From: a virus
Reading direction: 5' to 3' (one strand)
Virus record (IMG/VR): IMGVR_UViG_3300046787_000206
Coordinates: 30,963-94,962 of that record
Length of the DNA stretch: 64,000 nucleotides
Part shown: piece after piece, positions 1-64,000 of the stretch
Position numbering within the stretch: the first letter of the stretch is position 1
Layout of the letters: each line of letters opens with the position of its first letter
Notes under the pieces: generated by a model
The model's input: the letters and a program-made list of their open reading frames with translations, nothing else
What the model was told of the DNA's origin: nothing
The model's database searches: none
Made by a program: the position numbers and the translations under genes

Positions 1-708
1 GGTGGCGGTGGCGGTGGCGGTTCAGCCGCAGGTTCTGCGGGCGGCTCTGGCGGTGGCGGTACAGGTAACTATGGCTCTCCTACTGCAGGTGCAAGTAATA
101 CAGGCTCAGGCGGTGGAGGTTCCTATACTGTTAGTGGAGGTGCTGGAGGTTCTGGTATTGTCATTGTGCGCTATGAAAAAACAGCTGTGCAAGCGTCTAC
201 TAGTGCTTATGAGCTTATTGGAACTATTTCTCTAACCTCTGCACAAACGTCAGTAACTTTTTCTGGAATTCCTGGTAGCTATAAGCACCTGCAGGTAAGG
301 ATGCTAACTAGAAGTGATTTTGGTAGCACAAGCGACGCTCTGAATATACAAGTAAATGGAGATACAACTGCTTCATATAGCCGCCACTGGCTTGAAGGTA
401 ACGGCTCTAGTGTTGGCGGATTTGTTGACACCTCTGCCACTAAAGCCTGGCTGGGCCGAACTGTTGCGGATGGAAATACAGCAAATGTTTACACTCCCTG
501 GATTGTCGACATTTTGGACTACGCACAAACAAATAAAAATACCACGATACGCAGCTTTAGTGGCAATGTGGTAGGCACAATTAACTATGTGACATTTGCA
601 TCGGGGCTTTGGTATAAAACACCTGCGGTTACATCGTTGACATTCTTAAACAATACTGGTGGATATAAATCTGGTTCACGCTTTTCACTTTATGGGATAC
701 GAGGTTAG
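1..708 (+). CDS. Gly-rich fibre/virion protein, 5'-truncated by the window edge
   Basis: Frame of the 166..708 ORF is open back to base 1 (GGGGGGGSAAGSAGG...GGSGIVIVRY), followed by a beta-rich domain ending FSLYGI that is paralogous to 712..1209 and to the N-terminus of 1206..2603. Confidence 0.7.
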   Translation, partial: GGGGGGGSAAGSAGGSGGGGTGNYGSPTAGASNTGSGGGGSYTVSGGAGGSGIVIVRYEKTAVQASTSAYELIGTISLTSAQTSVTFSGIPGSYKHLQVRMLTRSDFGSTSDALNIQVNGDTTASYSRHWLEGNGSSVGGFVDTSATKAWLGRTVADGNTANVYTPWIVDILDYAQTNKNTTIRSFSGNVVGTINYVTFASGLWYKTPAVTSLTFLNNTGGYKSGSRFSLYGIRG

Positions 709-711
709 TCC

Positions 712-1209
712 ATGGCAGACGCATTAGTACAGTTGGCTACTATCACCCTTACATCTGCGCAGTCTTCGGTGGTGTTTTCTAACATACCTACAAATGGATT
801 TAAGGATTTACACCTTGTCTGTAAGCTGGGAGTATCTAGCGCCAACGGTGGTGGATTTATTTTTAATAATGACACTACTAGTGGAAACTACTCTTGGGTT
901 CAAATGCTTGGTAGTGGCTCGTCTACCTTATCTAACTCAGGTGCTCTAGCTAACAATAGTATGGCTATTTCACCAAACTACAACTTACCTACATCTTTAA
1001 GTTTAAATTTTACAATGGACATTATGGATTACTCTGCGACTGATAGACATAAGACTATGATTTGGCGAGCAGACGACGCAGCTCAAAATACCCTAGCGAT
1101 TGTTGGGCGCTGGGCAAGCACGAATGCCATTACTAAAATTGACTTGTCAGCTAACGTCACTACCTGGCTTGCTGGAAGCACCTTCTCTTTGTACGGAGTA
1201 GTAGCGTGA
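712..1209 (+). CDS. Minor tail/fibre-associated beta-sandwich protein (paralogue of neighbours)
   Basis: Same pattern as flanking genes (LATITLTSAQSSVVFSNIP...FSLYGV); GAGG RBS upstream. Confidence 0.65.
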   Translation: MADALVQLATITLTSAQSSVVFSNIPTNGFKDLHLVCKLGVSSANGGGFIFNNDTTSGNYSWVQMLGSGSSTLSNSGALANNSMAISPNYNLPTSLSLNFTMDIMDYSATDRHKTMIWRADDAAQNTLAIVGRWASTNAITKIDLSANVTTWLAGSTFSLYGVVA

Positions 1210-2603
1210 GTTATACCTTAATTTCTACACAGACTGTCGGAGCTGGTGGAGCTGCAAGCATTGATTTTACAAGCATTCCTCAGACTTACACTGATTTGAT
1301 TGTTGTCTTTTCTCTACGAGGAACAGTGTCTGCGGGAGTTAGCAACGTAAAGCTTACATTTAATGGTTCAACAACAGGCTATTCTGGTAGAACACTTATG
1401 GGCTTTGGCTCTGGAGCAGGTTACTCTGAAACAAACGTTGACCAGTATTCAACTCCGTGGCCTTTTATCAATCTTTATGCCAATGTCGGCAGCACATCTA
1501 CAGCCAGCACCTTTTCAAATGGTTCACTATTAGTGCCTAATTATACGGGAAGCGCTAATAAGTCTGTAAGCATCGATTGGGTAAATGAGACTAATGCGAC
1601 TGCAGCTTGGTCTGGTATTAACGCAGGGCTCTGGTCTAACACCTCAGCAATTACCTCACTCAGTCTCGGTGCCTACTCTGGAAACTTTGTGCAATACTCA
1701 ACCGCATCACTTTACGGTATAAACCGTATTCCTACAGCTACTCTAGGAACTACTCCTACAGTTGACTACCTGGTAGTCGCTGGTGGAGGTACTGGCGGAG
1801 GCTATGTAGGTGGTGGCGGTGGAGCTGGCGGTCTTCTAACTGGTTCGGCTTTTTCCGTTGCTTCAGGCTCACCTATTACCATCACCGTAGGTGCGGGTGG
1901 TGCAGGTGGCGCTGGCTCGGTCAGCAATGGTAGCAGCTCTACCTTCAGCTCAGTAACTGCCGTTGGTGGTGGACGTGGTGGTCAGGGTGGTGGCGGTGGC
2001 CAAGGTCCCGCAACCTCTGGTGGTTCAGGCGGTGGTGGTGGTTCGTCTACAGCTTCACCATCGACGCTGGTTGGTGGTGCTGGAACTTCTGGTCAAGGAT
2101 TTGCTGGCGGTAATTCTGGAGGCATGGGTGGCTCGTATCCATCTGGTGGTGGTGGTGGAGCTGCTGCAGTAGGAGTATCTCCAGCATCGACTAGTACAGG
2201 CGGTGGAAACGGTGGGGCGGGTGCAGTTAGCACTCTTACTGGTACTACTATGTACTACGCAGGTGGTGGCGGTGGAGCTAACTCTAACGCTAGCGTTTAC
2301 TTGCCTGGAACTGGTGGTCTTGGTGGTGGAGGAAATGGTGCACTGCATAGCAACGCCGATGGTTCGGTGGTTACTCCTGCTACAGCTGGACTAGCAAACA
2401 CTGGCGGTGGCGGCGGTGGCGGAGGCTCTGCGGTCGGTAGTGGTAGCTCAAATACTTCTCTAAGTGGTGGTTCTGGTGTGGTTATTATCCGCTACCCAGA
2501 TACTTACAACCCACCTTCAGCTACTACAGGTTCCCCATCTGTCAAGTACATCAATGGTTACAGGGTGTATACCTGGACCGCATCTGGTTCAATTACTTTC
2601 TAG
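1206..2603 (+). CDS. Gly-rich fibre-like virion protein
   Basis: N-terminal paralogous beta domain, then VDYLVVAGGG...GGSGVVIIRY Gly-rich domain. Confidence 0.7.
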   Translation: MSYTLISTQTVGAGGAASIDFTSIPQTYTDLIVVFSLRGTVSAGVSNVKLTFNGSTTGYSGRTLMGFGSGAGYSETNVDQYSTPWPFINLYANVGSTSTASTFSNGSLLVPNYTGSANKSVSIDWVNETNATAAWSGINAGLWSNTSAITSLSLGAYSGNFVQYSTASLYGINRIPTATLGTTPTVDYLVVAGGGTGGGYVGGGGGAGGLLTGSAFSVASGSPITITVGAGGAGGAGSVSNGSSSTFSSVTAVGGGRGGQGGGGGQGPATSGGSGGGGGSSTASPSTLVGGAGTSGQGFAGGNSGGMGGSYPSGGGGGAAAVGVSPASTSTGGGNGGAGAVSTLTGTTMYYAGGGGGANSNASVYLPGTGGLGGGGNGALHSNADGSVVTPATAGLANTGGGGGGGGSAVGSGSSNTSLSGGSGVVIIRYPDTYNPPSATTGSPSVKYINGYRVYTWTASGSITF

Positions 2604-2613
2604 GAGATAAATA

Positions 2614-2847
2614 ATGACTGAAATTCTAACTAAGGCCGTATGGAATGGCGACACTGGCGAGACTGAGATTGTCCCGCTTAGTGCAGAAGAGCTAGCTCAG
2701 CGTGAGCTGGACATCGCTGCTGCAGCTACTGCAGAAGAAGAGCGTTTAGCGGCTATTGCTGCTGAAGAGCTCGCTAAGGCTGATGCTATTGCTGAGCTAA
2801 AGGCTCTAGGCCTAAGCGACGCTGCTATCGCAGCCCTTACTAAATAG
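2614..2847 (+). CDS. Small helical protein, possible fibre assembly chaperone
   Basis: AGGAG RBS; acidic Ala-rich helix; directly after fibre genes. Confidence 0.5.
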   Translation: MTEILTKAVWNGDTGETEIVPLSAEELAQRELDIAAAATAEEERLAAIAAEELAKADAIAELKALGLSDAAIAALTK

Positions 2848-2893
2848 GCTTACCTGGCTGCAGGTAGGAACACAAAACCCCGACAAGGTTAAG

Positions 2894-2925
2894 GTAATGG
2901 CCCCGTTTAATTATGGGGCCATTAC
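2894..2925 (+). terminator. Intergenic hairpin, probable terminator
   Basis: GTAATGGCCCC / GGGGCCATTAC perfect 11-bp inverted repeat. Confidence 0.6.
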
Positions 2926-2984
2926 TCATTTAGCCCGCAATCTACCCTGCGATAAGGGAAAATAGAACTCTACGGAGGTTTCTC

Positions 2985-4316
2985 TTGCCAGGTTCAGTAA
3001 AAATTAGTGGTGCTCAGCGCACTGTCGCTGCCCCTTACGTAAAAGTAAATGGTACTTGGCGTACTGCAAGCATTGCTTACACTAAGGTAGCTGGAACTTG
3101 GCGTCAGTGGTATGCCGCTAGCATTACTGATGACTTTAACCGTGCAGATGCAGCTTCCCTTGGGACCGTAAGTAACGGAGTTACCTCCTGGACAAATACT
3201 AGAGGCACATGGGCAATCGTATCCAATGCTGCTGTTGGTTCTGGAACTACTCCGCTAGCCTCTGTAACTAACCCGCTGCAGTCTTCTAACTACGAGCTAA
3301 AGCTAGACCTACCGTCTGGCTCAGGCTCAGGCCTTGCCTTCTGGGTGACAGACGCAGACAACTGGTACGGCGTAGTAAGCGGAGCTACAAGCACAACTAC
3401 TTACTCTTGCCCTAATGGCGGAACACTATCAGGCACTACCTGTAGTGGTACCAGTACCTATGCGGCTAGCTCTTCTACTACCACTGTCTCAGACCCTATG
3501 TACTACAGCTGTCCATCAGGCGGCTCACTAAGCGGCACTACTTGTTACACCACCAGTACTTATGGCGCTCAGATTAACTGTTCTGGCCCGTACTACTACA
3601 ACCCTGGCGGCTCTAGTACCTACAACGCAGGCCCAGCAACCTACAGCGGCGATACCTTTGCTAAGTCTAGCGGCGGCAATTGCGCTAACTGCAGTTCAGG
3701 CCAAAACTGTTACAGCGGAGGCTGCTACAACCGTGGGTACTACTGGTGTCCTGGTGGCGGTGTCGCTATTAACATGGACTGCTACATAACTACCACCACT
3801 CCTGCAGGGTGCAGTTCTGGTAGCCAAGGCACCCCTTGTGGTAGCGGTTGCTACAGCTACAGCTACAGCTGCCCATCTGGCGGAACTCTAAGCGGCAGCA
3901 CCTGTACTGCTAACGGCTCGTACTCAGCACAGGCTAATTATCCAACTCACCAAGAGACCACTTACTCTTGCAACTCTGGGGACACTCTTAACGGGACTAC
4001 CTGTACTCACCCATTCTCGTACTCAGCCACTGGCACCACCGTTTACGATTACTTCTACAAGGTAGTTCGCATGGCTGCTGGAACCCTGTCTACTTTGGTT
4101 CAGTACACAACTCCATCAAGAGTTGCTAGTCTTAAAGTATCCACCTCTAATAGCTCTATTACAGCAGTTGCCTACACGGGAGCAGCTCAGACAGGTACTG
4201 TTATAACAAATAGTTATACAGCTACGTCTCCTGCTCTTACAGCGGTTGCTGGAATTGTTGGAGTAGGAGCTGGGTACCAATCAAGCAACACCGTGGATAA
4301 CTTCAACCTTAAGTAG
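2985..4316 (+). CDS. Cys/Ser/Thr-rich fibre or receptor-binding protein
   Basis: TTG start with GGAGG RBS; YVKVNGTWR/YTKVAGTWR N-terminal repeats; four YSCxxGxxLxGxTC repeats. Confidence 0.65.
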   Translation: MPGSVKISGAQRTVAAPYVKVNGTWRTASIAYTKVAGTWRQWYAASITDDFNRADAASLGTVSNGVTSWTNTRGTWAIVSNAAVGSGTTPLASVTNPLQSSNYELKLDLPSGSGSGLAFWVTDADNWYGVVSGATSTTTYSCPNGGTLSGTTCSGTSTYAASSSTTTVSDPMYYSCPSGGSLSGTTCYTTSTYGAQINCSGPYYYNPGGSSTYNAGPATYSGDTFAKSSGGNCANCSSGQNCYSGGCYNRGYYWCPGGGVAINMDCYITTTTPAGCSSGSQGTPCGSGCYSYSYSCPSGGTLSGSTCTANGSYSAQANYPTHQETTYSCNSGDTLNGTTCTHPFSYSATGTTVYDYFYKVVRMAAGTLSTLVQYTTPSRVASLKVSTSNSSITAVAYTGAAQTGTVITNSYTATSPALTAVAGIVGVGAGYQSSNTVDNFNLK

Positions 4317-4322
4317 GACTAC

Positions 4323-4481
4323 ATGGAACCTGTAAAAATCGAAGACCCAAAAGAACGATACGAAATCTGCAAGTCTTGCCCTGAATTCTTTAAGCCAACC
4401 AGACAGTGCCGTGAGTGCATGTGCTTCATGTCGGTAAAGACTAAAGTACACGAGGCTACTTGCCCACTAGGAAAATGGTAA
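4323..4481 (+). CDS. 52-aa Cys-rich protein (DUF6171-like); not in ORF track
   Basis: AGGA RBS; MEPVKIEDPKERYEICKSCPEFFKPTRQCRECMCFMSVKTKVHEATCPLGKW. Confidence 0.75.
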   Translation: MEPVKIEDPKERYEICKSCPEFFKPTRQCRECMCFMSVKTKVHEATCPLGKW

Positions 4482-4486
4482 CCAAT

Positions 4487-4786
4487 ATGGACTACACACT
4501 AATCCGCACTGCACACGGCCCAGCTGTTCTAGGAGATGGAGAGGTTCTCTTCCTCAACCAGTTCCAGCAGCTAGTTGACTATATTGATGCTGACCCTAAC
4601 TTCCTGGAGAATGCCAAGAAGTTTGTTTCAGATGAGATTCGTCAGCTAGGTAACGACATCGCTGATAGTTTCTACAAGCCAGTGCTTGGAGGAGACCTTA
4701 CTCAGCTATTGCACATGTATTTGAACTCGGTACAGCTTATCGCTCAGCTAGAGCACAACTTTATCCCGAGTCTGCAGCACCGCTAG
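4487..4786 (+). CDS. Hypothetical protein
   Basis: ATG at 4487 just after the upstream stop; fills the operon gap. Confidence 0.65.
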   Translation: MDYTLIRTAHGPAVLGDGEVLFLNQFQQLVDYIDADPNFLENAKKFVSDEIRQLGNDIADSFYKPVLGGDLTQLLHMYLNSVQLIAQLEHNFIPSLQHR

Positions 4787-4798
4787 AAAGGTTCCCAC

Positions 4799-5374
4799 AT
4801 GCGTGGAGGTAACGAAGGAAGCGATAGAAGTAGTCGCTTCGGCATGGACTACGAAGCTAAGTCTATCTACGAAGGTATGGCCGAAGAGCTTGGTGGTACC
4901 GTAGGCGTAGATGTTGACTGGTTCCGTTGGCAAGAATACTGGCTAGACGATAATTATGTTGATGTCGTAGATGACATCTATGATGTATCTAGCTCAGAGC
5001 CTGGCAAGGGCCGCCGATGGATGCTTCCATTTAAGATGCCTGCAATCATGGCGCAGTTTATTCGTGGTAGTAACATCATGAACGAACGTGGTTTCTACGT
5101 AGCTGACACCCTGCGCCTAGTACTAAACGTAGGCGACGTACAGCGCCTAGTTCCTGGTTTGATTACCGATTCAAACACGCACATTAAAGATAGAATAATC
5201 TACCGTGGTGAAGTCTTTACTCCTACACGAGTTCTACCTCGTGGAGCTTTTGGTTACAAGTTTGCTGTCGTAACTATCGACTGCAACCAGGTAAACCCTG
5301 AGGAACTAGTGAACGACCCACAATTCACTAAGTACGCATCGTTCCCTAAGACAGAGCGCAGAAATGCCGTTTAA
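4799..5374 (+). CDS. Probable head closure/neck protein
   Basis: C-terminal KDRIIYRGEVFTPTRV pattern typical of head-tail connector beta folds; position upstream of tail genes. Confidence 0.5.
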   Translation: MRGGNEGSDRSSRFGMDYEAKSIYEGMAEELGGTVGVDVDWFRWQEYWLDDNYVDVVDDIYDVSSSEPGKGRRWMLPFKMPAIMAQFIRGSNIMNERGFYVADTLRLVLNVGDVQRLVPGLITDSNTHIKDRIIYRGEVFTPTRVLPRGAFGYKFAVVTIDCNQVNPEELVNDPQFTKYASFPKTERRNAV

Positions 5375-5489
5375 GTCCCTAGCTCAGATGCGTCTGATGT
5401 ACTCTAAAAATCCTAAGATGGCCAAAGAGTGGGCATCTAAGACCCCCAATATTAAATCTCTACCAGAAAAGGCAAGTAAGAATGGCTGA
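5364..5489 (+). CDS. 41-aa basic protein; not in ORF track
   Basis: MPFKSLAQMRLMYSKNPKMAKEWASKTPNIKSLPEKASKNG; overlaps both neighbours. Confidence 0.7.
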   Translation: MPFKSLAQMRLMYSKNPKMAKEWASKTPNIKSLPEKASKNG

Positions 5490-5784
5490 AAAGAAAAAGG
5501 AAACCTCTAAGAAGGACCCTCGTCTAGCCCGTGCTGGAGTTACTGGATACAACAAGCCTAAGCGTACGCCTGGGGCCGCAAAGTCACACGTAGTTGTGGC
5601 TAAGGAAGGTGACCAGATTAAGACTATCCGCTTTGGTCAGCAGGGCGTATCAGGCTCTCCTGAGAAGAAGGGCGAGTCTGAGGCATATCGCAAGCGCCGT
5701 GAATCATTCAAGGCTCGTCACGCCAAGAACATCGCTAAGGGAAAGATGTCAGCTGCTTACTGGGCTGACAAGGTTAAGTGGTAA
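5482..5784 (+). CDS. Small Lys/Arg-rich phage protein
   Basis: KTIRFGQQG...SFKARH...SAAYWADKVKW; TAATG overlap with next gene. Confidence 0.8.
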   Translation: MAEKKKETSKKDPRLARAGVTGYNKPKRTPGAAKSHVVVAKEGDQIKTIRFGQQGVSGSPEKKGESEAYRKRRESFKARHAKNIAKGKMSAAYWADKVKW

Positions 5785-5978
5785 TGGCTGAGAAGAAAAA
5801 GGCTACTAAGTCTAAGGTCAACGAGGCAGGCAACTACACTAAGCCTGGTCTTCGTAAGACTATTTTTAACCAAATCAAAGCTGGCTCTAAAGGTGGCGAC
5901 CCAGGTGAATGGTCTGCCCGTAAGGCCCAGCTTCTCGCTGCTGAGTATAAGAAGCGTGGCGGAGGATACAAGGACTAA
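5784..5978 (+). CDS. Basic protein, N-terminal half of a DUF5872-like family
   Basis: NYTKPGLRK...KGGDPGEWSARKAQLLAAEYKKRGGGY; TAATG coupling on both sides. Confidence 0.7.
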   Translation: MAEKKKATKSKVNEAGNYTKPGLRKTIFNQIKAGSKGGDPGEWSARKAQLLAAEYKKRGGGYKD

Positions 5979-6223
5979 TGGCTAAAGCAAAGTCCCAACA
6001 GTCTTTAGATAAGTGGACAGACGAGAAGTGGAAGACCTCCGACGGTAAGCCGTCTAATGGTAAGAAGCGGTATCTTCCTGAAAAGGCCTGGGAGAACTTG
6101 AGCCCTGCTGAGAAGAAGGCTACGAATGCCGCTAAAGCTAAGGGCAATAAGAAGGGTGAGCAGTTTGTAGCTCAACCTAAGAAGATTGCCAAGAAGACTG
6201 CCGCCTATAGAAAGGCAAAGTAA
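5978..6223 (+). CDS. Basic protein, C-terminal half of a DUF5872-like family
   Basis: QQSLDKWTDEKWKT...KRYLPEKAWENLS...GEQFV. Confidence 0.7.
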   Translation: MAKAKSQQSLDKWTDEKWKTSDGKPSNGKKRYLPEKAWENLSPAEKKATNAAKAKGNKKGEQFVAQPKKIAKKTAAYRKAK

Positions 6224-6516
6224 TGACAGTACCTGTAGGAACCCGCAAGAAGTTCGGGCCATACAAAGGCTCCGCTCAGAATGGTGGGCGTGAAATCTAC
6301 GTCTGGAAGACCAAGACCAAAGATGGCTGGAAGACCGAGTCAAGCAACAAGGCTCGTGTAGACCACGAAGAAAATACTGGCCGTAAGCTGCCTAAGAATG
6401 TTGATGTTGACCACAAGGACAACAACAAGAAGAACGACTCTAAGGGTAACCTTAGAGCCATGTCACACGGCAAGAATGTTGCTAAGGAAAACAAGCGTAG
6501 AGCAGGTAAAAAGTAA
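6223..6516 (+). CDS. Small HNH-motif protein
   Basis: VDVDHKDNNKKNDSKGNLRAMSHGKN matches the HNH core. Confidence 0.7.
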   Translation: MTVPVGTRKKFGPYKGSAQNGGREIYVWKTKTKDGWKTESSNKARVDHEENTGRKLPKNVDVDHKDNNKKNDSKGNLRAMSHGKNVAKENKRRAGKK

Positions 6517-6647
6517 TGGCTGAGAAGAAGAAACCAACAGTACCTAAGCTGCCTGAGCTACCTAAGCTCAAGAATCCAGCTATGGCCCGTGACCAAAGAC
6601 TGTCTGTCCGTAAAGCTAACTCTCAAGGAAAGAAGAAAAGCAAATGA
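6516..6647 (+). CDS. 43-aa Lys/Pro-rich protein; not in ORF track
   Basis: MAEKKKPTVPKLPELPKLKNPAMARDQRLSVRKANSQGKKKSK; TAATG overlap upstream. Confidence 0.7.
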   Translation: MAEKKKPTVPKLPELPKLKNPAMARDQRLSVRKANSQGKKKSK

Positions 6648-6688
6648 ACGAATGTAAGTGCGAAAACTGTAAGTGCGGTAAGAACTAA
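6644..6688 (+). CDS. 14-aa Cys-rich micropeptide MNECKCENCKCGKN
   Basis: ATGA overlap with the upstream stop and TAATG overlap with the downstream start; exactly fills the gap. Confidence 0.55.
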   Translation: MNECKCENCKCGKN

Positions 6689-7002
6689 TGGCGGGTAAGC
6701 CCGCCTTCCTCAAGGGCAAGTACACTGAGGAAAAGGACAAGAAGAAGGATGCCCAGATGACCAAGGGCCTAACCCCAGCTGAGAAGCGTAAGTTTGAGGC
6801 TGAGGACAAGAAGCACGGCGACAAGAAGAAGCCTAAGACCATGGCTGAAGACAAGAAGATTGACGCCAAGATTATCAAGGGCATCAAGAAGCACTCAGCT
6901 CACGAGAAGGCTGAAGGCAAGGCTGGCGAGAAGCGTGAGAAGGCTGCGTGTTCATGCGGCAAGTGCGCATCATGTAAGGGCAAGAAAGCAGGAAAGAAGT
7001 AA
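6688..7002 (+). CDS. Lys-rich protein with C-terminal CxCxxCxxC motif
   Basis: Highly charged; ends ACSCGKCASCKGKKAGKK. Confidence 0.75.
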   Translation: MAGKPAFLKGKYTEEKDKKKDAQMTKGLTPAEKRKFEAEDKKHGDKKKPKTMAEDKKIDAKIIKGIKKHSAHEKAEGKAGEKREKAACSCGKCASCKGKKAGKK

Positions 7003-7172
7003 TGGGTACTCCAATTTATGACAAGATGGTAGCCGAGCGTTCAGCTAAGAAAGCTGCGGCTTCGAAGCCTGCTCCTAAGGCAAAGCCTGTTACTAAGAAA
7101 GCCGCTGCTGCTGCGAAGCCTGCCCCTAAGGCAAAGCCTTTAAAGGCAAAGAAGTCTCCAGGTAGTTATTAA
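7002..7172 (+). CDS. 56-aa histone H1-like Lys/Ala/Pro protein; not in ORF track
   Basis: MGTPIYDKMVAERSAKKAAASKPAPKAKPVTKKAAAAAKPAPKAKPLKAKKSPGSY; internal duplication of KKAAA..KPAPKAKP. Confidence 0.7.
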   Translation: MGTPIYDKMVAERSAKKAAASKPAPKAKPVTKKAAAAAKPAPKAKPLKAKKSPGSY

Positions 7173-7191
7173 CTCAACACAAACAAAGTTT

Positions 7192-7219
7192 AGCCCTGCT
7201 TTTTGCAGGGCTTTTCTTT
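7192..7219 (+). terminator. Intrinsic terminator
   Basis: AGCCCTGC-TTTTT-GCAGGGCT followed by TTTCTTT. Confidence 0.75.
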
Positions 7220-7296
7220 ATCCTTAGAGGTGTAGTAACCGTGCGGAAACTACCTAGCTTTTGCTAGACCCTGCGCCTGTAAAAAGGATTTTGCTG

Positions 7297-7506
7297 ATGC
7301 CTCCTGCAAACTTTAAGCCCTGGTGGGAACAAGTTGCAAATTTTGAGAATGGACAAGACCAAGAAGAGTTTCTTCGTGGTGTCTACCAAGGTTTGACTAC
7401 TAGTCGCCCTGCCCAGCGCCAGTCCTATCTTATGGGTCTAGTCGCAGGCTACAAAAACAGGAAGTTCGCACAGCCAGAATCTTTTACAGGTAAGCCTAAG
7501 CAGTGA
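7297..7506 (+). CDS. Hypothetical protein
   Basis: ATG at 7297 has an AAGGA RBS; GTGA overlap with next gene. Confidence 0.6.
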   Translation: MPPANFKPWWEQVANFENGQDQEEFLRGVYQGLTTSRPAQRQSYLMGLVAGYKNRKFAQPESFTGKPKQ

Positions 7507-7814
7507 AGCACTTCACCAACTCAGTAATCAAAGCAGCCCACACTGCGGCATCTCAGATGACCGCAGATATTCGTGCGTCTGCTTTGGCGAAGGGCTGGCA
7601 CCCTGATGTCGTAGACAACATGCAGGTCAAGTACCACGAGGGTACTTTTAAAGTAGACATTCACCCAGACTACAAGGACCGTGCCTTCACTCACGAGTAC
7701 GGCAATGAGTCTACCCGTCCTACCGCCGTTCTCCGTAACCACGAAGGTCAGACTCACAAGTCTGAGCAGGTATTCGCTAAGAGCCTAAAGTCACACCTTG
7801 GAGGTAAGCTATGA
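7503..7814 (+). CDS. Possible neck/tail completion protein (HK97 gp10-like)
   Basis: HEYG....RP motif near C-terminus; position before tail terminator and sheath. Confidence 0.45.
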   Translation: MKHFTNSVIKAAHTAASQMTADIRASALAKGWHPDVVDNMQVKYHEGTFKVDIHPDYKDRAFTHEYGNESTRPTAVLRNHEGQTHKSEQVFAKSLKSHLGGKL

Positions 7815-8458
7815 CCTTTATTCTTTCAGAGGACAAGGCTCTTCGACAGAAGCTACAGACTATTACTGTAACTGACCAGAAGGCCGATGCAGAAGACACT
7901 CCACGACAGGTGGGCGTATGGTTTGGCCAGCCTGACCAAGAGCTACGCCCTCAGTCATACCCTTACATCACTATTGACCTAGTAAATGTGCAGCGTGACC
8001 CAGTTCGTGAAATGCGCTCAGACTTCATGGCACCTACTTACCTACAGCCAGAGAATCTTGCGCCTAACCAAAAGTTCATTGCTTCTGAGCTCGTGCCAGT
8101 GAGCTTGACCTATCAAGTAACTACCTACGCACGTAACCCTCGCCATGACCGACAGATTATCAGTCAGCTTCTTGGTCGAGTTCTACCTATTAGATTTGGC
8201 ACCCTTGACGTGGATGACAACACCATCCGACGTTTGGATGTCGTAAATATCTCTAAAAGAGATATGACTGAGCAGGCAAAACGCTTGTTCATGAATGCAA
8301 TTACAGTGCAGGTTTCAAGTGAAATCACACTGGGAACACTACAGAACATCTATCAGGTTCTAGAAGTACACATCGACAATCCTACCGACGTACGTGCTGG
8401 TGGCCACCCTGGCGACCCGTACTTCGAAGGTCTTGGTCCGACTATTATCACGGAATAA
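7811..8458 (+). CDS. Probable tail terminator/cap protein
   Basis: YPYITIDL and VSLTYQVTTYAR motifs; immediately upstream of sheath. Confidence 0.55.
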   Translation: MTFILSEDKALRQKLQTITVTDQKADAEDTPRQVGVWFGQPDQELRPQSYPYITIDLVNVQRDPVREMRSDFMAPTYLQPENLAPNQKFIASELVPVSLTYQVTTYARNPRHDRQIISQLLGRVLPIRFGTLDVDDNTIRRLDVVNISKRDMTEQAKRLFMNAITVQVSSEITLGTLQNIYQVLEVHIDNPTDVRAGGHPGDPYFEGLGPTIITE

Positions 8459-8500
8459 TTCGTAACCCTTAGAAATAATCAACCTAGTTAGGAGATACCA

Positions 8501-10009
8501 ATGACGTATGAACGTCCTGGCGTTTACATTAATGAGCGCCTACTTCCTGCTCCAATCGCTTCAGCTGGCTCAGCAAATGCTGCTGGTGCGGTTATCGGAG
8601 CTTTCGGTCAGGGCCCTGAGGCTGTAACCCGTGTCACTTCGTGGTACGACTTCGTAAAGAAGTTCGGTGGCTACAACGCTATCTACCCTGCAACTTTCGG
8701 TATCGGCATGTTCTTCCAGAATGGCGGAAGTGAACTTTACGTTCGCCGCATTCTTGCTGACGACGCTGTAGCTGCAAGCGCATCAATTCCAAAGGCTGTT
8801 GGCTCAGGTACCGTAGGTACCGTTACTTCCAAGGACCGTGGAACTGATGGTAACAACCTACGCATTCAGCTAACCGCTGCTTCTCGTGCAGGTTACTACA
8901 ACCTAGTTGTTTACAAGGAAACCGTTGCTGGAACTGGTTCAAACGTTGCTAACGACGTTGTACTAGAGCAGTTCAACAACCTAGTAGTAGACAACGTACT
9001 TTCGTCAGACTACGCTGCCACTGTGGTTAACCAGAGCTCTCTGTACATCACTTTGACCATCACTGACTCAGTAAACGCACCTGCAACCTCAGTTGTACCT
9101 CTTACTGGTGGAAGCAACTCGACTAGCTCAACTGCTCCAACAGCTGTTGACTACACTGCTGCTTTGGCTGACTTCGAGACCCTTAACCGCCCTCTAGTAA
9201 TCTTCTCTCCAGAAGTTGTTTACTACTTGGGTGAGGCTGACGGTCAGGACGTCCAGAACGCAATGATTGAGTGGGCTGCACTTAACAACAGCTTCGCTGT
9301 AGTAGACACTGCTGCAGACCTAACTGTTGCTGCTGCTCTTTCATACGCAGCAGGACTAACCAAGTCTAGCCACGGTGCTGCTTACTACCCACAGGTCTAC
9401 ATCTCAGACCCAGTAGGTCGTAGCTCATCTGCTCTACGTAAGGTTGGTGTTGCTGGTGCAGTTGCTGGTCTTTACCTACAGACCGACAAGACAGTTGGTC
9501 CATTCAAGGCTCCAGCTGGTGTTTACGCAAGCATCCGTGGTGCCGTAGCTCTAGAGCGTTCTTTGTCAGCTACTGACCTAGACGACCTAAACAGCGCAGC
9601 TGCTCCATTGAACGCAATCCGTAACCTTCCAGGTGCTGGCGTTGTTTCTATGGGTGCTCGCACACTTCTTCAAGATGGAACCGCAAACCGCTACGTCAAC
9701 ATGCGTCGTTCTTTGAACTACATCAAGAAGGAAGTAAACGACATCTCTACCTTTGCATTGTTTGAGAACAATGACGAGCGTCTATGGGGTCGTCTACGTG
9801 CAGTAATCGGCAACTTCCTAAACGACTACCGCAACCAGGGCGGTCTCCGTGGAGACACTCCTGCGCTTGCTTACTACGTGAAGATTGACGCTGAGAACAA
9901 CACCGTTGACTCAATCGCTAATGGTGAAGTACACATCGAAATCGGTGTAGCTCTACAGTACCCTGCTGAGTTCATCGTAATTACCCTCAGTCAGAAGACT
10001 GCAGTTTAA
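8501..10009 (+). CDS. Contractile tail sheath protein
   Basis: N-terminal YERPGVYINE; GPFKAPAG, GART, RYVNMRR, FENND and PAEFIVI motifs. Confidence 0.95.
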   Translation: MTYERPGVYINERLLPAPIASAGSANAAGAVIGAFGQGPEAVTRVTSWYDFVKKFGGYNAIYPATFGIGMFFQNGGSELYVRRILADDAVAASASIPKAVGSGTVGTVTSKDRGTDGNNLRIQLTAASRAGYYNLVVYKETVAGTGSNVANDVVLEQFNNLVVDNVLSSDYAATVVNQSSLYITLTITDSVNAPATSVVPLTGGSNSTSSTAPTAVDYTAALADFETLNRPLVIFSPEVVYYLGEADGQDVQNAMIEWAALNNSFAVVDTAADLTVAAALSYAAGLTKSSHGAAYYPQVYISDPVGRSSSALRKVGVAGAVAGLYLQTDKTVGPFKAPAGVYASIRGAVALERSLSATDLDDLNSAAAPLNAIRNLPGAGVVSMGARTLLQDGTANRYVNMRRSLNYIKKEVNDISTFALFENNDERLWGRLRAVIGNFLNDYRNQGGLRGDTPALAYYVKIDAENNTVDSIANGEVHIEIGVALQYPAEFIVITLSQKTAV

Positions 10010-10028
10010 CCCGAAGGAGCTATAGACA

Positions 10029-10649
10029 ATGGCAACTATTATCAATAACCGCTCAACTCTTGAGACTGACCCGATTAGAAACTTCCGATTCCTCGTGACT
10101 TTCAAGCCAATCGGTGGCGGTAGCTGGCTAGCAAATGCGCCTAAGAACGTAACTGTTGGCTTTACCTCAGTCTCAGGTCTGTCAGTAACCACTGACTCAA
10201 TCCCTTACCGTGAAGGTGGCTATAACACCACTGTCCACCAGATTCCTGGACAGACCACCTTTGCTCCAATCACCCTTCAGCGTGGTGTAGTACTAGGTAC
10301 TTCACAGCACTGGGACTGGATGCGTAAATTGTTCGCAACCGTACAGGGCGGTACCAACCGCACTGCTGGTGAGAACTTCCGCTCTGACATTGAGATTAAG
10401 GTGCTATCACACCCAATCCCAGGTTCAGCAGGTAGCGAAAACTCAACTATTGCTGGAGCATCTGCTGGAGATGACCACGTTGCAATGCGTTTCTACGTAT
10501 ACAACGCATGGCCAACCTCAGTAGCGTACTCTGACCTTAACGCAGGTGACAACGCTATTTTCGTAGAGCAGCTAACTCTAGTTCACGAAGGTTTCGACGT
10601 TAACTGGGCTACTGACCTAACTAAGGCAAACGAAGCAAAAGAATTCTAA
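10029..10649 (+). CDS. Tail tube protein (T4 gp19-like)
   Basis: DPIRNFRF, GFTSVSGL, YREGG, ITLQRGV, NAWP, EQLTLVHEG motifs. Confidence 0.92.
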   Translation: MATIINNRSTLETDPIRNFRFLVTFKPIGGGSWLANAPKNVTVGFTSVSGLSVTTDSIPYREGGYNTTVHQIPGQTTFAPITLQRGVVLGTSQHWDWMRKLFATVQGGTNRTAGENFRSDIEIKVLSHPIPGSAGSENSTIAGASAGDDHVAMRFYVYNAWPTSVAYSDLNAGDNAIFVEQLTLVHEGFDVNWATDLTKANEAKEF

Positions 10650-10673
10650 GACAGAATCTAAAAGGAAAATAAT

Positions 10674-11489
10674 ATGGCTACTACAACAACGATTAAAGCT
10701 GCAACTAACCCAGGTCTTGCAAACGACCTAATTAAAAAGGCTACTGCAGAAAAACAACAAACCGTACAACCTGCTGAGATTACCCCTCCTTCGGACACAT
10801 TGGTGCTCCTCCCTGCTGGCTATGTAACAGACAGCGGGGAGGTCATCAATACCGCAGAGGTACGTGAGCTCACTGGACGAGATGAAGAAGCAATTGCAAA
10901 GAACCCTGCCACTGGTAAGGCTCTAGCAACCATCCTCTCTCGTGCAGTGGTTTCCGTAGGTCACCTAAAAGCAACCGATGAAATCCTTGACCGCCTACTT
11001 GCAGGAGACCGAGACGCACTGCTTCTTGGAATCTACAAGGCAACTTTTGGCAAGACTGCCAAGATTCTGTCTTACTGCATGGGATGTCAGGACGACAAAA
11101 CTGTAGAAATCGACATTGACCAGGACATCACTACCAAGGCCCTAGTCAACCCTCTTACTGACCGCCACTTCGTTGTGAGCGGAAAGCACGAGTATGAAGT
11201 AAGCCTCCCAGATGGACGTATCCAGCGAGAGATTACTACTAACACAGACAAGACTGTGGCAGAGCTAACGACTTTGCTACTAGAGCGAACCATTACTTCA
11301 ATTGATGGTTCACCTGTTTACAGCAAGACCCAGGTGCAGAATATCGGCATCATGGACCGTCGTTTGATTGGCGAAGAACTAGCCAATCGTGCTGTAGGCC
11401 CACAGTTAGAAAATCTAGAGGTCTCTTGCCCAGACTGCGATGGAAAGGTAGAAGTTCCGATTAATTTCGGCACTTTGTTTCGATTCTAA
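10674..11489 (+). CDS. Tail assembly chaperone / baseplate hub assembly protein (T4 gp26-like)
   Basis: VRELTGRDEE, GDRDALLL, two CxxC pairs; lies between tube and tape measure. Confidence 0.75.
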   Translation: MATTTTIKAATNPGLANDLIKKATAEKQQTVQPAEITPPSDTLVLLPAGYVTDSGEVINTAEVRELTGRDEEAIAKNPATGKALATILSRAVVSVGHLKATDEILDRLLAGDRDALLLGIYKATFGKTAKILSYCMGCQDDKTVEIDIDQDITTKALVNPLTDRHFVVSGKHEYEVSLPDGRIQREITTNTDKTVAELTTLLLERTITSIDGSPVYSKTQVQNIGIMDRRLIGEELANRAVGPQLENLEVSCPDCDGKVEVPINFGTLFRF

Positions 11490-11511
11490 CGTAGCGGGGT
11501 ATCATCACCTC

Positions 11512-11643
11512 ATGACCCAGTGGTCAGCCATAGCTAAGTACTTTACTGGCTGGTCACTAGATGAAATTAAAGAGCTCAGCCCGAGAGAAAGATTTAACTG
11601 GTTAGAGATAATCAGAGAGTCTAAAGGAATAGTAAGGAAGTGA
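11512..11643 (+). CDS. Short chaperone-extension ORF (DUF6760/gp51-like), possibly reached by frameshift
   Basis: MTQWSAIAKYFTGWSLDEIKELSPRERFNWLEII; frame stays open upstream into the chaperone 3' end. Confidence 0.7.
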   Translation: MTQWSAIAKYFTGWSLDEIKELSPRERFNWLEIIRESKGIVRK

Positions 11644-11644
11644 C

Positions 11645-14200
11645 ATGGATTTTGACCCAACCCTAAAGGGCGTATCCAAGGACCTCGAAAAGATTGTTTC
11701 TCTCCTCGGCAAATGGAGCGACATCAACAAGCGTGTTGCCGAAAGCACTAAGAAGGTTGTTCAAAGTGCTAACGGTGACGGCAAGATTGGTGTAGGAACT
11801 AACCGCATGATGGATGGCGCTATGGCGTCGTTCAGCGGTCTTGGCGACCAGTACAAACCTACCCGCAACTTGTTGCAGGCAGCAATGCCTTCAGCAAGTG
11901 CGGGGAAGGTCGCCATGGTCACTTCTGCTATTGGAAATGCTCCGCAAATCCTTGGTGGAATGAACCAAATGATGCCTGACGTAGGCGAGACGTTTAACCG
12001 TATGCGTACGTCGTACAGCGCTCAGGTAGCTGGAGGATTTGCCAGCCGAAAGATGTTTGAGTCTGCTACATTTAGCGCAATTGGGCAGAACAACCAGACT
12101 GGCCTTAACTCTGATGTACAGACTGGCCAGTACCTTGTAGGTAGAGGAATGAGCATTGGCTCTTCCACATTCAACCAGACACTTAAAACTGTCGGTGGAG
12201 TCTCGCAGTTCATGGGCATGTCTAACCAGGCTGCGGGAGCTGCCGTTGAAGGCCTGAGCTCAGGAGCTGGTTCTGCTGGTCTCCTTAAGAACTTTGGAAT
12301 CTATACTGGAAATCCAGCTACTGGAGAATCTCTAAGTCCTAATCAGATTATCCAGCAAATTAAAGGCCGCTTGACTCAAGGTCGAGGAAAGTACACTACT
12401 GCAGACGTCCAGGACTCTCTACGTAAGGGTTCTCTTGGAGTAACCCTCCAGAACAGTGGACTTACTCCTGACCAGCAGTCAATGGTTGTTGCTGGACTTA
12501 TGGGTGACGCAACAGACTCTACTACTGGCTCGATTGACTTCGACAGCCAGGAATCAATGAGTGCTGCGTCTAAGAAACTTGGCGGTAACCCAGACCAGCC
12601 ATTCATGAAGATTTTTGGTTCTCAGAACAAGGCCATGGGCAAGGCTGAGGACGCCTACGCAGCTGGCGCAGACGTAGCCGCTGCGAGCCTCACAGCCCTT
12701 AACGAGGCTGCTGGAACACTTGCACAGACATTCGGTGGCCTTACTGCAGCTATGGCCGTATTCGGCGGCGCACAGGTAGGTCAGGGAGCCATGAGCTTGC
12801 TCGGCGGAGCTGGTAATGTTGGCGCTACTGGCCTAATGAGCAAATATGGCGGAAAGCTCGGTGGCGCTGCTGGCGGAGCGGGTGGAATTGGCGGTATGCT
12901 CGGAAAGGCTGGCGGAGTTCTGAAGGGGGCTGGAGCAGTCGGTGGAGCTATTGGTGTTGGAGTAAATGCCATGAGCGCTTACGACAGTGCTAAGCAGGGC
13001 GCTGATGGTTGGAGTGTCGCAGGAAGTGCTCTAAGCGGAGCTGCTAGCGGTGCTTTAATGGGCGCAACTATCGGAAGTATCATCCCTGGTGTTGGAACCG
13101 CTGCTGGTGCCATTGCTGGAGGAATTATTGGCGCTGGAGCTAGCCTAATTGGCTCTTCTATGGGTGGTGCAGAACACGATGCTGCTGCGGGCACTGGAGC
13201 TGGTGGTGGACGTGCGAGCCTTATGGGCGGCGGATACACAGGTGTTGGTGGTGGCGATAGCCAGGTAAACGGAACTAGCACCAAGCCGTTCCGCCTAGCT
13301 GTACCAGTTCGTAAGAACACTACCCCTACAGCTACCTTCGGACAAAAGGAGTATCAGGGCCAGACTCTATGGCCTAACGGCCACAACGGTGTTGACTACC
13401 CAGTAGGAGAAGGCACCCCAATCTACGCCTCGGCTGATGGAGAGGTCTCCTTTGCTGGAGGAGGCCAGGGAGCTCAACTGGGTTTCCACATTATGATTAA
13501 GCACCCTAACAGCCCTGGCGGAAACATGCACACCGTGTATGCTCACTTGAGCTCCGTCCAGGTTACCCAGGGACAGCAAGTTATGGCTGGCAGCCTAATC
13601 GGTCTTTCTGGAAAATCGGGTACCAAGATTACTGGTGCCCACTTGCACTTTGGTTTGTGTAGAAACGGAAACACCGCAAACTCACTTGACCCAGCCCCTT
13701 ACATGGGTGGCGCAGTTCCCGCCAACACTCAAGAGGATACAGGACCAGCAGCAGCGGATTCTAACGCAGCAGCAGCTTCTGGAAGCGCTGGCAGCGGTAC
13801 TGGAGCTATGTCTACCTCTCGTGACAGCCTTCCTGCCGCAAACGTTATCGGAAGCTCAGTGACATCTGGTGTATCAGGCATCTCTGGCAGCGCAACAACA
13901 ATTGCAGGATTGATTGGTAGTAGCGGAGGCTCTACTGCTGGCGGAAGCATGTACGACGTTCCTGACGGAGCTGGTGCTGGTGGCGACAGCATGGCTGCTG
14001 GCGTTGCTGAAAGCTACGCTGGCTCTGGGGTTAGCTTGTCTTCCATGTCTGGTCGCAAATCATCTGGAGGTGGCGGTAACAACGTCACTATTAATCTGAC
14101 CATTGGGCAGGCCTCTGAGGCAGAGGCCAGAAGGTTTGCAAAGCTAGTCAAGGGAATGCTTGAAAGCGAAGAACAACTTATGAGAGTAGGACGTGCGTAA
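11645..14200 (+). CDS. Tape measure protein with M23 peptidase domain
   Basis: Long Ala/Gly-rich body; M23 zinc motifs HNGVD, YAHL and HLHF. Confidence 0.85.
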   Translation: MDFDPTLKGVSKDLEKIVSLLGKWSDINKRVAESTKKVVQSANGDGKIGVGTNRMMDGAMASFSGLGDQYKPTRNLLQAAMPSASAGKVAMVTSAIGNAPQILGGMNQMMPDVGETFNRMRTSYSAQVAGGFASRKMFESATFSAIGQNNQTGLNSDVQTGQYLVGRGMSIGSSTFNQTLKTVGGVSQFMGMSNQAAGAAVEGLSSGAGSAGLLKNFGIYTGNPATGESLSPNQIIQQIKGRLTQGRGKYTTADVQDSLRKGSLGVTLQNSGLTPDQQSMVVAGLMGDATDSTTGSIDFDSQESMSAASKKLGGNPDQPFMKIFGSQNKAMGKAEDAYAAGADVAAASLTALNEAAGTLAQTFGGLTAAMAVFGGAQVGQGAMSLLGGAGNVGATGLMSKYGGKLGGAAGGAGGIGGMLGKAGGVLKGAGAVGGAIGVGVNAMSAYDSAKQGADGWSVAGSALSGAASGALMGATIGSIIPGVGTAAGAIAGGIIGAGASLIGSSMGGAEHDAAAGTGAGGGRASLMGGGYTGVGGGDSQVNGTSTKPFRLAVPVRKNTTPTATFGQKEYQGQTLWPNGHNGVDYPVGEGTPIYASADGEVSFAGGGQGAQLGFHIMIKHPNSPGGNMHTVYAHLSSVQVTQGQQVMAGSLIGLSGKSGTKITGAHLHFGLCRNGNTANSLDPAPYMGGAVPANTQEDTGPAAADSNAAAASGSAGSGTGAMSTSRDSLPAANVIGSSVTSGVSGISGSATTIAGLIGSSGGSTAGGSMYDVPDGAGAGGDSMAAGVAESYAGSGVSLSSMSGRKSSGGGGNNVTINLTIGQASEAEARRFAKLVKGMLESEEQLMRVGRA

Positions 14201-15552
14201 TGGCCGATAGTCTACAAGACAATCTACGAAAGCTTAAAGCTGCGGGTGCTAAGAACGACTTGGTAGCAGCGTCTACTGACGCACGAGTTAAGCAAGCACA
14301 GTACTACCAGGTTCAGCCGCAGATTAATCAGCTCAACATACAATTGCAGCAGTATCAGGATAGTAAGGTTGCTTCTGACAACACTGTACAGAACTACAAT
14401 GCGCAAATTGCAGTGGCAGCCACTCCAGAAGAGAAGGCAGCACTAATCTCGGCGCAGGCCCCATACATACAGGCTTCAGGAGTATGGAAAGAAGCTATCG
14501 ATGTGCTAAACAAGTACATCGGAGAAGTAAAGGCCAGCAATCGACCTCTCAAAAAAGAGACTCTGGCTAAGTTCGATAAATACATGGCTTCTGCTCCGCT
14601 TAAGACCATCATTAGAAATGATGTACCACAGATTAAGTACAATGTGGGCAGCGTTAGAGAAGCCTACTTTAGTGGTAAAGAAGAGTTTATGGACGAACTC
14701 TCACCGCAGCCTGGAAACACCCCTGTCCAAGTCCGAAATGCTGTGAACTTGTGGGCTGGAGGTAAGGCAAACAAGGGTATGATTCAAACCTGGACGCCTC
14801 CTTCTACTAACATCGGAATGAACGGGTCAGAGACCCCAGACATGATTGGTAAGCAGACCGCTCTGCGAGAGCCTCACGGGTTCCAGTTCCAGTACAATCC
14901 AACTAACATTTCTATGAGCTATCTAGGAAGTCCCTCGGTAGATATTACTTACCTAGCAAGCGGTAAAGACAAGTTTAACTTCATGGGAACTGGAGCGACT
15001 CAGAGCACCATTGGTTTCCAGATTTTGTTGAACCGAGTGTATGACATGAAGTACTACACCCCTGGCGGAAAGCTTCTTCCAAGCGCAAAGAACATATACT
15101 CTCCTCGTCAGCCAGATGAGGCTGAGCAAAAAGAGATTTATAACAAGGGCACCATGTACGACCTCGAGTTCTTGCTGCGCACACTTCTCGGAATAACTAT
15201 GCCTAGCTACATGCGTGGCGGGGAGACTGCTGATATGGGCTTCGTGGCCGCTGTCCCAGTAGAGCTGCACTTGGGGCAGAGCCTTCGTTATTTGGTTTGG
15301 ATTGGTGGCCTGACAGTAAATCACGTACTATTCAACGAGCGCATGGTTCCGCTATTCAGTACAGTCGATATTAGCTGTAACCGTATGCCTGACTTTGCTG
15401 CACTTAAAAGCGATAGTAACCCTGTGGCAAAGCTTGATGCTAATGGAATGGCTGATGCCATGCAAAGAAACAAAGACGCTGCAGCTGACTTCCTTAAGGG
15501 ACGAAATGGCAAGAGTACGTTTGTTAGCGCTAGTGACGCTACTGATAGCTAA
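14200..15552 (+). CDS. Baseplate/tail tube initiator-type protein
   Basis: N-terminal coiled coil, FQFQYNPTNI motif; follows tape measure. Confidence 0.6.
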   Translation: MADSLQDNLRKLKAAGAKNDLVAASTDARVKQAQYYQVQPQINQLNIQLQQYQDSKVASDNTVQNYNAQIAVAATPEEKAALISAQAPYIQASGVWKEAIDVLNKYIGEVKASNRPLKKETLAKFDKYMASAPLKTIIRNDVPQIKYNVGSVREAYFSGKEEFMDELSPQPGNTPVQVRNAVNLWAGGKANKGMIQTWTPPSTNIGMNGSETPDMIGKQTALREPHGFQFQYNPTNISMSYLGSPSVDITYLASGKDKFNFMGTGATQSTIGFQILLNRVYDMKYYTPGGKLLPSAKNIYSPRQPDEAEQKEIYNKGTMYDLEFLLRTLLGITMPSYMRGGETADMGFVAAVPVELHLGQSLRYLVWIGGLTVNHVLFNERMVPLFSTVDISCNRMPDFAALKSDSNPVAKLDANGMADAMQRNKDAAADFLKGRNGKSTFVSASDATDS

Positions 15553-15566
15553 GGAAGGTAACTAAC

Positions 15567-15842
15567 TTGATTTATACCGATAGCCGATACGCTAGTGGAT
15601 TAATTTTTAAAGCGTACGACTCTAGAAAAGAGCAGTATTCTGCGACTGTTCTCAGGCAGTTTCCTATTCAATCATCAGGGTTTTACCACTATACATGGAC
15701 AGAACGAGACCGAATTGATGAGGTTGCACAGGAGTTTCTTGGCTCTGCATCATTCTGGTGGGTAATTATGGATTTCAATCCTGAGGTAATCGACCCATTT
15801 GATATTCCATTGGGAACAGTAATAAGGATTCCTAGTGTATAG
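15567..15842 (+). CDS. Baseplate wedge LysM-like protein (P2 gpX/T4 gp53-like)
   Basis: DRIDEVAQEFLGSASFWWVIMDFNP...GTVIRIP. Confidence 0.8.
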   Translation: MIYTDSRYASGLIFKAYDSRKEQYSATVLRQFPIQSSGFYHYTWTERDRIDEVAQEFLGSASFWWVIMDFNPEVIDPFDIPLGTVIRIPSV

Positions 15843-17127
15843 CACCTCTTTTAAAAACTATAAGAGTACTGATTTTGAGATTGTGTTTCCTACGTTACCT
15901 GGATTTGACACAAAACCAGTTCAGGTAGACCTTCATCAGGGTGCGTATAAGCACGACATCATGCTAGTTCAGTTTCCTCAGGTAAGTGCTTTTTGGTTCA
16001 AGAGCCTTAATACTGGCGTACCAGTAATCTTTAGATGGTCTCAGGGAATACTTAAGAGGTCTTGGCAAGGATATGTGCATTCTGTATCTAAGAGTGTTGC
16101 TGGTCAACGTGATGCTCCATTTGAGCTAATGCTTATCGGTGCATCGATGCCTTTGAAAAACAGAGTTCAGAGAACCTTTAGAAATAAGACCATCCCGGAA
16201 GTGGCTGCTTTGATTGCTAGGGAGTTTAACTTGGCGTTTAGCATAGACGCTCATCCTAGACGCTTCTCTTACTTGGCTATCTCAGGGGAATCCTACTGGG
16301 AATGGCTATGTAAGTACGCACAGCAAATTGGCTACCACGTATATGTGGACAACGCCACTCTGTTCTTTAAAAAAATAGATAACATACTTGATGAACGGTC
16401 TAAAGACGTAGCCATTATGAGTATGGCTTCTCCAGCTTTACCTATCAATAACCATCTTGTGGATAGAACTCTGTACAACTTTAAGGTTACTAACGGTGAC
16501 TATATTGAAGGTACCGATGAAACTAGGGCCAATAAAGTAGTGTCGGGAGTAAACCCAATTACTAGCGCTCAGGTAACGTCTGTATACAGCCCTCGAGCTG
16601 TTGGAAAAGCTGTTAGGACCCAGCCTAAGGCCGTAATCTTTGATGACTATAAAACTGACTTAGTCTCTAACGATACCTCAGCCACAAAGGCAAATGCAGA
16701 AGGCTCGGCTTTGATGGCTAAAATGAACCTGCCAGCTAAGGTATTGGGTCAAGGAGACCCACGACTATCCCCATACTCTCTTGTGCAAATCACTGGTACT
16801 GGCGAACAAACCGATGGGTTCTGGGTCGTTAAAAACGTTAAGCACACTTTTGGTCGTGGAAGAAGCTACGACGTTGAGATTGACGTACTCAGTGATGGAT
16901 TTGGCCCTAATGCCGTCAGCTCGTTTAGAGCTGGAAACGCAACTAAAATTGGGATAATTGATGTAGACGCCATACTAGCTTCAGATGTGCCAACAACTAA
17001 CGTAAGTAGAGTTGCTGCCACTATAAAGAACAAGCTTCCAATAATCATGGAGCAAGCAGTATCTTTTGAAGACAACCCAGTTATGTGGCAAGCAACATAC
17101 GTGAGTCGGGAAGGATGCTGTAACTAA
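15835..17127 (+). CDS. Baseplate hub protein (T4 gp27/P2 gpD-like)
   Basis: ESYWEWLCKYAQQIGY, GDPRL, DGFWVVKNVKHTF motifs. Confidence 0.8.
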   Translation: MYSTSFKNYKSTDFEIVFPTLPGFDTKPVQVDLHQGAYKHDIMLVQFPQVSAFWFKSLNTGVPVIFRWSQGILKRSWQGYVHSVSKSVAGQRDAPFELMLIGASMPLKNRVQRTFRNKTIPEVAALIAREFNLAFSIDAHPRRFSYLAISGESYWEWLCKYAQQIGYHVYVDNATLFFKKIDNILDERSKDVAIMSMASPALPINNHLVDRTLYNFKVTNGDYIEGTDETRANKVVSGVNPITSAQVTSVYSPRAVGKAVRTQPKAVIFDDYKTDLVSNDTSATKANAEGSALMAKMNLPAKVLGQGDPRLSPYSLVQITGTGEQTDGFWVVKNVKHTFGRGRSYDVEIDVLSDGFGPNAVSSFRAGNATKIGIIDVDAILASDVPTTNVSRVAATIKNKLPIIMEQAVSFEDNPVMWQATYVSREGCCN

Positions 17128-17543
17128 TGGCTATAACGTCGAAACTAGAGTCAGCAGTGTCACTGCCGTTTGCCCTAGACGCATACGGAAATGTAAAAAA
17201 GACCTATGACCAATCCAAGATTTGGGCAGATAGAGTACACACAGTTATAGGTACTCTTAAAAAGGAAAGAGTCATGATTCCTGGATTTGGCACAGACATG
17301 CCAGGAAGCCTGTTTGAGACTCAGACCGTTACTGAAGACATCATTAAACGAGAAGTTTTTAGTGCATTTGTTAACCATCTTGAGCAGCTAACTTTAGACA
17401 GTGTCGAAGTAGTCTTTGATGAGTACAACGACGCTATCACAGCGGAAATAACTTACAGCCTTCCTAACCAGGAAAAGCTTATGACCACAATCGGTGTGGC
17501 AACAATTTCAGGAAACAAACTTATCGGTGAGGAACAAATATGA
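17127..17543 (+). CDS. Baseplate gp25-like sheath initiator
   Basis: SLPF and TLKKERVMIPGFGT motifs. Confidence 0.85.
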   Translation: MAITSKLESAVSLPFALDAYGNVKKTYDQSKIWADRVHTVIGTLKKERVMIPGFGTDMPGSLFETQTVTEDIIKREVFSAFVNHLEQLTLDSVEVVFDEYNDAITAEITYSLPNQEKLMTTIGVATISGNKLIGEEQI

Positions 17544-19393
17544 CCGCTGGAGTAAACCCAACACCACTATCCGTCGACTACACCAGTCGTGATTACTACG
17601 CCCTTCGTAATGACTTGATTACTCGTATGAAGAGCAGACTCAGCGACTGGACTGGGGATGACCCAGCCGACTTTGGTCTAGCTATCATTGAGAGCTTTGC
17701 TTACATGGGTGACCTAATCAACTACTACATCGACCGTGTAGCAAACGAATCATTGATTGGAACAGCTACTCAGCGTCAGAGCATCATCAATATTGCTAAG
17801 ACCTATGGATACTCTCCTTCAGGCTATCGTGCTGCGTACATAGGCGTAGAGTTTAGCAATAGCGGAACTGTTGCTTACCTGGTACCTAAGGGAACTCAGC
17901 TTACTGCCAACGTTGCGTACAACGACTCTGTAGTTCAGGTACTCTTTACTACGTTGAGTGATGCAACAGTTCTTCCTGGGGACATCACTGAGGTTCAAGC
18001 TATCCAAGCAGAAGACATTTCTACTCGTGTTGAAAATTATGACGCCAACCTAAGTGGTGAAAGACTAGGTGCTTCTGACGGTCAGCCAGACCAACAGTTT
18101 ACTCTAAGTGAAAACAGGGTGGTGGATGACTCTGTAGAGGTCTGGGTTAAGAATGGAAACGTCTACGAAAAGTGGACCTCTGTTACCCACCTGACTGACT
18201 ATGGACCAAAGGATTCTGTTTACCACCTTACTACTGACTCTAACAACTATGTTTGTGTTAACTTTGGTGACGGTATCTCTGGAGCCATCCCTCCTAAGGA
18301 TTCGGTTATCCGTGCTGTTTACAACAAGGGTGGCGGAGTAGTCGGTAACATTCCAGAGCGTTCGGTTCTAGACATCCACCAGCTATTCGACGTAGATGTC
18401 AACTTAGAGTATGAAATCCGTACTTACGTCACCGCAGCGGCTTCTTCCAAAGGTGCGGGAGGTACGGACCCTGAGGACAACGACAGCATCCGTAAGAATG
18501 CTCCACGTCTTCTAACCGCCCTTAATCGTGCAGTGTCTCTAAAGGACTTCGGCACTTTGGCTCTGGCAGTATCTAACGTAGGTAAGGCCAGCTCAGATGC
18601 TGCTATCTGGAACTCAGTTACCGTGTACATTGCTCCTCAGCAAACCTCTACTAGCTCGGATTTGTATCCAGGATACAACGGTACTCCTAACGTTATTGGG
18701 AACCTAACCCCATCATTCCTAGCTATGCAAGAGGCAGTAAAAAGCTATCTGAGTGACAAAGTTCAGATTGGGGCATCAGTAACTGTAAGCCCACCTACTT
18801 ACGTACCAGTGGCTACGACTATTGAGTACACAAAGAAGCCTGGATACACTGCTGAAAAAGTAGAGGCTAACATTCGTTACGCTATTGCTAATACCTTCTC
18901 TTACAACGACATCGAGTTTGGTCAGGTAATCAGTGCTGAAGAAGTCGAGTCTCGTCTTCGTTACACTGATGGAGTAGCGACTCTTCGCCTTAAGTACTTG
19001 TACCGACTTGCTAGCGGAGTTATGAGCCGCTCAGTTCTAGTTGGAGCTAAGAATGAAATCTTTTCATTCAGCGACGGTGACGTAACTATTGATGAGCTAT
19101 CGTCTGACTCTCTACTAGCAGCTACTACGGGACTTGTAAGCAGTACTGGTGCATTGAACCCTGCGTTCGTGCCTACTTTCTACAACTACAACATTACGTC
19201 TACCACAGCGACAATTACTTTGACACCTACTAGCGCAACTGCTGGCCAGATTATCACAGTAAATGGAACTGTGGCTACTTCTGGTAGCGCAGTCACCATC
19301 AATACTCCTACAGGACTAACAGTAGTTACTGTGACAGTCCTTGCAGCTGATGGAATTACTAACACTACCTACGTAGTCAACATCACTCGATAG
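17540..19393 (+). CDS. Baseplate J / T4 gp6-like wedge protein with C-terminal cadherin-like beta-sandwich
   Basis: VDYTSRDY, FGDGISGAIPP, GGTDPE, RAVSLKDF; C-terminal LNPAF...VTVLAADGITNTTYVVNITR. Confidence 0.9.
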   Translation: MTAGVNPTPLSVDYTSRDYYALRNDLITRMKSRLSDWTGDDPADFGLAIIESFAYMGDLINYYIDRVANESLIGTATQRQSIINIAKTYGYSPSGYRAAYIGVEFSNSGTVAYLVPKGTQLTANVAYNDSVVQVLFTTLSDATVLPGDITEVQAIQAEDISTRVENYDANLSGERLGASDGQPDQQFTLSENRVVDDSVEVWVKNGNVYEKWTSVTHLTDYGPKDSVYHLTTDSNNYVCVNFGDGISGAIPPKDSVIRAVYNKGGGVVGNIPERSVLDIHQLFDVDVNLEYEIRTYVTAAASSKGAGGTDPEDNDSIRKNAPRLLTALNRAVSLKDFGTLALAVSNVGKASSDAAIWNSVTVYIAPQQTSTSSDLYPGYNGTPNVIGNLTPSFLAMQEAVKSYLSDKVQIGASVTVSPPTYVPVATTIEYTKKPGYTAEKVEANIRYAIANTFSYNDIEFGQVISAEEVESRLRYTDGVATLRLKYLYRLASGVMSRSVLVGAKNEIFSFSDGDVTIDELSSDSLLAATTGLVSSTGALNPAFVPTFYNYNITSTTATITLTPTSATAGQIITVNGTVATSGSAVTINTPTGLTVVTVTVLAADGITNTTYVVNITR

Positions 19394-19398
19394 GAATC

Positions 19399-20235
19399 AT
19401 GAGCCACTCAAGAGAACACGGTAGGTTCTACGGGACCTACCGTGGAATCGTATTTGACAACAGGGACCCGTCTAACCTGGGTCGCCTGCGAGTCACTATA
19501 CCTCAGCTCCTTGGCTCTACTCCGACTGAGTGGGCCTGGCCTAAAGAAACCTCTTATCTAAAACCTGAAAAGCCACCCGTAGGTCAGGGTGTGTGGATTG
19601 CGTTTGAAGGTGGAGACCCACTATTCCCTGTATGGATTGGTACGTTCGGAAAGAACAACCAAGATAACAAGCCGCTGTATCTAAAACCACTTGATAACTC
19701 AGAAGACATTTCAGATGTAACTGACCTTCTCGCACTTAACAACAGCGATAGAGAAGTAGACGTTACTCAAACACTGCTGAACATTGCTAGAAACCGTTAC
19801 TACGGGTCGTTTTACAGCACAGCCTCACAGACAGCTGTGCTGGCAAACTCAGCGTATGCGGTGCCACTTAACGTAGTAGATGCAGCAAATGGAATAAGTC
19901 TTGTAAACGGAAACACTGTTCGGATAGAGCACAATGGCGTATACAACATGGCTTTCTCCATCCAGTTTGCTGCAAGCAATAGCTCAGAACACACAGTGAA
20001 CATTTGGCTTAGACACCAGGGCGTAGACGTCCCATTCTCAGCATCTAGAATCTTGTTTAAGGGCCATACGATTGCTGCTTGGAACTTCTTCCTAACCAAC
20101 GATACTGAGCCACAGGATTGGCAGCTCATGTGGTCTTGTGGAACCGCAGATGCGGTGTCAATCTCTACTATCGCCGCATCAGGACCTGTGCCAGAAATTC
20201 CTGGAGTCATCATGACGGTCAACAAAGTCAGGTAG
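19399..20235 (+). CDS. Baseplate spike (gp5/gpV OB-fold) with C-terminal beta-jellyroll domain
   Basis: FYGTYRGIV, DPSNLGRLRVTIP, GVWIAFEGGDPLFPVWIG. Confidence 0.85.
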   Translation: MSHSREHGRFYGTYRGIVFDNRDPSNLGRLRVTIPQLLGSTPTEWAWPKETSYLKPEKPPVGQGVWIAFEGGDPLFPVWIGTFGKNNQDNKPLYLKPLDNSEDISDVTDLLALNNSDREVDVTQTLLNIARNRYYGSFYSTASQTAVLANSAYAVPLNVVDAANGISLVNGNTVRIEHNGVYNMAFSIQFAASNSSEHTVNIWLRHQGVDVPFSASRILFKGHTIAAWNFFLTNDTEPQDWQLMWSCGTADAVSISTIAASGPVPEIPGVIMTVNKVR

Positions 20236-20295
20236 TTGAGCCAGTAACTGGAGGGCAAACCAGAGAAAATAGAAGTTGAAACTTAAGGAGCCGAG

Positions 20296-21093
20296 ATGGC
20301 AGCTAGATACCCAAGCGCAGCAATGCAGTTTGACTATCGTCAAAATGTCACAGACCTAATTCAGGCGCAAGATGTTAACGTCCTTTATGACGAGGCGATA
20401 GCTGTAGGTACCGTACTTGGCCTTACCCCTAACGTAAGCGACACCTGGGGCAGCGGCTCATTTGTCTCTACAACTACTTCTTGGACTACTGTAAAGGCTC
20501 GTCTACAGAACATCGAATACGGAGTATTCACCGCATTTAACAGCCGTGTAAAGACTGACGGTGGAAGCACCATTACTCCAGGAGCAGTGGGAACCAAGGG
20601 CCTAGTAATCAAGGCACAATCTGGACAGACCGCTAACCTGTTCGAGTCTCAGGCCTCAGGCTCAACTACAGCTGTAACAGCAATCAATAGCTCGGGTGTT
20701 TTGTACCACAATGGAGCTGTAGTAGCTACTTTGAGCAACGCAGAAACTTTGAGCAACAAGACTCTTTCTAGCTCGGTTATTAGCGGCTCTACTAATACCT
20801 TCTCAAACATTCCAGTAGCAGCAGTAATCACCTCTGGAACCACAAACATTCAGCAGTATGTAGATGCCAAGGCCAACATCTTCTGGCAGACTTCAGCACC
20901 TACCAGCCCTAAGGATGGCGACATCTGGGTTGACAGTGACTCGACTCCTAGCGCATTCGATGCTACCTCGTTCCTAACCGCAACAAGTCCATCAGTCACT
21001 ACTGGCTTTGGTTACCGACGAATTACAGCATCTACCTCAGCACCACTTTCATCTGACGGAGCAGACGGCGACGTCTGGCTTCAGTATATCTAG
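20296..21093 (+). CDS. Minor tail / fibre protein
   Basis: ETLSNKTL and APT..KDGDIW/DGDVW motifs common in fibre proteins. Confidence 0.65.
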   Translation: MAARYPSAAMQFDYRQNVTDLIQAQDVNVLYDEAIAVGTVLGLTPNVSDTWGSGSFVSTTTSWTTVKARLQNIEYGVFTAFNSRVKTDGGSTITPGAVGTKGLVIKAQSGQTANLFESQASGSTTAVTAINSSGVLYHNGAVVATLSNAETLSNKTLSSSVISGSTNTFSNIPVAAVITSGTTNIQQYVDAKANIFWQTSAPTSPKDGDIWVDSDSTPSAFDATSFLTATSPSVTTGFGYRRITASTSAPLSSDGADGDVWLQYI

Positions 21094-21102
21094 GAGATAT
21101 AA

Positions 21103-21420
21103 ATGGCAAAATACGCATACGTATGGAACTCAGCAACATCTTCGTGGGAGTCTCTGGCTACTCAGCTTCCTAAGGTACCTGTTGCCACCAAGTCTGGCTC
21201 AGAAAGTGTAGCTATTACAGCTAACCCAACGACCAGCACCATCTCCTTGGGAAGCGGCACGTTCACTATTGCCCCACTAATCTTTACTCAGCTGACTTCA
21301 ACAGCTGGAGTGACTATTTCAGTTACTGCAAAAACCACAACAAGTTTCACTGTTTCAATTGCTGGCCAGACCAGCGGCACAGCTACTTTTGACTGGTTCG
21401 CAGTACAGCAGACTGCATAG
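21103..21420 (+). CDS. Small fibre-tip/lectin-like beta protein
   Basis: Thr/Ser-rich; ends TTTSFTV...FDWFAV. Confidence 0.55.
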   Translation: MAKYAYVWNSATSSWESLATQLPKVPVATKSGSESVAITANPTTSTISLGSGTFTIAPLIFTQLTSTAGVTISVTAKTTTSFTVSIAGQTSGTATFDWFAVQQTA

Positions 21421-21432
21421 GAGTAACTTCTC

Positions 21433-23436
21433 TTGACTAGGTATAGTAATGCCAATTATCAGGAAGCTTACTATGGAGATAATTCTTCAAAGCTAACTAA
21501 CTCCGTAGAGCCACTTTACTCAGTAGCTACCAGCTACTCTTCTGTTAGCTTGTCTTGGTCTTCTCCTAAGGGAGCTAATACAGAGTTTATTGCTTTGAGA
21601 CTAGTTCGAAATCAAGACGCATACCCAGAGACCGAGGAAGACGGTGCAATCATCTGGAGCTGGAGAGGCGAAGTAAGTCTCGACACTTCATTTGAAGACG
21701 GTGTTCAGTACAATGAGATTCCGCTATCAGCTGGCCGTTACGTGTACTACACCATGTGGCTACAGAAGATGGATAGCTCTTGGGCTGAGGCTGGAACATC
21801 ATTTACTCTTTTGCCAAAAGCTCACGGAACCGCAGGCGCTCCAGGAGAGCAGCTACTAACTACGCACGACAAATTCATGGACCTTCTTCCTCGTATGTAC
21901 ACTTCAGCGAGCCAGAGCCCACTAGATGAGGTAGATACTGAATCTACTCTTTACAAGTTCTTGTCTGCCATGTCGTTTACGATGGATGAGCACCTTACCT
22001 TCATCGACCTGCTACTACCAGACGCATCTGGTCGCTATTCAAACCCAGGACTTCTAGTAGCTCAAGCAGACCAGTTCGGCATTACTCAGAGCACCTCACA
22101 GGTGTCTAAGAGTGAGAAGCGAATGGTTCGTGAAGCCCTTTACACTTACAGCCGAAAAGGCACTCTAAAGTCGCTAAGTACTTTAGTAGAGAGTGTTACT
22201 GGATTTGCTCCAACAATTACGTTGAGCCCAAACCTTATTCTGACTAATCAGGACAGCACGTTCCACGGAAGCACTGGTTCTTGGCTGGCTGTGGGTGACT
22301 GCGTCATTTCTCACACAAATACCGTGTACCCACCGACTACTGAATCTCTTGCTATCGACATGAACTACACAGGCAAAGTAGTAGTAGCTACAGCTGGTGC
22401 AAAGATTGTAAATGGAGAGTTCTCTCCTACCCACTACGGTGTACCTGTACAGCCTGAGACTGAGTACTCATTCACTGGTTACGTGCAGAAAAGCACTACT
22501 TCTGGAAATGTCACGCTAGCCATTAAGTGGCACGATTTTAATGGAGCAGTCATCAGCACGTCTGCTGGCACCGCAAGTTCAGCAACCACTTCGTGGTCAA
22601 AAAAGACGGTTACAGCAACCTCTCCTGTAGGAGCTGTTTATGCCAGTATCTCGATTACGTTTGCTGCTGCTGGAACTTACTACCTAGACATGCTACAGCT
22701 TGCTGTGTCCTCTGTCCTTGAGTTTAATGAAGCTCGTGGAGTTCGAATTTTCTTGAACCCTAAGAAGTCTAACTACCTAGAAAACCCGTCGTTCTTCCCT
22801 ACAGTTGACACCGATGATACCGACTGGATGCTCAACGGAGTTGCTCCTGTATCAGGCAATTTTGTAACTCCTACGACGCTCACTGGAATCTACGATGGCT
22901 CTCACATGCTTGAGTTTACCATCCCTAACTCACTTACTTCTCATAGTGAGCCAGGGATGCAGCCAGCTTTTTACACGTTCTCTATTTATGCGAAGGCGTC
23001 TGGACCTCGACCATTCGCAGTCACTTTGTCTGCACTAGATGCTACTACTGCAGCGGTTCTAGCCACTAAGACTGAAACAGTGACTGTGACCACATCATGG
23101 GAACGGTACCAAGTTACCCTCGATGCTTCTTCAGTTCCTGCTGGATTTAAGATGTCGGTAGAGTTCAACAATACTTGGAGTTCGTCTGCAACGATTAACG
23201 TAGATGCTGCTCAGCTAGAGCAGTCTTACTCCGCAACAGACTACTTCGACGGAAACATCGCTACTGCTGGAGCTGTGTGGGAAGGTCTTGAGGACGACTC
23301 TCCCTCTCACCTTTACCCAGGAAAGACTGTAAAGATTCCTCGTCTGGTACGAGAGGTCTACAACAGCCTCCCAATTAATACTCCATATTCAATTGAATTG
23401 TACGGTTCAGAACCTGCGATTGGATTTACGAAGTAA
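21433..23436 (+). CDS. Baseplate wedge (P2 gpI-like) protein with carbohydrate-binding-like domains
   Basis: LLPRMY, YSRKGTLKSL...VTGF core; two CBM-like repeats (YSFTGYVQ, YTFSIYAK). Confidence 0.65.
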   Translation: MTRYSNANYQEAYYGDNSSKLTNSVEPLYSVATSYSSVSLSWSSPKGANTEFIALRLVRNQDAYPETEEDGAIIWSWRGEVSLDTSFEDGVQYNEIPLSAGRYVYYTMWLQKMDSSWAEAGTSFTLLPKAHGTAGAPGEQLLTTHDKFMDLLPRMYTSASQSPLDEVDTESTLYKFLSAMSFTMDEHLTFIDLLLPDASGRYSNPGLLVAQADQFGITQSTSQVSKSEKRMVREALYTYSRKGTLKSLSTLVESVTGFAPTITLSPNLILTNQDSTFHGSTGSWLAVGDCVISHTNTVYPPTTESLAIDMNYTGKVVVATAGAKIVNGEFSPTHYGVPVQPETEYSFTGYVQKSTTSGNVTLAIKWHDFNGAVISTSAGTASSATTSWSKKTVTATSPVGAVYASISITFAAAGTYYLDMLQLAVSSVLEFNEARGVRIFLNPKKSNYLENPSFFPTVDTDDTDWMLNGVAPVSGNFVTPTTLTGIYDGSHMLEFTIPNSLTSHSEPGMQPAFYTFSIYAKASGPRPFAVTLSALDATTAAVLATKTETVTVTTSWERYQVTLDASSVPAGFKMSVEFNNTWSSSATINVDAAQLEQSYSATDYFDGNIATAGAVWEGLEDDSPSHLYPGKTVKIPRLVREVYNSLPINTPYSIELYGSEPAIGFTK

Positions 23437-23445
23437 ACTGTCCCT
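23434..23445 (+). promoter_or_regulatory. Possible -10 element for a leaderless mRNA
   Basis: TAAACT-N6-ATG(23446), no SD sequence. Confidence 0.45.
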
Positions 23446-23715
23446 ATGGACACATTAATCGACATCATTATTTCGGGAATCGCTGTCAGCTTCATTGTTG
23501 AGTACCTAATCATGGTAACTGGCGGCCTATTCAATGCTCGAATCGTACGAGCAATTCTAACCCTACCCTTAAGCGCAATTGCCTGTTGGTATCTGGATAT
23601 CTTCGGATTTGAGCTAATTGTTGCTGCGCCCGCTTCCGCTTTCCTATCTCTTGCTGCTACACTTCTTGTGAATCGACCTACAGAAGTTACGCAGGTCGTT
23701 TCACGACGACGATAG
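23446..23715 (+). CDS. Membrane protein, holin-like candidate
   Basis: Three hydrophobic segments and a basic C-terminus (SRRR). Confidence 0.5.
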   Translation: MDTLIDIIISGIAVSFIVEYLIMVTGGLFNARIVRAILTLPLSAIACWYLDIFGFELIVAAPASAFLSLAATLLVNRPTEVTQVVSRRR

Positions 23716-23722
23716 AGGGCAA

Positions 23723-24742
23723 ATGCAAGTTCCAGAAGAGGTGTTAGACAAAGGTCTGACACCTAGGCAGTATTTCCTGCTCGCTCACCTATACCGCAAC
23801 GTTGACCGTTGGGGTGAAGTTCACCTAACTTCAGAAGAGCTAGAGCAGTTGACTAACACTAGTCGCACGACCGTTTGGCGTGACATGACTGTTCTGGAAG
23901 ACCTTGGTTTGGTAGACACTTATCGCACTAAACGAAACTACGGCAAGCTACACAAGAACGTGTATAAGCTAATCTCACCATGTTTCCAGCCAGAAACATT
24001 GCCCGAAGAACCATGTTTCACACCAGAAACATCGGAGCCTGAGGGTAAATCTCTATGTTTCCCGCCAGAAACATCAACAGCTGACCAAGGTAGTCATAAG
24101 CTATTAACTACTACTACAGTTAAAGAATTAAATACTTCGTATTTAATTTACACCGACGCCCCTGGCGTCGTTGTCAAAAAGAAATCTAGGAGGGAGAATA
24201 AACCTATGAACAAATGGCAAGACGATGATGACATCGGCGGATTCGGACTACTGGAGGGTGAAGTTCCTGCAGCACAGCGCCAGAAGCCTGTGAGCAAGAG
24301 GGACCCTAGGACTCGTGTAAACCGTCCACAGCATGAATGGACTGCACAGGATGTAGCCTCAGAGTTTGCTGCACGGATGTACGACAAGGTCCGTGGAGTA
24401 CCGAACCTGGTGAACGTTGGAAAGTTGGCAATCATCATTGCCAGCTATCGCAAAAAGTATGGGCTAACTCCGTTGCTGGAACTGGACGTCTTGGACATGA
24501 TGATGTCTGACGACCGCCGTATCGGAAGCATCAAGAAGCAGCCAACGGACGCTTACAAGATGTTTTTGAAGATGCTCGCAACCCACAACCAGAAGGCCGT
24601 TCAGAATCTCGGGCTAGAGAATCTTGACTCACCGACCGTAGACGAGTATGTTTATGCTTCAGACGGAAAACGTTTCGATAACTCGATGTTTGGTCGCAAG
24701 GCCATGAAGAGTTACGAAGAACAACTAGGGACAAACGCATGA
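23723..24742 (+). CDS. Replication initiator (N-terminal winged HTH)
   Basis: HTH (LEQLTNTSRTTVWRDMTVLEDLGLV); internal iterons; upstream of DnaC-like loader. Confidence 0.75.
   Translation: MQVPEEVLDKGLTPRQYFLLAHLYRNVDRWGEVHLTSEELEQLTNTSRTTVWRDMTVLEDLGLVDTYRTKRNYGKLHKNVYKLISPCFQPETLPEEPCFTPETSEPEGKSLCFPPETSTADQGSHKLLTTTTVKELNTSYLIYTDAPGVVVKKKSRRENKPMNKWQDDDDIGGFGLLEGEVPAAQRQKPVSKRDPRTRVNRPQHEWTAQDVASEFAARMYDKVRGVPNLVNVGKLAIIIASYRKKYGLTPLLELDVLDMMMSDDRRIGSIKKQPTDAYKMFLKMLATHNQKAVQNLGLENLDSPTVDEYVYASDGKRFDNSMFGRKAMKSYEEQLGTNA
23980..24170. repeat. Putative replication origin: three iterons plus AT-rich palindrome
   Basis: ATGTTTC-NNN-CCAGAAACAT at 23980, 24013 and 24055; AATTAAATAC-TTC-GTATTTAATT at 24126-24148. 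Confidence 0.7.
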
Positions 24743-25464
24743 CTTACAAACTAGAAGGGCTGACGCCAATCAAGCGTCACTGGCTATCAGCCAACTCCAA
24801 CATCCCTCACCGCTTCCTGGGCCTAGAGCCTAGCGACATCGCAGAGGACGTTGGCTCGTTCCCACCAGAGATTAACTACTGGCTAGACACAGTGCTGTCT
24901 GGCAAGGTAATTAAGAACCAGGGCGGGCTGGGCACCACAGGCGTAGGTCTGCTCTTCGCAGGACAACCAGGCCTAGGCAAGACAACCCACGCTGTAACGA
25001 CGCTCATGGAGCTCGTACGCCGTCTGCCAGACAACGCCAAGGAGATGGCAAACATCTTCAAGTACAGCCTTGAGGACCTCAGCCTAAACGCTCGACCAAT
25101 CTACTACTTGACTTACCCAGAGTTCCTGAGTCTTAAGAAGTCTCAATTCGACGCTGACGAGGATACCAAGCGCAAGCTGTTCCTTCAGGTCGAAGGTCTC
25201 CATGGGCGTGCCACAGAGGACCGAATGAATGTCCGTGTGTTGGTTCTAGACGACCTAGGAAAAGAGCACACATCAGACTTTAATGACGCTTCATTTGACG
25301 AGGTGCTGCGAGCACGATACGATAAAGGCTTACCGACAATTATCACGACTAACAAGAATCGTGATTCATGGGCAGGGCAATACGGTAAGGCTATGGGGAG
25401 TTTCGTATACGAAGCGTTCCAAAGTGTGTCTATTATTGGAGAGGATTTGAGGACGGGCAAATGA
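24739..25464 (+). CDS. DnaC/IstB-like helicase loader ATPase
   Basis: Walker A GQPGLGKT, Walker B LVLDDLG, PTIITTN. Confidence 0.85.
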   Translation: MTYKLEGLTPIKRHWLSANSNIPHRFLGLEPSDIAEDVGSFPPEINYWLDTVLSGKVIKNQGGLGTTGVGLLFAGQPGLGKTTHAVTTLMELVRRLPDNAKEMANIFKYSLEDLSLNARPIYYLTYPEFLSLKKSQFDADEDTKRKLFLQVEGLHGRATEDRMNVRVLVLDDLGKEHTSDFNDASFDEVLRARYDKGLPTIITTNKNRDSWAGQYGKAMGSFVYEAFQSVSIIGEDLRTGK

Positions 25465-25769
25465 AAGGTTTAGACATGGATATTAAGTGGCGTACAGTGC
25501 AATTCTTTATGTCATTGGAAGGCATCTCAGAAGTTGAGGTAGACGCAGACAACCCACAGAAGGTTCGCTGCTCCTGCACTCAGTTCAACAACTCAGGTCG
25601 CTGCAAGCACAGCAAGTTCATCAAGAAGCAGATGGATGAGAATGATGGTCACTACAACATTCAAATTCCAGCTAACGTTACTGACGAAGAGGCAATCGCA
25701 GCAATCGGTAGCCCAGAGGCATTCCGCAGTTTCATCTTGAAGTACGCCAAGGTAGAAGTAATTGATTAA
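25461..25769 (+). CDS. SWIM zinc-finger protein
   Basis: CSC...CKH motif. Confidence 0.7.
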   Translation: MKGLDMDIKWRTVQFFMSLEGISEVEVDADNPQKVRCSCTQFNNSGRCKHSKFIKKQMDENDGHYNIQIPANVTDEEAIAAIGSPEAFRSFILKYAKVEVID

Positions 25770-26178
25770 TGGAGACATCTCTAACGAGACCCCTCCACGC
25801 ATCATTGTAGTAATTGACGTTGTAGTTCAGGCAGAGGTCGAAGAGACAAAGAAGCTTCTTCGCTCTGTGTCTGAACGCAAAGTCTCAAAACTTAAGAACG
25901 CACAGCTATCTCATCTGTGGAACCTATCTTTCAAGTATGGGCTTTCGGTGGAACTGGCTGCTTTCCAGAGCGAACTTTGGACGCAGACCCACCTAGATAA
26001 CTTGATGGATAAGTTAGACCGTCGAGGGGGAAATCCCTTCAACTACGCAGAGCTGTACAATGACATCGAAGATTTCATTGGAGAATTGCCTTATAGGACA
26101 AACCTAAAAGGCGTGGTAGATTTACGAGAACGGGTAGCACGTTACGGTTCCTGGGGAATCGAACTAGACAACCTATAA
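25762..26178 (+). CDS. Hypothetical protein (possible HAD-like fold)
   Basis: Coupled ORF in the replication operon. Confidence 0.6.
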   Translation: MINGDISNETPPRIIVVIDVVVQAEVEETKKLLRSVSERKVSKLKNAQLSHLWNLSFKYGLSVELAAFQSELWTQTHLDNLMDKLDRRGGNPFNYAELYNDIEDFIGELPYRTNLKGVVDLRERVARYGSWGIELDNL

Positions 26179-26193
26179 AGATTAGAGGGCATC

Positions 26194-27477
26194 ATGGCAG
26201 CGGACAACGAGTACCGTTTAGTCAGTAAGGTCATTAGCGACCGCAACATCATTCCTGTGCTTGAGCGAGGAATTAAGGACGACTGGATTGTAGACGACGA
26301 CTTGCGTCGTATCTGGAAGTTCGTTCGTGAGCACTACGTAAACTACCGTGAAGTTCCTACGGCAGTTACTGTTAGCGACCACTTCCCTAACTTTAAAGTC
26401 CTTAAGGTCGAAGACACAATCGACTACCTTATCGACACTATGGTTGCCTTCCGCCGTAACCTACTCACTCGTAATGGTGTACAAGATGTTGTACAAATCA
26501 TGGCGAAGAACGACCACGAGGCAGCCCTGCTCGAACTGAGCAAGATTGTCACCGTAGTCAATGACCAAGGTGTCATCGGCACTACCCACCTAGATGTTAC
26601 CCAGGACCCAGATAAGTTCTGGGAGGACTACACCAGCATCCAGAATCACAAGCTTCTGGGGGTACCTACAGGTTTCAAGAACATCGATGAGGCAACAGCT
26701 GGTCTGCAAGGCGGACAGCTAATCACAGTGATTGCTCCACCTAAGACTGGTAAGTCGCAGATTAGCCTCCGCATTGCTGCCAACTGTCACGAAGCAGGAA
26801 TGGTGCCAATGTTCCAGTCCTTCGAAATGAATAACCACGAACAGTCTCAGCGCTATCTATCCATGACTGCGCACATTTCTAGCAACAACTTGCGTCGTGG
26901 AAAACTAGACAAAGAAGAAGAGCGCCGTCTAAAGGACCGCATCGAAGACCTGAAGGAAGAACAGCCTTTCCACTTCGTGGACGCAGTCAACGGTCTGACT
27001 ATTGACTCTCTAATGGCTAAGGCAGAGCAGCTAAAGCCAGACGTACTATTCGTTGATGGTGTGTACCTTATGTTGGACCAGGTTACTGGTGAGGCCAACA
27101 CCCCGCAGGCTCTGACTAACATTACTCGTGGCTTGAAGCGTGTCGCACAGCGCCTGAACATCCCTGTAATTATTTCTACCCAGACTCTCCTATGGAAGAT
27201 GAAGGGCGGAAAGGTTTCTGCTGACTCAATCGGTTACTCATCATCATTCTTCCAGGACTCAGACGTAATCCTAGGGCTAGAGCCAGTAGAAGAAGACCCT
27301 AGTGTTCGTCTGCTTAAGGTAGTTCAGGCACGTAACTGCGGTCCAGCAGAGGCTCCATTGACTTGGAACTGGGACACTGGTTGCTTCCACGATGAGCCAG
27401 ACCCAATCACTGGCGCTGGAACTTGTACTTTCTGCAGCCCTGCCACTGCTTCATTCCCGAATGCGCCACGTCTATGA
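26194..27477 (+). CDS. dnaB: DnaB-like replicative helicase
   Basis: GVPTGF, APPKTGKS, SFEM, FVDGVYLM, QDSD motifs. Confidence 0.9.
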   Translation: MAADNEYRLVSKVISDRNIIPVLERGIKDDWIVDDDLRRIWKFVREHYVNYREVPTAVTVSDHFPNFKVLKVEDTIDYLIDTMVAFRRNLLTRNGVQDVVQIMAKNDHEAALLELSKIVTVVNDQGVIGTTHLDVTQDPDKFWEDYTSIQNHKLLGVPTGFKNIDEATAGLQGGQLITVIAPPKTGKSQISLRIAANCHEAGMVPMFQSFEMNNHEQSQRYLSMTAHISSNNLRRGKLDKEEERRLKDRIEDLKEEQPFHFVDAVNGLTIDSLMAKAEQLKPDVLFVDGVYLMLDQVTGEANTPQALTNITRGLKRVAQRLNIPVIISTQTLLWKMKGGKVSADSIGYSSSFFQDSDVILGLEPVEEDPSVRLLKVVQARNCGPAEAPLTWNWDTGCFHDEPDPITGAGTCTFCSPATASFPNAPRL

Positions 27478-28463
27478 TGATTGATGTCCTAGAGGTCATT
27501 GAAGCACTTGGCCTAGATTACTCGGAACACGGTCACGAGGCTAACGCCCTATGCCCACAGCACTTGCAGCGAACAGGTAAGTCTGACAACTCACCGTCTT
27601 GGTGGATTAACCTCGACACGGGACAGCACATCTGTTTCTCTTGTGGGTACAAGGGCAACATTCTACAACTAGTCTGTGACATTAATGAGTTCTACCTAAA
27701 GAACTGGGGAGACACCTACTCCTACGACTACGCTACTGCGGAGACCTGGCTAGGCAATGTATCCCAGATTCCTATGGAGCAGCTAGAGGAGATGCTGTCA
27801 AAGCTTCCTTCTTACGTAGGGGCTGTGCCGAAGCCACTAGATATGTCGGAGTCACGCCTTGCTGTTTTTGTGGAGCCACCTCAGTCTGCTCTTGACGCAA
27901 GAAACCTGACCCCAGAAGCTTCGGCAGAGTACAGCCTTTTGTGGGACGCCCCTAAGTCCACATGGATTCTTCCGCTTCGTGAGCCTCACTTCAACCGACT
28001 AATGGGATGGCAGGAGAAGGGGACTGTGCACCGCACTTTCTTTAATCGCCCACCAGGACTCCAGAAGTCAAAAACCCTATTTGGAATCGAGAACCAAAAT
28101 GAGCATCTGGCTATTGTTGTTGAATCTCCTCTTGATTGTGTTCGTATTGCTTCCGCTGGTATTCATGGCGCTGTGGCTACTTGCGGCGCATCTCCTTCTG
28201 AGGAGCAAATCAAGCTCCTCCGATACTCGCAGAAGATTGTAGTAGCGTTCGACAACCCAGCAATCGATAAAGCAGGAGAAAAAGCCTGTAAAGCAATGCT
28301 AGACTGGGGACGTAAATACGGTCTTAATCTCTTCTACTTCAACTATGGTAGTAGTAGTAAAAAAGACCCAGGAGACATGACTGATGAAGAGATTCTCTGG
28401 GGTATTGAGAATGCCAAACCATCAGTACTTGGAGAACTAGCCTATGTTCAAGGGAACGCTTAA
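27474..28463 (+). CDS. DNA primase (CHC2 zinc finger + TOPRIM)
   Basis: CPQH...CFSCG zinc finger; VESPLD and AFDN TOPRIM; KDPGD. Confidence 0.88.
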   Translation: MMIDVLEVIEALGLDYSEHGHEANALCPQHLQRTGKSDNSPSWWINLDTGQHICFSCGYKGNILQLVCDINEFYLKNWGDTYSYDYATAETWLGNVSQIPMEQLEEMLSKLPSYVGAVPKPLDMSESRLAVFVEPPQSALDARNLTPEASAEYSLLWDAPKSTWILPLREPHFNRLMGWQEKGTVHRTFFNRPPGLQKSKTLFGIENQNEHLAIVVESPLDCVRIASAGIHGAVATCGASPSEEQIKLLRYSQKIVVAFDNPAIDKAGEKACKAMLDWGRKYGLNLFYFNYGSSSKKDPGDMTDEEILWGIENAKPSVLGELAYVQGNA

Positions 28464-30012
28464 GCCTTATCAGGTCGAAGCCGTCGAAAAGATGGTGGAG
28501 AAAAAGAGCATTCTCGTAGCATACGAGATGGGTCTAGGTAAGACTCCTATGACAATCGCTGCCGTAGAGGCTTTGCGAGATGCGGGCCAGACTAACGGAA
28601 CCACGCTAGTGCTTTGTCTTGCCAGCCTTAAGTACCAATGGCAAAAAGAAATCCTGAAGTTCAGCGACTCTACTGTAGAGGTCATCGACGGCACCAAAGC
28701 TCAGCGAGCTAAGCAATACGATGAGTGGGATACTTTCGATTATGTAGTTATGAACTACGAGCAGGTTGTCAACGACTGGGAGATTATCAAGGCCAAGCAT
28801 CCTGTCGCCATCATCTGTGACGAGGCTACAGCTATTAAGGGGTTCAAGGCTAAGCGAGCAAAGAAGGTAAAGGAGCTCGCTAAAAGTATTCCCATTAGGT
28901 TTGCTCTAACAGGAACCCCAATCGAGAACGGTAAGCCTGAAGAGGTGTTCTCCATCATGCAGTTTGTTAATCCTAAAGTACTTGGCCGCTTTGACTTGTT
29001 CGATAAGGCGTTCATCGTTCGCAATCACTTCGGTGGAGTACAGCGATACAGGAACATCCCCACCTTACACAAAGCTCTGATGGATTACACGGTCCGTAAG
29101 TCTCAGAAAGATGAGGATGTAAAGCCCTATCTACCAGACGCTGTTTATCGTGAGCCGCTCATCATCAGCTTGGATTCGAAGTCCCAGCGTCTATACAACC
29201 AGATTGCTCTAGACCTTCAAGAGCTTCTATCAGAAGCCAGCGAAGCATTTGGAAGTAACTTCAATCTTGCTGCACACTACGGTCAGACCTATGACCCAGG
29301 CGACCCAGCCAACCAGATGCGTGGAGAAATTATGTCTCGCATCTCCGCATTGCGTATGTTGTGCTCAGGTCCAAACCTGTTGAAAATTAGTCACGACCTA
29401 TTTGAGGGTCACACAGGTAAAGGCAGTGCGTACATACACTCTCTAGGAGAGCTAGTGGAGGACGTCACTAAGAACCCTAAACGAGACGCTTTAATCTCGT
29501 ATCTATCTGACCATTTAGGCATCGACGAATCCTACAAAGCTGTAGTATTTTCTTCCTACTTAACATCGGTCTACGACATTGTTTCCGAGCTCGCTGCCAA
29601 AGGCATCGAAGCGGTTGCATATACAGGAGAAATGAATGCTAAACAAAAAGAAGAAGCCAAAGTCAAATTTCAGACTACAGCTGCTTGTAGGGTACTTGTT
29701 AGTAGTGATGCTGGTGGATACGGTGTGGACCTTCCTCAAGCAAACTTGCTTGTCAATTATGACCAGCCTTGGTCTTCTGGCCTCGCTGTCCAGCGAAACG
29801 GACGAATCAACCGTACGTCGTCCACGTGGGAAACAATAACCGTACAAGACATCCTTGTAAAAAATTCCATTGAACAGCGTCAGTATGATATGCTCAAGCA
29901 AAAGGGCAACGTTGCAGGAGCAATTCTCGACGGCGCTAACATTAATGAAAAAGGTGGAGTAGACTTAACAGTCGGAAGTCTAATGAACTTCCTCACCAAT
30001 AAACTAATCTAG
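28444..30012 (+). CDS. SNF2-family helicase
   Basis: EMGLGKT, ICDEA, LTGTPIEN, GVDL, QRNGRINR. Confidence 0.9.
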   Translation: MFKGTLKPYQVEAVEKMVEKKSILVAYEMGLGKTPMTIAAVEALRDAGQTNGTTLVLCLASLKYQWQKEILKFSDSTVEVIDGTKAQRAKQYDEWDTFDYVVMNYEQVVNDWEIIKAKHPVAIICDEATAIKGFKAKRAKKVKELAKSIPIRFALTGTPIENGKPEEVFSIMQFVNPKVLGRFDLFDKAFIVRNHFGGVQRYRNIPTLHKALMDYTVRKSQKDEDVKPYLPDAVYREPLIISLDSKSQRLYNQIALDLQELLSEASEAFGSNFNLAAHYGQTYDPGDPANQMRGEIMSRISALRMLCSGPNLLKISHDLFEGHTGKGSAYIHSLGELVEDVTKNPKRDALISYLSDHLGIDESYKAVVFSSYLTSVYDIVSELAAKGIEAVAYTGEMNAKQKEEAKVKFQTTAACRVLVSSDAGGYGVDLPQANLLVNYDQPWSSGLAVQRNGRINRTSSTWETITVQDILVKNSIEQRQYDMLKQKGNVAGAILDGANINEKGGVDLTVGSLMNFLTNKLI

Positions 30013-30019
30013 GAGAGCA

Positions 30020-30148
30020 ATGGCTAAGGGAAAGGGCGGAGCACCAGCTCCTGCCAGCAAAAGCAACGACCGCCAAAATGGCAAGGCTTCTAAGAAGCAC
30101 CCAAAAACTTTTGACGCTACCAAGCGTCGTCTAGTGAGCGTGAAATAA
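30020..30148 (+). CDS. 42-aa basic protein; not in ORF track
   Basis: AGGAG RBS; MAKGKGGAPAPASKSNDRQNGKASKKHPKTFDATKRRLVSVK; TAATG overlap. Confidence 0.7.
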   Translation: MAKGKGGAPAPASKSNDRQNGKASKKHPKTFDATKRRLVSVK

Positions 30149-30588
30149 TGGCAAACCGCATTGACGAAGAAATTAACGTAGCAGACCCTAACGACCCTGC
30201 AAGCCAGATTCGTGAGTATGTAAAGCTAAAGGCAACAGAGTCAGTTCTAAAGGCTCGTGCAGAAGAACTTCGTGTCACCATCTTTGCACGCATGGAAGAG
30301 GCTGGCTACGAAGATGACAAAGGCAACATTCAGCTAGACCTAGACCAGCCAGTAGATGGTGTGGTTCGTCTTGAGAAGCAGCGCCGTGCTACCCGAAAGC
30401 TCAACGAGCCTAAGGCAGAAGAGATTCTTACAGCACTAGGTATTTACGATGAAGTATTCGTAATGAAGCCAGTGCTTGACGAAGACGCTCTAATGGCCGC
30501 ATACTTTGAAAACAAGATTACTGAAGAGCAACTTGACGAGATGTTCCCAACCAATGTAGTCTGGGCACTACGAGTTCTTAAGAAGTAA
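30148..30588 (+). CDS. Hypothetical helical protein
   Basis: Coupled ORF, acidic. Confidence 0.7.
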   Translation: MANRIDEEINVADPNDPASQIREYVKLKATESVLKARAEELRVTIFARMEEAGYEDDKGNIQLDLDQPVDGVVRLEKQRRATRKLNEPKAEEILTALGIYDEVFVMKPVLDEDALMAAYFENKITEEQLDEMFPTNVVWALRVLKK

Positions 30589-30590
30589 TC

Positions 30591-31076
30591 ATGGCAGGTA
30601 TGCGAAGCGAAGACGAAATCCTCAAAGCCTTTGAGGGTCTAGACCGTGTACCTGGCTCGAAGCAACCACGTCGTCCGTCTACCGAAGAGGCAGACAAGCG
30701 CCGTGCAAAAGCCATGGGTGAGTCTAACGGATGGGATGCAAATCCAATCATCAAGACTCTCCGTGGGGTAGAGACCGAAGTGTTTACAATTGCCGCTCTT
30801 GCAGCTGCTCTTGAAAAGCAAGTCGTAACTATCCGACTCTGGGAAAAAAAGGGATATATCCCAATTGCTCCCTACCGTTTGCGTTCTAAGAGTCTTAATG
30901 GTAAAAAAGTAAATGGTAATCGTGTTTACACACGAGAGCTAATTGAAATTACCGTTGAAGAGTTCAACAGGCGTGGACTTTTAGGTTCTGCTCGTGTAGA
31001 GTGGAATCAGCTGGAGGACCTAACAGAAGTTCTAGTAACTCGCTGGAAGGAAGCCCTGCAACCCCGAGAGCAGTAA
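30591..31076 (+). CDS. MerR-like HTH DNA-binding protein
   Basis: FTIAALAAALEKQVVTIRLWEKKGYIP...RVYT. Confidence 0.75.
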   Translation: MAGMRSEDEILKAFEGLDRVPGSKQPRRPSTEEADKRRAKAMGESNGWDANPIIKTLRGVETEVFTIAALAAALEKQVVTIRLWEKKGYIPIAPYRLRSKSLNGKKVNGNRVYTRELIEITVEEFNRRGLLGSARVEWNQLEDLTEVLVTRWKEALQPREQ

Positions 31077-31116
31077 TGCCTCATTACCGATAGAGAGCCG
31101 TAGGCCTCATTACCGA
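31066..31116 (+). repeat. Imperfect tandem repeat in the SSB leader
   Basis: GAGAGCAGTAATGCCTCATTACCGA and GAGAGCCGTAGGCCTCATTACCGA. Confidence 0.8.
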
Positions 31117-31129
31117 AAGAAGATACACC

Positions 31130-31792
31130 ATGGCAATTAACCGCCCATCAGTCGACGCAGACAACTACATGGTAGAAGACAGCGAAGACATCGCACCAAA
31201 GCACGGAACCACCGTTCAGGCTGGTTGGGGTGCAGCAGCTGCAGCCCTAAAGCCAAAGGAGAAGTCAACCGACTACCCTAACGACTTCCGCATCAGCGAG
31301 CAGGCTCAGCTTGTCCGCTTCCTAGAGGCAGAGCCATTTGCTGTCTACGAACTGCACTGGATTGACGCTATCAAGGAAGGCAAGCGTTCGTTTGTCTGCC
31401 TAGGTGACGAGTGCCCACTTTGCACCGTTGCTGGTGACAAGCCACGTGCTAAGTTCGCTTTCAACGTTCTAGTCGCTAGCGACGAGAACCCTTCAGTACA
31501 GATTCTCACTGCGCCACCTTCATTCGCACGCCAGCTACAGGCAGCGAACGAGGACCCACGCCGTGGTCCATTGACCAAGTACTACTGGTCAATTTCTCGC
31601 CAGGGTTCAGGCCCACAGACACAGTACACTTTGGACCGTGTCCGTGCCACTGACTTGGCGGAGGACTGGGAGCTTGACGCTGAGGAGCTAGACGCTGCAT
31701 CAGAAGGTGCAGCACTTTACGACACCAGTGCCGTCTACGTTAGCCCATTCGAAGACGTACTAAAGGTTGCTCGTACTCTAGTTTCTGCATAG
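31130..31792 (+). CDS. Single-stranded DNA-binding protein (T4 gp32-like)
   Basis: LVRFL, HW...C....CPLC zinc site, ISRQGSGPQTQY, acidic C-terminal region. Confidence 0.75.
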   Translation: MAINRPSVDADNYMVEDSEDIAPKHGTTVQAGWGAAAAALKPKEKSTDYPNDFRISEQAQLVRFLEAEPFAVYELHWIDAIKEGKRSFVCLGDECPLCTVAGDKPRAKFAFNVLVASDENPSVQILTAPPSFARQLQAANEDPRRGPLTKYYWSISRQGSGPQTQYTLDRVRATDLAEDWELDAEELDAASEGAALYDTSAVYVSPFEDVLKVARTLVSA

Positions 31793-31804
31793 TCACCACC
31801 CACC

Positions 31805-31854
31805 GTATAGGGAGCCAGAGTTTTTCCCCCCTAGTTTTCTCTGGCTCCCTATAC
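31805..31854. terminator. Long hairpin between SSB and polymerase
   Basis: GTATAGGGAGCCAGAG / CTCTGGCTCCCTATAC perfect 16-bp stem. Confidence 0.6.
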
Positions 31855-31873
31855 CCATCTCTTAGGGCATAAA

Positions 31874-33877
31874 TTGAATATCATCACCACCAAACAGCAG
31901 CTGGACGAATTTGTCGCTGCATACTCTAAAGTAGACGCCTTTGCATGGGACGTCGAAACTATTGGCGAAGACCGCCTTTACCCAGTCATTAACGATGTCT
32001 GCTGGATTTCTTTTGCGACCGAAGGACGTGTAGACGTCATTCCTATGGGCCACCCTAATGGAGACTTTGAGTCCTGGGATAAGCCACTGCTACTAGAGGG
32101 CCAGCGCCGTCTAGCAGCGGGCAAAGAACTTACTGACGCACACTACTCAAAAGCTGAGAGCAAGTGGACCGCTAAGTTCGGTCCTGCACCAGAGCAACTA
32201 CTTCCTGGAGATGTCTTTGCTGCAATCAAACCAATTATGTTTGGCCCTGCACTAAAGATTGCGCACAACGCTAAGTTTGACCTTAAGTCTGTAGCTAAGT
32301 ACTACAAGGGACAGGTTCCTGCTAAGCCACACTTTGACACTCTTATGGCTGCCTTCATCATCAACAACCAGAACAAGCACGCACTAGGACTAGCCGCCTG
32401 TGTGAAGCGTGAGTTGGGAATTGACGTAGAAAAGGGCGTGGGAGAGAACGTTGCCCTGCACTCTTTCGGAGATGTAGCGAAGTACTCAGGCATCGATGCT
32501 GAGGTCACCTGGGAGCTCTACAAGGCCTTAGCGCCAAAGATTACTGGTAGCCTCACTAAGGTCTGGAAACTCGAAACTGACGTACTTGCAGCCCTCTGCG
32601 ACATGGAATTGACGGGTGCCTACATTGACCAGGACGCTCTAGAAATTCTGGCTGAGGAAATCTCTGCGGGTAAAGAAGCAGCGGAAGCTAAGGCATACAA
32701 GATTGCTGGAAAAGCTTTTGCTATTAACTCAGTACCAGCTAAGCAGAAGCTTTTGTTTGGTGTAGAAGACGGTGCGGTCAAGGCTCGTCTAAAGCCAAAC
32801 CCTAAGTTCAAAAACGTACTCACCCCAAAGGGACTAGATGTTTACCGTGCAGGAGAAGACCTCACCGAAGCTCACTTCTCTTGCTCTGCAGACGCTCTAG
32901 AGTACTACCGTGGTAAGGATGAGCTAGTAGACGCTCTACTAGAGTATGCGGACTTGAACAAGCTGATGACTACCTATGTAACTCCATACACTGGTGGAAC
33001 CGTGACTCGCACCACGAACGGAAAAATCACACAGACTGAGCGCAAGTCTCTTCTAATCAATGGTCGTGTACACACTAACTTCAAGGCACACGGTGCTGAG
33101 ACTGGGCGCTTCTCATCAAGCGAGCCTAACCTACAGAACATCCCATCATCAGGAGAGTACGGAAAGCTAGTACGTAACCTATTCGTAGCTCCTCCAGGCC
33201 ACAAGCTTGTGGTTGCTGACTACTCTCAAATTGAGCCACGAGTCATTGCAGCTTTCTCACGTGACCCACTACTGATGAACAACTACCTGACTGGTGGAGA
33301 CATCTACACCACTATCGGTGACACTATGGGTGTAGACCGCAAGGCAGGTAAGGTTCTTGTGCTTGCCATCTCTTACGGTGTAGGTCCTGACAAGATTGCG
33401 GCTTCTATCGGATGTTCTGTAAAGGAGGCCAAGGACTTGATGAATAACTTTGAGAAGAAGTTCTCTTCTATTCAGAAGTACAAAGCCGCTGTAATCCGAC
33501 GTGCACGCAACGCTGGGCCTATTCCTTTTGTTGAAACTATCTTCGGTCGCCGCCGTTACATCCCCGACCTAAAGAGCAACGACACTGGTCTACTTGCTCG
33601 TGCAGAGCGCCAAGCGTTCAACACAATGATTCAGGGGTCTGCTGCAGACGTAATGAAGCTTGCATTAGTTCGTGCCCACTCTTGCTTTACTGACGAACCA
33701 TCCATTAATGTTATTCTTACAGTACATGACGAGTTGGTAACCATTGCCCCAGAAGACCGTGCAGAAGAAACTGCTGAGGCCATCAGGGAGTCTATGGAAG
33801 GCATCCGTCTCCAGGCGCTACAAATCCCGCTAATTGCCGATGTAAAGATTGTCGATAAATGGGGAGAGGCAAAGTAA
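31874..33877 (+). CDS. polA: Family A DNA polymerase with 3'-5' exonuclease
   Basis: WDVET, HNAKFD; TGRFSSSEPNLQNIP, DYSQIE, AISYG, IQGSAAD, VHDEL. Confidence 0.95.
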   Translation: MNIITTKQQLDEFVAAYSKVDAFAWDVETIGEDRLYPVINDVCWISFATEGRVDVIPMGHPNGDFESWDKPLLLEGQRRLAAGKELTDAHYSKAESKWTAKFGPAPEQLLPGDVFAAIKPIMFGPALKIAHNAKFDLKSVAKYYKGQVPAKPHFDTLMAAFIINNQNKHALGLAACVKRELGIDVEKGVGENVALHSFGDVAKYSGIDAEVTWELYKALAPKITGSLTKVWKLETDVLAALCDMELTGAYIDQDALEILAEEISAGKEAAEAKAYKIAGKAFAINSVPAKQKLLFGVEDGAVKARLKPNPKFKNVLTPKGLDVYRAGEDLTEAHFSCSADALEYYRGKDELVDALLEYADLNKLMTTYVTPYTGGTVTRTTNGKITQTERKSLLINGRVHTNFKAHGAETGRFSSSEPNLQNIPSSGEYGKLVRNLFVAPPGHKLVVADYSQIEPRVIAAFSRDPLLMNNYLTGGDIYTTIGDTMGVDRKAGKVLVLAISYGVGPDKIAASIGCSVKEAKDLMNNFEKKFSSIQKYKAAVIRRARNAGPIPFVETIFGRRRYIPDLKSNDTGLLARAERQAFNTMIQGSAADVMKLALVRAHSCFTDEPSINVILTVHDELVTIAPEDRAEETAEAIRESMEGIRLQALQIPLIADVKIVDKWGEAK

Positions 33878-34284
33878 TGTTTAAAAAGAAACGTCCAAAG
33901 GACGTAACCCTAGGTGAGCTGAACAGCCGTCTTCGTGGATACATCTTGGACTCTCAAATCCAGAACGGTCACGAGCTAAGTGTCCTTCTAGGTTGCACCT
34001 CTCTAAGCGATGAAGTAGCTGAGCGTGAGGAAGAGGAGAGCGACAAGCGTTTGGAAAGGATTAGTTATCTAGTTCCTTTGCTGTACGCATATTCACACAC
34101 TCTTTCAGAAGGAGCAGTGGAGTACCAGCGCCAGAACCTACCAGCAGAACTGAAGGAGCTCCCAGATGAGCTCTGGACAGCTAGCCGTAGGATGATGGAG
34201 CAAGTCACGATGTCTGCCCTAATGGGTGCGGTATCACAGCTAATTGATATGGGTCTACTAGAAGTACCAAGGAAGATGAAATGA
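33877..34284 (+). CDS. Hypothetical protein
   Basis: TAATG-coupled to polA. Confidence 0.7.
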   Translation: MFKKKRPKDVTLGELNSRLRGYILDSQIQNGHELSVLLGCTSLSDEVAEREEEESDKRLERISYLVPLLYAYSHTLSEGAVEYQRQNLPAELKELPDELWTASRRMMEQVTMSALMGAVSQLIDMGLLEVPRKMK

Positions 34285-34667
34285 GTAATGCAGATTGGTG
34301 GGCAAACAAACTAGCCCAGTCTCAGCCACAGGCACCAGCCCAGCCAGGTCGTCCAATGAACCTGCCTGCTATGCCTCCATCACAAGTCCCTATGCAGCCG
34401 ATGCCTTCCTTTCAAAGTCCGCAGACGGAGCGTGCGCAGTCAGCTAAACAGACTGCTACGTGTCCTGACTGCGGGTCGGTTAATTACATGGCGGTTGCCA
34501 ATGCGGCACCACGCTGCTATGACTGCGGGTACCCTATTGCGCAGTCAGGCTCACGGTACGGAAACCTAGCAGGAGCACATGTCGAAGGGGCTGCAAAGCA
34601 AGCTGCAGGAAATGATACTCAAAGCAACTGGAACCCACAAGGGATTATCGGAAGGATTGATGGCTAA
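34281..34667 (+). CDS. Zinc-ribbon protein
   Basis: CPDC...CYDC; Pro/Gln-rich N-terminus. Confidence 0.7.
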   Translation: MSNADWWANKLAQSQPQAPAQPGRPMNLPAMPPSQVPMQPMPSFQSPQTERAQSAKQTATCPDCGSVNYMAVANAAPRCYDCGYPIAQSGSRYGNLAGAHVEGAAKQAAGNDTQSNWNPQGIIGRIDG

Positions 34668-34840
34668 TGTGGATTAGCAAGAAGAAGTACGAGCGAGAGA
34701 TTTGGGAAACCAAGCTCAAATCTATTGACAACCATCGTGAGGCCGAGCAGTCGGACAAGATTTGGGAGTTAGAACAAGACGTAAAGAAGCTAAAGAAGAA
34801 GCTTCTTAAACTAGAAGGGATGATTAAAAATGGCTATTAA
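34667..34840 (+). CDS. 57-aa coiled-coil protein; not in ORF track
   Basis: MWISKKKYEREIWETK...LEGMIKNGY; TAATG overlap. Confidence 0.65.
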   Translation: MWISKKKYEREIWETKLKSIDNHREAEQSDKIWELEQDVKKLKKKLLKLEGMIKNGY

Positions 34841-35879
34841 TGCCGAAGCACGAAAGATTATGGCCCAGATTAACAAGAAGCTGGGTACGGATGCTGTAGT
34901 TATTGGCGGAGACATTCGTGGAGAACTAATCCCCCGCATGACTACTGGCTCCACTACGCTGGACTATGTTCTAGGTGGCGGGTTCCCAGCCAACCAGTGG
35001 AACGAGCTGCGTGGTGAGCCGTCACACGGCAAGACTGCTATTGCTCTAAAGACCATCGCCGCTAACCAGGCCAAGGACCCAGAGTTCACAGCCGTATGGG
35101 TAGCTGCTGAGCAGTGGGTCCCAGAGTACGCAGAGATGTGTGGTGTGGATACCTCACGAGTAATCGTTATTGAGACCAACATCATGGAGGAAGCGTACGA
35201 TGCAGTAATTGCCTTCGCTGAATCCAAGTCTGTTGACGCTATTGTTATTGACTCGCTACCAGCTCTTGTTCCATCTGCTGAAGATGACAAGAACATGGAG
35301 GAGTTCACTGTTGGTCGTGGAGCTCTACTAACTAACAAGTTCTTCCGCAAGGCGGGAGCTGCAATGAAGCGGTCCCTAACTGAAGCAGAACGCCCTATCC
35401 TAGGCCTAATCATTAACCAGTTCCGTATGAAGATTGGTGTAATGCACGGAGACCCCCGCACTACTCCTGGCGGTGTCGGTAAGGACTATGCTTACTTCAC
35501 TATCGCTGAGGTTCGCCGTGACGAGTGGATTGAGACTGGTTCAGGAAACAACAAGGTTCGTGTAGGCCAGCGTATCAAGGTTCGTGTAACCAAGAACAAG
35601 ACTGCCCCACCACAGCAGGTAGCATTCATTGATTACTACTTCAAGGACCACAGCATCTATTCAGCGGGTGACTACGACACTGCCAAGGAAGTTGCAGCGA
35701 TGGCAATCGTCAAGCAGATTGTGGACCGCAAGGGCGGATGGATTTACTACGGTGAGCGTAAGTGGCAGGGCCAAGAGGCACTTGTTAATTCACTACGTGA
35801 AGAGGTAGACTTCTATGAGGAGCTTCGTGAGAAGGTTCTTTCAACCCCAGATAACTTTGGAGTAATGACTGATGAGTAA
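34830..35879 (+). CDS. recA: RecA recombinase
   Basis: TGSTTLD, GEPSHGKT, IVIDSL, INQFRMKIGVMHGDPRTTPGG, KNKTAPP. Confidence 0.95.
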   Translation: MAINAEARKIMAQINKKLGTDAVVIGGDIRGELIPRMTTGSTTLDYVLGGGFPANQWNELRGEPSHGKTAIALKTIAANQAKDPEFTAVWVAAEQWVPEYAEMCGVDTSRVIVIETNIMEEAYDAVIAFAESKSVDAIVIDSLPALVPSAEDDKNMEEFTVGRGALLTNKFFRKAGAAMKRSLTEAERPILGLIINQFRMKIGVMHGDPRTTPGGVGKDYAYFTIAEVRRDEWIETGSGNNKVRVGQRIKVRVTKNKTAPPQQVAFIDYYFKDHSIYSAGDYDTAKEVAAMAIVKQIVDRKGGWIYYGERKWQGQEALVNSLREEVDFYEELREKVLSTPDNFGVMTDE

Positions 35880-36087
35880 GATGAACGAAATGTCAATCGA
35901 CGCCCAAGAAGCCGCTTTCGAGCGGATGGTAGAGCAGGAGCGTAACGAACTCCGCCTAGAAGGCGCAGAAGAACTTCGCTATGAAATTCGCCGTATCATT
36001 CGTACCCATATGGAGTATGAGCCAGACGGCCTCTACCTTAAAGGTATGGCCAAGGCTCTTGCCATCGTAGAGGGTGTAGAACTGTAG
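35872..36087 (+). CDS. Hypothetical protein
   Basis: Coupled small ORF. Confidence 0.65.
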   Translation: MSKMNEMSIDAQEAAFERMVEQERNELRLEGAEELRYEIRRIIRTHMEYEPDGLYLKGMAKALAIVEGVEL

Positions 36088-36500
36088 TGAAGAGCGAAGG
36101 CCTTGATGCCAGGTTTCTAGCACAGGTAGTGGAAGACCCTACTACCTCGTGCTGGAACTGGTCGGGTTACTTGATGCGAGGATATGGGCAATATCACCCA
36201 ACTCATGGCACCACAGTCAAGGCCCACAGGTATTCCTATGAGATGACAGTAGGTCCGATTCCTGAAGGCTTGACTATTGACCACTTGTGTACCAATAAAG
36301 CCTGTGTAAACCCAGAGCACCTAGAGCCAGTTACTCGTGGAGAAAACGTTCGACGACATTACTCCTCACAGGAGAAGTGCGAAAAAGGACTTCACTTTTG
36401 GACTGAGGACAACACACACGTCCGTCCCAATGGACGACGTCAGTGCAAGGCGTGTTCTACAGACTACCGTAAAAAGTACTACACTATAAAGGGTGTTTAA
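36087..36500 (+). CDS. Free-standing HNH homing endonuclease
   Basis: CWNW, AHRYSY, IDHLCTNKACVNPEHL, C-terminal C..GH...CKAC. Confidence 0.9.
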   Translation: MKSEGLDARFLAQVVEDPTTSCWNWSGYLMRGYGQYHPTHGTTVKAHRYSYEMTVGPIPEGLTIDHLCTNKACVNPEHLEPVTRGENVRRHYSSQEKCEKGLHFWTEDNTHVRPNGRRQCKACSTDYRKKYYTIKGV

Positions 36501-36833
36501 ATGACAAAATCAGTAGGCCAAAAGGAATCCCAGAAGCACGAGAAACGAATCGCAAAAGCCATTGGAGGGCAAACCACGGCAGCTTCTGGGGCCTTCTGGT
36601 CCCGCAAAGGGGACGTACGCAGTGCGGACCTGCTTATTGAACACAAGTGGACTGGTAAGAAAACCAAAACTATCAGTGCACTAGAGCTAGAAAAAATCAC
36701 CAACGAGGCCATCATGGATGGTCGAACACCTGTTTTTGGGATTCACCTAAATGGAGAAGATTACGTAATCCTACTTGAAACGGACTTTCTTGAGATGGCC
36801 CGAGATTTAGGAAAACTAAACGTTAATGACTAA
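36501..36833 (+). CDS. Holliday junction resolvase-like PD-(D/E)xK nuclease
   Basis: HEKRIAK, SGA, KGDV, LLIEHK. Confidence 0.75.
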   Translation: MTKSVGQKESQKHEKRIAKAIGGQTTAASGAFWSRKGDVRSADLLIEHKWTGKKTKTISALELEKITNEAIMDGRTPVFGIHLNGEDYVILLETDFLEMARDLGKLNVND

Positions 36834-37197
36834 CTTCTTCAATGGAGAACACTGGACCTCGCAGTCAAACTGCGCAGGGATAGACACGGAAATATTCTTT
36901 CCACCTAGAGACAAAACTCAGTACAAAGTTATAGCTGACCAAGCAAAGGTCTACTGCTTCGGCGGTAGAGACCAGCAGGGTCAAGAAGTTCCTCCGTGCC
37001 CTGTTAGACTCAACTGTCTTTGGTACGCCATAGACGGAGACGAGCAGCACGGTATATGGGGAGGGCTCTCACATAGAGAGCGAAACGCCCTGGTACGTAA
37101 GTGGCAAAAGCAATACAAGAGCAGCATGACGCTGAAGGAATACGTCTTTCAGCTAAATAAGAAGGGCAAGTTATGGCAGTCATCAAGTCAGACCTAA
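36826..37197 (+). CDS. whiB: WhiB-family Fe-S transcription factor
   Basis: Four Cys, IFFP, GIWGGLSHRER. Confidence 0.9.
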   Translation: MTNFFNGEHWTSQSNCAGIDTEIFFPPRDKTQYKVIADQAKVYCFGGRDQQGQEVPPCPVRLNCLWYAIDGDEQHGIWGGLSHRERNALVRKWQKQYKSSMTLKEYVFQLNKKGKLWQSSSQT

Positions 37198-38045
37198 AGA
37201 AGTTTCTAGACGCCAAGAAGAGCAACAACCGTCTACTAGGTGACATTGAGCGCCATCTACAGGCCCGCCCAGTAGGTGACCGTGACTACACTGTCCTTCA
37301 CCCGTCTGAAATCATTAAGAAGGACCACTGCTGGCGAGCATCTTACTTCCTTCTACGTGGGCACCCAAGAGTGGCGGATAAGCCAGGCCTACGACTTCAG
37401 AACATCTTTGATGAAGGCCACTACATCCACGCTAAGTGGCAACGATGGTTCCAGGAAATGGGAGTCATTCATGGGCAGTTCAAGTGCCAGGTTTGTGACC
37501 ACATTACCTGGGGCACCTCTCCACAGGAGTGTGAGGTCTGCCAGGCATCGTGGGAAAAGCTGCTCTACTCTGAAGTAACTATGCGCCACGACAAGCTTCG
37601 TATCAAGGGCCACACCGATGGCTGGATAAAGGGAATCGGAAACGACACTCTTATCGAGATTAAATCAATCGGAGAAGGCACCATCCGTTCAGAGCAGCCT
37701 GGCCTTCTAATGGACGCCGATGGAGACTTCATGAAGGCGTGGAAGAACGTTCGTCGCCCATTCGGTGGACACATCCTCCAGGGCCAGATGTACCTGGAGC
37801 TCATGGACCGCATGGGTATGGTAGGTGAAAACGGTGAGCCACTTGATGAGATTGTTTTTATCTATGAGCTAAAGGCTAACCAGGACTTCAAGGAGTTCTC
37901 TATCAAGCGTGACTTCGAATTGGTTCGTCATGTTTTTGACGCAGCTAAAGAAGTAGTAGAATGTGTAGAGGACAACTATGTTCCGCCATGTAACAACAAC
38001 CCTGGTGGTACCTGCAAGCAGTGTGCACCATACAAGGAGGACTAA
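37173..38045 (+). CDS. Cas4-like / PD-(D/E)xK exonuclease
   Basis: HPSE, GHTDG, IEIKS, QGQMY, terminal C...CKQC. Confidence 0.8.
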   Translation: MAVIKSDLKKFLDAKKSNNRLLGDIERHLQARPVGDRDYTVLHPSEIIKKDHCWRASYFLLRGHPRVADKPGLRLQNIFDEGHYIHAKWQRWFQEMGVIHGQFKCQVCDHITWGTSPQECEVCQASWEKLLYSEVTMRHDKLRIKGHTDGWIKGIGNDTLIEIKSIGEGTIRSEQPGLLMDADGDFMKAWKNVRRPFGGHILQGQMYLELMDRMGMVGENGEPLDEIVFIYELKANQDFKEFSIKRDFELVRHVFDAAKEVVECVEDNYVPPCNNNPGGTCKQCAPYKED

Positions 38046-38047
38046 TA

Positions 38048-38512
38048 ATGGGCGCATTAGAGAAATTTTCTGGGTGGGGTCTCCACTTTTCTAAACCAAG
38101 CGATGAGCAGGTGACCCTTCCTAGGGACATTACTACGGTCAACTCAGAAGAGCTGGGAGAGCTGTTTACTCAGCTAACTGCATGGGCGGACTATATTGCT
38201 TCTCAGCTAGTTATGGCTCAACTAGAAGAGCGAGCAGCACTCCGAGCCAAGGAGTCACTAGAGAACAGCATGACCTTTAAGCGGCTAGGTGCGCAGGTCA
38301 AGGGTGAGCGAGTAACTGCTATTAAGGCAGAGATTGCTTCTCACCAAGACATTATTGACCTAGAGAATGACTACGAAGAAAAGTATGCCTACCGCAAACT
38401 CCTAGAGATGCTAATGAACAACCATGAGCGTGACCTACAGCTAGTCAGCCGTGAGATTACCCGTCGTTCAAACGACTCCCGTGCAACCCGTAAGGAATAC
38501 TTCAGTGCCTGA
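38048..38512 (+). CDS. UvsY-like recombination mediator (tentative)
   Basis: Helical protein ending VSREITRR near recA and exonuclease; GGAGG RBS before ATG 38048. Confidence 0.5.
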   Translation: MGALEKFSGWGLHFSKPSDEQVTLPRDITTVNSEELGELFTQLTAWADYIASQLVMAQLEERAALRAKESLENSMTFKRLGAQVKGERVTAIKAEIASHQDIIDLENDYEEKYAYRKLLEMLMNNHERDLQLVSREITRRSNDSRATRKEYFSA

Positions 38513-39212
38513 TATCCAGTTCCGTTCTGATATGACAGTAGAGCTAATTGACTCGATGGCTAAGGACTCTAATGTAGCGATGGCTGCTCGTGTCTCTACC
38601 GTAAGCGGTACCCACGAAAATGTCGTGGACCTTACTAAGGATGCAGGCCTAATCAACTACCTGATGCGTGACCGTCATGGTTCGCCGTTCGAGCATAACG
38701 CCTTTACCTTCTACATTGAAGCCCCGCTATTCGTGTTCCGAGAGTTCCAGCGCCACCGCATCGCAAGCTACAACGAAGAATCAGGCCGTTACAAGGAGCT
38801 GGAGCCAGTATTCTACGTCCCCAACTCTGACCGTAAGCTAGTGCAGGTGGGCAAGGCGGGGGCGTATACCTTCGAAGAAGGAGACTACTCTCAGAAGATG
38901 ACTGTTCCTGCAGAGCTCATGCGTACCAGTGACGACGCTTACTTAGCATACAAGCGTATGCTGAACTACGGCATTGCTCGTGAGGTAGCCCGTATGGTGA
39001 TGCCACTAAACGTCTACAGCTCTATGTACGTAACTATGAACGCCCGCTCACTGATGAACTTCCTAAGCCTACGCTCACTGGAGCAAGGCACCTACCCGTC
39101 ATTCCCTCAGTGGGAAATTGCTGACGTAGCCACTCAGATGGAGCTAATCTTCAGCGAAAAGATGCCCCTCACTTACAATGCTTTTGTTAGCAACGGACGA
39201 GTGGCCCCCTAG
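38505..39212 (+). CDS. thyX: FAD-dependent thymidylate synthase
   Basis: AARVS, HGSPFEH, RHRIASYNEESGRY, REVAR; GTG 38505 has an AAGGA RBS. Confidence 0.95.
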   Translation: MPDIQFRSDMTVELIDSMAKDSNVAMAARVSTVSGTHENVVDLTKDAGLINYLMRDRHGSPFEHNAFTFYIEAPLFVFREFQRHRIASYNEESGRYKELEPVFYVPNSDRKLVQVGKAGAYTFEEGDYSQKMTVPAELMRTSDDAYLAYKRMLNYGIAREVARMVMPLNVYSSMYVTMNARSLMNFLSLRSLEQGTYPSFPQWEIADVATQMELIFSEKMPLTYNAFVSNGRVAP

Positions 39213-39287
39213 TGGGTATACTGACAGTTCTACTTTTAGTAGTCACCCTTTTATTAATGAACTCCATATGGGGAAAGCGATAGAATT

Positions 39288-39533
39288 ATGCAAATCACTG
39301 TTTACAGCAACCCAAACTGCGTCCAATGCGAGCAGACCAAGAAGTGGCTAACTCGTAACGAGCTTCGCTTCGACGCAAAGATGATTGAGGACAGCCCAGA
39401 AGTACAGGCACTTATCGCAGAGCACAAGTTTCAATCAGCTCCAGTAGTTGTAGCAGGGGACAAAGTTTGGTCAGGGTTCCGCCTAGACCACCTAAAGGAC
39501 ATCGCCCACGAAATTGCGGCTAAGGAGCGGTAA
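39288..39533 (+). CDS. nrdH: NrdH-like glutaredoxin
   Basis: CVQC, APVV, WSGFR motifs. Confidence 0.9.
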   Translation: MQITVYSNPNCVQCEQTKKWLTRNELRFDAKMIEDSPEVQALIAEHKFQSAPVVVAGDKVWSGFRLDHLKDIAHEIAAKER

Positions 39534-40102
39534 TGATTATTGGACTAAGCGGGTATGCCAGAACTGGCAAGGACACGGTCGCAAACATTCTAGTAGAGCA
39601 GCATGGGTTTACAAAGCTAGCCTTTGCAGACCCTATGCGTGAGGCGTTGCTACGCTTAAACCCTTTTATTGAAGTGAATGACATCCAGCACATGCCACTA
39701 GACCAAGCTCTACGGGTATACAGCTGGGAAGACCTAAAGAGCGAAAGCCCAGATATCCGAGGACTGATGCAGCGCATCGGTACTGAGGTTGGCCGTCAGA
39801 TGTTCGGTGAGAACGTATGGGTTGACCTAGCGATGAAAGAGGCAGCAAAGTACGAGAACGTAGTGTTCTCCGATGTTAGGTTCCTAAACGAGGCTGATGC
39901 ACTTCGTAACGCTGGAGGCTCTATCTGGAGGATTGAGCGCCCAGGCATCGAAGCGGCTAACGACCACATCTCAGAGACTGGTTTAGACGACTACTCTTTT
40001 AATGCTGTTTTGTCTAACGATAGGGGCACAGAAGAGCTAGTTGACACCGTAGCTAGCGGCATTGAGTTCGAGCACTTGTTAGACAGCCTAAAGCGTGGCT
40101 GA
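39533..40102 (+). CDS. Deoxynucleoside monophosphate kinase
   Basis: GLSGYARTGKDT, FADP, QRIGTEVGR, DVRFLNE, HISE. Confidence 0.9.
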   Translation: MIIGLSGYARTGKDTVANILVEQHGFTKLAFADPMREALLRLNPFIEVNDIQHMPLDQALRVYSWEDLKSESPDIRGLMQRIGTEVGRQMFGENVWVDLAMKEAAKYENVVFSDVRFLNEADALRNAGGSIWRIERPGIEAANDHISETGLDDYSFNAVLSNDRGTEELVDTVASGIEFEHLLDSLKRG

Positions 40103-40685
40103 AAAAGTATTTGATGGTGGCCTACTCCCTGGGGCAATTGCCCTAGGGATAGACCAGTCCCTAACAGGGTTTGCTTTGACGGCCCTTAACGTGGGGCGTC
40201 CAGAGTGTTACGAGACTTGGGTGTACAAGTCTCCATATAAAGGTATACAAAGACTAGCTGACATTAGATTTTGGCTAAGAGGAAAGATTATGTGGCTGGC
40301 CTTAGAGGGCCATGAGTTCCACGATATTGCTATGGAGGGCACCGTCCTAGCTAGCCATTCGGCGCTAGTGCTAGGCGAATTAGCTGCCACAGTAAAGCTG
40401 ACTCTATGGGACCAGTTCGAAGACACCATGGTAGAGCACTGCAGAACCCCATTGCAAATTCCCCCTATGACATTAAAGAAGTATGCTGCAGGAAAGGGCA
40501 ATGCCAAAAAGCAAGAAATGCTTATGCAAATTTATAAGCGTTGGGGTATCGAGTTTAACGATGACAACGCAGCAGACTCATACGCTCTCGCAAGACTGGC
40601 GTCAGGCTCAATTACAGGGGAAATAGAAAAAGCTATTATAGAGCAAGTTAAAGACGTAAAGTACAGGGATTCACTGTACCCTTAG
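40095..40685 (+). CDS. RuvC-like resolvase
   Basis: GIDQSLTG, AMEG, LKKYAAGKGNAKK, DNAADS. Confidence 0.85.
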   Translation: MAEKVFDGGLLPGAIALGIDQSLTGFALTALNVGRPECYETWVYKSPYKGIQRLADIRFWLRGKIMWLALEGHEFHDIAMEGTVLASHSALVLGELAATVKLTLWDQFEDTMVEHCRTPLQIPPMTLKKYAAGKGNAKKQEMLMQIYKRWGIEFNDDNAADSYALARLASGSITGEIEKAIIEQVKDVKYRDSLYP

Positions 40686-40723
40686 TAGTTGAGGCAGGGC
40701 ACGACTATTAAGGAATACAAATC

Positions 40724-41020
40724 GTGACCGAAGAAACAACAAACGTAGCATCAACAGAAGAGCCGTTCCTACGAGTATCAGCTGGGTCTAACCCGCAGTC
40801 AGTAGCATCGGCAATTGCCCACGCCATTTACGACAACCGAGCTGTTAAGCTCCGTGCCGTTGGCGCAGGCGCAGTAAACCAAGCGGTTAAAGCACTAGCA
40901 ATTGCTCGTGGTTATGTAGCTCCACGTGGTCTAGACCTGACTTGCAAGCCAGGATTCACCACAATTGAGTCTCGTGACGGAGAAATTTCTGCTATTGTGT
41001 TTGCCATTTCAGCAAGCTAA
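40724..41020 (+). CDS. spoVS: SpoVS-family (Alba-like) nucleic-acid-binding protein
   Basis: LRVSAGSNPQSVASAIA...AVGAGAVNQAVKALAIARGYVAPRGLDLTCKPGF closely matches the SpoVS consensus. Confidence 0.9.
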   Translation: MTEETTNVASTEEPFLRVSAGSNPQSVASAIAHAIYDNRAVKLRAVGAGAVNQAVKALAIARGYVAPRGLDLTCKPGFTTIESRDGEISAIVFAISAS

Positions 41021-41057
41021 AAAAGCCTTACTCTAGTAGTAAGTAAAAGGAGTTTCC

Positions 41058-41495
41058 ATGGCATCTTGGACAAGTCTAGGACACGGTATGCGTCGTCGCA
41101 TCGGTGCTCCATCAAACCATCTAGAATCGGCAGGTCACGAAATGGCAGAACGTAATCACTCAACCTCAGACGAGGCACACGAGGCTGCAAAGTCAGCTGG
41201 TAGCCACCGTATTGCAATCGGCAACGATGCATACGCAGCCGCACCAGCACCAGCACTTCAGGGTACTCTAGTACCTAAGAAGAACGTTCAGGCAGGTGAC
41301 CCTACCGCAGGCGGTAAGGCAAACCGTGCGAACATCGAAAAGGTGGGCGCTTCATACCGCATCACCCCAAAGACTGCTTCACAGCTTGTTGACCCAGCAG
41401 TAGGCCCAACCATGGCTAACGCTCGAATTGTTCCATCGGTAGCGGGCCGTGCGAACCCTAACTTCGAAGCTGGTATCCAGGCTAGTTCTCTCTAA
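41058..41495 (+). CDS. Ala-rich hypothetical protein
   Basis: AAGGAG RBS. Confidence 0.75.
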   Translation: MASWTSLGHGMRRRIGAPSNHLESAGHEMAERNHSTSDEAHEAAKSAGSHRIAIGNDAYAAAPAPALQGTLVPKKNVQAGDPTAGGKANRANIEKVGASYRITPKTASQLVDPAVGPTMANARIVPSVAGRANPNFEAGIQASSL

Positions 41496-41513
41496 ACAGA
41501 GTAGGTTCTACTA

Positions 41514-41750
41514 ATGGATGCTCCTTACAGCGTTCGCCCACTGGGTAACCCAATACGCTCCAACAACAGCAACTCTCAGTTCGCTAAGGTTGGAGCGGGC
41601 GCTGCCGCTAACTTCGGTAGTCAGCGTGCAATGGCATGGGGAGTCCAACGTGGAGCTGACGCTCCTGTAGAGTCTCTAAACGCACTCAACGCTGGAAGCT
41701 ACCGTAAGTTCGAAACAGGCCCTGGGTTCCAACCAGTAGAAGCGAGATAG
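41514..41750 (+). CDS. Hypothetical protein
   Basis: In-operon ORF. Confidence 0.65.
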   Translation: MDAPYSVRPLGNPIRSNNSNSQFAKVGAGAAANFGSQRAMAWGVQRGADAPVESLNALNAGSYRKFETGPGFQPVEAR

Positions 41751-41753
41751 CTC

Positions 41754-42287
41754 ATGGCTGGTGCAGCAAATAACTTCTCACCACAGCAAAACTGGCAGTC
41801 CCTGGGGGCTGGCGGTTTTTACGGCTACAATAACCAGGGCGGACAGGGAACTCCTGTAGCTCGTGGTGACCTTGATGCTATCCGCATTGGAACTGGTCGA
41901 GTACCTTCAGCAGAGTATCCAGATGGTTATCTGGGAACTATTCGCTCACGTCGTGACGACCGTCTCCTTGACTCCGTTAAAAGCCGTATTGGACAGAAGG
42001 CGTACCAGCGTGGTGTCCACAAGGGTGAGCGTATTGAGCCTAACGCCTACTACTGGCCTATGGAGTTCAACGACCAACAGGGTATCAAGCGCCAGATGAA
42101 GGCCAAGCAAGTTAATGTAAACGGAGTCACTGTTTACCAGATTCCACGTAGCGCCCCTAATATCATGCTGACCCCAGCCCCTCACCTAGTTAACGACGGT
42201 AAGTCGAACCTAGTGTCTGACTCTCCAGGGCAGATGAACGTAATGCGAGCCAACCAGCTCTCCTACTTGAAGCCAGTGTATAGATAA
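41754..42287 (+). CDS. Gly/Gln/Asn-rich hypothetical protein
   Basis: In-operon ORF, TAATG coupling downstream. Confidence 0.75.
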   Translation: MAGAANNFSPQQNWQSLGAGGFYGYNNQGGQGTPVARGDLDAIRIGTGRVPSAEYPDGYLGTIRSRRDDRLLDSVKSRIGQKAYQRGVHKGERIEPNAYYWPMEFNDQQGIKRQMKAKQVNVNGVTVYQIPRSAPNIMLTPAPHLVNDGKSNLVSDSPGQMNVMRANQLSYLKPVYR

Positions 42288-42649
42288 TGGCAAACGAGTT
42301 TGATGGAAATTACGACAATACAAAGCCGTGGAGAAACAACCAGACTGACCAGCAAGGTCGTCCTAAGTGGACCTATAACGGCCCATGGTCGTCTAACGAA
42401 GAGCGACTAACACAGCAGGCGCTGATGGTAGCAACCATTCCTGGAGCTCAAATCCAGCAGATGGTACGCCCAAACCTGCCACAACTTCAACTTTTCCCAC
42501 CACGTTTTGGTTATGGACCTCGTCTACAACCAGAGATTGATGACGTGGTATCTCTCGACCGTGTATATACAGAGCCCCGAGTTTCGTGGTTCTCAGGAGG
42601 CCCAGCAGGGTATTCTGGTAGTAGTAGAAATGACCTAGGAGCTAACTAA
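42287..42649 (+). CDS. Pro/Gln-rich hypothetical protein
   Basis: TAATG coupling on both sides. Confidence 0.75.
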   Translation: MANEFDGNYDNTKPWRNNQTDQQGRPKWTYNGPWSSNEERLTQQALMVATIPGAQIQQMVRPNLPQLQLFPPRFGYGPRLQPEIDDVVSLDRVYTEPRVSWFSGGPAGYSGSSRNDLGAN

Positions 42650-43923
42650 TGGCTGGAAATCAAAACGCATTTGCTGCAGGACATGGTGGAGCTGGTGGAG
42701 CACCAGTAAACCGTGATTCTGGAGAAGTCCAGGTATACGACGAACAAGGCCGTAAAACCACAGCCCCAGAGGGCAGCGGTGTAACCATTGGCGGAAAGAC
42801 CCTTTCACACGAGGAGTTCGCTGACCTAGCCCGCACTAACCCAGAAATGCACCGTCAGATTTCACAGTTGCGTGAGACTGGTCGAGTCGCTCAGGTTCGT
42901 GAGAACGAGAAGGCCTCTAAGGCAGACGTTATTACCGCTGGTGGAACAGTAGGTACGGGGGAAGTACACCCAGAAGTTCAAAAAGAGCTAGATAAGATTA
43001 AGGCTGCAGCTACCCGTGCTCCTCGCACACCTGCAGCAGAGTCAACTCCTAAACCAAGTCGTACTCCTGCCAACCGTATTCGTGGCGCAGTAGTACTGCC
43101 TACCCTTCCAGGACGTGCGCTGGTCAACCACGCAGACAAGACTCACCGTCAATACGATACTATTGCTCGAACGATGGCTGTATCTAAAGACCCAGTTGTT
43201 TCTGACATGGGGTTCACTGCTCTAGACCACCTGAGTAAGGCCAAGCCTCTTATCGAAGAAGCTAAAGTCCTACACGACCAGGGCGGCGACGCCCAAGAGT
43301 TGGGCAATGAAAGAGTTATCTCTGCTCACCCACACATTCAGGCTGCCCACGACACTTTAAACAATGAGTACATCAAGTCCTATGGAGAACGTGCGGGAGT
43401 AAACACAGAGCTCCCACAGGAGTCCCTCGACAAGCTAACAGAGGGAGTACGTACTACTCCAGTACTCAAGAAAGCCAAAGCAATGCCTGACATTAACTTT
43501 GGTGGACAGAGCCGTCGTTTGGATGACCCTGCAATTAAGGAAGCTGAAAAGCGTGCCCGCACCGACGAATCTCCAGCAGCTCAGGCCGCTGGTGCAAAAA
43601 TTCGTACCGCTAAGCGAGGAACTCCTCGCATGTACGCCGCAGAGCGCAACACTCCAGTACCTGGTTCTGTTACAGGTGAAGACATGGAAGCAACCACCCC
43701 AATGGGAGCAGGACGCAACGGCCGTGGCCCTCGTGCAAAGAAGCCTGTATCTTCAAACCCAGGAGTAGCACCAATCACCCGTGTACGCACACCAGCTAGC
43801 AAGGCTACTCCTAAGACCGCTATTTCAAATGGTAGCCGTGTAGGGCTTACCCCTAAGTTCGACGCAACTTCAGCCGTAGAAGGCGGAGACGCTGGAATGG
43901 CTCCAAAGAAGGGTAAGAAGTAA
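42649..43923 (+). CDS. Large low-complexity basic protein
   Basis: 424-aa ORF, Ala/Pro/Lys/Arg-rich. Confidence 0.8.
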   Translation: MAGNQNAFAAGHGGAGGAPVNRDSGEVQVYDEQGRKTTAPEGSGVTIGGKTLSHEEFADLARTNPEMHRQISQLRETGRVAQVRENEKASKADVITAGGTVGTGEVHPEVQKELDKIKAAATRAPRTPAAESTPKPSRTPANRIRGAVVLPTLPGRALVNHADKTHRQYDTIARTMAVSKDPVVSDMGFTALDHLSKAKPLIEEAKVLHDQGGDAQELGNERVISAHPHIQAAHDTLNNEYIKSYGERAGVNTELPQESLDKLTEGVRTTPVLKKAKAMPDINFGGQSRRLDDPAIKEAEKRARTDESPAAQAAGAKIRTAKRGTPRMYAAERNTPVPGSVTGEDMEATTPMGAGRNGRGPRAKKPVSSNPGVAPITRVRTPASKATPKTAISNGSRVGLTPKFDATSAVEGGDAGMAPKKGKK

Positions 43924-44498
43924 TGGCACAGAAGAGAAGCACTAATAAGGCTGCAATCCGCTCCACCGCAGCTGCCAGCAAGGTTGTTAACGCAGCCGAT
44001 GCAGCCGCAGCAGAGGTCCCAGTAGCTAAGAACCCTAAGCGTGTTCGCCCGCCTAAGGCCAAGCCGTTCTCACTTAACCCACAGGGGGATGCAGCAGACG
44101 CCGCACGCCCACACCGTCGTGCAGGGTTTGACCGTGAGTCACGTCGAGCAGCAATTCAGACTGCAGCTAACAATGCCCGTGCAATTCCTCTAGGAGATGA
44201 GCTAACTAGAAACGCTCAGCGTCTAGTAGACTCTCACACCCGTGAAGTAATGGCAATGAAGCAGAAGTACCCTCATGTCCAGGCCATTCAAGAGCAGCGA
44301 CCAATTACGCTGGAAGAAGCTCGAGCACGCCTCGCAGGACAGCCAAAGCCAAAGGGAACTGTAACTAATGCAGCTCCAGGAGCCAAGCCTGTAAAGGCAG
44401 ACACTAAGGCTACGGAACTAAACGCCCGTGCAAAATCTAACAAGAACATCATCGGTAACGATGGCATCATGAAGACATTCAGTGAGTTGGATAACTAA
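43923..44498 (+). CDS. Ala/Arg/Lys-rich protein
   Basis: TAATG coupling. Confidence 0.75.
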   Translation: MAQKRSTNKAAIRSTAAASKVVNAADAAAAEVPVAKNPKRVRPPKAKPFSLNPQGDAADAARPHRRAGFDRESRRAAIQTAANNARAIPLGDELTRNAQRLVDSHTREVMAMKQKYPHVQAIQEQRPITLEEARARLAGQPKPKGTVTNAAPGAKPVKADTKATELNARAKSNKNIIGNDGIMKTFSELDN

Positions 44499-45724
44499 TG
44501 GCCAGCAACCCAGAAATCCTAAAGGAAGCCAAGCAGCTTAAAGCTGCAGGCAAAAAGTTAAAGCCGCACCACCAAGCTGCGCTAGACAAAGCCCAGCGTG
44601 CAGTAGATGCCAAGCGTGCAAAGCGCCAAACAGCGTCTGCCGAGAAGCCAACCGCATCAAAGATTGCAGATGCCGCACTATCCAAGGGCCCAGCAGCATT
44701 GGTTCGTCAAACTCCTAGTTACGACACCTCAAAGACTAATGAAGTTCCTGTAACTACTGAGTCTATTAGCGGAGACCTCCGTCACCACGACGCAATCCGA
44801 GAGCTAGCTGACCACATCTCAGACCGACTTTCTGAAGTAGAGACTCCAGCGAACAGCATTGGCGTGGGTAGAATCGCTCAGCACCTCAACAATACTTACA
44901 AGATGTTGGATGCGCATCAGTACAAGCACAAAACTGGTGACGTTCCTGCAGCAACCCTGGGCCTATCAAAGGCATCAGAATACCTGGGTCACGCTGAGAA
45001 AGAGTTCAAGAACACTTTCTCAGGAGAAAAGCTAGTAAGTTCTCCAGTACCTATGGCAGAAGTTGCCACAGACATCGCTAAGCAGTACGCAACTAGCGAC
45101 ACCCCAGGCGTGGGCAGTGAGCCAGACACGGGTGTTAAAGTAGCGATTCCTAAGGAAAGGCGAATTACTAAGGAAGAGAAATCCGCCAGAGAGGCTGCAC
45201 TTGAAGCAGCCAAGCCTGCATCAGTAAAGCGATTTGCTGAGCTGACCCCAGACATGATGGCCGCTAACAAAGAGGCCTTTAAGCGGAGTAACCCATCGCC
45301 AGTGGCTACACCAGCTAACGACCGTATGCTACGTGAAGCTAATAGAGCAAAGCTAAGTGCAATCGCAGACATCAAACGACGTTACCCAGAGGCCCCTAAC
45401 GGAGCCCCTCAGGCAACATTTGATTACCACGTGAACAAGGCAACTGAAGCATTGCACGCAGGACAACCACTAGCGCAGGACACCAAGAGTTTCCTGGGAA
45501 ATGATGTTATTTTCCACGTTAAGCGTGCAGTTCAGCAGGCCAAGCTGTCAGGCGGAATTAAGGCCACTAACATTGATTCCGACATGGGTGAAGATACAGC
45601 AAAGCCTATTGAGAACGAAGTAAAGATTCCTTCATCAGAGGATGCTCCAGGAGAGGCCACCCTACGTCCAGGACGTGGTGCTCGTGGCGGTTCTATGGAC
45701 GAGTTCACGAATGGTCGTGGCTAA
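44498..45724 (+). CDS. Large low-complexity Ala/Lys-rich protein
   Basis: 408-aa ORF, TAATG coupling. Confidence 0.8.
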   Translation: MASNPEILKEAKQLKAAGKKLKPHHQAALDKAQRAVDAKRAKRQTASAEKPTASKIADAALSKGPAALVRQTPSYDTSKTNEVPVTTESISGDLRHHDAIRELADHISDRLSEVETPANSIGVGRIAQHLNNTYKMLDAHQYKHKTGDVPAATLGLSKASEYLGHAEKEFKNTFSGEKLVSSPVPMAEVATDIAKQYATSDTPGVGSEPDTGVKVAIPKERRITKEEKSAREAALEAAKPASVKRFAELTPDMMAANKEAFKRSNPSPVATPANDRMLREANRAKLSAIADIKRRYPEAPNGAPQATFDYHVNKATEALHAGQPLAQDTKSFLGNDVIFHVKRAVQQAKLSGGIKATNIDSDMGEDTAKPIENEVKIPSSEDAPGEATLRPGRGARGGSMDEFTNGRG

Positions 45725-45924
45725 TGTTTGATGGAGACGGCGGAGAAATTCTAGAGCTTCAGGCTGCTAGAATCGCTCAAAATGCTACCATTTATAAAGG
45801 GTCAGCACCATGTCCTTTATGTGGAGTAGTAGTAAACCCTACAGAGTTCATGTACAACAAAGGTCTGTGCACACCTTGTCACCACGACAAGATGGCAAAG
45901 CGAGTTAAAGGAAAGATGGCATAA
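45724..45924 (+). CDS. Small zinc-finger protein
   Basis: CPLC...CTPC. Confidence 0.7.
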   Translation: MFDGDGGEILELQAARIAQNATIYKGSAPCPLCGVVVNPTEFMYNKGLCTPCHHDKMAKRVKGKMA

Positions 45925-46136
45925 TGGCTGTTAATACATCACGTTCAATGAACGCAAGCCTCAACGAAGGCGCAACTGACGGCAAGTACCGCAAGACTCG
46001 CCCAGACACCGAGGTCCTAGACCACGAAGGTCACGAGAAGACTATGGACAACCGTCAGTCACTACACCCATTCTTCGGTTACGGTTTCACTACTAGTGAG
46101 TACCCAACTGACGCTCAGGTAAACCCAGGGAAGTAA
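45924..46136 (+). CDS. Hypothetical protein
   Basis: TAATG coupling. Confidence 0.7.
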   Translation: MAVNTSRSMNASLNEGATDGKYRKTRPDTEVLDHEGHEKTMDNRQSLHPFFGYGFTTSEYPTDAQVNPGK

Positions 46137-46138
46137 TT

Positions 46139-46537
46139 ATGCCAATTAATCCACGTCAATTTGTAAACCAGATGAAGCAACGCCGTACAGCAGTCCAGGA
46201 CCTACGTCGTGGTGCTGTAGGTGCAGGTATCCAGGAACGCATGGGTGCTGGAATTCACGGAGGGGGGGCCCTGGGAGCAGCCAACGCCAGCCACACCTAC
46301 TCTAACGCAGGCGACCCATTCTCACCACAGCGTACAGCCTGGAACGCAAGTCCTAGGGACCAGATGAACGAAGCAAAATCAGGCGCAATGAAGTCAGGTC
46401 TTAGCGCAAAAAAGGTTGACAAGGTAGTTAACCGCAGCATGAAGAAGGCTGCCAAAGCAGGCACGTTTAACAAAGCTGAGATTGAAGGACGTAAAATGGG
46501 TGGCCACAGCACTAAGCTAAACCCATTCCGTGGCTAA
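46139..46537 (+). CDS. Basic hypothetical protein
   Basis: Last ORF before terminator. Confidence 0.7.
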   Translation: MPINPRQFVNQMKQRRTAVQDLRRGAVGAGIQERMGAGIHGGGALGAANASHTYSNAGDPFSPQRTAWNASPRDQMNEAKSGAMKSGLSAKKVDKVVNRSMKKAAKAGTFNKAEIEGRKMGGHSTKLNPFRG

Positions 46538-46556
46538 TAAAAAGTTTTAAGTATAG

Positions 46557-46582
46557 AACCCTCGCCAATGGCGGGGGTTTTG
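46557..46582 (+). terminator. Intrinsic terminator
   Basis: AACCCTCGCC-AAT-GGCGGGGGTT then TT. Confidence 0.75.
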
Positions 46583-46616
46583 TATTAGGATAGTTATTAC
46601 ACAATAAGGAGTAAAC

Positions 46617-47198
46617 ATGAGTGGATTGATTTCACCTGATGGTAAACCACTAATTGGTTCTAAAAAGATTGAGGGACCAGTAATCCGTCTGTTGCTGTGC
46701 CTCGAGTGCAAGACACTCGAAGAGCTGCCAGACTACGAGGGCCCAAGCAACCACGACTACCTGTTGGAGATTGCTGTAGAGAAGCACAAGAGCCCATACT
46801 CAGGAGAACCTCACAACGGGAAGCTGTTCAAGCTGCCAGTCAAGGTCTGGGGTAATGGAGAGCAGCGTGAGGCAATTCTAAAGGAGTTGTCTGACGGAGC
46901 CCGTGGTCTAAACGCACTGAACCCAGACGATGACCCAGAAAAGAGCTTCTACCAAGTCAAGATGCAGTTTGCGGAAGACGCAATGGCGTGCTGGATGAAG
47001 CACAACCAGCCAAAGAATGACTGCGATGACTACCAGAAGCCCTCCAAGCGCCTACTACCAGACACCGCAAAGGAACGTGGTGAACTAGGTCTGCCTAAGC
47101 CAGAGCACCTGGAAGGCCCAAAGATTTACACATGCAATTTCTGCCCGTATCACGGAGAAGTTGTACAACGTAAACGTCGCATCCTCGGATTATATTAG
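46617..47198 (+). CDS. Cys/His-rich metal-binding protein
   Basis: AAGGAG RBS; CLEC, CWMKH...CDDY, CNFCPYH. Confidence 0.75.
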   Translation: MSGLISPDGKPLIGSKKIEGPVIRLLLCLECKTLEELPDYEGPSNHDYLLEIAVEKHKSPYSGEPHNGKLFKLPVKVWGNGEQREAILKELSDGARGLNALNPDDDPEKSFYQVKMQFAEDAMACWMKHNQPKNDCDDYQKPSKRLLPDTAKERGELGLPKPEHLEGPKIYTCNFCPYHGEVVQRKRRILGLY

Positions 47199-47206
47199 GA
47201 GTAACA

Positions 47207-47500
47207 ATGTCACAAGCAGAAACATATTTTCTAGTAGTAGTAAACGAAGATGGTACATTCACCACATATGCGGAGATTCCATCAGAGCTGCCAGCGGTAA
47301 CCCGCCGAGCAACAAACTACGAGGTGTACCAGACCTGTAAGTCAATCGCAGAAGAGTTTGACACCCAGATTCTAGTAGACCGCATCACCAAATCAGTGGT
47401 AGGAACGCTAATGCCACAGACACAGACCGTGGCTGATGTAGTAAAGGACAAGCTCAAGGAACGTGGGATTGACCCAGAAAGCGTAACCCCAGCAGAATAG
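47207..47500 (+). CDS. Hypothetical protein
   Basis: AGGAG RBS. Confidence 0.75.
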   Translation: MSQAETYFLVVVNEDGTFTTYAEIPSELPAVTRRATNYEVYQTCKSIAEEFDTQILVDRITKSVVGTLMPQTQTVADVVKDKLKERGIDPESVTPAE

Positions 47501-47509
47501 AATAGTCTT
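47498..47509 (+). promoter_or_regulatory. Possible -10 element for a leaderless mRNA
   Basis: TAGAAT-N6-ATG(47510), no SD sequence. Confidence 0.55.
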
Positions 47510-48415
47510 ATGACTATTTCTGGTGGCAACCCAACATCATACTTCAGCGCACCCTCGTCAACCTTGGACCCAAAGTTGTTCGAAGGTCGTGCGATTAAGT
47601 CGTGGGCCAGAACTGGAATTCTAAGTATCCTAGGAGATTTCCTCTCACTACGTTACCGACACCAAGACCTGTGGGCCCATGCGTGGCTCGCAGGTTCTGG
47701 TGTTTCGTACCAGTGGGAGTCTGCTAGAGAGCCAGGAGACCTAGATTGCCTAGTAGGCGTAAACTACGTTCAATTCCGTAAGGCTAACCCTACATTTGCA
47801 GGTCTAACTGACAAAGAGATTGCAGACCAACTAAACGAAGAGTTTAGAGATGAGTTGTACGGTCAGACAGAGCACTGGAATGGTTACGAGCTGACGTTTT
47901 ACGTCAACCCAGGGGCGTCGGACATTCGAACCATCAAGCCATACGCAGCGTACGACCTAAAGTACAACGAATGGACAGTGTACCCAGACCCACAGCAGTC
48001 AGCACCGACGAACCAGGAATGGGAGTCAGTAGTAGCGGCGGACAAGTCTAAGGCAGACCAGGCCTCCATTAGATTTACTGGAGCGTTAAACGCCCTACAG
48101 GTAGCGCACAACGACGCACTGCGACGCAATGCAGAGTCAAAGATGTGGGCTGCTGGACACCAGGCCCTGGCAATGTACCAGGAGATTCACACGAATCGTA
48201 GTATGGCATTTTCTCCACAAGGAAGTGGTTATGGAGATTTCCATAACTACCGTTGGCAAGCAGCCAAGCGTGAAGGCACAATCAATACGCTGCGCACGAT
48301 TCGTGAGCACCTAAAAAATATTAGTTCAGCAAGTGCATCCTCCACCTATGGAGTAGATTTGCCATCAGCGGACGTATTAGTTCGTAGAGCAGCAATCTAC
48401 AGGAACACCATTTGA
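47510..48415 (+). CDS. Pol-beta-superfamily nucleotidyltransferase
   Basis: LAGS...PGDLDCLV (hGS-x-DhD) with a later acidic residue in YELTFYV. Confidence 0.75.
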   Translation: MTISGGNPTSYFSAPSSTLDPKLFEGRAIKSWARTGILSILGDFLSLRYRHQDLWAHAWLAGSGVSYQWESAREPGDLDCLVGVNYVQFRKANPTFAGLTDKEIADQLNEEFRDELYGQTEHWNGYELTFYVNPGASDIRTIKPYAAYDLKYNEWTVYPDPQQSAPTNQEWESVVAADKSKADQASIRFTGALNALQVAHNDALRRNAESKMWAAGHQALAMYQEIHTNRSMAFSPQGSGYGDFHNYRWQAAKREGTINTLRTIREHLKNISSASASSTYGVDLPSADVLVRRAAIYRNTI

Positions 48416-48510
48416 CACTTAGTTATTGCATTATTTGCAGACACCTATTGGAATTCGGTTTATGTACCGATGAAGATTGCACATGCGATTGTCCAGAGGA
48501 TAAATATTAG
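48412..48510 (+). CDS. 32-aa Cys-rich micro-protein; not in ORF track
   Basis: TTG start overlapping the NTase stop (TTGA), AGGA RBS; MTLSYCIICRHLLEFGLCTDEDCTCDCPEDKY. Confidence 0.55.
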   Translation: MTLSYCIICRHLLEFGLCTDEDCTCDCPEDKY

Positions 48511-48519
48511 GAACAGCCA

Positions 48520-49005
48520 ATGCACATACTCGTAGAACTAGATGGCGTATTAAGAAGTAGGACCCAAGAGCCTATCGCCACTGGTATTCAGATGGTAGGC
48601 GCACTAAGTGCGTACAATCAAATCTCCTTAATGACAGATGCCTCCACCGCAGAGGTTACGCAGTGGTTGGATGTCAACAAAGTTGTAGATTTTGACAATG
48701 TGTTCGACGCATCCCTGAGCCTAGCGGGAGATGAGCTGCAGCACAGGCAGATTAAGTTTGCCCGAAGCAAAGGTAAAGTAGACCTATTCATCACTAATAA
48801 CCCCCTATTGTGGGCATATGCGTTTGATTTAGGTATCCCAAGCATTATGTTCGGAGTTCCGTCATACACACGGCCAGAGTTCCGCCCAGATGCACCACGT
48901 AAAGTACGTGCCTGGAATGAGATTGAAGAAGCAATCGAAAAGCAGAATGCCATGAGAACCCAGGATGCCAGACTCACACGCACAGAGGCGTTGAATTTTG
49001 AGTAA
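48520..49005 (+). CDS. HAD-fold protein (motif I degenerate)
   Basis: ILVELDGVL resembles hhhDxDGVL with D replaced by E. Confidence 0.65.
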   Translation: MHILVELDGVLRSRTQEPIATGIQMVGALSAYNQISLMTDASTAEVTQWLDVNKVVDFDNVFDASLSLAGDELQHRQIKFARSKGKVDLFITNNPLLWAYAFDLGIPSIMFGVPSYTRPEFRPDAPRKVRAWNEIEEAIEKQNAMRTQDARLTRTEALNFE

Positions 49006-50491
49006 AGTCATATTCGCTGGATGTGAAATTCCATCAAACCGCACACTACTGGAGCGTAGTGGAGTGGAGAATGTAATGTTGTCATACTGGGGCCTCCGTA
49101 AGCGTGGGTTGCCAAAGACAAAAGCGTACCTAATCGGAGAGCAGTTCGAACCCCACCTGAAGGTGTGGGTTGATAGTGGAGCAACGCAGGCAGACCAGGC
49201 AAACCTAAGTCGCCAAGAGCTGGAAGACTACGCCGCAGATTACGAAGAGTTTATCGCCATGAATTATGAGCGTATCGAAGGCTGGGTAGAGTTTGATTCC
49301 CAAGTTCTAGGTTTGCCGTGGATTCAGCAGCAGCGAGCAGCGTTCGAGAACGACCCGAAGATGTGGGTAGTGTGGCATGAGCAGTATAGTACCGCCCTCC
49401 TACAGAAGTGGGCAGAAGAATACCAAAACATAGCCATTACAGGGGCCGCAGTGGAGGCTGTGACGTCGCTGAGCGCCATTACACGGAGTCTAGGAGCAAA
49501 GTATCCAGTACAGTTCCATGGGCTCGCTGTGGCGAAGCCAGACAACCTCCGACAGATTCCATTTGCCACTACCAGCACATTAAGTTGGTTGTCACCAATG
49601 CGTCGTGGGGAAACAATTATATGGGACGGCATGAAGTTGGCCCGTTACCCAAAAAAGATGAAAGCCCAAGCACGACCAAGGTACAAGTCGGTAGTGGAGA
49701 AGGCTGGTTTAGATTTCAAGAAGTTCGTAGACGATGACACAACGGAAGCCACAAGGGTAGCCGTTTGGTCCTATTTACAGTTAGAGGTAGCAATGGATAA
49801 GGATAGACCTAAGTTCGGAGTCATCAAAGGTGGCAAAGTATCTGATAACAGTGATGACACCCTATACACTGGTTTGATGGAAATGGAGGGGTACCTGTCT
49901 AATAACAGTGACTCAGACATGCGGAAACTAGAACGGTCAGAAGTTATCGAAAGAGACCCATCTGAGGTAGTTTCAATGCCAGTTGTAGGCTACCAAATGA
50001 AGACCGTAGTAGAGACTGAAAATGGCATAGATGTACTAAAGGATGTCGCTGTTGTACAGTCTAATTCGACGTCGTTAAGACAGTGTGACACCTGTTTCGT
50101 AGCGGCAAACTGCCCCGCATTTAAGCCTCAAAACACCTGTGCGTTTAGTCTGCCAATAGAGGTAAAGACCCCAGAGCAGTTAAAGTCGTTGAATACCGCA
50201 TTATTAGAGATGCAGGCCCAGAGAGTAATGTTTATGCGGTTTGCAGAAGAATTGAATGGTGGATATGCGGACCCGAATGTGTCGCAAGAGATTGACCGTT
50301 ACCAAAAGATGTTAAAGAACATGAAGGAGTTGGATGAGCAAAAGGAGTTCATCCAAATCACTGGGTCACGTAGTTCGAGTGGCGGAGTATTGTCCGCTAT
50401 TTTTGGCGATAAAGTTCAAGCCATGAAAGAGTATCCAACACCGATTTCAGAGGAGCAAACTACGTACGTTATCAAAGATAAACTAGAGTAG
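48998..50491 (+). CDS. TGT/DpdA-like TIM-barrel protein fused to a Cys4 helical C-terminal domain
   Basis: MLSYW, VWVDSGA, EFD, VVWH, FHGLA, STLSW motif order; C-terminal CDTC...CP...C. Confidence 0.6.
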   Translation: MSKVIFAGCEIPSNRTLLERSGVENVMLSYWGLRKRGLPKTKAYLIGEQFEPHLKVWVDSGATQADQANLSRQELEDYAADYEEFIAMNYERIEGWVEFDSQVLGLPWIQQQRAAFENDPKMWVVWHEQYSTALLQKWAEEYQNIAITGAAVEAVTSLSAITRSLGAKYPVQFHGLAVAKPDNLRQIPFATTSTLSWLSPMRRGETIIWDGMKLARYPKKMKAQARPRYKSVVEKAGLDFKKFVDDDTTEATRVAVWSYLQLEVAMDKDRPKFGVIKGGKVSDNSDDTLYTGLMEMEGYLSNNSDSDMRKLERSEVIERDPSEVVSMPVVGYQMKTVVETENGIDVLKDVAVVQSNSTSLRQCDTCFVAANCPAFKPQNTCAFSLPIEVKTPEQLKSLNTALLEMQAQRVMFMRFAEELNGGYADPNVSQEIDRYQKMLKNMKELDEQKEFIQITGSRSSSGGVLSAIFGDKVQAMKEYPTPISEEQTTYVIKDKLE

Positions 50492-50549
50492 TTTTATCTG
50501 ATAACAGTGTTACTCACGACATGAATCGTGTTGGACCTGTATATAGGGG

Positions 50550-50588
50550 GGTGTGGCCCCAACACAAACAACTGTGTTAGGGCCCACC
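50550..50588. terminator. Hairpin between convergent operons
   Basis: GGCCCCAACACA / TGTGTTAGGGCC imperfect stem. Confidence 0.55.
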
Positions 50589-50592
50589 TCCT

Positions 50593-51117
50593 TTAGTTTT
50601 TATACCCTGCTACTAGACGGCGTAGGCTACCAGAGAAAGAGTCTTTGGTTACTCCAGCCATGTCAGCTAACTCAGCCAAACTAAGGGTGGGGTTGTCTAA
50701 ACGTAGCTGTGCTGCTTTGAGAGTTGCTTCAGGCACATTACCATTAGCTAACTTAAGTGCGGCTTCAATCTTGCCCCTGGCCGCTTCACCAGACTTTGCA
50801 GCACGTAGGCTGTTAGACCTTGCTAACGCAATCTCCTTGTTACCTGTCTTAGGTAGTTCGTCCTCATGAATACGGCGCTTTGTACGCACACGACGAACGA
50901 CGCCCGTACGCTCTGATGTAGTGAGGCCTCCCCAAATACCCTCGTACTGATTGTCTATTGCTACCTGCAGGCAGTCAAACTTGATGCTGCAAGTAGCGCA
51001 TACCTTCTTGGCACGCTCTACTGTTCCGTAATAATCAGTAAACGGCTCAGGGAAAAACAACTCTGGGTCAGCGTTCTTACACGCAGCCTGAGTCATGTCT
51101 AACTCTTCTATGTTCAT
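50593..51117 (-). CDS. WhiB-family domain fused to WhiA-like C-terminal HTH
   Basis: N-terminal AAC..ADPELFFP, C..C.....C, GIWGG; C-terminal VPEATLKAAQLRLDNPTLSLAELA...TKDSFSGSLRRL matches the WhiA HTH pattern. Confidence 0.8.
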   Translation of the reverse strand: MNIEELDMTQAACKNADPELFFPEPFTDYYGTVERAKKVCATCSIKFDCLQVAIDNQYEGIWGGLTTSERTGVVRRVRTKRRIHEDELPKTGNKEIALARSNSLRAAKSGEAARGKIEAALKLANGNVPEATLKAAQLRLDNPTLSLAELADMAGVTKDSFSGSLRRLVAGYKN

Positions 51118-51338
51118 CGGCGCTTTGCCTTTCTTGATAGTTCAATGAATCCGTTATTTCTTAAATCTCGTTTTATGTTTTTCAAGGCACGGATGTCCGA
51201 AGGGGTTTGCGCAGAGAAAAAGAACCTTCCTAATGGAGATTGCCATTTAAAATGGCCTCCATTAGTTAGTTCTACCTGCCAACCTTGCTCTCTTGCTTGT
51301 CTTACTAGCAAGGATAGTTCTTTGTTACTTATCTTCAT
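51114..51338 (-). CDS. HicA-like (dsRBD-fold) toxin candidate
   Basis: GWQVELTNGGHFKWQSPLG...TPSDIRALKNIKRDL; ATG 51338 is the more plausible start. Confidence 0.6.
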   Translation of the reverse strand: MKISNKELSLLVRQAREQGWQVELTNGGHFKWQSPLGRFFFSAQTPSDIRALKNIKRDLRNNGFIELSRKAKRR

Positions 51339-51492
51339 AATGCTGTTCTTTCCATGCCTCATACATGTTGTCGCAGGCACATGGGTAGTAGTTGCATACG
51401 CTACACAACTCTTCGTGCTCCGTGCACTCCTGTTCACAATCCTCGCACTCGTCACAGGCCAGGTTGTTATCCATCCAGTCATTCCATCCCAT
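51325..51492 (-). CDS. 55-aa acidic protein with 8 Cys; not in ORF track
   Basis: MGWNDWMDNNLACDECEDCEQECTEHEELCSVCNYYPCACDNMYEAWKEQHYEDK. Confidence 0.6.
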   Translation of the reverse strand: MGWNDWMDNNLACDECEDCEQECTEHEELCSVCNYYPCACDNMYEAWKEQHYEDK

Positions 51493-51497
51493 GATTA

Positions 51498-51671
51498 CTA
51501 GATGCCCTTTACTGCTTCAATTGCTTCTGAAATGGTAAGCACGTTAGCCATAGAGTACTCGGTGTCAGTAGCGTCGTTAGACTTCATTGACTTGAACATG
51601 GCAACTACTTCTTCTTGCATTACTTTCTTACCCATACGGATACCCTGGGCTAGAGTTTCTGATTCAGTCAT
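51498..51671 (-). CDS. 57-aa hypothetical protein; not in ORF track
   Basis: AAGGA RBS; MTESETLAQGIRMGKK... Confidence 0.6.
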   Translation of the reverse strand: MTESETLAQGIRMGKKVMQEEVVAMFKSMKSNDATDTEYSMANVLTISEAIEAVKGI

Positions 51672-51846
51672 TTGTTTTTTCCTTTACTTGTCCATAGGTG
51701 AACACTTGTTTATGTAACTCGTTATATATTTTGGCTAGTTCCTTGCAGGCCTTCCATTCACCTGCGTGTGTGTATGCTGACTCTGCCTGCTTGAGTGCAG
51801 GGAACAGCAACTCTACCTGTTGCTTAGTTAGTTCTAGTTCAATCAC
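51664..51846 (-). CDS. Hypothetical protein
   Basis: AAGGAG RBS; overlap-coupled. Confidence 0.65.
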   Translation of the reverse strand: MIELELTKQQVELLFPALKQAESAYTHAGEWKACKELAKIYNELHKQVFTYGQVKEKTND

Positions 51847-52217
51847 AACTTATCTCCTTCTAGCCATACCTTGAATGATGCTTTATCAATCTCCCGAAGG
51901 TCATACGCCATCTTCTTAGCGGCATCCTGAAGGTGGCTTGCAGCTGCTTGCCAGCCTTTCTTGTAAGCCTTGGTTTCTTTGGCACCTGCTTCAGGATTTG
52001 CGGTCAACTCTGCAACTTGTGCTTCTAGTTGAGTAATGCGAGCATTCCGTTTAGCCAGGGTTGCTTGCAGTCCTTCAATGTGAATGTGCAGGTTTTCTAA
52101 CTTCATGTCTTGCTTACTAGGTGGTCCATCACGCCATTCATCGAAACTAATGCCGCATAGACCACAACGGTTGGCTTCTTTGTCTTCTTGTGTTACATAC
52201 ATGTGGTCGCAGTTCAT
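51843..52217 (-). CDS. Zn-finger plus coiled-coil protein
   Basis: CDH...CGLC then heptad repeats. Confidence 0.7.
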   Translation of the reverse strand: MNCDHMYVTQEDKEANRCGLCGISFDEWRDGPPSKQDMKLENLHIHIEGLQATLAKRNARITQLEAQVAELTANPEAGAKETKAYKKGWQAAASHLQDAAKKMAYDLREIDKASFKVWLEGDKL

Positions 52218-52390
52218 TTGTTCTTCTCTTCTCTTATATATCGTTCAATAACTTCTTGGGTAGCCGCATAGCGGTAGTCATCTTTATCCCAACGGTTTAC
52301 ATACTCACCATCAGGTGTAATGCCAATACTCCAACCGTCGTACACTCCACGGACTTCTATGAGGTATACATAGTCTTCTATTAGGCTCAT

Positions 52391-52621
52391 TTACTTCTCT
52401 CCTTTGATAAGAGCGATAAGCCCTTGAGTGTAGCCCCCATCGCTCAGCCCATATTTGCTGATGATGTCCTGTAGCAGTTTAATAATTCGCTGTTCTGCTA
52501 AAGACTCTCCATAACAGACAGGGCATACATCTTCATCTACATTAGTGAAGTCCCAGCCATGCTCATCACACACATACCAAGTAGAGTGCTTACCTACTAC
52601 CTCACGCATACGTTCAGCCAC
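52391..52621 (-). CDS. Small zinc-binding protein
   Basis: CDEH...CPVC; AGGAG RBS. Confidence 0.7.
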   Translation of the reverse strand: MAERMREVVGKHSTWYVCDEHGWDFTNVDEDVCPVCYGESLAEQRIIKLLQDIISKYGLSDGGYTQGLIALIKGEK

Positions 52622-52775
52622 GTTTATCTCCTATCATCCATAAGATAATACTTACACTAACTAGTACTACTGACAATGGCCAGGCATTACCGTCTATAGC
52701 CATTCCCCACACACCTACGAAGCCTACGCCTACGGCTAAGCCACGCCACACGGCTTGTTTGTGTTGGCTCATCAT
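52614..52775 (-). CDS. 53-aa two-helix membrane protein; not in ORF track
   Basis: GAGG RBS; MMSQHKQAVWRGLAVGVGFVGVWGMAIDGNAWPLSVVLVSVSIILWMIGDKRG. Confidence 0.6.
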   Translation of the reverse strand: MMSQHKQAVWRGLAVGVGFVGVWGMAIDGNAWPLSVVLVSVSIILWMIGDKRG

Positions 52776-52947
52776 GCCTCGTTCACATAGTAGTTACCAG
52801 TCAAGCCCTCGGACTCTGTGTCGTATTCGATATAGGCAAGTTCTCCCATTACAACCTTGTGTGCGGTGTCATAAGCGTCGTCTACGTTGTCTGCTTCTAC
52901 TTCTACTCTATGAGATATCAACTCATAGATGATTACTTCGTACTCCA

Positions 52948-53163
52948 TCACTCTGTTTCTACTTCATACTCTCCGTATACCTTGTGGTATGGGAAGTCAT
53001 CTTCTTGTTCTTCAATCCACACACGACTGATTTCTCCGCCATCCATGTCTTTAGTCCAGTCGTCAATCCATGCTTGTGCATCCGCTTCGTTATCGAATAT
53101 GGGTGCGTAACGTACATCTCCAGGACCATCACAATCTATGGCCCAAATTACAAACTTACTCAT
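52948..53163 (-). CDS. Small acidic protein
   Basis: AAGGAG RBS; TAATG coupling. Confidence 0.7.
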   Translation of the reverse strand: MSKFVIWAIDCDGPGDVRYAPIFDNEADAQAWIDDWTKDMDGGEISRVWIEEQEDDFPYHKVYGEYEVETE

Positions 53164-53429
53164 TAGTTGTTCTCCTTTACTAGTTCGTATACCATCTCTT
53201 CAAAGTTAGTGGCTTCACCGTTGTTGTCAAAGAAGTAGCACCCATCTTCCAGTGCCTTATACATCCACCCTGCGTCTACGTCGCAAGGAAACTCTTCGAA
53301 GATAGGCTCTAGCGCTTCTTCTTCTATGCGAGTCAAGTACTTGCGGTTCTTCATTACCTTGTTAGACCAGAACTCTGCGCTAATACGTGCAGTGCTTTCT
53401 TCTACATCAAAGGTTATGTACTTATCCAT
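53163..53429 (-). CDS. Small acidic protein
   Basis: GGAGG RBS. Confidence 0.7.
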   Translation of the reverse strand: MDKYITFDVEESTARISAEFWSNKVMKNRKYLTRIEEEALEPIFEEFPCDVDAGWMYKALEDGCYFFDNNGEATNFEEMVYELVKENN

Positions 53430-53595
53430 TACTCATCCTCCATTACATCGAAGTCCCACTTGTTATCTACAATGTGGGGTTCAAAGTCATCAGCAATCCA
53501 TTCGCTAATGAACTCTAGCGCCCCCTGTTCATCTTCTGCTTCTACTTCAATCTCATAAGTAGTTGTTCTATATGCTTCTATTAGGTACTTAGCCA

Positions 53596-53829
53596 TTAGT
53601 TGTGCTCCTCTAGGTATGTATAGATTTCTTTAAGTAGTTCTGATGTGGTTAGGTCAAGTGCATTGGCCATACACTCTAGTAGTTCGCTTGATGCTCCCTT
53701 CTTACCTGTCTCTACTTCGGACCAATGTCCAATAGAGATGTACCTACGCCCTGCGGCTTCTCGCAAGGTAAGCCCTTGTTCTGTGCGAATTTTGCGCACT
53801 GTTGCTCCTATAGCGGTTTGTAGTTTCAT
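53596..53829 (-). CDS. XRE-family HTH regulator resembling actinobacterial ClgR
   Basis: AIGATVRKIRTEQGLTLRE...SIGHWSEVETGKKGASSELL. Confidence 0.8.
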   Translation of the reverse strand: MKLQTAIGATVRKIRTEQGLTLREAAGRRYISIGHWSEVETGKKGASSELLECMANALDLTTSELLKEIYTYLEEHN

Positions 53830-53831
53830 AA

Positions 53832-54098
53832 TTAGTCCTTGTCTACTAGGTGCTGACCTTCTAGTTGAGTACTAGACAACTTACAGATTTGACACTTACC
53901 TGTAAAGATGCGGTGTACGTTCAGGTTAAAGTGCTGGGCTAAGTCCATGCGCTCGCTGGATAGGCACTCATCAATCAACTTGAACATGCTATCTGTCCAG
54001 TGAGTTGTAGGGATAATGATGTGCGAAGTGCCTGCTTCTAGCGTTAGGTTATCTCGCTTACCCCAGTTACCGTTAGATTGAAAATAATACTGCGACAT
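53832..54098 (-). CDS. Hypothetical protein
   Basis: AAGGAG RBS. Confidence 0.7.
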   Translation of the reverse strand: MSQYYFQSNGNWGKRDNLTLEAGTSHIIIPTTHWTDSMFKLIDECLSSERMDLAQHFNLNVHRIFTGKCQICKLSSTQLEGQHLVDKD

Positions 54099-54177
54099 TA
54101 CTGCTCCTTTACAATGTGAATGAACTTGAAGTTATCTTCAGTTACTAGTGGTGTGCCACCTAAGGTGGCTTGTTTTA

Positions 54178-54531
54178 TTAGTTCAACTGCTGTTCGTTCA
54201 TCAGTTGCTGTGATTTTAAGTTCGCTGTATGAACTAACTCCGTCAACATGGAAGACGTAGACTGCCATGACTCCTCCTCTACCTTTGTATTTTTAGGTGG
54301 TACTTGTTTAGTAGCGACAGGTTTTGCTTTAGGTTTTGTCGCTGATTTTTTCTTCAACGCTGGCTTAGTTAATACCTTGTTGTGCTTAGCGTTGTACTCC
54401 TTAGTGAATAGAGTCATGTCTACGTGGCATAGACAATGGCAAGTGATTGGTTTGCCATACTCAAACTCTTTTGTACAGTTAGTGTGTTGCTCTATGTCCA
54501 TGTCTGGTAAACACCAGCCGAATAAAGCCAT
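54178..54531 (-). CDS. Cys/His N-terminal domain plus Lys-rich linker protein
   Basis: GGAGG RBS; GWC...H..C...CHCLCH. Confidence 0.7.
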   Translation of the reverse strand: MALFGWCLPDMDIEQHTNCTKEFEYGKPITCHCLCHVDMTLFTKEYNAKHNKVLTKPALKKKSATKPKAKPVATKQVPPKNTKVEEESWQSTSSMLTELVHTANLKSQQLMNEQQLN

Positions 54532-54561
54532 GATTGCCTCCTATAGGTTTGTTTGTGTTGG

Positions 54562-56499
54562 CTAGGCAGTCGCAAGGTTGCGAGCGATACCTACCTTGAC
54601 TAGTCGCTTGGCTAGACCGAACAACTGACTAGCCTCATTGACTAGCACTGCTACCTCGCAACCGTGAGTGTCAATAGTAATCTCGCTACGACTACGCTTG
54701 TAGTTCGGACCGTAATCAGCGTAACGCTCGTTCCACCAGTCGGTGTCATCTACATAGGCTAGTGCTGTAAGCACACCGCCCTTACGCAACTGACGCACGA
54801 TGTTGTCACACTCGTCACGCTGTGACCATGCTCCATCAGTAATGGAGATGATTAACTTAACGGCTCGCCTAGACTCGGCAAGAACATACTTGGCATACTT
54901 GAGAGCCTTGAGTGGCTCGGTGCCACGACCCATGTCAGTAACACGCTTCTGGTATGTAGCACGTTCATTGGCTGAGTAAAGAACACGTGCCGCATCGTCA
55001 AAGGCAATGACTGTAGTAGAGGCGTTGATTTTATCCATAGCCCGCTTGATAGCCCACATGTTGTCGTAAGCCTTGTTGATAGTCCATGACATAGAAGGAG
55101 ATGTGTCTAATAGAATGACACACTCAATGTCTACTGCGTCTTCACGACCTAGTTCCCAACGGTCAAACGCTTCGTCTACGTCACAACCAACACCGTAGCG
55201 TAGGACATTGAGTTTGCCACTGTCTTGACGCTTGTCCCACGCTGGGTCGTACTCACCCTTAAGCAACTCTAGTTCGCCACCGAATGACTTGGAGGCGGTG
55301 ACTGCTTCGAATGGCACGTCACTGTTGTATGACTCAGCCTTAGTAGGAGTAGCGACAGCATTGCTACTAAGTTCTGCTTCGCCATTGAACTGACGTATGG
55401 TGTTGTCAATGTCGTCAGACAACCTGTCCATAGCGTTGTAGAGCGTGTCTTCTAGAAGTTCATCTAGAATCTCACGGTCTTGACGGTTGTCGTCACCACG
55501 ACCTGCTTGCTTGCTACTGGCATCACTGTCAGGGGTAGGAGTGCGGTCTGACTGACCCTCTGATTGCTCGCTGTCAGACTGCTCTGACTGCTGACGTTTC
55601 ATACGGTCAATGATGTCTTGCTGTTCGCCCTTAGACATAGGCTTGCTAGTAGAGGAGGACTTGAGTTCGCCCTCTTTGCGCTGGTCGTGACCACTAGGGT
55701 CTTGGATACGTTGCCAACCAGTTGCTCGGTCATAAGCGTCAGTAGGGTTTGCTGGCTGTAGTTGCTTGACTAGTTCGTCATAACGCTGGATAAGTGGCTG
55801 TGCTAGGTTACACTGCGCTGGGTCAGCAAGGTTGAGCATTACGTACTGGTCTACGATAGATGTCATCTCCGACACACTGGCTGGGTCTTCGTATACCTGA
55901 GCGACAGCGTTACGCAACTCTATAGGCAGGTACTTACGACCTACGATGATAGGGAACGCTACTGAATACTGCTTAGGGTTGTTGAGCAAGTGCTGAGCAA
56001 TAAGAGCGACCATCCACTCGGTAATGCTTGGATACTTAGTGGTCATCATGGTCTCGATACGCATGTCTTCTAGCGCATTGAACGAACGCCATAGGTCATT
56101 CTGACGAACCCAAGTGCCTAGGTTAGAGCCAACACGAGGAGTCATAAGAATGTGGCAAATCTCGTGGAGAGATAGACCCTTGATAGCAGTAATAACCTTA
56201 GGGTCATTCAACTTACCTAACTTGCCAGTAGCAAACCAGATGTTGTCTGCGTCAGACCAAGCAGGTGCTGGAGCATTGAAGTCAGCGTCTAGGTGAACCT
56301 TGATGTGACGGAGAGTAAGGGTGCTAGCAAACTTACTGACTACCTGTGCCATACGGAGCATACGCTCGTGGTCACGATTGAGTGTGCCTGTATTAGACAA
56401 GGTAATAGTAGTTCCTACAGGAACTTCTATAGGCTCTGGCTCTGCGAATAAATCATCACCCTCGATGTCTAGTTCTAGAGGGTCTGTAAAAGCGGTCAC
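54562..56499 (-). CDS. vWA-domain protein with N-terminal HExxH metallopeptidase-like domain (CobT-like)
   Basis: HEICH and NALED; acidic linker; MIDAS DTSPS and ITDG; GTG 56499 has an AAAGG RBS. Confidence 0.85.
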   Translation of the reverse strand: MTAFTDPLELDIEGDDLFAEPEPIEVPVGTTITLSNTGTLNRDHERMLRMAQVVSKFASTLTLRHIKVHLDADFNAPAPAWSDADNIWFATGKLGKLNDPKVITAIKGLSLHEICHILMTPRVGSNLGTWVRQNDLWRSFNALEDMRIETMMTTKYPSITEWMVALIAQHLLNNPKQYSVAFPIIVGRKYLPIELRNAVAQVYEDPASVSEMTSIVDQYVMLNLADPAQCNLAQPLIQRYDELVKQLQPANPTDAYDRATGWQRIQDPSGHDQRKEGELKSSSTSKPMSKGEQQDIIDRMKRQQSEQSDSEQSEGQSDRTPTPDSDASSKQAGRGDDNRQDREILDELLEDTLYNAMDRLSDDIDNTIRQFNGEAELSSNAVATPTKAESYNSDVPFEAVTASKSFGGELELLKGEYDPAWDKRQDSGKLNVLRYGVGCDVDEAFDRWELGREDAVDIECVILLDTSPSMSWTINKAYDNMWAIKRAMDKINASTTVIAFDDAARVLYSANERATYQKRVTDMGRGTEPLKALKYAKYVLAESRRAVKLIISITDGAWSQRDECDNIVRQLRKGGVLTALAYVDDTDWWNERYADYGPNYKRSRSEITIDTHGCEVAVLVNEASQLFGLAKRLVKVGIARNLATA

Positions 56500-56540
56500 G
56501 ATGTGCCTTTCTATAGGTGCGGAATGTTTGTGTTGGAGCC

Positions 56541-56572
56541 ACACCCTAGGTAACTACTGCTACCTAGGGTGT
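56541..56572. promoter_or_regulatory. Intergenic hairpin between AAA+ and vWA genes
   Basis: ACACCCTAGGTA / TACCTAGGGTGT perfect 12-bp stem, loop ACTACTGC. Confidence 0.65.
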
Positions 56573-56581
56573 GTATAGCAA

Positions 56582-58009
56582 CTACTTGACTGAGTATGCG
56601 CCAGTAGAGACGTTGAGTTCCTGAGCAATCTTGTCGAACTCAGCGTCAAAGCGCATCTTGAGAGCCTCACGCTCACCGTCAGACTTAGGGAACGCATTGA
56701 GTAGTGCGGTCACTGCGAACTCAAAGTTAAGGTTGGTAGCCTGAGCAATGAAGTTCTTAAGCAAGCGGGTAGACATAGGTACTGAGAACTGGTCGCTCAT
56801 CTCGCTAGCCTGACGGATACTGTTAGCGAACAACAGCAAGGTAGGTGACTTGATGAACTTGGATTCAATCTTGTCGTCATACTTGAACTCCAACTTGACG
56901 TTGAAGCGGTCTAGTAGGGCGTTGTCCTGACGAACTGTGCCTGTATAACCTAGACCTGTGTTCTGGTCAGCAATAAAGATACATTCTGGGTGAACCTTGA
57001 TGACCTCGTTGAGTGGCTCGATAAGCAACTCACGCTCTTGTAGCAGACGTAGGAACAACGAAGCAGACTTGGCGTTCATACGGGTCAACTCGTTGATAAG
57101 GATTACTGACGGCTGTTGAATGGCTGTTGCCAACTGTGAGTAAGTCCAGCGCATACTGTTACCTACACCAGTTGGAACGTAACGACCCTGAGTAATACTC
57201 TGGTCAATCTGCTGTGTACATTCGATAGTGACGAACGGCAGGTTGTGCTTAGCGGCATAGTTTCTAGCACTACTGGTCTTACCTGTGCCAGCGTCACCAG
57301 TGAGTAGCACGTTCAACTGTGACTTGTGAGCCCAAGCGTATACCTGTGACTCCGTAACGCCGTTCCACTCACGCTCATAGTATTCTTCTACATCAGGTGT
57401 GTGTAGCACCGCTTGTGTAGTAACTTCTGTGGCTGGTGGAGAGATTAGTGTAGTCATCTCCATAACATTCTCCTTTACTGGTTCTGTAGTAGTGATGGAC
57501 AAGCCCATCAACTTGTCACGCAACTCTTCTAGCGTCTCCATAACAGGTTCGTCTACTGGCTCTACTACGGTCTCTACTACAGGCTGTGGTGTTACCTGAA
57601 TAGACGGGCTAACTACTACTGGTGACATAGCCTTGGTGTATTTCATAAGGCTTGCTGGGCTAGTTACTGCGTCACTCAAGATGTCGGTGTATACCTGCCC
57701 TAGAGTGTTAGGTGCTAGGACATACGCTTCATCTTTTACCTGACGCACTAGTTTCTGCATCAAGGTAGTAGGTGTTAGAGGGAACTGTAGGTCTCGGTAG
57801 TCACTAGGCGTAATGGAGATAGCCTTAGGGACACCTACAATGAACTCGTCTAGTGCTACTGCGTCAGGTGCGGTCTCTGACCAAGCCCCTGAGACACCAC
57901 GACCACCACCTACACGATTGAACACTCGGACTGACTTATCCATAAGTGGAACTACTGCGGTCTGTCGAACTCCATAAGGAGACTGCGACTGGATTATAAC
58001 TGCGAACAT
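56582..58009 (-). CDS. MoxR/CobS/CbbQ-type AAA+ ATPase
   Basis: GDAGTGKT Walker A, ILINE Walker B variant, ALLDRF arginine finger; likely start ATG 58009. Confidence 0.85.
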   Translation of the reverse strand: MFAVIIQSQSPYGVRQTAVVPLMDKSVRVFNRVGGGRGVSGAWSETAPDAVALDEFIVGVPKAISITPSDYRDLQFPLTPTTLMQKLVRQVKDEAYVLAPNTLGQVYTDILSDAVTSPASLMKYTKAMSPVVVSPSIQVTPQPVVETVVEPVDEPVMETLEELRDKLMGLSITTTEPVKENVMEMTTLISPPATEVTTQAVLHTPDVEEYYEREWNGVTESQVYAWAHKSQLNVLLTGDAGTGKTSSARNYAAKHNLPFVTIECTQQIDQSITQGRYVPTGVGNSMRWTYSQLATAIQQPSVILINELTRMNAKSASLFLRLLQERELLIEPLNEVIKVHPECIFIADQNTGLGYTGTVRQDNALLDRFNVKLEFKYDDKIESKFIKSPTLLLFANSIRQASEMSDQFSVPMSTRLLKNFIAQATNLNFEFAVTALLNAFPKSDGEREALKMRFDAEFDKIAQELNVSTGAYSVK

Positions 58010-58025
58010 ACTATTACTCTCTTTC

Positions 58026-58217
58026 TTATAGGGTGTTGCTGGTTTTGTTTGTGTTGGCACGCTCTGCGAGGAACTCTCGTAGAACTTCAGCGTAGATAGC
58101 GGCAACTTCTACATCTTCTAGATTCACTAGGTCACCGTCAGTCTCCTGTGGTCTGCTATCTACAGGTGGTAGGTAGGGCTCCATTAGACTCTTGATGAGT
58201 TCAATTGGGTCTGTCAT
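58026..58217 (-). CDS. Hypothetical protein
   Basis: AAGGAG RBS; ATGA overlap. Confidence 0.65.
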   Translation of the reverse strand: MTDPIELIKSLMEPYLPPVDSRPQETDGDLVNLEDVEVAAIYAEVLREFLAERANTNKTSNTL

Positions 58218-59020
58218 ACTGTCTCTCCTTCTAGTTGTGTTACTACATACTCAGGCTCATACTGCTTAGTGAGTAGTTCTACTCCAGCAATGGGGTCATA
58301 GCCTGAGAGGTCATTGGTTACTGCTTGCTGTGCGTCTTCTGCGCTACGAGCCTTAACAGTAAAGGTGGATACTAGTTTGACTTCGTATACTGTGTCGAAT
58401 GTCTTGCCAGGGCAATCGTCATACCAGTCATCAACATCATCAGTTTGCGAGCAATAGCAAGAGTCCACACGGTCAAGGTCTACATAGTCTTGGTGACTGC
58501 CTGGAATGTCCCACTCTTTAGTAGGGGTATAGACTCCGTTGTTATTCTTAGCCTCTGCGCCCCAGCCCTGCTCTTCTTCATAGGAGAAGTCAATGTCTAG
58601 AGTAGGGAACTGCTCACAGATAGCGTGGAACACTTCAATAGGAGCGCCCCAAGGACTGTCGAAGGTAACGCTTACAGACGCTCGGTTCTGGTCATCTCTA
58701 TAGATGTCTAGGTCAGCACTACCAGCATCCCACTTGACTCCCCAGTTAGAGCAGTTCCAGTTATACCAGTTGAACTCTGTATCACCTGTTCTGGTGAAGC
58801 CGCCTTTACCATCAGCCTTACTACCATTGGTCTCGTGATACTCGTCTCGGTGCTCTCTATCTAGAGTGATGAATGAGTGGTATGAGAACGACTTACCTGA
58901 CTCCCAGTCATCATCATTTAGAAACTCAGGCTTACTAGAGATGAGAGTAATAAATCGCTCCATCTCCTCTAGGTCGTTAGGTCCTGCTACCTGAACGCTG
59001 TTGTATACCCAGTTTGGCAT
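58214..59020 (-). CDS. DUF1281/YubB-like ferredoxin-fold protein
   Basis: MPNWVYN, WYNWNCSNWGVKWD, FDSPWGAP motifs. Confidence 0.8.
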   Translation of the reverse strand: MPNWVYNSVQVAGPNDLEEMERFITLISSKPEFLNDDDWESGKSFSYHSFITLDREHRDEYHETNGSKADGKGGFTRTGDTEFNWYNWNCSNWGVKWDAGSADLDIYRDDQNRASVSVTFDSPWGAPIEVFHAICEQFPTLDIDFSYEEEQGWGAEAKNNNGVYTPTKEWDIPGSHQDYVDLDRVDSCYCSQTDDVDDWYDDCPGKTFDTVYEVKLVSTFTVKARSAEDAQQAVTNDLSGYDPIAGVELLTKQYEPEYVVTQLEGETV

Positions 59021-59142
59021 TACTTGCTCCTTCTAACTAATACTGCCTGCCATACAGACAGTTGAATGACTACTAGGCTAATGAGCCTGATGAGCCAAGT
59101 GTTTAGTGTGTGGTTATAGCGGTGTTTGTGTTGGTTGCTCAT
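59020..59142 (-). CDS. 40-aa hydrophobic peptide; not in ORF track
   Basis: GGAGGAG RBS; MSNQHKHRYNHTLNTWLIRLISLVVIQLSVWQAVLVRRSK; TAATG overlap. Confidence 0.55.
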   Translation of the reverse strand: MSNQHKHRYNHTLNTWLIRLISLVVIQLSVWQAVLVRRSK

Positions 59143-59205
59143 AGCGTTGCTCCTCCATCTAGTTCTTACGAACTAATGCGCTCTCACTCATAGAGAGCAC
59201 ACTAG

Positions 59206-59250
59206 AAAATAAGAACGCCCCTGCTACACGTCTGTATAGCAGGGGCTTCT
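59206..59250 (-). terminator. Intrinsic terminator
   Basis: GCCCCTGCTA / TAGCAGGGGC stem with U-rich tail on minus strand. Confidence 0.7.
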
Positions 59251-59257
59251 CTCTTAC

Positions 59258-59740
59258 TTATAGTGATGCGGTAATACGGTTGAACTCACTCACAGTGAAC
59301 TTAGTGCCTACTTCGATACAAGATAGCCACTCAATAGAGTTCTTTAGGTCGTGAATAACCTGGTCTACTGACTGCGTGCGCCCCTGACGGTCATACATAC
59401 GAGGGAACTCTACATACTTACGCTCTGGGTAAGTGTATAGGGTGTCCCAGTCAGGCTCGTTGTTCAAGACATCACTAGGTAGACGGAACTCTACTGTAGT
59501 GTCTCCACGATAGTTCTTACCCAGAGATAGGCTCTCTAGGTTGGCAGGCTTACGAAGATACTGCTTGATAGACCCTACTGCCCACTTGTGATACTCCTTC
59601 TTACGAGTCTCACGAATAGAGTCAGTCTCCTTACGGTAGTCCTCGTCATACTGCTTCTGCTCTGCCTGTAGTTTCTCTAGTAGAGCGATTTTTGCCTTAG
59701 CCTTGGCTATAACTGCTGGAAGGTTCATTTCGATTGCCAT
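59258..59740 (-). CDS. Hypothetical protein
   Basis: AAGGAG RBS. Confidence 0.75.
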   Translation of the reverse strand: MAIEMNLPAVIAKAKAKIALLEKLQAEQKQYDEDYRKETDSIRETRKKEYHKWAVGSIKQYLRKPANLESLSLGKNYRGDTTVEFRLPSDVLNNEPDWDTLYTYPERKYVEFPRMYDRQGRTQSVDQVIHDLKNSIEWLSCIEVGTKFTVSEFNRITASL

Positions 59741-59768
59741 TGTGTATCTCCTTAGTTGTTGTTTGGTG

Positions 59769-60059
59769 TTACTTGGTTACTTTTAGCCCACGGCGGGCAA
59801 TGCCAGTGTGAATACTTGTGGTCACACTGAACTTCTTGTCTGTTACCCAGATGTTTCTAGAGGTAACTACATCATTGTTCTCGTCATAGTCCTGTGTATA
59901 GGTGACTGTGGCGATAGGTTCGGCGTATGACATAACTACATACTGCCTAACGCTGTCTATAACGGTGTTATAGCCTCTTAGAGAGCCTGTAGAGAGGATA
60001 AAGTCTTGCTCATTAGCCACACGCTCTACAGCGTCTTTACGGTTTACTTTGATGCTCAT
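59769..60059 (-). CDS. Hypothetical protein
   Basis: AAGGAG RBS; SYAEPIA...FSVTTSIH motif. Confidence 0.75.
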   Translation of the reverse strand: MSIKVNRKDAVERVANEQDFILSTGSLRGYNTVIDSVRQYVVMSYAEPIATVTYTQDYDENNDVVTSRNIWVTDKKFSVTTSIHTGIARRGLKVTK

Positions 60060-60092
60060 TGTTTTGCTCCTTATAGGTTTGTTTGTGTTGGG

Positions 60093-60443
60093 CTAGCCGT
60101 AGATTACTTCACCGAAGCACGCTACTTGAATGATTACGTCATAGACTTCGCTATCCATACGGTGTGCGTCTTCGTAGTTCATAAGGTCTAGGGCGATAGC
60201 GTCTACTATGTCTGACCTAATGGCTACTTCTCTATCTAATAGAGACTGGATAGCCTTAGTAATGTCTGAGTAGTGAACTACATAGACCTTTCCATCTTCT
60301 CCATCAGTGATGGTATATGTCTGTGCGTCTTCGTCTACTACGGCTTTAGTTGCCCAGTAGTGGATACCATAGCCAGCCCCCTCAATGATGTCTTCAATCA
60401 TCTCGTGGGTTACTTCTACGTTCATACGGACTACATAAGTCAT
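60093..60443 (-). CDS. Acidic hypothetical protein
   Basis: GIHYWA...DVIIQVACFGEVIYG motif. Confidence 0.75.
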   Translation of the reverse strand: MTYVVRMNVEVTHEMIEDIIEGAGYGIHYWATKAVVDEDAQTYTITDGEDGKVYVVHYSDITKAIQSLLDREVAIRSDIVDAIALDLMNYEDAHRMDSEVYDVIIQVACFGEVIYG

Positions 60444-60542
60444 TAGTTACTCTTTCCTGTTACTTCTAGGCAGACGACACAGATTTGGTATAGGTCGCCA
60501 AGTTCTAGGTCGTCTACTGGGTCAATGAATGTGTGAATGTGC

Positions 60543-60755
60543 TTAGGCATACATAACCTTCATCTCGTAGTCATAGGCATAACGCTCTGCGTCACTCCAA
60601 GCCATCTCTCCATAGAACAACTTGGTCTTCTTATCACTGGTTACTACCTTGAAATAGTCATCATCAAAGACTGCTGTGCCTACATAGATGCTGTAGTCAT
60701 TCGTCTCGTCTTGTAGTTCCCACTCTTTTACTAGGGCTACGCTCGGCTTGCTCAT
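60543..60755 (-). CDS. Hypothetical protein
   Basis: AAGGAG RBS. Confidence 0.7.
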   Translation of the reverse strand: MSKPSVALVKEWELQDETNDYSIYVGTAVFDDDYFKVVTSDKKTKLFYGEMAWSDAERYAYDYEMKVMYA

Positions 60756-60882
60756 TACTTGCTCTCCTTCTTGAATAGGGCTACGGCTTCACGCTTGGTG
60801 TAGCCATAGTATTGCTTAGTTACTAAGTAGCCGTTCACTACGTCACTAATGACATAGGCACCGCTATAGTTCTTCTCTATGC

Positions 60883-61068
60883 TCACTTGTTCATCTCCTT
60901 TACATAGGCTAGACGGCGTAGTGCCTGCTCTAGTTCATACCTGACTCCTGTTACAGCCTCGTCTAACTGTGCCGTAGGGTGCCCAGCCATAGTTCTTAGG
61001 CTTAGATACTGGGATAACTTACGCTGTAACCCTGCTATCTGTGCTTTGACTTCATCTTCTTTATACAT
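60883..61068 (-). CDS. Hypothetical helical protein
   Basis: AAGGAGG RBS. Confidence 0.7.
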   Translation of the reverse strand: MYKEDEVKAQIAGLQRKLSQYLSLRTMAGHPTAQLDEAVTGVRYELEQALRRLAYVKEMNK

Positions 61069-61309
61069 AACAGCCTCCTTAGGCTATACATAAAACGCCC
61101 CTGCCGAGTGGCAGAGGCTATGGGGGGGTCTAAGGGGGGGCTACGCCCTCCCCTTTAGAAGAAAAGACCTGTGATGGTCTTTAGAAGAGAGAGAAGAATA
61201 ACTATAGAGAAGAAACACATAGATAGATACATACTCTCTCCCTTGGCTTGTGTGACTTATAGGTGCCGTTTGTTTGTGTCGGTCACCTATAGCCCAAGAA
61301 CTTCTAGGT

Positions 61310-61520
61310 CCTCCTTTAGGACTTGCTCTTGGTCTTTGTGTGGGTGTCTTCTAGAGGAGAGTTAGCCCACTCTTCAAACTTCTTACTGGCTTCCTCATAG
61401 CATTCAGGACAAGAAGGAACATACCTGTGAATGTCCTTTACCTCTATAGAGCAGGCTTGGTTACACTCGATACATACGTATTGAAACATCTTGACCTCCT
61501 TTAGGTCTTGCTCTTGGTCT
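61310..61520. repeat. 26-bp direct repeat flanking the zinc-ribbon gene
   Basis: CCTCCTTTAGG(A/T)CTTGCTCTTGGTCT at 61310-61335 and 61495-61520. Confidence 0.85.
61316..61489 (-). CDS. 57-aa zinc-ribbon protein; not in ORF track
   Basis: AAGGAGG RBS; MFQYVCIECNQ...SCPECYEE. Confidence 0.7.
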   Translation of the reverse strand: MFQYVCIECNQACSIEVKDIHRYVPSCPECYEEASKKFEEWANSPLEDTHTKTKSKS

Positions 61521-61532
61521 CTCCAAGAAGCA

Positions 61533-61565
61533 GAAAACCCTACCAGCAGGGGATACTGATAGGGC
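61533..61565 (-). terminator. Probable intrinsic terminator
   Basis: Minus strand CCCTATCAG...CTGGTAGGG-TTTTCT. Confidence 0.55.
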
Positions 61566-61658
61566 TTCCTATTACTTGGTATTAGTGAAGGGGGGGTCTG
61601 TTTGACCTGGTCTTACCAGCCATTGACCCCCCCTATCACTTTGGCAGTAGCCTAACTA

Positions 61659-62096
61659 CTAGCCAAGTAGGGCACGAAGGTCTTTAGTTGCTAGTGAGAA
61701 CTTCTCACCGTTAGCAACTTTGCCCTTCTGAATCTTGCGGAGAACATCCCACGCTTCGCCCTGCTCTGCCAATAGGGCAGGGGTCTCTTCGATAGCCCAA
61801 ACAGTGCCAGTCTTCTCGTTGACGCCAGCCTTAGCCTTAGTGGCTAGGGTGTTAAGGGCTACCATAGCAACCTTGCTAAGGGTCATTAGAGAGCCGTCGG
61901 CAAACTCGAAGTGGGTCTGCTTAGAGTAGGCAATGGCTTCGGCGTTCTGAGCCTTAGCAAAAGACGCCTTGGCTTCGGCTCGCTCGGCTATAACTTGGAA
62001 CGAGATGTTACGGGTCTGCTCATCCTGAGACTTGCTTAGAGTCTTGACGGTAGCGTCATCTAGAGATGAGACGATTTCAATGGTCAATAGAGACAT
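61659..62096 (-). CDS. Ala/Lys-rich hypothetical protein, first gene of the minus-strand operon
   Basis: 145-aa ORF with TAGGT RBS-like sequence. Confidence 0.75.
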   Translation of the reverse strand: MSLLTIEIVSSLDDATVKTLSKSQDEQTRNISFQVIAERAEAKASFAKAQNAEAIAYSKQTHFEFADGSLMTLSKVAMVALNTLATKAKAGVNEKTGTVWAIEETPALLAEQGEAWDVLRKIQKGKVANGEKFSLATKDLRALLG

Positions 62097-62119
62097 TATG
62101 TAACCTAACTGTTAGTGAA

Positions 62120-62600
62120 CGAATGGGGTTATGGAGTCATAGCCCCTAACCCGCCACCCTAGGGGGATAGGGTGACGAGATAGCGGTTATGGTTACTAGG
62201 GGGGCAGGGATAGCACGGGTTAGGTGATAGCAAGTTAGGCGAACCTAAGCCCTGCCCCCTAGCAACGGTATAGACACGGCGTTAGCCGTGAATAGGTCAC
62301 TAAGTCATAGGGTTGCCTAGCACAGTCATTAGCGGAATGGTCACGCTAGAGGTCATCAGGGCATAGGTTGCCCGAACGCCTATCGGCTAGGGGGGTCAAG
62401 CCAGTGGACAACAACTAACTACTGCCTAGTTGCTCTCAATCACTCGGTGTTGATTAGTTGAACACTAACAGACCCCTAATCTGATAAGTGACTACCCCTG
62501 CCATAGGGCATCAACCGCAATGGTGACGGGGAAGTGGCCAGGTGAGAAACACGGTTGGGGCCTATCAAGTCAAGGCAGTAGCCTAAACAGGGGTAGTCAA
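62120..62600. ncRNA. Candidate large structured non-coding RNA (strand unresolved)
   Basis: No ORF in the track; at least eight consecutive or nested stems and a loop complementary to a distal 8-mer. Confidence 0.5.
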
Positions 62601-62633
62601 GATGGCTAAGAGGGCTGTGATAGCATAAGTGAC

Positions 62634-62828
62634 ATGAATGAACTATTTACTGCCGCCACTGGCTATAAAGCAGACCCGCTCCACTTCGCTATGCTCGACT
62701 TGTACGTACGAGCGGGTGCCGAGGGAGACATCCTCGAACAGATTGCTGACATGAGCACGTTCTACCCTGAGCCAGACTTGGCCGAGGTGGGCTTTGTTGT
62801 CGTCTGGGACGCCATGCTGAAGGGCTAA
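62634..62828 (+). CDS. Hypothetical protein, probably leaderless
   Basis: TAGCAT-N7-ATG upstream. Confidence 0.55.
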   Translation: MNELFTAATGYKADPLHFAMLDLYVRAGAEGDILEQIADMSTFYPEPDLAEVGFVVVWDAMLKG

Positions 62829-62990
62829 GTGTCGCTTTTCCCCAAGGAACAAACACCCGTTTTCGTGCGTACGGACGAATTGCTTACACTACAGGGCCCC
62901 CTGTATACAATTCGTACGCCTTTTCGTGAGTACTGACTAATTTTTCAAAGTTAGCCCTAAAACGCCCCAGCTCCCTGCCATACTATCTTC

Positions 62991-63239
62991 ATGAGTAAAT
63001 TTACTAAGAGCCTCAAGACCAGTGTCACCAACGGAGCTTTGGGTACAGCTGCAGTCACCACGGCCATGACCCCAGACCACGGGAACCCTTTGGTCAATCT
63101 TGCCGTAGGTGCAGTCGCTGGAGGTGTCGTCGCAGGGGTTCACAAGTTCATCAACTACGACTCATCGAAGCCTGCGACCAAGTCAATGTTCCAGGAAGAG
63201 CCAAAAGGCAACCGAAATCTAGGCAAGCAGTTCAAGTAA
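62991..63239 (+). CDS. Small Gly/Ala-rich, possibly membrane-associated protein
   Basis: Hydrophobic GxxxG-like segments; followed by terminator. Confidence 0.6.
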   Translation: MSKFTKSLKTSVTNGALGTAAVTTAMTPDHGNPLVNLAVGAVAGGVVAGVHKFINYDSSKPATKSMFQEEPKGNRNLGKQFK

Positions 63240-63260
63240 GCCAAATCAGCTGTTTTTAAC

Positions 63261-63300
63261 GAAAAATGCCCTCACAGGATGACTGTAGAGGGCATTTCTC
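63261..63300. terminator. Bidirectional terminator between convergent genes
   Basis: AAATGCCCTC-ACAG / CTGT-A-GAGGGCATTT. Confidence 0.7.
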
Positions 63301-63395
63301 TTATATGGGTGAGTGATTGGTCATTCGAGGGGTCAAATGGTCACCACGAGGCGCATGTGGCGGCTCAGGCCACTCATCTCAAGGCAGGGGCGTTC

Positions 63396-63884
63396 TTAGG
63401 GTAAAAATTCTTCCAAATGCTTCTTTTCGAGCAAAACTGCCACCGCAGCGTTGATTCCGAGCTTAAATTCGTCAGAAAATTCGTCTCCGACTTCAACAAG
63501 CTGCTCTTGGAGGATTTCAAGGTCGTACATACTTCCACCAGCAGCATTCTTTTTGCAGAGAGAAGCAAACCTCTGTAGAGCATCACCTTCAAAGGTGACC
63601 GTAGTCTTCATGTTTTGGCCTTGAGCACCAGCCGTGATTTCAATCTCCGTGGCTGTTAGGCGCAACATAGCGTTAAGCGCATCCATAGGGATGAGCGCAT
63701 CAGGCTTTAAACCCATCGGAATATTGTTAGTAAGCCAGTTTGACCAGGTGTTGGGGTCTACTACGCTCTTGTTGCTCTGGTTTAGGTGTACATGAGCGCC
63801 TGAAGAAGGCTGCTTTGAGCCAGGGTGGACATCTTGGCCCTTGTGAGCCGATTTGAAGGGTGGGAACTCCATGCGTTTTCTCAT
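63396..63884 (-). CDS. Hypothetical protein, leaderless
   Basis: 162-aa ORF starting 6 nt after a -10 hexamer. Confidence 0.7.
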   Translation of the reverse strand: MRKRMEFPPFKSAHKGQDVHPGSKQPSSGAHVHLNQSNKSVVDPNTWSNWLTNNIPMGLKPDALIPMDALNAMLRLTATEIEITAGAQGQNMKTTVTFEGDALQRFASLCKKNAAGGSMYDLEILQEQLVEVGDEFSDEFKLGINAAVAVLLEKKHLEEFLP

Positions 63885-63920
63885 AAAGCTAGGTTACAGG
63901 GGCGTTTTACGGGTTGTCAA
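63885..63920 (-). promoter_or_regulatory. Sigma-A-type promoter for a leaderless mRNA
   Basis: Minus strand TTGACA-N18-TAACCT-N6-ATG. Confidence 0.75.
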
Positions 63921-64000
63921 GGGGCGATTAAGGGTAAAATTGGCCTCGTCGGGAAAAAATGCCTCGTCGTCGGATAGGAACTCATGGCACAGAATAACTT

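Follow-up and report, generated by a model that had tools for sequence, protein, structure and literature searches.

The window analysed here is the final 64 kb (64,000 nt) of a 94,962-bp IMG/VR virus record that is 99% complete according to CheckV; positions are those of the window unless stated otherwise, and loci in other sequences carry L numbers. The genes at 50593-62096 all run leftward, and the stretch that the initial annotation had flagged as a candidate structured non-coding RNA (62120-62600) falls in the gap between gene 1 of this leftward set (61659-62096) and a rightward 64-aa ORF at 62634. The locus contains the following features.

50593-51117, minus strand: gene for a fusion of a WhiB domain (E 2e-17) with a WhiA C-terminal helix-turn-helix (HTH) domain (E 3e-8) in a single chain, by Pfam
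61538-61551, minus strand: hairpin resembling a terminator, with TTTTCTGCTT after it, a short distance downstream of E2
61564-61659, minus strand: element E2, consisting of GGCTACTG, a long hairpin in two parts that contains the invariant CCAG, and a 3' box similar to TTATCAGGTA (here ATACCAAGTA)
61659-62096, minus strand: gene 1, the first early gene, 145 aa, of no known family, occupying a variable slot
62097-62537, minus strand: variable, hairpin-rich untranslated spacer from E1 to gene 1, the bulk of the flagged stretch
62138-62161/62168-62191: inverted repeat I1, from a repeat scan
62159-62394: four copies of CTAGGGGG (62159+, 62196+, 62255-, 62387+)
62412-62432, plus strand: hairpin with the loop CTACTGCC, an inverted extra copy of the E1 core and the proposed pseudoknot partner
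62489-62500/62588-62599: inverted repeat I25, a perfect 12-bp stem, TGACTACCCCTG/CAGGGGTAGTCA, enclosing E1 in this phage only
62538-62587, minus strand: element E1, 46 nt plus a TTTA lead-in, GGCTACTG-N18-CAACCGTGTTTCTCACCTGG, the sole part of the flagged stretch conserved in relatives
62634-62828, plus strand: divergent 64-aa ORF; the extended -10-like sequence TGATAGCAT stops 8 nt short of its ATG

To judge from its marker genes (WhiB), the phage is an uncultured actinophage. The WhiB/HTH fusion gene stands at the end of the leftward operon, and WhiB genes were found in all five of the relatives searched, matching only the WhiB part of the fusion. Comparisons with cultured phages (blastn and tblastn) identified no close relatives, and among these phages an AAA+ ATPase encoded 4 kb downstream of the gap is shared only with distant Gordonia and Brevibacterium phages of ~90 kb. 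The large terminase, portal and major capsid genes follow a tRNA island and are found between 12.5 and 18.7 kb of the record. Positions 1-583 of the record repeat positions 94365-94962 (window 63403-64000), with identities of 98% and 92% on the two sides of a divergent middle, and this overlap falls within a minus-strand gene of 162 aa. As the head of the record repeats its tail, the contig end represents an assembly break inside a variable gene and not a physical terminus; the genome thus appears to close on itself, with the break probably reflecting strain variation in the 162-aa gene.

As to the flagged stretch itself, much of what had been described there is present. With the exception of a single 30-aa frame starting with TTG, the interval 62097-62633 has no ORF of 30 aa or longer, as had been claimed, and the stems listed in the initial annotation exist in the sequence and are recovered by a repeat scan and by the minimum free energy (MFE) folds of both strands. 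No match to known RNA families, group I and II introns, RNase P, tmRNA, 6C and riboswitches included, was found by searching positions 58000-64000 on both strands against Rfam 15 at E<=1, nor did Rfam match the E1-E2 unit of five related loci, and ARAGORN detected no tRNA or tmRNA in the window. The shuffle test that had been proposed gave z-scores of -4.40 (plus strand) and -5.09 (minus strand) for the 537-nt gap, with none of 100 dinucleotide shuffles folding as well. The assertion of unusual foldability is thus borne out against shuffled sequence, but only in part against the phage's own genome, where the excess is moderate (the top 2-4% of windows): by GC-adjusted MFE the target ranks 13th (plus) and 15th (minus) among 394 overlapping 480-nt windows. 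In terms of short perfect hairpins (arm of at least 5, loop of at most 10) the stretch belongs to the genome's top 2%, and in terms of longer or G-U-tolerant stems it is ordinary. The two strands of the trimmed gap fold equally well in the window (-164.0 versus -165.6 kcal/mol). Counts of G-U versus A-C mismatches, considered as a test of strand, were uninformative, as different pairs are chosen in the MFE structure of each strand. The GC content of the region is 0.52. Runs of six G or six C are concentrated in the vicinity, with 10 of their 15 start positions in the genome located between 61000 and 62633 (61122, 61134, 61590, 61627, 62199, 62390).

The pattern of conservation is of a different kind. 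Four relatives, identified without bias through the ATPase (49-58% amino-acid identity), share with the 1.5 kb around the gap only ~50 nt, and this is E1, whose conservation ends sharply on both sides. Pattern searches added 12 more distinct sequences, and E1 was found in 10 viral and 16 metagenome stretches, each locus having a single copy, its consensus in the minus sense being GGCTACTG-N17/18-CAACCGTGTnTnTCACCTGG; the invariance of this consensus is built into the pattern-defined matches, but every invariant base was already present in the four relatives found without bias. None of the small neighbouring genes on either side of E1 is conserved. In six close genomes the spacers are 290-625 nt long, the sequences of the relatives being unalignable with that of the window, and in relatives more broadly the length of the gap ranges from ~160 nt, with no gene, to 625 nt or more. 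As the gaps do not align, covariation is not computable for them, and no structure maintained by compensatory changes emerged from the consensus fold of the 16 sequences, which contains 8 invariant pairs, zero covariation and no trace of the 12-bp stem enclosing E1. The 8-nt complementarity noted earlier between the loop CTACTGCC (62419-62426) and GGCAGTAG (62574-62581) is real, and a counterpart of the pseudoknot partner was found in the gap of none of the relatives checked. The long stem of this phage likewise had no match in an exact-pattern scan of viral contigs.

Several known kinds of site were considered for E1. A reading of E1 as a -10 box (TAGGCT or TAGCCT) fails, the critical A or T varying between relatives, and inspection by eye for boxA, parS or an ECF-type promoter gave nothing convincing, the best register of block B of E1 matching 6 of 11 positions of the mycobacterial boxA consensus. 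Pairing of block B with downstream sequence or with E2 was also rejected, since the partners vary with no compensation. In bacteria block B has 27 matches, 25 of them in coding DNA, with flanks that read (I/V)NRVYHLDRG(Y/F)E, a sequence that we take to be murA; rather than homology, these matches represent codon coincidence permitted by the N positions. A literature search for the motif returned unrelated primers only. E1 was absent from all of the 185,579 species genomes scanned, and no tyrosine or serine recombinase (PF00589, PF00239), thus no integrase or resolvase, was found in this 99%-complete genome. Both observations fit what would be a lytic lifestyle, and the idea of a prophage attP site was dropped on these grounds.

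A second GGCTACTG, in the same orientation as in E1, is found right after the stop codon of gene 1, both in the window and in relatives, and marks the start of E2, an element of ~80-95 nt with a long outer stem and with the invariant CCAG in its inner stem. Examples in relatives are L002:7368-7463, L003:5046-5140, L005:6034-6128 and L013:3188-3282, and the E2 of the window scores 79.8 bits with the covariance model R1. The outer stem of E2 is observed to covary, with GGGGGGGTC/GACCCCCCC in the window replaced by GGGGGGCTA/TAGCCCCCC in L002, by CGGGCAGGCT/AGCCTGCCCG in L003 and by ATGGCTG/CAGCCAT in L011. In a model-based alignment nine pairs are altered on both sides, and 72% of cells are paired; shuffling lowers this to 62%, none of 500 shuffles reaching the observed level, and sliding the partners lowers it to 36-48%. 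Scanning with the E2 pattern (GGCTACTG ... ACCAG ... TTATCAGGTA) matched 96 viral stretches, and about 55 among the 80 loci listed (IMG/VR, L062-L137) clearly represent the same element, mostly with a length of 78-79 nt. The covariance model returned 35 significant matches, seeds included. As the long hairpin is kept in only some of these, the widely shared features of E2 are its sequence blocks. E2 is absent from Rfam and appears, by these scans, to be widespread in uncultured phages of 35-104 kb. Its usual place is between the first early ORF and a terminator-like hairpin, and hairpins with T runs can be read after E2 in L002, L003 and L005 as well.

In at least 20 phages, an E1-like sequence is followed by E2 at a distance of only ~200-225 nt and without an intervening gene, and in the clade of the window the distance is 0.8-2 kb and the interval consists of a spacer plus one ORF. 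From the adjacency of E1 and E2 in so many other phages it follows that the spacer and the gene make up a variable cassette located between them here. The compact unit of ~300 nt is composed of conserved blocks (among them CGCTTAAnnGTGGGGG), direct 7-mer repeats (TGGTGAC or TGATAGC, two copies), several copies of TCAGGTG/CACCTGA, repeated TTATCAGGT boxes and a hairpin, either CACCTGA-N7-TCAGGTG or a variant that covaries (L011:1038-1348, L012:5542-5849, L062, L064, L074, L075, L089, L090, L094, L097, L101, L102, L109, L111, L112, L128, L132, L133 and L135). Its consensus RNA structure is almost nil (-9 kcal/mol over 329 columns). A CCUGG/UCAGG pairing in these units was considered and set aside as uninformative, being invariant. 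The variable slot of the cassette holds 19 unrelated groups of proteins among 48 distinct sequences. Gene 1 of this phage has three close homologues (90, 77 and 67% identical), all on short contigs, and a pattern scan found no viral relatives of it. No recognisable DNA-binding or initiator domain is present in gene 1 or its counterparts, and a structure search with gene 1 was dropped, the AlphaFold2 model being too poor (mean pLDDT 54).

Although the sequences of the gaps are unrelated, their propensity to fold is shared among close relatives. All five of these have gaps with early-sense z-scores between -3.6 and -8.6 (rechecked at -6.95 for L013), with stems of 14-34 bp and with perfect hairpins 4-7 times as frequent as in their own surrounding loci. 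Gaps of relatives are more foldable than 13 coding controls (one-sided Mann-Whitney p=0.006), and in more distant members of the family the z-scores of the gaps are near 0. The early-sense strand is the more negative one in 18 of 21 gaps (binomial p=0.0015), compared to 8 of 13 coding controls. These values need to be read against the coding DNA of the same phages, segments of which, L004:9801-10200 among them, reach z-scores of -4 to -7 (-4.61 for a segment of the ATPase gene of a relative), so that shuffle z-scores overstate the region and should not be used alone to call structured RNAs in these phages. The strand asymmetry is likewise weak evidence, given these coding values and the bias matching that of the gaps in six of seven ATPase controls. 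That unrelated sequences are all strongly structured is an argument for selection on foldability rather than for neutral passenger DNA.

Taken together, these data suggest that the flagged stretch is most likely not a discrete conserved RNA gene. As everything other than the 46 nt of E1 differs between relatives, a fast-evolving structured leader is the most likely reading, rather than a new conserved RNA machine. Specifically, and tentatively, at a confidence that falls somewhat short of an even chance, we propose that the spacer is the 5' leader of an immediate-early transcription unit, by analogy with the Pleft RNA of phages L5 and D29. The minus-strand unit would be ordered as E1, the hairpin-rich spacer of ~440 nt, gene 1, E2 and the terminator-like hairpin. 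We infer that the spacer is transcribed together with gene 1, in the minus sense; E1 would serve as a promoter-proximal control element, and the stem-loops of the spacer would act as RNA, either stabilising or processing the immediate-early transcript or giving rise to abundant small early RNAs. Of the roles considered in the initial annotation, which had spoken of an antiterminator leader of the early operon, a ribozyme or a scaffold, the early-operon leader stays as the best reading, with a precedent in the L5/D29 Pleft RNA (PMC5712189); a new RNA class, ribozyme or scaffold with a pseudoknot finds no support, since conservation is limited to 46 of ~480 nt, the pseudoknot and the stems outside E1 are private to this phage, and the gaps do not align.

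The precedent is well characterised. In L5, D29 and StarStuff an abundant and stable non-coding RNA of ~500 nt is made from the region between Pleft and gene 89 (Dedrick et al., 2017; PMC5712189). This is the most abundant phage RNA, it is processed to species of 100-500 nt, it is toxic to the host and it is specified by a fast-diverging region, the promoter, transcription start, abundance, processing and toxicity having all been measured in L5 (PMC5712189). The locus described here resembles it in several ways: the early operon of an actinophage again begins with ~0.3-0.6 kb of ORF-free DNA ahead of its first early gene, the layout recurs in relatives, and the region diverges fast among them. 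When we folded the L5 Pleft region, z-scores of -3.66 for the transcribed strand and -1.96 for the other strand were obtained, which are of the same order as ours (-5.09 and -4.40) and favour the transcribed or early strand in both cases. The differences are also clear. Sequence homology is absent, with chance matches of 10-11 nt only, so the relationship is one of analogy. L5 stops most of its transcripts before the first gene, whereas the terminator-like site in our phage follows gene 1 and E2. The bracketing elements E1 and E2 have no described counterpart in L5, and a canonical promoter was not found here. The spacer may therefore be regarded as a non-homologous analogue of the known Pleft-type leader pattern.

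The promoter is the weakest link of the leader reading. Inspection of E1, the sequence upstream of it, E2 and both strands of the gap gave no canonical sigma-70/SigA pair of -35 and -10 boxes. A TAGGTT hexamer 5 nt ahead of the ATG of gene 1 could make this gene leaderless, leaving the spacer untranscribed. On the divergent side, the 64-aa ORF at 62634 is a candidate leaderless gene, with TGATAGCAT as its putative promoter. In other phages, judging from a reading of their sequences, GGCTACTGCC is found directly upstream of a good sigma-70-like promoter, with TTGAGT or TTTACA as the -35 box, an A-rich spacer of 16 nt and TATTTT or TATTAG as the -10 box, followed by AGGGGAGG and a gene start (L062:5537, L089, L094, L097, L101, L102, L109, L112, L128, L132, L133). 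As it sits immediately upstream of this promoter, GGCTACTGCC may be a regulator site adjacent to the -35 box and not the promoter itself. The WhiB-HTH fusion was considered as the protein binding GGCTACTGCC, and this is unsupported, as the WhiB domain alone is common to the relatives.

Two further observations concern the divergent side. An 8-codon mini-ORF, MAKRAVIA, with an AGGGG site similar to a Shine-Dalgarno sequence, follows E1 at 62602-62628 (plus strand); in L011 the divergent gene (171 aa) has a similar start, MAKKR, and the mini-ORF may be the remnant of a divergent gene that was replaced. At 62855-62942, the sole consensus-like promoter of the area (CTTACA-17-TACAAT, plus strand, 62883-62911), upstream of an ORF at 62991, is surrounded by a pair of direct repeats of 27 nt (ACCCGTTTTCGTGCGTACGGACGAATT, ACGCCTTTTCGTGAGTACTGACTAATT) and by an inverted repeat of 17 nt, and this arrangement looks like a classical operator-controlled promoter.

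One alternative, unlikely in our estimation but to be taken seriously, is that the spacer functions at the level of DNA, as an array of operators or iterons for a phage-specific or cassette-specific protein, with the hairpins as by-products of sites present in inverted copies; such an array could serve the divergent early promoters as their operator region, or it could be a replication origin with a coupling to early transcription. The repeats inside the spacers speak for this. Of the six copies of CTAGGGGG in the genome, four are inside the gap, three of these extend to CTAGGGGG(G)nAGGG, and the second and third make up the stem of ~17 bp described earlier, so that the longest stem is an inverted pair of the motif. 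The gap of each phage has a private over-represented 8-9-mer of this kind, in both orientations: TGTATAACA is present eight times in L005, CACTAGGC and CTAGGCAA three times each in L003, AACAACTGG three times in L004, AGGGTTAT three times in L013 and CACGCGCC three times in L002. Genome-specific 8-9-mers fit protein-binding sites in DNA as well as they fit RNA modules, and the compact unit, built of conserved sequence blocks with almost no consensus RNA structure, and the equal folding of the two strands in the window are also in keeping with a DNA array. However, neither a DNA-binding nor an initiator domain is recognisable in the proteins of the slot, the region is not rich in AT, the early-sense strand is the better folded one in most gaps (18/21), and stems of 14-34 bp exceed typical operators.

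Another alternative, which we consider rather improbable, is that the locus is a hyperplastic junction at which E1 and E2 serve as anchors and unrelated DNA is swapped by recombination of co-infecting phages, the spacer being a passenger that came in with gene 1 and has little function of its own. The sequences of L003 and L013 agree almost completely as far as E1 and once more at E2, with an unalignable gap between, and the upstream neighbours of E1 vary: L003 has an HNH endonuclease there, L004 a Dam methylase, and other loci have unrelated ORFs. This upstream flank appears to be a hot spot for the insertion of mobile or accessory genes. Both the HNH endonuclease gene (L003:3683-4189, plus strand) and the Dam-type methylase gene (L004:4194-4625, plus strand) terminate at a TAG within TTTAGGCTACTG, and L013 has an ORF sized like the HNH gene of L003 in near-identical upstream sequence. 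Several metagenome contigs stop ~15 to 170 nt from E1 and sister contigs run through it, which is the behaviour of an assembly graph at a conserved node between variable DNA. The 19 unrelated groups in the slot of gene 1 and the modest excess of foldability of the window over its genome are further points in favour of a passenger. Against it, the gaps of close relatives are consistently and strongly structured though their sequences are unrelated, and a spacer of 290-625 nt is retained in all six close genomes.

The single trans-acting RNA of ~480 nt, of a new class and with a CTACTGCC/GGCAGTAG pseudoknot, as originally envisaged, was already disfavoured by these data and is very unlikely: the absence of an ORF, the folding energies better than those of shuffles on both strands and the lack of a match among known families agree with it, but only 46 nt are conserved, the length varies from ~160 to 625 nt or more, this phage alone has the pseudoknot partner and the stem around E1, and 16 sequences yield no consensus structure downstream of E1. 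The other original suggestion, that single-stranded DNA is structured here because a physical end of the genome lies at the locus or is marked by it (cos or pac), is barely credible. In its favour, the locus has the position of the right end of L5-like actinophages, where the leftward early arm meets the beginning of the rightward one, and E1 is single-copy, highly conserved and sharply bounded, with some contigs breaking beside it. Against it, the head of the record repeats its tail, the contig end being an assembly break ~0.8 kb from E1; E1 is located mid-contig in four closed relatives; ~14 kb separate the locus from the large terminase gene; and where contigs break near E1, sister contigs continue through it.

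The variable slot and the varying neighbours of E1 indicate that the flagged 480 nt are the untranslated part of a cassette docked between conserved anchors. A wider proposal can be built on this, doubtful as it is at present, that E1 and E2 are the halves of an undescribed non-coding control unit of ~300 nt in a large group of uncultured actinophages of 35-104 kb, acting as a recombinase-free docking platform for the exchange of immediate-early genes together with their structured leaders; the docked genes would then be candidates for host takeover or anti-defence functions. Parallels exist in other systems. One example is the PeSL (promoter-early stem-loop) cassettes, which Arbiol and colleagues reportedly described in 2010 from hyperplastic regions of T4-type phages, and in which short conserved non-coding motifs, including a stem-loop, flank unrelated small early ORFs with mosaic boundaries. 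Conserved motifs flanking unrelated ORFs are likewise present at E1/E2, but a recognisable sigma-70 early promoter, which was looked for, is not, and E1/E2 sequences occur in two or three copies per genome at one locus, in phages of a different host clade. Another example is the antitermination RNA sites nutL and nutR (boxA-boxB) of lambda and put of HK022. As in these systems, two related cis elements in the same orientation are found after the start of the early unit and after its first gene, and E2 contains a conserved hairpin, as nut does; unlike nut, E2 (~80-95 nt) is far larger than boxB, and no gene similar to N or Q was identified. A third example is the attI/attC sites of integrons, with which the locus shares a variable gene between a fixed upstream site and a downstream imperfect palindrome with conserved ends and a covarying middle, but the phage genome encodes no tyrosine or serine recombinase, and only one cassette is present, with a long leader.

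In conclusion, E1, E2 and the variable slot that they bracket are more interesting products of this analysis than the spacer. The two elements are sharply conserved, absent from Rfam and present in dozens of uncultured phage genomes, where they bracket at least 19 unrelated small early proteins, and they offer a concrete way to locate accessory immediate-early genes in phages from metagenomes and to study the remodelling of early regions. If the spacer is transcribed, then this freshwater lineage would join the actinophages that start infection with a long structured non-coding early RNA.
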